Assembly (NCBI GenBank): GCA_964481835.1
Contig: CAYZTT010000013.1
Coordinates: 1 to 17,861, forward strand
From: Candidatus Woesearchaeota archaeon
GTDB lineage: Archaea > Nanobdellota > Nanobdellia > SCGC-AAA011-G17 > PNOQ01
Direction: 5' to 3'
Length of the DNA: 17,861 nt
Below the pieces are notes generated by a model, which did no database searches, was not told the DNA's origin, and saw only the letters and a list, made by a program, of their open reading frames with translations. The translations under genes were made by a program, and so were the position numbers. This document shows positions 1-17,861 of the stretch, piece after piece (the stretch's first letter is position 1; each line of letters starts with the position of its first letter).

Positions 1-1
1 A

Positions 2-67
2 GAACGGGCAAAGCGATTGATTGATATGATGGTGCAGGAAGGACTTGACAGGGAGAACTGGAAATAA
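2..67 (+). CDS. 3' end of an upstream gene (partial; ...ERAKRLIDMMVQEGLDRENWK*)
   Basis: Open frame runs in from the window edge and ends at TAA 65-67. Product unknown. By position it could be the end of a packaging gene. Confidence 0.25.
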   Translation, partial: ERAKRLIDMMVQEGLDRENWK

Positions 68-234
68 TATGCAATCTAAAAGATTAGGTATGGCAGACAG
101 GAGATCAACCATAGGCGATAGAAGAATGTCAGCTATATTCCAACATAACGAAAGACGATGTCAGCAGAGAAGATCATTTGTAGGTGATAGGAGAACTTAC
201 AGGCCTTCTTACAGGACACCGGATTGGAGGTAGT

Positions 235-411
235 ATGAATTTCATACCAAAAACCAGACAGATTATTATAGGGTGTGTAGCCCTTATCAACATGGCCATA
301 GCTTTAGGTTGGATTGCCGGGCAGATTGAAGCAGCTCACGCAACACCGCTGATATCAATGTCAATCGGGGGATTTTTAACTTTATTGAAAGGTGATTCCG
401 ATGAACAATGA
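235..411 (+). CDS. small hydrophobic protein (58 aa, about 2 predicted TM segments); holin-like is possible
   Basis: ATG at 235 is preceded by GGAGG at 227-231. The hydrophobic stretches are IIIGCVALINMAIALGWIAG and LISMSIGGFLTLL. Its stop overlaps the start of the next gene. Confidence 0.35.
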   Translation: MNFIPKTRQIIIGCVALINMAIALGWIAGQIEAAHATPLISMSIGGFLTLLKGDSDEQ

Positions 412-970
412 ACTCTATAAAATTGCTCTGGATGCATGTAAGCAAGTGTATAAGCATAATATAGACTTGGGTACTACGGAGTATATGTATTCCAGATCAG
501 AGTATTTAAATAAGCCATTACAGGTGATTGCTGTTGCCGGTACAAACGAGGGTTTGGATTGGGTTAAGAATTTAGATGTTCGTGATATACAAGGCATTAA
601 GAGGAGTGGTGTTACAGCTGCAAATGAAATGCTGGGGGATTTGAATTGGAAAAGGTGGATTGATCCAAATATTCCTATTTTAATTACAGGACATTCAAAA
701 GGAACCGCAACTGCGGTTGCTTATATGAAGCTTTATGGGGCTGATTATTGTGTTTTATTTAATCCTGTCCGGTGTTTAAGCAGATCCCGAGATAATACCA
801 TGAAAAATACCACAATGTTTCTTGACAAAGAGGATGTGGTATCAAAGTTAGCATGGTTAAGTTTTAAACTGCCAAAATGTAAAATAATTAAGAAACCCAG
901 AGATGCGAGACCATGGTGGGATATAAAAACAAATCACGGCTTATCCTCTTGGAATGAGATTATTGGATAA
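401..970 (+). CDS. lipase class 3 family alpha/beta hydrolase (compact, about 190 aa)
   Basis: Lipase_3-type motifs are present: VIAVAGTNEGLDWVKNLDV (like vaFRGT...nW..Dl) and the nucleophile elbow ITGHSKGTA (like GHSLGG). Downstream Asp (FLDKEDVV) and His (TNHGLSSW) are placed to complete a Ser-Asp-His triad. The likely start is ATG 401 inside the GTG-401 track call, with RBS AAAGGTGA. Confidence 0.55.
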   Translation: MNNELYKIALDACKQVYKHNIDLGTTEYMYSRSEYLNKPLQVIAVAGTNEGLDWVKNLDVRDIQGIKRSGVTAANEMLGDLNWKRWIDPNIPILITGHSKGTATAVAYMKLYGADYCVLFNPVRCLSRSRDNTMKNTTMFLDKEDVVSKLAWLSFKLPKCKIIKKPRDARPWWDIKTNHGLSSWNEIIG

Positions 971-984
971 AAGGAGATCTTTAA

Positions 985-2376
985 ATGGCAAAAGATGAAG
1001 ATATAAGACACATAGTCAAGACATTAGGGGCTATATCCCAAAGGATGAAATACGCAGAGACGTTAGGGGAGACTTATGGCGGAGATAGGGATCTATATCA
1101 GGCATTGGGATACAAAACAAATTTAGAATATAAGGATTATTATCAAAAGTTTAAAAGAGGAGATATTGCTAAAGTAATAATCTCAAAACCGGTTAATGCC
1201 GTATGGGGAAATCCACCAACCCTAAGTGAGGGAGATAAGGATGTTGTAGATACAGATGTTTCCAGTTTAAAAAACCAATGGTTAGCTCTTGTTAAAAACC
1301 ATAATTTATATTCTCAGTTAATAAGATTAGATAAGTTATTGGGATTGGGGACTTTTGCTATTTTATTATTTGGATTTGATGATTCTACTGATTTTAGTAC
1401 TCCTTTGAATGAGGAAAATGCGGAGCTGTTGTATATTCAACCGTATGGTCAGGATAATGTTAATGTTCTTACCATGGAGACAAAAGTTACGGATGCCAGA
1501 TATGGAATGCCTTTAATGTATCAATTGCAAATTCCAAATCCAACTTCGAATACTAAAAATATAAGCATCAATGTTCACCATTCCCGGGTTCTTCATGTAA
1601 TTGAGGACCCATTGGAGAATCCCGTTTATGGAACTCCCAGATTAGAAGCACTATATAATCGGTTGGAGGATTTACAAAAACTATTGGGTGGTAGTGCAGA
1701 GATGTTCTGGAGGGGTGCCAGACCCGGGTATGCAGCACAGGCAGATTCAGATGCTTCATTTGGCTCAATAGATGCTGATTCTATGAGGGAGCAATTTGAT
1801 GAGTTTGAACATAATTTAAGAAGATGGTTAACTGTTCAGGGCGTTAATATAAGTCCCTTAGCTCCTCAAGTAGAATCTCCAAAAGATCATATAGATGCTC
1901 AAATAATGATGATTTCTATTGTAACTGGTATTCCAAAAAGAATATTAACTGGTTCTGAAAGAGGGGAACTAGCAAGTACACAGGATGAGAAAGTTTGGAA
2001 TGTCCTGATAAAAGATCGGATGACCACCTTTGCAGAACCCCAGATTCTAAGACCCCTTATTGACAAACTCATCAGTTGTAATGTTTTAACCACCAAAGAA
2101 GATGATTATCTCTTGACATGGCCTAAAATGTCTGCCATGGGAGAAAAAGAGAAGGCAGATGTAACCAAAACAAGATCCCAAGCAATTGCTGAATATTTAA
2201 AAACTCCGGGCGGAGAAATGCTTGTTCCTCCTGAAATATGGTTAAGGGATGAGTTTGGGTATAGTGAAAATCAGATTAAACAAATACAGGAGATTGTTGG
2301 AGAAATAAAGGTGGCAGAGGATTTAGAAGAAGAGCTAGATCAGATAATTCCTGAAGGAGACAATCTTGTTGAATAA
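985..2376 (+). CDS. phage portal protein
   Basis: A 463-aa protein directly upstream of, and overlapping, a Mu-F-like head morphogenesis gene. This is the canonical portal position and size. It has an acidic C-terminus and an AAGGAG RBS. Confidence 0.6.
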   Translation: MAKDEDIRHIVKTLGAISQRMKYAETLGETYGGDRDLYQALGYKTNLEYKDYYQKFKRGDIAKVIISKPVNAVWGNPPTLSEGDKDVVDTDVSSLKNQWLALVKNHNLYSQLIRLDKLLGLGTFAILLFGFDDSTDFSTPLNEENAELLYIQPYGQDNVNVLTMETKVTDARYGMPLMYQLQIPNPTSNTKNISINVHHSRVLHVIEDPLENPVYGTPRLEALYNRLEDLQKLLGGSAEMFWRGARPGYAAQADSDASFGSIDADSMREQFDEFEHNLRRWLTVQGVNISPLAPQVESPKDHIDAQIMMISIVTGIPKRILTGSERGELASTQDEKVWNVLIKDRMTTFAEPQILRPLIDKLISCNVLTTKEDDYLLTWPKMSAMGEKEKADVTKTRSQAIAEYLKTPGGEMLVPPEIWLRDEFGYSENQIKQIQEIVGEIKVAEDLEEELDQIIPEGDNLVE

Positions 2377-3268
2377 TATAAATACAATGTTTCGGGTTGA
2401 TCCCACGAGAACAATGACTATAAGGAATAGATTTTGTTCCCAGATGTCTAAGAGATTTAGACAATTAAAAGGAGAAATCCGTAAATCCATTGTAGAGAAT
2501 GATTGTTTTGCTTTAAGAGAATTGAGATTGAATGAGCCTTTAGGGAGAAGGCAATATGCTTTTGAGCGAGATCCCGCTAAAATTGCTTTATTCTTAGAAT
2601 GGTTGCAAAAACAAATTGACAATAATATATTAGAACTGTATCATGGGAGTCAATTGGGAGAAGGGATTGAGGGAGCTTGGACAAATATGTATATTAAAAC
2701 AGCATATGAAAAGGGAGTTGGTAGGAGTCATACAGAATTGGCTTCTGCTGGTTATTCTTTTACTGAAAGTGCAAGCATAGCTGCCTCCATGGGAAATATT
2801 CTTCATTTAGATCGGATTGGTATTTTATATACCAGAACTTTTACAGGTCTTAAGGGTATTACAGATGAGATGAGTAAGCAGATTGCTGAGATCTTAGCTG
2901 AAGGAATGTCTCAAGGAAGTGGGCCTTTGGAAATTGCTAAGAAAATAAATGATAGGGTTGATAAGATTGGCATAACAAGAGCTAAGGTTTTAGCCAGAAC
3001 AGAGATGATAAGAGCTCATCATCATGGCATGGTTATGGAGATGCGGAATTGGGGAGTTGTTGGTGTTCGTGTTTTAGCCGAGTGGTCTACCGCTGGAGAT
3101 AGCAGGGTTTGTAGTATTTGTAGACCTTTGGATGGTAAGCTTTTTACTTTAGACCGAGCAGAAGGCTTAATTCCCAGACATGCACAATGCAGATGCATGA
3201 TAATCCCATTAGATGTTACAGATAATGAAACTATGTTAAATAGACTAGGAGATAAAAATGCACATTAA
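2366..3268 (+). CDS. phage head morphogenesis protein, Mu gpF / SPP1 gp7 family
   Basis: The Phage_Mu_F-like signature RAKVLARTEMIRAHHHG...W...GDSRVCSICRPLDGKLF is present. It overlaps the portal stop by 11 nt. An alternative ATG lies at 2387. Confidence 0.75.
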   Translation: MLNNINTMFRVDPTRTMTIRNRFCSQMSKRFRQLKGEIRKSIVENDCFALRELRLNEPLGRRQYAFERDPAKIALFLEWLQKQIDNNILELYHGSQLGEGIEGAWTNMYIKTAYEKGVGRSHTELASAGYSFTESASIAASMGNILHLDRIGILYTRTFTGLKGITDEMSKQIAEILAEGMSQGSGPLEIAKKINDRVDKIGITRAKVLARTEMIRAHHHGMVMEMRNWGVVGVRVLAEWSTAGDSRVCSICRPLDGKLFTLDRAEGLIPRHAQCRCMIIPLDVTDNETMLNRLGDKNAH

Positions 3269-4715
3269 AACTATTTTAAACAGGATAGAACGAGGGAGAA
3301 CAGAAGAATTAAATGGAGAGAGTTATACGGTATATCCTGTAATTATGTTAACTGTTGGAGTTCACTCTGGTTCCGGTGGTCCTACTCTATATACAGAGGA
3401 AGAACTTCAGAATTTCTCTCAGACTTGGAATGGTGTTCCCGTAACATTACAGCACCCAGAATCAAATGGAAATCCTGTTAGTGCTAATTCTCCTGAGATT
3501 TATGAGTCTCAGGTATTGGGAACTGTTTTTAATGTACAATATTCAGATGGAAAATTAAAAGCAGAAATTTGGTTAAATAATAATGATCTGGAGACACTTG
3601 ATCCGGATTTGAAAGGCAGATTGTTAAGCGGAGAGAAGTTAGAAGTAAGTACAGGGCTATATAGTGAAGAAGATACCACTGCTGGTACTTTTAATAATGA
3701 AGAGTATACTTCTATTGCAAGAAATATCAGACCAGACCATTTGGCTTTACTTCCCGGGGAGATTGGAGCTTGTTCATGGGAAGATGGTTGTGGTGTTCGG
3801 TCAAATAAAAAAGGAGGTGACATGATAAGGAGAAAGAAAACAAGCAAAAATGAAAAGAAATGGGATGAGTTTTTTGTTAATTCAGAAGAATCATTTACTA
3901 TCAATGAGCTCGATTATACAAAGATTGTAGATCTTTTGAGTTCAAAGATAGATTCTATGGATGTACGGGGGGAGAAGATAAATTACCTATCCCGTGTATT
4001 TTCGGACCATGTCATTTATCGGATTCACTATAGGGATTCAGAAACTCCTAATAGGATGGTAAAGCGAAATTACCGGATTGAAAATGATGCTGTAGTGTGG
4101 ACTTCTGAGCCAATTAATGTTATGGAACAAGTAACATATACAGAAATCCATAATAATATAGAAACAAAAACAAATGAAAAGGAGAAAGGAATGGAAAAAG
4201 AAAAGGTAAAAACAATGAGGGAGTGCTGCCCAGATAAGGTGAATGAGCTGATCTCCAACAATGCCAATTTTACAGAAGAGAATAGAGAAAGTCTTCTGGA
4301 CATGACCGAAGATGGTTTTGCTTTGACTATTAATGTTGCCAAGGATGTGGACTCTACGGAAGAGAACGATCTTACTGAGAATGCAGAAAAAGAAGAAACT
4401 CAAGAGAATGTAGAAGTAAATACCATGGATGATCTTCTTGCCAATGCTGCCCCGGAACTGAGAGAGTCTATTGAGTATGGGCAGAAGATTCTTTCTGAGA
4501 AGAAAGCAAAACTCATTGATACTATCAAAGCCAATAAGGGAAATTCTTTTTCGGATGAGGAACTTTCGGGCTTTAAGATGGATTTCCTTGAGAAACTGGT
4601 TAAAATGGCCCCTGCTCCAAAAGCCAATTATGCTTTGAATCAGGGAAGTTCTTTTGCAGAAGATAAGGATATAGAACCGCTTCCCATATCAAATAGCTGG
4701 GGAGATGAAGAGTAA
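3258..4715 (+). CDS. putative scaffolding / prohead core protein (DUF2213-like N-terminal domain plus Glu/Lys-rich C-terminal region)
   Basis: It lies between the head morphogenesis and capsid genes. The C-terminal half is low-complexity E/K-rich with predicted helices (ETKTNEKEKGMEKEKVK..., EENDLTENAEKEETQEN), which is typical of scaffold proteins. The N-terminal domain resembles the DUF2213 family that co-occurs with DUF2184 capsids. Confidence 0.45.
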   Translation: MHIKTILNRIERGRTEELNGESYTVYPVIMLTVGVHSGSGGPTLYTEEELQNFSQTWNGVPVTLQHPESNGNPVSANSPEIYESQVLGTVFNVQYSDGKLKAEIWLNNNDLETLDPDLKGRLLSGEKLEVSTGLYSEEDTTAGTFNNEEYTSIARNIRPDHLALLPGEIGACSWEDGCGVRSNKKGGDMIRRKKTSKNEKKWDEFFVNSEESFTINELDYTKIVDLLSSKIDSMDVRGEKINYLSRVFSDHVIYRIHYRDSETPNRMVKRNYRIENDAVVWTSEPINVMEQVTYTEIHNNIETKTNEKEKGMEKEKVKTMRECCPDKVNELISNNANFTEENRESLLDMTEDGFALTINVAKDVDSTEENDLTENAEKEETQENVEVNTMDDLLANAAPELRESIEYGQKILSEKKAKLIDTIKANKGNSFSDEELSGFKMDFLEKLVKMAPAPKANYALNQGSSFAEDKDIEPLPISNSWGDEE

Positions 4716-4740
4716 TTTAAAATTAAATCAGTTGTAAAGA

Positions 4741-4749
4741 TGTATAATT
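4741..4749 (+). promoter_or_regulatory. candidate extended -10 element (TGTATAAT) upstream of the decoration and capsid genes
   Basis: TGnTATAAT at 4741-4749 lies in a 56-nt AT-rich intergenic gap 23 nt upstream of the ATG at 4772. No well-spaced -35 element is present. Confidence 0.2.
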
Positions 4750-4771
4750 TATAAAACAGGAGGAGGAAAAA

Positions 4772-5275
4772 ATGGCTGAAAATTCAATTATTGTAAGACA
4801 AGGACAGGCACAGAGAGTTGAGCTGGAGAAGATCCCAGCTGCTGCGTTTTATCCCGGTCATCTGGTGGAGTTAACCTCTGCTGATAGGGTGCAGAAGCAC
4901 AGTACCGCAGGGGGGAATATTACACCGGCTTTATTTGCTATTGAGGATGAGAATCAGGGAAAGGACATTGATGATGCTTTTGGTACATCAGGTCGTGCTG
5001 TCTGCTGGATTCCTCAGGCTGGAGATTGGGTCCTTGGTGTATTGGCTGACGGCGAAACCGTGGTTATTGGTGATAAACTGGAAAGTGGTGGTGATGGTAC
5101 ACTTAAGAAGCATGTTTCTGATACCGCAGACTCTGATGATCCCGTTACTGTTTACCCAAATCAGATTGTGGGGATTGCCATGGAAGCGTTGGACCTTTCT
5201 GATTCCAGTGGCGGAGAATCTGTAAACACATTTGATGGTGGATATGATCAACGTCTTTGGCTCATGATCGTGTAA
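4772..5275 (+). CDS. small capsid-associated protein (decoration/cement-like, DUF2190/gpD-like)
   Basis: A 167-aa protein immediately upstream of the major capsid gene, with a strong RBS AGGAGGAGG. Its size and position match the decoration proteins that pair with DUF2184 capsids. The C-terminus is Ser/Asp-rich. Confidence 0.4.
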   Translation: MAENSIIVRQGQAQRVELEKIPAAAFYPGHLVELTSADRVQKHSTAGGNITPALFAIEDENQGKDIDDAFGTSGRAVCWIPQAGDWVLGVLADGETVVIGDKLESGGDGTLKKHVSDTADSDDPVTVYPNQIVGIAMEALDLSDSSGGESVNTFDGGYDQRLWLMIV

Positions 5276-5315
5276 TTTAATATATATTTCAATTATATAA
5301 GGAGGAAATATAAAA

Positions 5316-6401
5316 ATGGATATGGAAACAAATGTAACTTATGTTGATCCAGAGGGAGGTTCTTTTTCTGATCCTGAAATCGGGGCGAAGCTTTCAGGTG
5401 GTTTTAGTGTCAATCAACTGAGACCTTTTATTGTAAATGGAAAAGCTTATGTAAACAGACCCATTGATAACAAAGGCAATATGAAAGTTGTTCCTTTTGT
5501 TGCCAATAACGTGGTTCATAATGCTGTTCTTCAAAGGGATGAGTGGATTGAGATTGATCGTGTTGTTCAGAAAATTGCAAGGGAGAGGCTGGTTGGTGCA
5601 GCAGATCTCCTTACCAGAGGACTTACTTATAATTTAACCAATCCCATGGGAAAGACTGTTCTTGAATATCAGGACATGAATGATCCGGGAGAAGCAAACA
5701 TGGATATGGATGCTGCGACTCAGCACAAAAATGATAGACCAGTATTTGAAACCAAATACTTACCTATCCCGATTATCCATTCGGATTTTACCATTGCCCA
5801 GCGTGTTTTGGAAGCTTCCAGAACCCATGGTGACCCCATTGATACTACAATGGCAGAAGCCTGTACTCGCAGAGTTGCAGAGAAGGTTGAAGATATGATC
5901 TTTACCAATACCAGTTTTACTTATGGTGGTGGTTCTATCAGATCATATATATCTGATACTAATAAGAATACTGTAACACTGAGTACCAACTGGGATGCCA
6001 GCAGTAAAACCGGAGCACAGATTGTTGATGATGTTATTGCCATGAAACAGGCCATGATTGATGCCAAACACTATGGTCCTTTTGTAATGTACATTCCTAC
6101 CAGTTATGAGACAGTTCTGGATGATGATTATGTTTCTGGTTATCCAAAAACAATCAGGGAAAGAATACTGGAGATTTCTGGGGTAGACAGTATTAAAGTT
6201 GCTGACAGGCTCGCTGCCGATACTGTTGTTATGGTAGAAATGTCTTCCAGTACTGTTCGTCTGGTAAATGGATTTGCTCCTACTGTTCTTCAGTGGAGTA
6301 CACAGGGAGGTCTGATGCATCATTTTAAGGTAATGGCAATTCAGGTTCTTCAGATCAGAGCAGATCAGGATGGCAATAGCGGTCTCTGCGTATTGTCGTA
6401 A
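5316..6401 (+). CDS. major capsid protein (HK97 fold, DUF2184 / encapsulin-like family)
   Basis: A 361-aa protein in the capsid position with RBS AAGGAGG. Blocks such as EWIEIDRVVQKIARERLVGAADL, PIPIIHSDF, LEASR and DTTMAEACTRRVAEKVEDMIF match the conserved DUF2184 pattern as I remember it. Confidence 0.65.
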   Translation: MDMETNVTYVDPEGGSFSDPEIGAKLSGGFSVNQLRPFIVNGKAYVNRPIDNKGNMKVVPFVANNVVHNAVLQRDEWIEIDRVVQKIARERLVGAADLLTRGLTYNLTNPMGKTVLEYQDMNDPGEANMDMDAATQHKNDRPVFETKYLPIPIIHSDFTIAQRVLEASRTHGDPIDTTMAEACTRRVAEKVEDMIFTNTSFTYGGGSIRSYISDTNKNTVTLSTNWDASSKTGAQIVDDVIAMKQAMIDAKHYGPFVMYIPTSYETVLDDDYVSGYPKTIRERILEISGVDSIKVADRLAADTVVMVEMSSSTVRLVNGFAPTVLQWSTQGGLMHHFKVMAIQVLQIRADQDGNSGLCVLS

Positions 6402-6461
6402 TTCAATCTGAATATAGATGGTAATCAACCCATTTAAATTTTAAATTAAGGAGTTAATCAC

Positions 6462-6875
6462 ATGATAAGAAAAAGTAAAATTAAAGAAATTGAAAAAGGT
6501 GTTGAACGCCCCAGTAGACCTGAGAAATTTAAAGGAATGCTCCGTTATAAGAAAATCAGTGGTGGAGTGCATCGACATTCAAATGGGCAGATTGTAAGGA
6601 AAGGTGAAATCTTGTATGCCCATCCAGAAGAGCTGAGTCCTATTCTTGCTGTGGGTTTTAAATGTCTGGATGAGGCAATTAAAGAAGCACAGGGAATCCA
6701 ATTGGGCATTAAAGATCGTGGAAACGGTTGGTATGATGTTATTAATAAGAAAACAGGAGAAGTCCTTAATGACTCTGCCCTAAGAGCAAAAGATGCTCGG
6801 CAATTCATTACTGGGGATGAAGATGTTGTAACCCCGGAAGAAGTGGAAGAAGATTTTGAAGAAGATGAGGATTAA
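6462..6875 (+). CDS. hypothetical protein with a basic N-terminus and a highly acidic C-terminal tail (TPEEVEEDFEEDED)
   Basis: RBS AAGGAG 8 nt upstream of the start. It lies between the capsid gene and the modification cluster. I recognise no family. Confidence 0.5.
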   Translation: MIRKSKIKEIEKGVERPSRPEKFKGMLRYKKISGGVHRHSNGQIVRKGEILYAHPEELSPILAVGFKCLDEAIKEAQGIQLGIKDRGNGWYDVINKKTGEVLNDSALRAKDARQFITGDEDVVTPEEVEEDFEEDED

Positions 6876-6883
6876 AACTCCTT

Positions 6884-7636
6884 ATGAAATGGAAAGTTCC
6901 TAAAATATGGAAAGGGGAATGTTGGATTATAGGCGGAGGTTCCTCCGTTGCTGAACAATTTAACATTCCTGACACCCTTATCCCCGAATCCAAAGAAGAG
7001 TTTAGAGCTTTTGGAGACTATCTAACATATATTCACAAGAAAAGATGTATTGGTGTTAATGTTTCTGCTTTTTTGGGGGATTGGGTTGATGTAGCTTATT
7101 GGGGTGATTCCGATACATATACTGATTATAGGGCTTGGTTTGATCAATATGCTGGTTTAAAAATATCCAGTGCCGGTAAGTTTAGTGATGCTTCTTTTAA
7201 AGAAATAAAACATCTCTACAAAAGTCTAAGTGGGGGTTTAACAAAACGTAAAAATCAAGTATCTTGGGTTTGTAAAAACTCAGGTGCAAGTGCGATTGAC
7301 TTAGCTCATAAATTGGGGGCTACTGTTATTTATGTACTTGGCATTGATATGTATCTCCATCCTGAAAAAAGGATTCATTGGCACAAAGGATACCCCGACA
7401 AAACAAAAACCCCAACGATGAAACAATTAAAGCAAGGCAAGAAACATCCCAGAAGGATTGTCTCTAAAAAGTCTCAGGAGAATCTTTTTAAAAAACAACT
7501 ACAGGGCTGGAGCCGAATTGCTAAAGATTGCGAAGCAAAAGGGATAAAAGTAATAAATGTAAATCCCAAAAGTAGAGTTGATGTGTTTCCTAAAATGTCT
7601 TTAAAGGAGATTATTGAGTCTGATGAAGAGGTTTAA
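6884..7636 (+). CDS. DUF115 (MptE / Maf 'motility accessory factor'-like) protein; putative nucleotide-sugar or nonulosonate transferase
   Basis: The N-terminal motif ECWIIGGGSSV resembles the GxGPSL motif of DUF115. The core KNSGASAIDLAHKLGATVIYVLGIDMY matches the DUF115 consensus nGGSvanaAlnLAvllGakkIvLiGqDla. Confidence 0.5.
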   Translation: MKWKVPKIWKGECWIIGGGSSVAEQFNIPDTLIPESKEEFRAFGDYLTYIHKKRCIGVNVSAFLGDWVDVAYWGDSDTYTDYRAWFDQYAGLKISSAGKFSDASFKEIKHLYKSLSGGLTKRKNQVSWVCKNSGASAIDLAHKLGATVIYVLGIDMYLHPEKRIHWHKGYPDKTKTPTMKQLKQGKKHPRRIVSKKSQENLFKKQLQGWSRIAKDCEAKGIKVINVNPKSRVDVFPKMSLKEIIESDEEV

Positions 7637-8120
7637 TTGGCTAGATAAGCAAATCAAAAAAAGAAAGATCTCAATCATGTGCCAAGTAGGTACCGGAAAA
7701 GGACGAACTTCTGGGTATATATTAAACCACAATCCCCAGTTAATCTTACATGAGGTTGCCTATTGCCCCGATGATGGTTCTGGTCAATCTTCTTTTTTTG
7801 AGCATCGAAGGGTTTGGAAGAGAAGGGTTTCCCCTTTCTTAGATCGTATTAAAGTTCACGAATTAAAAAGCGAAGAAGCTCATCGAAACATCGAAGACCA
7901 TTTTTTTGATTGTGTTTTTATAGATGCAGATCCTTCTTATGAAATGTGTTTATTGGATATTCAAAATTGGTATCCCAAAGTAAAAAAGGGGGGATTGATT
8001 TGTGGTCATGATTTTGATCATCCTCGTTTTCCCGGAGTAAGAAAAGCTGTAGAAGAGTTTTTTAAAGACTCCTTTGTAGATGCTTCCAGACATGATTGGA
8101 TATGGTGGGCAAAAGTATGA
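7623..8120 (+). CDS. class I SAM-dependent methyltransferase (Methyltransf_24 / TylF-CmcI-like)
   Basis: Motif I is QVGTGKG. The VFIDADPSYE motif is characteristic of the Methyltransf_24 family. The track calls a start at TTG 7614; the in-frame ATG 7623 is more likely. It overlaps the upstream gene. Confidence 0.6.
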   Translation: MKRFNWLDKQIKKRKISIMCQVGTGKGRTSGYILNHNPQLILHEVAYCPDDGSGQSSFFEHRRVWKRRVSPFLDRIKVHELKSEEAHRNIEDHFFDCVFIDADPSYEMCLLDIQNWYPKVKKGGLICGHDFDHPRFPGVRKAVEEFFKDSFVDASRHDWIWWAKV

Positions 8121-8695
8121 AACTCGATAAGCAAATACTTGTATTGCCAAAGGAAAAATATCTCTTCTTTTTGAGTTCTAAATGTGCTTCTTCCTCTGTA
8201 CGCAGAATGGCAATATTTGATCTGAAGTACGGAGAACCTCTAATCTATATAACCAATTTAAAAGCCCTGCAAATGTATATGGATTTTAAATGGATAATGA
8301 TTGTTAGATCTCCTTGGGATAGGATAAGAAGTCTTTGGAAAGATAAAGTATTTAGGCACGTACATAAGGAGTTCCGCAGCCTTGGATTTACGAGAGGTGA
8401 ATCTTTTTCTGAATTTGGGAAGAGGTTTCATGGTATTTCGGATCTTTTAAAATGTGGCAGTCATTTATGGCCTATGTTTACTTTGTTTCCTTATTTTGAA
8501 AAAGGAAGAAATACTCTTTTACTCGATTTAAAAGATTTAAGAAAATGGCCTATAGAGTTGCCTTTCTTGAGGAAAGAGAATCAGTCAAAGATAATTGTTC
8601 CAGAAGAAAAAGGAAAGCTTGGATCTCGTCAATCTAAGATCTTAAGAGAAAAGTATATTATGGATTTTGATCATTATGATTCCTTCAACTCCTAA
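8117..8695 (+). CDS. sulfotransferase, Sulfotransfer_2 (carbohydrate sulfotransferase)-like
   Basis: The 3'-PB motif IVRSPWDRIRSLWKDK matches vRdPfeRlvSaf. The N-terminal PKEKYLFFLSSKCASSSV resembles the 5'-PSB PKxGS/TT loop. The ATG at 8117 overlaps the upstream TGA (ATGA), so the track's 8096 start is probably too far upstream. Confidence 0.5.
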   Translation: MKLDKQILVLPKEKYLFFLSSKCASSSVRRMAIFDLKYGEPLIYITNLKALQMYMDFKWIMIVRSPWDRIRSLWKDKVFRHVHKEFRSLGFTRGESFSEFGKRFHGISDLLKCGSHLWPMFTLFPYFEKGRNTLLLDLKDLRKWPIELPFLRKENQSKIIVPEEKGKLGSRQSKILREKYIMDFDHYDSFNS

Positions 8696-9344
8696 ATATA
8701 AAGAAGTTACCGTTGCCTGTGTTTTGTGGGTTGGCGATTTTCGCAAGCGAGGGTATACTGCATTGTGGGTGCAGAGGTTAAAGAATATGGTGGAAAAGAG
8801 TCTTTCTATTCCACATAACTTTATTTGCCTTTCTAATGTTAATATCCCAGATGTAAATTGTATTCCTTTAAAACATGATTATCCCGGATGGTGGTCTAAA
8901 ATTGAATTGTTTAGAAATGATATTCCGGGGGATCGTGTGTTGTCCTTAGACTTGGATTTAATTCTTTTGAAGGACATTGCCCCTTTTATTGAAATAGATA
9001 CCCCTATGGCGATCTGTAGGGCTTTTGGGAAGCCTTCTATGGGAAGAGGTACTATCCATGGATATAATTCATCTGTTATGGTCTTTGATAAGGGAGAGGG
9101 AGGTGAATTATATTCAAGTTTTGGTGAATACGCAATGAGGAGATTTAGGGGGGATCAGGATTATATTAAATTTGATATACCCTATCTTCCTACTTTTCCA
9201 AAAGGGTGGGTAATAAAAATAAGACAATGCATAGCTGGGAGAAAATGTGTTCCCGGAAGGGATGTTAAAATTCTCTTGTGTATGCCTTACAAAAACGATG
9301 TGGCTATAAGAAAGTTTCCTTGGGTGGGAGAGATATGGAAGTAA
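8676..9344 (+). CDS. GT-A-fold DxD glycosyltransferase-like protein (GT8-like), paralog 1
   Basis: The motif WWSKIELF...DRVLSLDLDLILLKDIAPF resembles the GT8 Y.RL...d..kvlYLD.D.lv.dl..L motif. It is paralogous to the next gene (VTVACVLWVGDF / VNIICLYWRGKD; LDLDLIL / CDLDVVI). The likely start is ATG 8676 inside the TTG-8667 call. Confidence 0.4.
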   Translation: MIPSTPKYKEVTVACVLWVGDFRKRGYTALWVQRLKNMVEKSLSIPHNFICLSNVNIPDVNCIPLKHDYPGWWSKIELFRNDIPGDRVLSLDLDLILLKDIAPFIEIDTPMAICRAFGKPSMGRGTIHGYNSSVMVFDKGEGGELYSSFGEYAMRRFRGDQDYIKFDIPYLPTFPKGWVIKIRQCIAGRKCVPGRDVKILLCMPYKNDVAIRKFPWVGEIWK

Positions 9345-10021
9345 AACCTGTAAATATCATTTGTTTATATTGGAGAGGCAAAGACAGGCCGGGATGGGAA
9401 GATACCTTTTTAGGAATGGAATATGTATTTAAGCTCTATAAAGGTTTTGAAAGAAACTGTACAATTCCGTTTAAATTCTTTTGTTTAATTGAGAATGTTC
9501 CTACTTTTACTTTTCCGGGTATTAAATTTCTCAAGTTAGATTCCCCAAGCTGGAGAGGTTGTTTGCCTAAATATTCAGTTTTTAATCCTTCTTACAATTT
9601 TAAGGGAAGGGTCTTTGTATGCGATTTGGATGTAGTAATTACTGGAAATGTAGATGATATTTTATCTTATGATGGAGAGTTTGCTACAAGGAGCACCTTT
9701 AGAGGTAAAAAAGAATCTGGGGGAGATTTGGTTGCTTTTGAGGGGGGAACATATCAATGGATTTGGGATGAGTTTAAAAACGAAACCCAACGGGTGGTTG
9801 ATTTTACAAAAGGACGAGAACGCTGGGTATACCGATATGATAGACGTATGAGAAAGCTTAAGTTCTTACAGGATTTGTTTCCAGATCAAATTTACAGTTA
9901 TAAAAATCATTGTAACAGAGGAAGGGGTCTTCCTGAAAATGCAAGAATGGTATCTTGCCATGGAAATCCCAGACCCCATGAAATCAGAGATGATTGGGTA
10001 AAAGAGCACTGGAGATTATAA
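9335..10021 (+). CDS. GT-A-fold DxD glycosyltransferase-like protein, paralog 2
   Basis: The DxD block GRVFVCDLDVVITGNVDDI is collinear with the upstream paralog. The likely start is ATG 9335 inside the GTG-9278 call, with GGGAG 4 nt upstream. Its TAA stop overlaps the ATG of the next gene (TAATG). Confidence 0.4.
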   Translation: MEVKPVNIICLYWRGKDRPGWEDTFLGMEYVFKLYKGFERNCTIPFKFFCLIENVPTFTFPGIKFLKLDSPSWRGCLPKYSVFNPSYNFKGRVFVCDLDVVITGNVDDILSYDGEFATRSTFRGKKESGGDLVAFEGGTYQWIWDEFKNETQRVVDFTKGRERWVYRYDRRMRKLKFLQDLFPDQIYSYKNHCNRGRGLPENARMVSCHGNPRPHEIRDDWVKEHWRL

Positions 10022-10383
10022 TGGTTTATCTTATTACCGGAAAATCAAATGCTGGAAAAACAACATTGGCTTATAAAATGGCAATCGAGAATGGGGGTAT
10101 TGTTATTGATGCTGATGAAGTTAGAAAGATATTCCCTTCTGATTTTTCCGATAATGGCAGAGAAGAGCATATAGTCCGTATGGCAAAAATGGCAGCCTTA
10201 TTGGAAGCTCAGCAAATTGTATACATTGCAGCTATTATGCCAAAAAAAGAATGGAGAGATTTGGCTCGTTCTTATTTTAAAGATTCAGTTTTGATTTATT
10301 TAAAAGGGGGTGTTCTTTGGGAGGGTACTGAATATGAAGAACCCCAAAAACAAGAGTTAGAAAGGAAATCTAATCATGATTAA
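10021..10383 (+). CDS. APS-kinase (CysC)-like P-loop kinase, compact form lacking the lid segment
   Basis: The P-loop is ITGKSNAGKTTLA. IDADEVRK followed by FSDNGREEHIVRMAKMAALLEAQQIVYIAAIMPKKEWR aligns residue-for-residue in pattern with CysC LDGDNVRHGL...[39 protein letters not shown]. C-terminal TEYEEPQKQEL resembles DPYEAPENPEL. The approximately 25-aa RDPKGLYKKAR lid is absent. The start at ATG 10021 forms TAATG with the upstream stop, and GGAGA lies 5 nt upstream. Confidence 0.55.
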   Translation: MVYLITGKSNAGKTTLAYKMAIENGGIVIDADEVRKIFPSDFSDNGREEHIVRMAKMAALLEAQQIVYIAAIMPKKEWRDLARSYFKDSVLIYLKGGVLWEGTEYEEPQKQELERKSNHD

Positions 10384-11092
10384 AGACTACTCAGAGAAAC
10401 CGATTATTATTGTAGGGGCTGCAAGATCCGGTACCAGTATGGTTGCAGCCTGTGTTCATTTATGTGGAGCTTGGAAGGGGGATACCGCAGGACCAAACCG
10501 ATATAACCAAAAAGGAATGTTTGAGAATTTGGAATTGAGGGAGAAGATAATCAAACCTTTATTACATGCTATGAATGCAGATAAAAAAGGTCAATTTCCC
10601 TTACCGGAAACAAAAGATATTATTATTCCTCATGATATTAAAGATTCTATCTTTAAAATAGTAAAAGGACAGGGCTGGACTCCTGATCTTCCATGGATGT
10701 GGAAATGTGCTAAAATGTCTCTGATGTGGCCTGTTTGGAATTATGCTTTTCCAGATAGTAAATGGATTATTGTAAGGAGAAAGACTCCGGATATTATCAA
10801 TTCTTGTATGAAAACAGGATTTATGAACGCATATGCTATTCCCAGAATTCAGAAAAAGGCAGGAGTATCCAGTGAAAAAGAAGGTTGGTTGCAGTGGGTA
10901 CGTAAGCATGAAGAAAAGTTCATAGAGATTATTCAAAGTGGTGTAAATGTTAAAGTTATATGGCCTGAAAGGATGATCAACTCGGATTATAGTCAACTTC
11001 AGGAAACAATTGAATGGTTAGGGTTGACTTGGGACCCCAAAAAGGTTTATGATTTCATTGAACCAAAACTCTGGAAAGCAAGGAGGGGATAA
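10376..11092 (+). CDS. sulfotransferase, Sulfotransfer_1/3-like (PAPS-dependent)
   Basis: The 5'-PSB motif PIIIVGAARSGTSMV is classic (IvGapRSGTT). The 3'-PB motif is WIIVRRKTPDIINS (vRdPrDvavS). The ATG overlaps the upstream stop (ATGATTAA). Confidence 0.6.
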   Translation: MIKDYSEKPIIIVGAARSGTSMVAACVHLCGAWKGDTAGPNRYNQKGMFENLELREKIIKPLLHAMNADKKGQFPLPETKDIIIPHDIKDSIFKIVKGQGWTPDLPWMWKCAKMSLMWPVWNYAFPDSKWIIVRRKTPDIINSCMKTGFMNAYAIPRIQKKAGVSSEKEGWLQWVRKHEEKFIEIIQSGVNVKVIWPERMINSDYSQLQETIEWLGLTWDPKKVYDFIEPKLWKARRG

Positions 11093-11454
11093 TGGCAAGA
11101 ACAACCGCAGCAGAGGTACAGCAGATTATTGATACAGAAGTCAGTACAACCATTATAGATGTTATGATTACCCCAGCAAACTTAGTTGTTACGTCTGAAT
11201 TAGGAGGAGAACTTTCTTCTGCTCTTCTTACTGAGATTGAAAAATGGCTTGCTGCACATCTAATAAAAATGTCATGGGAAAAAGATAAAGAAAGTGTTAA
11301 AATAGGAGAAGCAGAGGAGAAATACGCAAAGCTTGGTTTAAATCTGGATGGTAGTACATATGGGCAAACTGTGAAACTATTGGATACTACGGGTAAATTG
11401 GCTAATTTAGGAAAGAAAGAGGCTTCTATTACAGCAGTGGAATCTTTCGAATAG
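11092..11454 (+). CDS. head-tail connector / adaptor protein (gp6-like)
   Basis: A 120-aa protein in the first position after the head genes. The N-terminal pattern TAAEVQQII...EIEKWLAAHLI resembles gp6-like connector proteins. It is joined to the upstream gene by TAATG coupling. Confidence 0.5.
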   Translation: MARTTAAEVQQIIDTEVSTTIIDVMITPANLVVTSELGGELSSALLTEIEKWLAAHLIKMSWEKDKESVKIGEAEEKYAKLGLNLDGSTYGQTVKLLDTTGKLANLGKKEASITAVESFE

Positions 11455-11461
11455 AGGTAAT

Positions 11462-11818
11462 ATGGATATTACAAAATACCTAACTGATACAGCTGTTTTA
11501 TGGGCTAAAAGTGGTAAGACTGCTTATAATGAATTGACCTTTACAGCTGGAGCAGAGATTTCTGTAAGGTGGGAAGACCGACAAGAGATTTTTATAAGCT
11601 CTACAGGAAAAGAATTAATATCAGATGCAATTGTTTTTGTAGATCAGGATATTACACCGGATAGCTTTTTATATTTAGGGGAATTGGATGATTTAAGTGC
11701 AGAAGAAAAAGCCAATCCTAAATTAGAACAAAATGCATATGCCGTAAGAAGATTTGAGAAAATTAAAAATGTAGGTGGTAGAATTGTTCTAAGAAGGGTT
11801 CATTTGACCGGAGGTTAG
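11462..11818 (+). CDS. head closure / head-tail joining protein (putative)
   Basis: A 118-aa protein lying between the adaptor and an HK97-gp10-like gene. Confidence 0.4.
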   Translation: MDITKYLTDTAVLWAKSGKTAYNELTFTAGAEISVRWEDRQEIFISSTGKELISDAIVFVDQDITPDSFLYLGELDDLSAEEKANPKLEQNAYAVRRFEKIKNVGGRIVLRRVHLTGG

Positions 11819-11819
11819 G

Positions 11820-12320
11820 GTGTTAAAAAACAATATACGTGGATTAAATCAGGTCTTGCGTAACTTAAATAATGAAGTTAAGAAGATCAAAGGGAGAACC
11901 CTAAAGGGACTTATCCGTGGTGGTCTTATTGTTTTAAGAGATGTTGAATTGACAACACCTTTAACCCCGGTTGAGTTAGGCAATCTTAGAGCAAGTCGTT
12001 TTTTAGTAACTTCCAATCGTGGTGTCAGTATGGGGAGAAATCCTACTTTTAGAAACTCAAAAAAGAACAAAAAAGCAGCCCAATCAATGGGTAGAAACCA
12101 TCATGATGTATTGAGCGAAACTAAGGCATTGGCAAAAGCAACTGGGCAACCAACTGTTATTTTGGGTTTCAGTGCTAAATATGCAGCTCCAGTACATGAG
12201 AAAAGGAATGTTAAAAAATGGTCACGCCCCGGGTCCGGTCGTAAATTCTTTGAGATGGCTTTAGATAGGAATGTTAAAAATATCCTGAAAGTAATCAGGA
12301 AGGAGGCTAAAATAAAATGA
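11820..12320 (+). CDS. HK97 gp10-like neck / tail-completion protein
   Basis: GTG start with GGAGG 5 nt upstream. The N-terminal pattern (L..L...V.KI.GRTLKGLIRGGLIV..DV.L.TP) is typical of the HK97 gp10 family. Confidence 0.5.
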   Translation: MLKNNIRGLNQVLRNLNNEVKKIKGRTLKGLIRGGLIVLRDVELTTPLTPVELGNLRASRFLVTSNRGVSMGRNPTFRNSKKNKKAAQSMGRNHHDVLSETKALAKATGQPTVILGFSAKYAAPVHEKRNVKKWSRPGSGRKFFEMALDRNVKNILKVIRKEAKIK

Positions 12321-12715
12321 CAACAATCAATCCTCCAAGTACAGATATTAAAGATTTATTAGAAAGTTCCGATTGTGGGTTAAGTTTGGTTGCAGGGACC
12401 AATTTGTTTATAGGCATAACTCCAGTAACTCCAAATAATGTTACAATTTTAGTTGACTCAGGGGGATTAGATCAGTTAAGATATGGAATGGAAAGACCTA
12501 ATATACAGGTCTTAGTTAGAAACAATGATTATTTAACAGGATATGAGTTAATTAAAGATATTAAATATTACTTAAATGAGAAAAGAAACCTAATCCAAGG
12601 AGGAGCTCGTTATATTTGTATTTTGGCCCGTTCAGAGATTGCATATTTAGGATTAGATCCTAAAAACAGACATGAATGGTCTCTTAATTTTCAAATACAT
12701 AGAACTGTTAATTAA
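12317..12715 (+). CDS. tail terminator / tail completion protein (putative)
   Basis: A 132-aa protein immediately before the tail tube gene, with ATGA start/stop overlap. Confidence 0.4.
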   Translation: MTTINPPSTDIKDLLESSDCGLSLVAGTNLFIGITPVTPNNVTILVDSGGLDQLRYGMERPNIQVLVRNNDYLTGYELIKDIKYYLNEKRNLIQGGARYICILARSEIAYLGLDPKNRHEWSLNFQIHRTVN

Positions 12716-12735
12716 ATAAAAAGGAGGAATTAAAA

Positions 12736-13161
12736 ATGACAACAAATGCAGAATCGGGTGTAGGATCATTAATGCGATACTATACTGGGGCAGCTTGGGC
12801 TTCTCTTGGAGAAGTTACCAACATAACTGGACCCGGTATGTCCAGAGATACCCATGACGTTACCAGCTTGGCAAGTACCAACGGTTACAGGGAGTTTATT
12901 CCGGGCTTGAGAGATCCCGGTGCCTTGACCTTTACTATGTGGTTTAATCGAACAGATTATGATGCCATGAAGACATTGTTTGAGTCTGATACAATTACTG
13001 ACTTTGAATTGATATTGGACGATACTGAAAATACTACACTGGAGTTCAGTGGTTTTGTTACAGAAATGCCTTTAACTGTTCCAGATGGTCCCATAGCATG
13101 TGAGGTTACAATAAAGATTTCCGGTACTGTTACCGTTAATAGTGGGAGTGGAAGTGGATAA
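12736..13161 (+). CDS. major tail (tube) protein
   Basis: Strong RBS AAGGAGG. A 141-aa protein placed directly before the G/GT chaperone pair and the tape measure gene. It carries the motifs DVTSLASTNGYREFIPGLRDPGALTF. Confidence 0.55.
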   Translation: MTTNAESGVGSLMRYYTGAAWASLGEVTNITGPGMSRDTHDVTSLASTNGYREFIPGLRDPGALTFTMWFNRTDYDAMKTLFESDTITDFELILDDTENTTLEFSGFVTEMPLTVPDGPIACEVTIKISGTVTVNSGSGSG

Positions 13162-13222
13162 TACATAAGAATAACACAAGCCTAATCAGGGTTTTAATAT
13201 AACACATAAAGGAGATAATCAA

Positions 13223-13648
13223 ATGTCCAAAATAAACTATGAAAAGAGAGCAAAAGAATTAAGAAAACTAATCCTTGATGTACAGGATTTTCCGGTTGAA
13301 GAAGTTAAGGTTCCTGAATGGAACCTTCCTTTTCCTATTTATATTCGTACCATGTCTGCACAGGAGCGGGATGATTTTGAGTCCAGCCAGTTAGTTGATG
13401 ATGCTGAAGGCAATAAAATCCTATCATTGCAGAATTTACGAGCTTCTTTATTGGCTCGGGTTATTTGTGCTGATCCAGAAGGCAAACATCGTATTTTTAA
13501 CAGTGGGGATATTGAGGCTTTGGGTAATAAGTCTGTAGCTGCTGTGGACCGGTGTTTGGAAGTATCCCGTAAATTAAATGGAAGTACAGAAGAAGATGAA
13601 GAGAATTTAATAAAAAACTTCAAAGGCCGGGACGGAGATTCTGGCTAA
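13223..13648 (+). CDS. tail assembly chaperone (gpG-like)
   Basis: Acidic 141-aa protein. The gene ends just downstream of an A_AAA_AAC slippery heptamer. It sits directly upstream of a -1-frame ORF and the tape measure gene. Confidence 0.65.
   Translation: MSKINYEKRAKELRKLILDVQDFPVEEVKVPEWNLPFPIYIRTMSAQERDDFESSQLVDDAEGNKILSLQNLRASLLARVICADPEGKHRIFNSGDIEALGNKSVAAVDRCLEVSRKLNGSTEEDEENLIKNFKGRDGDSG
13612..13618 (+). promoter_or_regulatory. -1 programmed ribosomal frameshift slippery heptamer A_AAA_AAC (G/GT)
   Basis: Codons AUA|AAA|AAC are in the frame of 13223. The -1 frame opens at 13600 (TGA 13597-99 before it) and runs without a stop into the ORF at 13678-14103. Confidence 0.6.
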
Positions 13649-13677
13649 AACAAGCACGCAATGCTGGAGTATATAAC

Positions 13678-14103
13678 ATGGAAACCTTTTTATCTGGCAT
13701 ATCGGCAAAACAAGCAAAAGAGTGGGAATTATTTGCTGTAGAAGAACCAGCATTTGAGGACAAGGTAATTGTCCAGTTGGCTTTAATTGCTCATTTATTT
13801 GCAAACAGTTTCATTCAAAGAACAGATAAAAAGAAATGGTCCCTATCTGATTTTATTCCAGACTTTTCCAACAAACTTACAAGTAAAAATAAGCCTATAG
13901 ACTTAAAAAATAAGGTTTTTGGTATCTTGGGTACCCATGGAAACGATAAGGCAAAAGAAAGGGCTAAAAAACACTTTAAACGGCAAGATAAATCAAATAC
14001 AGAAGGAAAGATTCGAGGTACAGATGGTAAGTTATACAAGTATCGCATGGAGGAATTTGTAAAGGATAGAAAAACCTTACCAAAAAGATTGCGGAGGAAG
14101 TAA
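13678..14103 (+). CDS. tail assembly chaperone T-domain ORF (expressed as a gpGT-like fusion by -1 frameshift; an independent ATG is also present)
   Basis: This ORF is in the -1 frame relative to 13223-13648 and is open back to the slippery site. Its stop overlaps the tape measure start (TAATG). Confidence 0.55.
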   Translation: METFLSGISAKQAKEWELFAVEEPAFEDKVIVQLALIAHLFANSFIQRTDKKKWSLSDFIPDFSNKLTSKNKPIDLKNKVFGILGTHGNDKAKERAKKHFKRQDKSNTEGKIRGTDGKLYKYRMEEFVKDRKTLPKRLRRK

Positions 14104-16604
14104 TGGATATAGGAACTTTAGTTGCCAGCATTGGTGCGGATATAAAAGATCTTGAAAGAGGTGTAGTAAAAGCAAAAAAACACTTTAAAGATCTGGTGAA
14201 AACATCCGGTAAAACAACCGATGATATAGAGAAAGATTGGAAGAAGTTGGGATCTATGTCCTCTGAAAGCATTAAAAGTATGCGTAAAGATGTTATGGCC
14301 TCGTATACTAGAATAAAAAAACATGCAGATACAACAAATTATGATACTGTCCGTTCTCGAAAATTAATGATTCAAAAACTAAAGACTTTGAATCTGGAGT
14401 ATGTTAAGCATATTAAAAACTCTCTTAAAGATGTAGAAAAAGCACATAGTAATTCCAGCAGAGTAATTGTTAATTTTATGAAAGGTATTGCTGCTGCTGC
14501 TGCCACTTATTTATCTTTTCAATCCTTGTATGCTGTTGGACATGAAATAGTTGAAACTGGAATACGTTTGGAATCCCTTGAAAATGCCATGAGGGCAGTT
14601 ACGGGAAGTGCTCATACGGCAGGGGTTGAATTGCAGTTTATCGCAGATAGTGCCCATAATTTAGGTTTAAATATACGAGCTTTGGAAGATTCCTATAAAA
14701 CCCTTGCTGCTGCAAGTATGAAAACTAAATTGGAAGGTCAGGGTGCTCGGGATGTTTTTTATGCTGTTGCAGAAGCAAGTACCGCAATGCAGCTAACCGC
14801 AACTCAATCCCATGCTGCTCTGTATGCCTTACAGCAGATGATGTCAAAAGGACGAGTTCAAACAGAAGAATTAAGAAGGCAGTTAGGTGAACAACTTCCG
14901 GGTGCTTTTCAGATGGCAGCAGAAGCAATGGGGGTTACTACTTTAGAATTAAACAGGATGTTAGAAAGAGGGCAAGTTGTTTCTGAAGACTTCTTACCAA
15001 AGTTTGCAAAAGTATTACATGAAAGATTTGGTAAAGCAGCAGAGAAAAATGCGGAATTGGCCCGTGGTGCTTTTAATAGATTATATAATGATATTGAAGA
15101 ATTTAAACGTGTTTTGGCTAAATCAGGATTGACTAAGTTTTTTGCAGATGTTGCAAGAGTATCATCTAAAGTAATAAAAGCAACTACATTGGTGGTTGGC
15201 GGGGAGTCCCCTGAAACAAAAATAGAAAGACTCCGTAAACAATTATCCCTATTAAAAAAAGATACTGGTGGTTTTTGGAGTAAATTTGGTGGTTTTTGGA
15301 GTAAATTTAAAGATCCGATCCCCGGATTTGTAAGACCTCCTTCAGATGTAACTACTGGATCTTCTGCAAAAAAACGGATTGAAGCACAAATAGAAGCTTG
15401 GAAAGGAGTTATTCAGTTTCAAAATAAAGTAGCTGAACATAATCGTATTTTATTAAGACAGGGAGAAAAACAAAAGGATCTATTAGGTTTACATACTGAA
15501 GAATTAAAAGAAGGAGCTAAGTTAGAAAAAACACTAACTCAATCTTTTATAGAAGGGGAACAGATAAAAGCAGATGTTTGGTGGGAAAAACTTGAAAAAA
15601 GAAGGGAAGAAGCAAAGAAAAGGGAAGAAGAAGAAAAAGCTCTTCAAATAAGAGCTGGGCAAGGGTTTCTTGGTATATTAGAATGGCGAGCCGGAATGGA
15701 AAGAGATTTCCGTCAAGCAGAATTGGATGGTATTGCAGAGCATCTTGAACAGAAGGAGGTTTTAGAAACGAAATATGAGAATCAGAAATTAAATAATATC
15801 CGTACCTTTAGAGAAGCAGATGCTCTATCCATGGAAAAATGGAATGAATATAAAACTCAGATAGATAATGAAAAATTAAAAACACAAAATGAGTTTAATG
15901 AAAAATATGCCGAGATGGGTAAAAGTAAGTTTGAAATTGAACGTGAACAATTAAAAGAAATGGAGAAGGCTTATACAGAAGCTTGTGTGGATGAAATCCA
16001 ATTAGAAAAATGGGTAGCTCATGAAAAGGCAAAGATATTAAAAAAAGAGCTAAAAGAAAAACTTGGTATGTATCAGTCAACCGCTGGCAGCATTGCGAAT
16101 ACTTTTCAGATGGTTGCTCAGGCAGGTGGAAAACATAGTAAAGAAGCTTTTAAGATGTATAAGGCGTTTGCTATGGTTGAGGCCGCAATTGGAGGGGCTA
16201 AGGCTGTTTTGTCAGCCATGGGGGCTCCCTGGCCATTAAACATAATTGCAGTTCCTGTGGCCGCAGCCGCAGCCGCAATTCAGATTGGAAAGATTGCAGC
16301 CTCACAACCACCTTCTTATGATCAAGGCGGTATTTCAAATGCAAGAGGTATTTATCAAACTGGAAATATAGCAGAAGCACATATTCCAATTCCAAGCGGA
16401 GGTAGGATTCCTGTCGAGATGAAAAAAGGAGGACGTACAGTTCAAATTATAATGAACAATCCTGTTTTTCAAGATTTGGAGACTCAAAGGCAGCATATGG
16501 TTCAGATTGCAGATGTTGTAACAAGACAGATTGCTCCGGAAGCAGTTGTAGAAAACTATAATAATGATGGAGCTGTTCGAGCAATGGTTAGAGGAGGTGC
16601 ATAA
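14103..16604 (+). CDS. tail tape measure protein
   Basis: An 833-aa protein with long coiled-coil stretches, an internal exact tandem repeat (GGFWSKF x2) and a hydrophobic segment AVPVAAAAAAIQIG. It follows the G/GT pair. Confidence 0.85.
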   Translation: MDIGTLVASIGADIKDLERGVVKAKKHFKDLVKTSGKTTDDIEKDWKKLGSMSSESIKSMRKDVMASYTRIKKHADTTNYDTVRSRKLMIQKLKTLNLEYVKHIKNSLKDVEKAHSNSSRVIVNFMKGIAAAAATYLSFQSLYAVGHEIVETGIRLESLENAMRAVTGSAHTAGVELQFIADSAHNLGLNIRALEDSYKTLAAASMKTKLEGQGARDVFYAVAEASTAMQLTATQSHAALYALQQMMSKGRVQTEELRRQLGEQLPGAFQMAAEAMGVTTLELNRMLERGQVVSEDFLPKFAKVLHERFGKAAEKNAELARGAFNRLYNDIEEFKRVLAKSGLTKFFADVARVSSKVIKATTLVVGGESPETKIERLRKQLSLLKKDTGGFWSKFGGFWSKFKDPIPGFVRPPSDVTTGSSAKKRIEAQIEAWKGVIQFQNKVAEHNRILLRQGEKQKDLLGLHTEELKEGAKLEKTLTQSFIEGEQIKADVWWEKLEKRREEAKKREEEEKALQIRAGQGFLGILEWRAGMERDFRQAELDGIAEHLEQKEVLETKYENQKLNNIRTFREADALSMEKWNEYKTQIDNEKLKTQNEFNEKYAEMGKSKFEIEREQLKEMEKAYTEACVDEIQLEKWVAHEKAKILKKELKEKLGMYQSTAGSIANTFQMVAQAGGKHSKEAFKMYKAFAMVEAAIGGAKAVLSAMGAPWPLNIIAVPVAAAAAAIQIGKIAASQPPSYDQGGISNARGIYQTGNIAEAHIPIPSGGRIPVEMKKGGRTVQIIMNNPVFQDLETQRQHMVQIADVVTRQIAPEAVVENYNNDGAVRAMVRGGA
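15267..15308 (+). repeat. perfect 21-nt tandem duplication (ggtggtttttggagtaaattt x2) inside the tape measure gene
   Basis: Seen directly in the sequence. It encodes GGFWSKF-GGFWSKF. Confidence 0.9.
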
Positions 16605-16960
16605 TGGCAGCAGGAGATGCTTTTACATTAGTTCCAGAAGCAGTGGTGACATTGGAACCAGAATATAATACTGTTGAATCTCAAACAGAGTCTATGAAGA
16701 AAGAACACTATGAAATATCTTCAACTCCAGTTGAGAGATATCGTTTAATCTTTGAAGCATTGACTGATTCTGAAAGAGATACTTTATTAGACCATTTTAA
16801 AGATCAATCTGGAGGTTACTATGCTTTCTCGTGGCAATCTGTTCCAAACTATATAGGTTCTGGAGCAAATATTACAGGCAGATGGGTAAAGGGGAGTTTA
16901 ACAATGAATCCATTGAATCCTTATTGGAAATGTTCAATAGAATTTGAAAAGGAGAATTAA
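16604..16960 (+). CDS. minor tail protein, lambda gpM-like
   Basis: A 118-aa protein directly after the tape measure gene (TAATG coupling). HFKDQSGGYYAFSW and SIEFEKE parallel lambda gpM FLEEHGGWKSFLW and SAEFEQV. Confidence 0.55.
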   Translation: MAAGDAFTLVPEAVVTLEPEYNTVESQTESMKKEHYEISSTPVERYRLIFEALTDSERDTLLDHFKDQSGGYYAFSWQSVPNYIGSGANITGRWVKGSLTMNPLNPYWKCSIEFEKEN

Positions 16961-17824
16961 ATGCCCAGAGATTTACCAGCAGCAGTTATAACTCAAATGG
17001 ATGCGACACAAAAGCGTCCTGTTTTAATATTTGAACTTGGACTGACTTCAACTCTTAGATATGTGGCAAGTAATGCAAATGTAACTTTTCCCACAGCTGG
17101 CAATACTTATACTGCTAAAAATATTCAGATTTCCGGGGTTTCTCAAGCTGCTGAGGGGCAAATCGGTCGAATAACTGTTAAGTTTGATAATGTCTCAAGG
17201 GACATGGCAGCTTTTGTAAACAATGAAGATTTCAGGGGGAAGTCTCTTGTTATTAAACGTATTTATTTGGATGCCCTTGGAAGTGCTGATAATTACAATG
17301 AAGTTTTTAATGGTTATATGGAAAAACCATCAGAGATAAGTAGACATTGGCTGACTGTTCCGGCAACCATTGGAAAACCATTAATCCGTAAATCTCTTAT
17401 TGTGCCATATCAACGGATGTGCCCATGGATATTCGGGGGTACGGAATGCAACACTGATGGGAATGCTGATTTGTCATCATTAACGGCTACAGGAACAGCT
17501 GATTCCGGGACAACAACAACATTGGTGCATAGTGCATTGACTCAAGTTAGTGATTATTGGAATTATGGTAAAATAACTATTACTAAAGCAGGAGTTGAAT
17601 ATAAGAGAAAAGTTAAAGATTTTGATGCCGGTACAGACACGATCACTCTTGATGTTGATTTGCCGGTTGCAGTAGATAACACGACAACATATGAGTTATT
17701 CAAAGGATGTGATCAAACCTGGGATACTTGCAAACAAGATAATGCATGGGGGCCGTCTGGTGATAACAAGGCGAATTTTGGCGGATGTATACATATAACA
17801 GCTCCGCTTGATGGGGGTGAATAA
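16961..17824 (+). CDS. minor tail protein, lambda gpL-like (conserved Cys cluster, putative Fe-S site)
   Basis: Blocks RPVLIFELGL, YTAKNIQISGVSQAAEGQIGRITVKFDN and GKSLVIKRIYLDAL parallel lambda gpL. C-terminal cysteines (CPWIFGGTEC ... KGCDQTWDTC ... NFGGC) match the gpL C...C...C..C...NFGGF region. Confidence 0.75.
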   Translation: MPRDLPAAVITQMDATQKRPVLIFELGLTSTLRYVASNANVTFPTAGNTYTAKNIQISGVSQAAEGQIGRITVKFDNVSRDMAAFVNNEDFRGKSLVIKRIYLDALGSADNYNEVFNGYMEKPSEISRHWLTVPATIGKPLIRKSLIVPYQRMCPWIFGGTECNTDGNADLSSLTATGTADSGTTTTLVHSALTQVSDYWNYGKITITKAGVEYKRKVKDFDAGTDTITLDVDLPVAVDNTTTYELFKGCDQTWDTCKQDNAWGPSGDNKANFGGCIHITAPLDGGE

Positions 17825-17861
17825 TGATCAGAAAAATGGAAGTTGAGGATATTGCAAAGAT
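17824..17861 (+). CDS. 5' start of the next tail-tip gene (partial; MIRKMEVEDIAK...)
   Basis: ATG overlaps the gpL-like stop (TAATG). The gpK-like position is a guess from gene order. Confidence 0.3.
   Translation, partial: MIRKMEVEDIAK

What the first reader, a model, noticed from the sequence alone, without database searches (positions are those of the whole stretch)
6884..11092. Seven-gene glycosylation, methylation and sulfation cassette embedded in the virion morphogenesis operon
Seven tightly overlapping + strand genes sit between the major capsid gene and the head-tail adaptor gene, and are translationally coupled into the late structural operon. They encode a DUF115/Maf-like transferase, a SAM methyltransferase, a Sulfotransfer_2-like sulfotransferase, two paralogous DxD GT-A glycosyltransferase-like proteins, an APS-kinase-like P-loop kinase and a second sulfotransferase from a different family. 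None of the seven proteins has a predicted TM segment, and the cassette contains no flippase, polymerase or undecaprenyl-phosphate transferase. That argues against a cell-surface polysaccharide island and for modification of a cytoplasmic substrate made at the same time, most plausibly capsid, decoration or other virion proteins (O-glycan, then methylated and sulfated). I am not aware of a described phage virion sulfation pathway that brings its own PAPS supply, so this would be previously undescribed. The identities are motif-level calls from reading the sequence, not search results.
Basis: partly seen in the sequence, partly recalled or inferred. Interest (0 to 1): 0.92.

Follow-up and report, generated by a model that had tools for sequence, protein, structure and literature searches.

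The report
Phage head-gene glycan and sulfation cassette
An uncultured tailed phage carries, in the middle of its head and tail assembly genes, seven soluble enzymes for adding sugars, methyl groups and sulfate. The same layout recurs in hundreds of related uncultured phages, which suggests that these viruses coat their own particles with sulfated sugars, something not yet described for any phage.

Summary

- **c2** is a SAM methyltransferase.
- **c3** belongs to a family in which 37 of 37 members match Sulfotransfer_2.
- **c4 and c5** are weakly paralogous glycosyltransferase-like proteins.
- **c6** is a 120-aa lid-less APS-kinase homologue.
- **c7** has a sulfotransferase fold, with both PAPS-binding motifs invariant.

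The window is one member of a large uncultured siphophage lineage: at least 275 IMG/VR contigs and more than 1,100 c7 protein clusters. In that lineage c1 always follows the capsid gene and c7 almost always precedes the adaptor gene. The 0-8 kb between them is a hypervariable set of sugar-modifying genes.

The c1+c7 pair also occurs alone, and at two other positions inside head and neck modules. One of these is a prophage of a cultured bacterium. The mini APS kinase sits directly next to c7 in 23 of 82 loci.

The best reading is cytoplasmic glycosylation and sulfation of virion proteins. This is inferred, not shown, and the acceptor is unknown. It is a new variant of phage virion glycosylation.

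The parts
5316..6401 (+). Major capsid protein. It marks the upstream boundary and is a candidate acceptor, but is not part of the cassette.
   Evidence: Pfam DUF6260 at 9e-21 and Linocin_M18 at 9e-12. PHROG virion structural / major head protein. 34% identical to the annotated capsid protein of Brevundimonas phage MaInes.
6462..6875 (+). g137, a small protein with a basic N-terminus and an acidic tail. Its function is unknown. It is conserved between the capsid gene and c1.
   Evidence: No Pfam, PHROG or NCBIfam match. Homologues sit in the same place in most related loci. In L018 it lies between two c1-like genes.
6884..7636 (+). c1, a Maf/GT42-like (DUF115/MptE-like fold) transferase. It is the conserved first gene of the cassette and the proposed initiating protein glycosyltransferase.
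7623..8120 (+). c2, a class I SAM-dependent methyltransferase.
   Evidence: Pfam Methyltransf_24 at 2.2e-11, 45 bits against a cut-off of 26.3. PHROG 2675 at 1e-16.
8117..8695 (+). c3, a Sulfotransfer_2-type (carbohydrate-type) sulfotransferase. It is an accessory gene.
   Evidence: On its own it scores 17.1 bits against a cut-off of 22. All 37 family members match Sulfotransfer_2, best E 4e-22. R64, P66 and R69 are invariant, and K22, S72 and H116 are nearly invariant.
8676..9344 (+). c4, a glycosyltransferase-like protein with a DLD motif.
   Evidence: PHROG 1962 glycosyltransferase at 1.1e-18. Weak Glyco_transf_8 match, E 0.16. Paralogous to c5, E 2e-6.
9335..10021 (+). c5, a glycosyltransferase-like protein with a DLD motif.
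   Evidence: PHROG 1962 at 1.9e-21. Distant relatives in isolated phages include P1 PmgQ/HdmD and an annotated glycosyltransferase of Tetraselmis viridis virus S20.
10021..10383 (+). c6, a 120-aa lid-less APS-kinase homologue and the proposed PAPS supplier. It is an accessory gene.
   Evidence: Pfam APS_kinase at 3.6e-12, 47 bits against 21.1. The PDB sequence hits are all APS kinases. The lid and C-terminal helix are deleted, while the P-loop, D-x-D, two Arg and Pro are conserved. NCBIfam apsK scores 45 bits against a cut-off of 138.7. It lies directly next to c7 in 23 of 82 loci. It is a clean 350-nt indel relative to L030.
10376..11092 (+). c7, a Sulfotransfer_3-type sulfotransferase. It is the conserved last gene of the cassette.
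   Evidence: Pfam 25 bits against a cut-off of 27. More than 1,154 homologous clusters, many with a precomputed PF13469 hit. The 5'-PSB and 3'-PB motifs are invariant. AlphaFold2 pLDDT 93. Foldseek hits are almost all sulfotransferases. The adaptor gene lies within 700 nt downstream in 71 of 78 loci.
11092..11454 (+). g120, a putative head-tail adaptor. It marks the downstream boundary.
   Evidence: It is the first of four small genes before the tail terminator. A homologue has a weak Pfam E217_gp27 hit. There is no direct match for the window protein.

Best explanation
The cassette is a virion-modification island, transcribed and translated together with the head and connector genes. Its conserved core is a pair: c1, a small Maf/GT42-like transferase, and c7, a PAPS-dependent sulfotransferase.

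The proposed pathway, all of it inferred, runs as follows.
1. In the cytoplasm, c1 attaches a first sugar to Ser/Thr of a structural protein made at the same time. Candidates are the capsid, decoration, g137 or tail tube proteins. The donor would be a host nucleotide sugar, possibly a CMP-activated acidic sugar.
2. The variable middle genes extend and tailor the glycan. In this phage these are the glycosyltransferase-like c4 and c5, the methyltransferase c2 and a second, carbohydrate-type sulfotransferase, c3.
3. c7 adds the conserved sulfate.
4. Where present, the minimal APS kinase c6 converts host APS to PAPS, so the donor does not run out late in infection or in hosts that make little PAPS.

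The result would be a negatively charged, strain-variable sulfated glycan coat on the particle.

What is shown: the enzyme families and folds, the soluble nature of the proteins, the operon embedding, the lineage-wide synteny, the c1-c7 and c6-c7 linkages and the module swapping. What is inferred: the virion acceptor, the order of steps, the donor sugars and the biological role of the coat (shielding, adhesion or host range).
For: **Enzyme identities.**

**Operon embedding.** The cassette has overlapping start and stop codons and no internal terminator-like site. No protein has a TM segment.

**Lineage-wide synteny.** 275 IMG/VR contigs encode c7. Among 82 non-redundant loci, c1 directly follows the capsid region in 31 of 31, and c7 directly precedes the adaptor gene in 71 of 78. 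The capsid-to-adaptor span ranges from 1.9 to 9.9 kb.

**The c1+c7 pair is a unit tied to head and neck genes.**
- It occurs alone in L063.
- It is inserted as a unit after the adaptor gene in L058, L062 and L088.
- It lies between MuF and the protease of a prophage with a different capsid family, in the cultured Euryhalocaulis caribicus JL2009.
- That makes three insertion points, all inside head or neck modules.

**Variable middles carry glycan-building genes.** These include GT2 and DXD glycosyltransferases, radical SAM enzymes, methyltransferases, UDP-glucose dehydrogenase with a cupin, further Sulfotransfer_2 genes, and a >9 kb sugar-synthesis island in L016. Close relatives swap non-homologous middle modules between conserved flanks.

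**A parallel in a third capsid lineage.** A Maf-like, glycosyltransferase and methyltransferase cassette occupies the same capsid-to-head-closure position in Tetraselmis viridis virus S20, which has an HK97-type capsid protein.

**Absence in the nearest cultured relative.** Brevundimonas phage MaInes, which has the closest capsid protein among isolated phages in this collection, has no such genes at this junction.

**Precedents.**
- Maf, the closest structure to c1, is annotated as a Maf glycosyltransferase. From my own knowledge, it is a cytoplasmic protein O-glycosyltransferase acting on flagellin.
- Mycobacteriophage-encoded glycosyltransferases, with an O-methyltransferase in cluster O phages, glycosylate capsid and tail tube subunits (Freeman et al. 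2023, as cited in PMC11600133 and PMC12619734).
Against: - There is no direct evidence for any acceptor. The Ser-rich motif in the decoration protein (LSDSSGxE) and the SGSGSG tail of the tail tube protein are only suggestive. A similar decoration motif exists in the cassette-less phage MaInes, and two cassette-bearing loci lack the tail tube tail.
- Glycosyltransferases that act on lipid-linked or soluble substrates often lack TM segments too.
- The c1 fold also resembles pyrophosphokinases such as MptE and thiamine pyrophosphokinases, so a non-glycosyltransferase chemistry is possible.
- c6 lacks the APS-kinase lid.
- No ATP sulfurylase was seen in the annotated cassettes, so any PAPS supply still depends on host APS.
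- In the mycobacteriophage precedent, the glycosyltransferase genes of cluster F1 phages lie near the 3' end of the genome, not in the structural operon. Gene position is therefore not a rule for this function.
Confidence: 0.5

Rival explanations
1. c7 is a protein tyrosine sulfotransferase. It would sulfate Tyr residues of a virion or other phage protein directly, and glycosylation by c1 and the variable genes would be a parallel decoration rather than a prerequisite.
For: Tick and human tyrosylprotein sulfotransferases (TPST1 and TPST2) make up most of the top Foldseek hits for c7, at E 1.6e-4 to 1e-3 and TM about 0.5. c7's 5'-PSB motif RSGTS resembles that of TPSTs (my own knowledge). c7 is kept even where no glycosyltransferase other than c1 is present (L063, L023).
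Against: Stf1, a bacterial sulfotransferase (3rnl) and CurM-ST score as well as the TPSTs (E about 1e-4), and Stf9 only slightly worse (5e-4), so the fold does not discriminate between substrates. c7 always travels with c1, including when the pair moves as a unit. That is more easily explained if c7 acts on c1's product. I found no conserved acidic Tyr motif shared by all the virion proteins.
Confidence: 0.15
2. The cassette modifies a host glycoconjugate late in infection. Targets could be LPS or capsule precursors on the cytoplasmic face, or another cell-envelope or secreted molecule. The purpose might be to destroy or mask receptors so that progeny are not lost on debris, or to change the lysogen's surface.
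For: Phage glycosyltransferases that change host serotype are well known (Markine-Goriaynoff et al. 2004, cited in PMC12619734). Peripheral glycosyltransferases acting on lipid-linked acceptors need no TM segment (my own knowledge). The hypervariable gene content resembles O-antigen loci.
Against: No flippase, polymerase or initiating transferase appears in the window or in the related cassettes I annotated. The hosts span G+C of 31-66% and therefore very different envelopes, yet c1 and c7 stay conserved. The pair inserts only within head and neck gene blocks, at three different points. The closest structure to c1 is a protein glycosyltransferase.
Confidence: 0.15
3. These are auxiliary metabolic genes for host sulfur metabolism (cysC-like plus sulfotransferases), or genes for a sulfated small molecule. 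Viromic surveys usually annotate such genes this way.
For: Viral sulfotransferase and cysC genes are routinely listed as auxiliary metabolic genes (PMC8290583, PMC13172472). c6 matches APS_kinase.
Against: Assimilation does not need sulfotransferases, glycosyltransferases or a Maf-like enzyme. The genes are fixed inside the morphogenesis operon rather than in variable moron regions. c6 is the dispensable member and c7 the conserved one. c6 is far below the CysC equivalog threshold.
Confidence: 0.07
4. The cassette hypermodifies the phage DNA with a glycan (possibly methylated or sulfated) just before or during packaging.
For: Phage glycosyltransferases that build diverse glycans on 5hmC are known (bioRxiv 10.1101/2023.12.21.572611). 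c2's best PHROG family is labelled 'DNA methyltransferase'. The genes are co-expressed with the packaging and head genes.
Against: The defining partners of that pathway, a C5 cytosine methyltransferase and a 5mYOX/TET dioxygenase, are absent from the cassette. Pfam places c2 in Methyltransf_24, not in a DNA methylase family. The term 'sulf' does not occur in that paper. Only 18-20 kb of the genome is available, so genes elsewhere cannot be excluded.
Confidence: 0.05

Closest known systems
Mycobacteriophage virion glycosylation (Che8, Corndog and other cluster O phages; Freeman et al. 2023, Cell Host Microbe 31:1216)
   Same: Phage-encoded soluble glycosyltransferases, with an O-methyltransferase in cluster O, decorate the phage's own capsid and tail tube subunits in the cytoplasm (as cited in PMC11600133, PMC12619734 and PMC11256854).
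   Different: Those papers mention no sulfotransferase, APS kinase or Maf-like enzyme. The cluster F1 genes lie near the 3' end of the genome, not in the head-tail junction. The hosts are Actinobacteria. The primary paper was not held, so I could not read its details. Here the modification is inferred, not measured.
Maf flagellin glycosyltransferases (PDB 5mu5) and GT42 sialyltransferases (Cst-I/II)
   Different: c1 is 250 aa against 632 aa for Maf, and lacks Maf's flanking domains. It gets no Pfam PF01973 hit of its own. Its donor and acceptor are unknown. The same fold includes pyrophosphokinases.
APS kinase (CysC; Pfam PF01583, TIGR00455)
   Same: c6 has the P-loop, the D-x-D motif, two Arg, the Pro motif and the C-terminal Y-E-x-P motif. 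Its only PDB sequence matches are APS kinases.
   Different: About 25 lid residues and the C-terminal helix are missing, giving 120 aa against about 175-200. It scores 45 bits against the 138.7-bit equivalog cut-off. It forms its own short family of 120-131 aa.
Chlorovirus PBCV-1 capsid glycosylation by virus-encoded cytoplasmic glycosyltransferases
   Same: A virus encodes its own machinery to glycosylate its major capsid protein outside any host secretory pathway. From my own knowledge, this includes methylation of the sugars. [quoted passage not shown]
   Different: PBCV-1 is a eukaryotic giant virus. I know of no sulfation there, and the enzymes are unrelated by sequence as far as I tested.
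Capsid-to-head-closure cassette of 'Tetraselmis viridis virus S20' (NC_020840)
   Same: It has the same architecture: capsid gene, small ORF, then two Maf-like genes, three to four glycosyltransferases and three methyltransferases, then head closure, tail terminator and tail tube genes.
   Different: It has no sulfotransferase or APS kinase, and its capsid protein is HK97-type (PF05065). I found no publication on its function in the library.

Membership tests
PAPS-dependent sulfotransferase, Sulfotransfer_3 type (c7) | Profile match at or above the Pfam gathering score | tested here: inconclusive
   The window protein scores 25.0 bits against a cut-off of 27. Many homologues carry a precomputed PF13469 hit. 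The L023 homologue scores 38.4 bits.
PAPS-dependent sulfotransferase, Sulfotransfer_3 type (c7) | 5'-phosphosulfate-binding loop (R/K-S-G-T-S/T) and 3'-phosphate-binding motif (R...S) | tested here: met
   R17, S18, G19, T20, S21, R134, R135 and S143 are invariant across 38 sequences. Assigning these residues to the two motifs rests on my knowledge of the family.
PAPS-dependent sulfotransferase, Sulfotransfer_3 type (c7) | Sulfotransferase fold | tested here: met
   The AlphaFold2 model has pLDDT 93. All 17 Foldseek hits with E of 1e-3 or better are sulfotransferases, with TM about 0.4-0.55.
PAPS-dependent sulfotransferase, Sulfotransfer_3 type (c7) | Sulfuryl transfer from PAPS to an acceptor | not testable with these tools
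   This needs a biochemical assay.
Sulfotransfer_2, carbohydrate-type sulfotransferase (c3) | Profile match at or above the gathering score | tested here: inconclusive
   The window protein scores 17.1 bits against a cut-off of 22. All 37 of 37 family members match at E of 0.01 or better, best 4.2e-22.
Sulfotransfer_2, carbohydrate-type sulfotransferase (c3) | Lys of the 5'-PSB loop, the R-x-P-x-x-R-x-x-S 3'-PB motif and a candidate catalytic His | tested here: met
   R64, P66 and R69 are invariant. K22, S72 and H116 are nearly invariant.
APS kinase (c6) | Pfam APS_kinase domain above the gathering score, and closest solved relatives are APS kinases | tested here: met
   47 bits against 21.1. 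All 14 PDB sequence hits are APS kinases or PAPS synthase kinase domains.
APS kinase (c6) | Equivalog-level match to CysC (TIGR00455) | tested here: not met
   45.1 bits against a cut-off of 138.7.
APS kinase (c6) | Mobile lid segment (K-G-L-Y...F-T-G) covering the active site | tested here: not met
   About 25 residues are deleted, leaving P-G-G-x-L-W-x-G-T-x-Y-E-x-P. The C-terminal helix is absent as well.
APS kinase (c6) | Core catalytic and APS-binding residues (P-loop, D-x-D, two Arg, Pro) | tested here: met
Maf / GT42-like glycosyltransferase (c1) | Fold of the Maf central domain or of GT42 enzymes | tested here: met
Maf / GT42-like glycosyltransferase (c1) | Pfam PF01973 (MptE-like / DUF115) match | tested here: not met
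   The window protein has no hit. One of 32 homologues carries PF01973. The L023 and TvV-S20 homologues hit weakly, below the cut-off.
Maf / GT42-like glycosyltransferase (c1) | Flanking substrate-binding domains of full-length Maf | tested here: not met
Phage virion glycosylation system | Glycan covalently attached to virion proteins | not testable with these tools
   This needs mass spectrometry of virions. Only sequence motifs in candidate acceptors were examined, and these were inconclusive.
Cell-surface polysaccharide (O-antigen or capsule) gene cluster | Flippase or ABC transporter, polymerase, and initiating phosphoglycosyl transferase, all membrane proteins | tested here: not met
   No TM-like segment. 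No such Pfam, PHROG or NCBIfam hit in the window or in the annotated relatives.
Phage DNA glycan hypermodification pathway | C5 cytosine methyltransferase and 5mYOX/TET dioxygenase next to the glycosyltransferase | tested here: not met
   Neither domain is present in the cassette. The pathway definition comes from bioRxiv 10.1101/2023.12.21.572611. The rest of the genome has not been seen.

The most novel reading that the evidence does not exclude
A large, globally distributed and entirely uncultured lineage of tailed phages, infecting hosts of very different G+C content, coats its virions with sulfated glycans. The glycans would be strain-variable and in some members uronic-acid-containing, and so glycosaminoglycan-like. 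A mobile two-gene core would make them: a Maf-like protein glycosyltransferase and a dedicated sulfotransferase. The core is often backed by a minimal, lid-less APS kinase that supplies PAPS. This would be the first sulfation of a prokaryotic virus particle. It would also mean that many viral 'sulfotransferase' and 'cysC' genes listed as auxiliary metabolic genes in viromes are virion-tailoring genes.
Probability: 0.4. Interest if true: 0.9.

Novelty: new variant of a known kind. Interest (0 to 1): 0.75.

Why it matters
Sulfate esters are the hallmark of animal and algal extracellular matrices and are rare in bacteria. I found no report of sulfation for any phage particle.

A sulfated, variable glycan coat would change virion charge and its adhesion to mucus, algal surfaces or particles. 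It could also affect recognition by antibodies or grazers, and perhaps host range.

The finding also gives a concrete alternative reading for viral sulfotransferase and cysC genes, which viromics papers currently count as sulfur-cycle auxiliary metabolic genes.

It defines a very small APS-kinase scaffold of 120 aa, and a sulfotransferase family with more than 1,100 clusters (90% identity) and no characterised member.

The c1+c7 prophage in the cultured Euryhalocaulis caribicus JL2009 makes the hypothesis experimentally testable.

Tried and rejected
- **Close DNA relatives.** Megablast of the whole window against isolated phages found nothing.
- **c7 and c6 in isolated phages.** tblastn with c7 found no match. 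c6 gave only two weak hits.
- **PDB by sequence.** Sequence-only searches were uninformative for c7, both as a single sequence and as a profile. They were only marginal for c1, so fold comparison was needed.
- **NCBIfam.** It names none of the proteins except c6, and c6 falls below the cut-off.
- **Adaptor identity of g120.** I tried to confirm it by Pfam and by a PDB profile search, with no result.
- **Acceptor.** I looked for one by comparing the C-termini and Ser/Thr/Tyr motifs of the decoration, capsid, g137, tail tube, g120 and g118 proteins across loci, and against the cassette-less phage MaInes. The decoration LSDSSG motif and the tail tube SGSGSG tail are suggestive but not specific to cassette-bearing phages. 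I dropped this as evidence.
- **Promoter and terminator scan.** Counts equal the shuffled expectation. I used the scan only for the absence of internal terminators.
- **Literature.** Searches for phage virion sulfation, for Maf in phages and for TvV-S20 returned nothing relevant. The key precedent paper, PMC10527164, is not held.
- **Host.** I could not assign a host for the window's phage. The c7-bearing MAG contigs carry labels from many phyla, including an archaeon, and are probably mis-binned phage contigs.
- **Rejected readings.** I considered and rejected a cell-surface polysaccharide island, a DNA hypermodification cluster and a sulfur-assimilation gene set, for the reasons given under the rival explanations.

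Full report
**1. What is in the window**

The 17.9-kb window is a colinear siphovirus-type morphogenesis module on the + strand. In order it encodes:
- a lipase-like ORF
- the portal
- a MuF-like head protein
- a protease/scaffold protein
- a decoration protein
- the major capsid protein (5316-6401)
- a 137-aa ORF of unknown function
- seven enzyme genes
- four small connector genes, the last a tail terminator
- the tail tube protein and two chaperone ORFs
- the tape measure protein and distal tail proteins

It has no close DNA relative among 50,697 phage records.

The seven genes overlap one another and the next gene by 1-20 nt. No terminator-like site lies between them, and their G+C is close to that of the flanks. 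None has a hydrophobic stretch compatible with a TM helix.

**2. What the seven proteins are**

- **c1 (6884-7636).** It has no Pfam hit, but matches PHROG 4603, labelled 'alpha-2,3-sialyltransferase' (4e-25).
  - An AlphaFold2 model built on 31 homologues has pLDDT 95.
  - By Foldseek its only significant PDB match is the Maf glycosyltransferase of Magnetospirillum.
- **c2 (7623-8120).** A Methyltransf_24 SAM methyltransferase.
- **c3 (8117-8695).** Alone it scores below the Sulfotransfer_2 threshold. An exhaustive search found 39 relatives, and all 37 that I aligned match Sulfotransfer_2, best E 4e-22. The PAPS-binding Lys, the R-x-P-x-x-R-x-x-S motif and a His are invariant or nearly so.
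- **c4 and c5.** Both match the PHROG glycosyltransferase family 1962 and are weak paralogues of each other. I did not test their GT-A fold.
- **c6 (10021-10383).** It passes the Pfam APS_kinase threshold, and its only PDB sequence matches are APS kinases.
  - It belongs to a short family of 120-131 aa in which the lid (about 25 residues) and the C-terminal helix are deleted, while the P-loop, D-x-D, two Arg and Pro are kept.
  - It is far below the CysC equivalog score.
- **c7 (10376-11092).** It scores 25 bits against 27 for Sulfotransfer_3.
  - It belongs to a family of more than 1,154 clusters at 90% identity. The best 120 are all at least 52% identical, and only one of them carries any name beyond 'hypothetical protein', a MAG label.
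  - The motifs R-S-G-T-S and R-R...S are invariant.
  - Its model (pLDDT 93) matches sulfotransferases almost exclusively: Stf1, 3rnl, tick and human tyrosylprotein sulfotransferases, CurM-ST, Stf9 and Stf0.

**3. The cassette is a lineage-wide feature with a conserved core**

Searching IMG/VR with the c7 profile gave 275 contigs, of which 80 were fetched. Further loci came from earlier IMG/VR scans, exact-protein look-ups and species-representative genomes. I annotated all of them with HMMs of c1, c3, c6 and c7 and with the window's structural proteins.

Among 82 non-redundant loci with a strong c7:
- The adaptor-like gene lies within 700 nt downstream of c7, or of c7 plus the mini kinase, in 71 of 78 testable loci.
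- c1 lies within 1.1 kb after the capsid gene in all 31 loci that span both.
- The capsid-to-adaptor span ranges from 1.9 to 9.9 kb, with a median of 4.9 kb. The window's span is 4.7 kb.
- G+C ranges from 0.31 to 0.66, so the lineage infects very different hosts.

The smallest version, L063, holds only c1 and c7, overlapping by 4 nt. In L058, L062 and L088 the c1+c7 pair sits as a unit after the adaptor gene instead.

In the cultured alphaproteobacterium Euryhalocaulis caribicus JL2009, a prophage with a different capsid family (PF09950) carries an overlapping pair between MuF and the protease. The c1-like gene scores E 4e-19 against the c1 HMM. The c7-like gene scores E 3e-52 against the c7 HMM and 38 bits against Sulfotransfer_3, above the cut-off.

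So c1 and c7 are genetically linked, they move together, and every insertion point found lies inside a head or neck gene block.

**4. The middle is hypervariable and glycan-related**

Between c1 and c7, different phages carry:
- GT2 and DXD glycosyltransferases
- radical SAM enzymes
- several methyltransferase types
- UDP-glucose dehydrogenase plus a cupin
- additional Sulfotransfer_2 genes
- multidomain fusions of 800-1,000 aa; in L014 and L017 these begin with c1
- in one case, more than 9 kb of sugar-synthesis genes: an alcohol dehydrogenase, a PfkB kinase, DUF268, split transketolase-like genes and a short-chain dehydrogenase

Three close relatives (L009, L011 and L012) share 75-84% DNA identity over 4 kb on the left and 1.8 kb on the right. 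Between those flanks they carry non-homologous inserts of 0.5, 0.7 and 1.6 kb.

The window's nearest relative, L030, is colinear except for a clean 350-nt indel that is exactly c6.

The mini APS kinase is directly adjacent to c7 in 23 of 82 loci: 9 upstream and 14 downstream. It occurs elsewhere in the locus in only one. This supports a functional link to the sulfotransferase, and it also shows that the kinase is optional.

**5. Comparison with isolated phages**

Brevundimonas phage MaInes has the closest capsid protein among isolated phages in the collection (34% identity). It has only small connector-sized genes after its capsid gene.

'Tetraselmis viridis virus S20', a Caudoviricetes genome with an HK97-type capsid protein, has two Maf-like genes, three to four glycosyltransferases and three methyltransferases at the same capsid-to-head-closure position. 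It has no sulfotransferase.

No isolated phage in the collection encodes a c7 relative.

**6. Mechanism**

I favour modification of virion proteins, for five reasons.
- The genes are soluble, translationally coupled to head and connector genes, and insert only there.
- The nearest structural relative of the conserved first enzyme is Maf, which from my own knowledge O-glycosylates a protein in the cytoplasm.
- The variable content is what one expects for a glycan under diversifying selection.
- None of the membrane machinery needed to export a polysaccharide is present.
- There is a direct precedent. Mycobacteriophage-encoded glycosyltransferases, and an O-methyltransferase in cluster O, modify capsid and tail tube subunits (Freeman et al. 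2023, as cited).

The sulfation arm (c7 always, c3-like enzymes sometimes, a PAPS-forming kinase often) has no precedent that I could find.

Everything about the acceptor, the donor sugars and the order of steps is inference. My search for an acceptor signature was inconclusive.

**7. Rivals**

- **Direct tyrosine sulfation by c7.** The fold matches allow it, but the strict c1-c7 linkage makes it less likely.
- **Action on a host envelope glycoconjugate.** This cannot be excluded, but it fits poorly with conservation across hosts of G+C 31-66% and with the insertion sites.
- **Sulfur-metabolism auxiliary metabolic genes.** This is the usual label in viromics. It does not explain the glycosyltransferases, the Maf-like enzyme or the fixed position.
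- **DNA glycan hypermodification.** The cassette lacks that pathway's defining methyltransferase and dioxygenase pair.

**8. Verdict**

It is best filed as a new variant of phage virion glycosylation. The additions are sulfation, a minimal APS kinase, and a characteristic position in the morphogenesis operon.

My confidence in the virion-modification mechanism is about 0.5. Confidence that the cassette performs PAPS-dependent sulfation of some glycoconjugate or protein is higher.

Noticed in passing
window 392-970 (+): A lipase/esterase-like ORF sits directly upstream of the portal gene, where a terminase would be expected. It matches PHROG 21992 at 4e-8 and hits Pfam Lipase_3 weakly around a G-H-S-K-G motif. 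The window and scaffold start too close to this point to see the terminase.
   Followed up: no
window 6462-6875 (+); L018 3062-3355: g137 is a small protein with a basic N-terminus and a strongly acidic C-terminal tail. It is conserved between the capsid gene and c1 and matches no database family. In L018 it lies between two c1-like genes, so it may belong to the cassette, for example as an acceptor or carrier.
   Followed up: partly
window 12736-13161 (+) and 4772-5275 (+): The tail tube protein ends in a Ser/Gly tail (VNSGSGSG) that most relatives share, though L006 and L007 lack it. The decoration protein carries a conserved L-S-D/G-S-S-G-x-E motif near its C-terminus. Both are possible O-glycosylation sites, by analogy with the C-terminal glycans of mycobacteriophages, but they are not specific to cassette-bearing phages.
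   Followed up: partly
L023 6433-8331 (Euryhalocaulis caribicus JL2009 prophage): The portal protein (Phage_portal_3, 1.5e-110) carries a C-terminal Acb1 anti-CBASS phosphodiesterase domain (PF23474, 2e-34). This looks like a portal fused to an anti-defence enzyme, which could deliver that enzyme with the virion.
   Followed up: no
L028 8951-15220 (Tetraselmis viridis virus S20, NC_020840 26950-33219): A deposited Caudoviricetes genome, attributed to an algal host, has a cassette of two Maf-like genes, several glycosyltransferases and three methyltransferases between its HK97-type capsid gene and the head closure gene. Most of it is annotated as hypothetical, and I found no paper on its function in the library.
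   Followed up: partly
phage P1, P7, SJ46 and RCS47 records (hits H40-H49): The c5-type glycosyltransferase-like protein has distant homologues (26% identity, E 1e-6 to 4e-7) in P1-family phages. There they are annotated PmgQ ('putative morphogenetic function') or HdmD.
   Followed up: no
L016 1-9650 (JGI 3300010413, 107-kb contig, G+C 0.66): One relative carries more than 9 kb of sugar-synthesis genes upstream of the mini APS kinase and c7. They include an alcohol dehydrogenase, a PfkB kinase, DUF268, transketolase-like N-terminal and pyrimidine-binding halves as separate genes, a short-chain dehydrogenase, and an 807-aa fusion of methyltransferase and Glyco_transf_9 domains. This suggests an unusual branched or higher-carbon sugar.
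   Followed up: no
L007 1476-3192: One cassette combines UDP-glucose dehydrogenase, a cupin, a GT2, a Sulfotransfer_2, the mini APS kinase and c7. That is the gene set expected for a sulfated, uronic-acid-containing (glycosaminoglycan-like) glycan.
   Followed up: no
L014 6307-9246; L017 6945-10007; L009 7753-9264: In several relatives c1 is the N-terminal domain of a 500-1,020-aa multidomain protein that also contains methyltransferase and c4/c5-like glycosyltransferase regions. In those phages the pathway is fused into a single polypeptide.
   Followed up: partly
L018, L055, L071, L089, L093, L094, L101, L103: Eight loci carry two c7 paralogues, usually each preceded by a c4/c5-like glycosyltransferase. 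This suggests duplication of a glycosyltransferase-sulfotransferase unit, and more than one sulfation step.
   Followed up: no
L018-L022 (genome-contig hits): Phage contigs bearing c7 are binned into MAGs labelled Bathyarchaeia, Deltaproteobacteria, Firmicutes, Gammaproteobacteria and Syntrophobacteraceae. These are probably mis-binned phage contigs, so the labels should not be read as hosts.
   Followed up: no

Follow-up and report, generated by a model that had tools for sequence, protein, structure and literature searches.

A Maf- and GT42-like putative glycosyltransferase in the structural operon of tailed phages

To our knowledge, glycosylation of phage virions has so far been documented essentially only in mycobacteriophages, where it blunts antibody recognition. 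The protein described here resembles two groups of glycosyltransferases, the Maf proteins and the GT42 sialyltransferases. GT42 enzymes normally cap glycans and do not prime proteins, and every characterised glycosyltransferase of the DUF115/GT42 fold that we know of uses a CMP-activated acidic keto-sugar. The corresponding Pfam family, PF01973 (DUF115 / MptE-like / Maf_flag10), takes its name from MptE. Since the MptE branch is a kinase and not a glycosyltransferase, the fold alone does not fix the chemistry. Residues D272, S334, and D357 of CbMaf are essential for activity, and the catalytic acidic residues of MmMaf are E324 and D415 (10.1101/2020.06.03.131540). Maf-2 is served by GlfM, a small cis-encoded specificity factor (10.1101/2023.12.03.569772). 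In mycobacteriophages, as described in papers citing the original work, the C-termini of capsid and tail-tube subunits are glycosylated, with glycosyltransferase and O-methyltransferase genes (Freeman 2023 as cited in PMC11600133, PMC12619734).

Our window, the whole stretch of 17,861 nucleotides that we analyzed, contains structural genes and cassette genes and nothing else. Pfam and PHROG annotation showed that the surroundings of 6884..7636 are a siphovirus structural operon, which begins with portal, Mu-F, DUF2213, decoration protein, and DUF6260/linocin-type major capsid protein and, after a modification cassette, continues with connectors, tail terminator, tail tube, and tape measure. 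The open reading frame (ORF) is exactly where the initial annotation placed it: it lies on the plus strand, starts with ATG, and encodes 250 amino acids. Its start methionine is common to the aligned homologues (31/31), and a GAGGA is found 11 nt upstream. The genes that matter here are the following.

4772..5275, + strand: head decoration protein gene
5316..6401, + strand: major capsid protein (DUF6260/linocin HK97-like), which anchors the conserved gene order on its upstream side
6462..6875, + strand: small conserved ORF of 137 aa, putative partner, separating the capsid gene from the DUF115-like one
6884..7636, + strand: putative glycosyltransferase, 250 aa, stand-alone, DUF115/MptE-like and GT42-like (Maf catalytic-domain-like), by homology, fold, and conservation
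7614..8120, + strand: class I SAM methyltransferase (Methyltransf_24; Pfam/PHROG)
8096..8695, + strand: weak Sulfotransfer_2-like protein (E 0.006, below threshold)
8667..9344, + strand: glycosyltransferase (phrog_1962, E 1e-18; weak GT8)
9278..10021, + strand: glycosyltransferase (phrog_1962, E 2e-21)
9994..10383, + strand: short APS-kinase-like P-loop kinase, 129 aa (PF01583, E 3.6e-12), putative PAPS supply
10376..11092, + strand: Sulfotransfer_3-like sulfotransferase (E 2.6e-5; 25 bits, threshold 27)
11092..11454, + strand: first of the head-tail connector genes, which bounds the cassette downstream in every related locus
12736..13161, + strand: tail tube protein gene

The methyltransferase gene overlaps the end of ORF 6884..7636; public contig records call its start at the equivalent of 7623. 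A promoter and terminator scan gave no signal above shuffled expectation, an Rfam search returned zero matches, and megablast of the whole window against cultured phages found no match. A scan of genome contigs found phage-like contigs only. These are binned into taxonomically scattered MAGs, so the scan gives no host assignment.

The protein had been assigned to DUF115, on the understanding that a failed DUF115 search, or a better match to an unrelated family, would speak against this. When the single sequence was searched against Pfam, PF01973 gave no match at E ≤ 1, which formally counts against the assignment. Its relatives are another matter. Matches to PF01973 appeared in 28/31 of them (best E 1.7e-5) and in 10/10 more distant ones (best E 1e-6), with the scores of the relatives, 16-29 bits, below the gathering threshold of 34.6 bits. 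The sole relative above it is a three-domain protein, P0125, with 66.4 bits. Since P0125 also matches the profile of our family at E 4e-57, at the sequence level it links this family with PF01973. PF01973 is flagged on several family members in precomputed annotation, and no other family recurs among the Pfam matches of the 31 + 10 relatives, so no unrelated family competes with the DUF115-like assignment. In addition, PHROG 4603 (“alpha-2,3-sialyltransferase”) matches the protein itself at E 4.4e-25. GT42 proper, PF06002 (Cst-I/Cst-II), was not matched by the protein or its relatives in Pfam, and P0125 found nothing in the PDB by phmmer. Scattered single-sequence matches in Pfam, NCBIfam, and PDB (Ribosomal_L13, a TnpB-related model, haemagglutinin-neuraminidase) were discarded as noise. 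At E ≤ 1e-3 the family comprises 7230 representative clusters. Relatives are fused to GT2, GT9, GT34, methyltransferase, and TupA ATP-grasp domains.

Structure led to the same place. The AF2 model (pLDDT 95.2) is a single domain spanning the entire protein, and Foldseek returned one significant PDB match, the Maf protein 5mu5 (E 4.4e-4, prob 1.0); the TMt is only 0.23, and 5mu5 has 632-666 residues in its two PDB copies. Matches in BFVD were phage proteins annotated as MptE-like. When the family profile was compared with PDB sequences, the matches were individually non-significant: MptE 8sd5 at E 0.004, Cst-II 1ro7 at E 0.067, and Maf 5mu5 at E 1.3. The MptE match is limited to stretches of ~35 and ~20 residues and has the GxGPS nucleotide-binding motif in common. 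With hhalign, the family aligned to Cst-II over 202 collinear columns (P 1.5e-4, probability 25%), with GxGPS, N31, TSG, and GID(F/M)Y as equivalent motifs. Judging from sequence and model together, we place the protein as a very divergent, small member of the superfamily that joins DUF115/MptE-like proteins and GT42 sialyltransferase-like enzymes. It is predicted to adopt the Maf central-domain fold (modified GT-A / sialyltransferase-like). It is a stand-alone catalytic domain and not a full three-domain Maf. The DUF115 assignment thus stands at the superfamily and fold level and falls as a direct PF01973 match; the likeness emerges only from the family and the fold. The description as a Maf-type protein fares less well, as the architecture differs: a single domain of 250 aa instead of ~600-650 aa with acceptor-binding domains.

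We then considered which residues the family keeps. Conserved positions are G17-G18-G19-x-S21, N59, D75, W128, N132-S133-G134, G153-x-D155, H165-W-H167, and N225. In the aligned homologues, D75 and D155 are invariant and S133 is nearly so. The spacing of D75/S133/D155 (58, 22) is close to that of CbMaf D272/S334/D357 (62, 23), in a comparison of positions along the sequence. D155 and S133 align with D154 and S132 of Cst-II by hhalign. The catalytic base of Cst-II, His188, falls in a variable column (H/Q/F/L), occupied by Q-L in the KKQLQGW that starts at residue 203 of our protein, and the carboxylate-binding Arg129 falls in a gap or insertion relative to the family. No invariant basic residue that would bind a sugar carboxylate stands out in the family alignment. 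Sugar transfer is the activity that sequence and model predict.

Gene order points to a role in the virion. We examined 63 phage loci chosen by capsid-protein homology alone. In 62/63, the capsid gene is followed by a conserved small ORF and a homologue of 6884..7636, then by variable glycosyl-, methyl-, and sulfotransferase genes, and finally by head-tail connectors. Given this and the 7230 clusters, the feature is far beyond chance. Indeed, the gene is the first of a glycan-tailoring cassette in a structural operon across these loci, as had been proposed. It does not directly follow the capsid gene, as had also been stated, because the 137-aa ORF intervenes. The remainder of the cassette spans from -3 to 8379 bp and holds from none to about 10 downstream glycosyltransferase and methyltransferase genes; contents include GT2, GT9, GT11, GT47, sulfotransferases, and sugar dehydratases, and further CMP-sugar families occur in part of the cassettes (GT29, and KpsC/S-like by a weak match). 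The Sulfotransfer_3-like gene is the usual last one, in 44/48 loci with both cassette ends visible. Across this broad set of uncultured tailed phages, the 6884..7636 homologue is the only near-constant enzyme. Since the glycosyltransferase and methyltransferase genes behind it vary, it is the best candidate for the initiating transferase, which agrees with the suggestion that it attaches the first sugar.

In 61/63 loci, the small ORF separates the capsid gene from the DUF115-like gene. Its product has a basic N-terminus, two conserved modules (W+K.GGGS.R..G+.IKPG..F.A and GWYDV..GK.LN...L+.K.A), and an acidic C-terminal tail. It had no Pfam or PHROG match, and its model (pLDDT 67) gave no significant fold match, merely non-significant SH3-like ones. 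Occasional fusions join it to the DUF115-like domain (P0065) or to different enzymes of the cassette. A fusion of its C-terminal motif to an enzyme of locus L027, read by eye, was dropped when the HMM did not confirm it. One locus (L092) has the small ORF and a sulfotransferase without the 6884..7636 homologue, so the small ORF is not dedicated to that enzyme. The protein is probably a targeting or specificity factor, and may serve as an adaptor.

Two stretches of exposed virion proteins are candidate acceptor sites.

5192..5221, + strand: Ser-rich loop DLSDSSGGES in the head decoration protein (aa 141-150), candidate O-glycosylation acceptor
13138..13158, + strand: NSGSGSG tail at the C-terminus of the tail tube protein (aa 135-141), candidate acceptor

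The loop has the lineage-wide form D[LM]S[GD]SSG; the decoration protein had no match in cultured phages by tblastn. The NSGSGSG tail sits beyond the region homologous to tail tube proteins of cultured phages. A Ser/Thr/Gly motif was present in 62% of the decoration proteins and 69% of the tail tube proteins, whereas its frequency was ≤22% among portal, neck, and enzyme proteins and 0% among small ORF products; nearly all relatives available for this comparison carry the gene. Three cultured phages without the cassette served as a tail-tube control and gave only a weak contrast; Shpa ends in AAAGGGS.

Pseudaminic or legionaminic acid had been raised as a possible sugar. We found no genes for biosynthesis of nonulosonates (Pse/Leg/Neu), CMP-sugars, or Kdo in the window, including no nonulosonate synthase or CMP-transferase. 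Among 199 cassette ORFs, the 25 most frequent Pfam families likewise lacked NeuB and CTP_transf_3, as did 20 singly scanned ORFs, so the Pse/Leg part of the proposal finds no support; the search spans the window and the cassettes, with rare occurrences and the rest of the phage genomes outside it. Since the phage carries no such genes, the donor would be drawn from the host pool.

Taken together, we favor the reading, with a probability of roughly 55%, that ORF 6884..7636 encodes a glycosyltransferase which is expressed late and begins the O-glycosylation of proteins on the virion surface; its donor is probably an acidic sugar, activated with CMP and supplied by the host. The gene would be cotranscribed late with the head and tail genes, and its product would act jointly with the small protein encoded just upstream. 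The first sugar would go to Ser/Thr of exposed virion proteins, perhaps in the decoration protein loop and the tail tube tail. By analogy with glycosyltransferases of the same fold, the donor would be an acidic keto-sugar activated with CMP, either Kdo or a nonulosonic acid. The variable downstream enzymes, here two glycosyltransferases, a methyltransferase, two sulfotransferase-like proteins, and the APS-kinase-like protein, may then extend, methylate, and sulfate the glycan.

An unlikely alternative is that the enzyme acts late, as a sialyltransferase-like capping or chain-extending glycosyltransferase that places an acidic sugar on a glycan which a different enzyme, of phage or host origin, has already primed. 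Cst-I and Cst-II cap lipooligosaccharide glycans, and PHROG names our family a sialyltransferase. Tandem duplicates in three loci (L013, L068, and L094) and the three domains of P0125 suggest successive additions and argue against a single unique priming step. In one locus (L007), a separate Gly_transf_sug glycosyltransferase lies elsewhere in the module. Against capping, the gene is near-universal and is the sole enzyme between capsid and connector genes in four loci (L072, L088, L007, and L027), and Maf enzymes of the same fold glycosylate Ser/Thr directly (10.1101/2020.06.03.131540).

That the cassette, 6884..7636 included, modifies polysaccharide on the host surface (LPS, capsule) or some other target outside the virion, for receptor masking or superinfection exclusion, seems to us decidedly improbable. 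Phage glycosyltransferases commonly bring about serotype conversion, according to a review cited in PMC12619734. The cassette families listed above resemble those of polysaccharide loci, and in Caulobacter jumbo phages the homologue adjoins tail fibre and lysis genes. However, the position between capsid and connectors is fixed in 62/63 diverged head modules, which is typical of virion functions and atypical of accessory ('moron') genes. The family censuses of the cassette contain no flippase, polymerase, or membrane-anchored initiating transferase, and exposed virion proteins keep their Ser/Gly motifs. We also considered DNA hypermodification as the target of the cassette and rejected it on account of the head-module position, the sulfotransferase neighbours, and a lack of nucleotide-modifying enzymes. 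Finally, an MptE-like ATP-dependent (pyro)phosphokinase or other nucleotide-dependent enzyme whose substrate is a sugar or small molecule, which it might ready for the sulfotransferases, is very improbable: among PDB sequences the family profile matches 8sd5 best, via GxGPS, the Pfam family carries the MptE name, and a sulfotransferase co-occurs almost always and an APS kinase sometimes, but that match covers ~35 residues only, the whole-domain structural match is to Maf, the C-terminal half aligns with Cst-II, relatives are fused to glycosyltransferase and methyltransferase domains, the neighbours are all virion or glycan-modifying genes with no pterin or folate context, and residues that by their spacing may correspond to those essential in Maf glycosyltransferases are kept across the family.

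More broadly, a large, mostly aquatic lineage of tailed phages might possess a dedicated protein O-glycosylation system in which a small targeting protein accompanies a minimal transferase of the Maf-like type. SGSSG and NSGSGSG on decoration and tail tube proteins would be primed with a host CMP-acidic sugar (Kdo/nonulosonic acid), then extended, methylated, and sulfated into a polyanionic coat. We offer this full picture tentatively and consider it less likely than not. With thousands of clusters and a homologue in nearly every head module of the capsid lineage, sugar-coated and possibly sulfated phages would be common in nature if these virions are glycosylated. This would bear on virion surface charge, adsorption, stability, adherence to mucus and particles, and immune recognition. 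The Maf/GT42 fold would gain a new class of acceptor, and glyco-engineering could perhaps use a protein O-glycosyltransferase as minimal as this one of 250 aa. If the reading of priming and sulfation is right, this would be the first enzyme of the fold to prime proteins other than those of flagella, and the phage particle would be the first sulfated one.

This is a known kind of enzyme in a new context. With the Maf proteins (M. magneticum Maf 5mu5 and those of C. botulinum and G. kaustophilus) it shares the predicted catalytic-domain fold, weak PF01973 similarity throughout the family, Asp/Ser/Asp that may, judging by spacing, correspond to the Maf activity residues, and the predicted O-glycosylation of a polymerising structural protein. 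Its small cis-encoded partner recalls GlfM and Maf-2. Unlike Maf, it lacks the N- and C-terminal (TPR/helical) domains, stays below the Pfam threshold, and is found in a phage head module, not in a flagellar glycosylation island, with no linked flagellin or Pse/Leg genes. The partner appears beta-rich (a fold without a match), whereas GlfM is a four-helix bundle. Cst-I and Cst-II of C. jejuni (1ro7, 2p2v, 9c08) are similar in size, single domains of ~250-290 aa, with collinear motifs (GxGPS, N31, TSG/NSG, GID(F/M)Y) and a shared sialyltransferase name in PHROG 4603. They differ in PF06002, the His188 column, and Arg129, and they sialylate lipooligosaccharide, not protein. Archaeal MptE, 6-hydroxymethyl-7,8-dihydropterin pyrophosphokinase (8sd5), shares the N-terminal GxGPS and a helix-strand-GxD motif, a short likeness without pterin-pathway context, while the glycan context and glycosyltransferase fusions point to a transferase. 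We found no literature on MptE-like proteins in phages.

Mycobacteriophages (Che8, Corndog/cluster O, Myrna), as far as the citing papers describe them, likewise have glycosyltransferase and methyltransferase genes in or next to the virion structural operon, and the tail tube protein of our window likewise ends in a Ser/Gly tail, a candidate motif read from the genes alone. Their enzymes are described there as conventional glycosyltransferases and an O-methyltransferase; PMC11600133 and PMC12619734 mention no DUF115-like initiator, small partner, or sulfotransferase/APS-kinase module. Cultured phages with a homologue are the Caulobacter jumbo phages (CcrSC, CcrBL9, C1, C2, RB23, J4, BL47), whose gp516 'alpha-2,3-sialyltransferase' is a true homologue (tblastn E 4e-7, phmmer E 4e-11). 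It also heads a small cassette adjoining structural genes (three hypotheticals, a methyltransferase, and a further hypothetical). In contrast, gp516 follows tail-fibre genes and not the capsid gene, has no small partner ORF or sulfotransferase, and is 199 aa long, without the ~23-residue insertion at positions 24-47. Since the cultured phages CcrSC and CcrBL9 carry this homologue, the question is directly testable.

An ORF with DUF115/Maf-like features, called by the initial annotation, was recovered with identical coordinates in the ORF listing:

6884-7636, + strand: DUF115-like gene, ATG start, 250 aa

On the opposite strand over this interval, the sole ORF of at least 60 aa is a 61-aa TTG ORF at 6808-6993. 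The DUF115-like gene thus belongs, as one cistron, to a densely packed operon: the gene before it ends at 6875, a GAGGA is found 11 nt ahead of the ATG, and the following gene overlaps its 3′ end. As a whole, the window is a structural module of the siphovirus type. It opens with portal (PF06381), Mu-F-like, DUF2213/Pa193_gp24-like, decoration (phrog_766), and DUF6260/linocin-type major capsid protein genes. After the capsid gene come a 137-aa ORF (the small ORF, 6462-6875, + strand), the DUF115-like gene, six modification genes, and connectors, followed by tail terminator, tail tube, chaperones, tape measure, and distal tail proteins. The gene indeed heads the modification cassette, but it does not directly follow the capsid genes as had been thought, being separated from them by the 137-aa ORF. 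Promoter and terminator patterns in the window showed no excess over shuffled expectation, and an Rfam scan of it gave no match. Just upstream of the portal gene, a 192-aa ORF (392-970) carries a GHSKG nucleophile-elbow motif and weakly matches class-3 lipases (E 0.007, below threshold).

A direct Pfam scan of the window protein gave no match at E ≤ 1, and comparisons with NCBIfam and, as a single sequence, with the PDB returned noise only. Taken literally, this lack of a direct match to PF01973, the DUF115/MptE-like family, speaks against the initial call, but evidence at the level of the family supports it. The protein matches phrog_4603, “alpha-2,3-sialyltransferase” (PHROGs, E 4.4e-25), and its 32 homologues at 30-65% identity are all unnamed metagenomic proteins. 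When members of the family alignment were scanned separately, 28 of 31 matched PF01973, below its threshold, and no second family recurred. Ten of ten further, more distant members matched it as well (E 1e-6 to 1e-2), all under the 34.6-bit threshold. P0125, a homologue with the domain in three tandem copies, matches both PF01973 (66 bits, above the Pfam threshold) and the family alignment profile (E 4e-57), thus joining the two families. An AlphaFold model of the window protein built on the family alignment was very confident (pLDDT 95.2, pTM 0.92). Its sole significant Foldseek match in the PDB was 5mu5, a Maf glycosyltransferase from Magnetospirillum magneticum (E 4.4e-4, probability 1.00, query TM 0.51), and in a viral structure library it matched phage proteins annotated as MptE-like or DUF115. 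With a broader profile of 60 sequences, the PDB matches were MptE 8sd5 first (E 0.004), then Cst-II 1ro7 and variants (E 0.07-0.1), with Maf 5mu5 lower (E 1.3); they include exactly the three structurally characterised branches of the superfamily. In hhalign, this profile aligned with the Cst-II sequence, verified as identical to 1ro7, over 202 collinear columns (P 1.5e-4). The alignment pairs GGGSS17-21 of the window protein with GNGPS8-12, N59 with N31, N132-S133-G134 with T131-S132-G133, and G153-I-D155-M-Y157 with G152-I-D154-F-Y156; D75 adjoins N51. Profiles and model together make the window protein a genuine but highly diverged member of the DUF115/MptE-like–GT42-like superfamily, one that stands alone as a single domain and is not covered by the current Pfam model.

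Full Maf identity is ruled out by architecture, the window protein being a single 250-aa domain. Maf proteins, at about 600-650 aa, bind flagellin through flanking domains that are missing here. GT42 membership is ruled out as well: the column of the Cst-II catalytic His188 is variable (Q in the window protein), and Arg129 lies opposite a gap. D75 and D155 are invariant throughout the family and S133 is nearly so, at spacings of 58 and 22 residues. In Clostridium botulinum Maf, D272, S334, and D357, spaced by 62 and 23, are needed for activity, and the M. magneticum equivalents are E324 and D415 (10.1101/2020.06.03.131540). From this spacing and the Cst-II alignment, rather than a superposition, we infer that D75, S133, and D155 probably correspond to the Maf catalytic residues.

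At E ≤ 1e-3 the DUF115-like family comprises 7230 representative clusters, of which 400 remain at E ≤ 1e-30. About one in seven retrieved members (39/273) exceeds 300 aa, and in these the domain lies N-terminal to methyltransferase, GT2, GT9, GT34, or TupA-type ATP-grasp domains. The first 27 related phage loci, gathered via the DUF115-like protein itself, have the order portal, (Mu F), DUF2213, decoration, capsid, small ORF, DUF115-like gene, variable cassette, Sulfotransfer_3-like gene, connectors. To remove ascertainment bias, we scanned IMG/VR with the capsid protein alone as seed. Of the resulting loci, 63 extend at least 1.3 kb past the capsid gene; the DUF115-like gene was present in 62 of these and the small ORF in 61. 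The distance from the DUF115-like gene to the first connector gene ranged from -3 to 8379 bp (median 3069, n = 48 capsid-seeded loci), and 44 of these 48 had a sulfotransferase.

Several loci have features of their own. P0125 (885 aa) combines its three DUF115-like domains with a GT34-like domain; several loci (L013:6962-8702, L068, and L094) instead have the domain in two separate genes, and in L013 the small ORF lies between them. L007:1389-3782 encodes a 797-aa portal protein with topoisomerase IB domains (PF21338, PF01028; precomputed annotation), an unusual portal-Top1B fusion. A 929-aa protein upstream of head genes (L006:1-1392) weakly matches an intein-splicing domain and may represent a terminase or portal-region gene that contains an intein. 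In a 2.4-Mb contig (L008; GCA_900198705.1, FZPS01000013.1 708667-729371), genes that do not look like phage genes come after a head module copy running from portal to DUF115-like gene; this copy is possibly a prophage remnant, from which a host might be learned.

The small ORF at 6462-6875 matched nothing in Pfam or PHROG, and its structure model was poor (pLDDT 67), a fold search with it giving no significant match. Its family has two conserved modules joined by a variable linker and, in close relatives, an acidic tail. An HMM of the small ORF places a copy between capsid and DUF115-like genes in essentially every locus. The same HMM detects it together with the DUF115-like domain in one 355-aa polypeptide (P0065, E 6e-25), and finds its N-terminal module inside two large multi-domain cassette enzymes:

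L015:9922-13176: small-ORF module at aa 796-871
L017:8684-11902: small-ORF module at aa 6-66

P0065, as a joining of neighbouring genes in a metagenomic contig, might reflect a sequencing artefact, an explanation that cannot hold for the two internal occurrences. None of 62 small ORFs has a Ser/Thr/Gly motif, so the protein's sequence suits a targeting or specificity module better than an acceptor.

Candidate acceptors lie elsewhere in the operon:

5192-5221: decoration protein loop DLSDSSGGES, aa 141-150
13138-13158: tail tube C-terminal NSGSGSG

Decoration proteins share a D[LM]S[GD]SSG loop about 24 residues before the C-terminus. Tail tube proteins end in a Ser/Gly tail, at the same position in related loci (VNSGSGS), and in the window this tail lies beyond the part homologous to cultured-phage tail tube proteins. 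Of the decoration proteins, 62% contain a simple Ser/Thr/Gly motif, as do 69% of tail tube proteins and 52% of capsid proteins; in portal, neck, and enzyme proteins the share is at most 22%, with the long tape-measure proteins as an exception (62%). Tail tube controls from three cultured phages contrast weakly. This circumstantial evidence points to the decoration loop and the tail tube tail as candidate acceptors.

Pfam censuses of 55 and 144 cassette ORFs, listing the 25 commonest families, contained sulfotransferases, many methyltransferases, GT2/8/11/34/47/1, radical SAM proteins, sugar 4,6-dehydratases, epimerases, and APS kinases. Genes for making nucleotide sugars are present in some cassettes:

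L069:14957-17154: UDP-GlcNAc 2-epimerase-family protein adjoining a PseB/CapE-type 4,6-dehydratase (single scans)
L044:15189-16202: nucleotide-sugar biosynthesis
L061:14131-15078: Gmd, GDP-mannose 4,6-dehydratase (single scan)

The epimerase-dehydratase pair could feed a 6-deoxy-HexNAc or nonulosonate pathway. The proposal that pseudaminic or legionaminic acid is transferred found no support in gene content, with no NeuB-type synthase or CMP-transferase seen in the censuses (25 commonest families) or single scans. GT29 is the eukaryote-type sialyltransferase family; L057:12068-14221 encodes a GT29-GT2 fusion (GT29 37.5 bits, above threshold), and L085:12478-14595 has a weak KpsC/KpsS-type (beta-Kdo transferase) match, both hinting that cassettes use CMP-activated acidic sugars. 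To our knowledge, every characterised glycosyltransferase of the DUF115/GT42-like fold uses a CMP-activated ulosonic acid as donor. Maf enzymes take CMP-Kdo besides nonulosonates (10.1101/2020.06.03.131540). By analogy, host-supplied CMP-Kdo or CMP-nonulosonate is therefore the most likely donor.

The structural operon also holds a sulfation module:

8096-8695: sulfotransferase-like gene, weak
9994-10383: short APS-kinase-like gene
10376-11092: Sulfotransfer_3-like gene, clear; usual last cassette gene (44/48 loci)

APS-kinase genes recur in related loci (4/144 ORFs). The module may act on a glycan or directly on protein. Tyrosylprotein sulfotransferases also belong to the Sulfotransfer_3 family (PF13469), and in decoration proteins a conserved Tyr (GYD/GYN) stands just past the Ser-rich loop. 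One locus (L092:7247-8386), the lineage's one such head module, has the small ORF and a sulfotransferase without a DUF115-like gene or any GT; therefore, the sulfotransferase may not need the DUF115-like product.

The best supported reading, at a probability of roughly 0.55, is virion glycosylation. The DUF115-like enzyme would be made late, together with the structural proteins; the small protein would direct it; it would move the first sugar to Ser/Thr of exposed virion proteins; and variable downstream enzymes would extend, methylate, and sulfate the glycan. That the enzyme is instead a capping or extending transferase is unlikely; in four loci (L072, L088, L007, L027) it is the sole enzyme between capsid and connector genes. 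Somewhat less likely still, the cassette would target host polysaccharide rather than the virion. MptE-like kinase chemistry, despite MptE leading the broader profile's matches, is improbable. The initial observation is confirmed in part and its interpretation partly supported.

Our literature search found no link between MptE-like/DUF115 proteins and phage structural modules. The enzyme's fold and probable chemistry are already known; new are its minimal architecture, its near-obligatory position beside the capsid gene in a large lineage of phages, the small conserved partner, and the association with a sulfation module. Cultured relatives exist in the Caulobacter jumbo phages (CcrSC, CcrBL9, and others), whose homologue, annotated alpha-2,3-sialyltransferase, heads a small cassette placed after tail-fibre genes. 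In CcrSC (L028, 118481-122967), the DUF115-like gene is accompanied by three hypothetical proteins, a methyltransferase, and another hypothetical protein, heptosyltransferase-like by eye, between tail-fibre and lysis genes; these phages offer an experimentally tractable system. For the small ORF beside the DUF115-like gene, a functional precedent is GlfM, the cis-encoded factor of Maf-2 (10.1101/2023.12.03.569772). Mycobacteriophage capsid and tail tube subunits are described as carrying C-terminal glycans (Freeman 2023, as cited in PMC11600133 and PMC12619734), paralleled here by the candidate Ser/Gly motifs.
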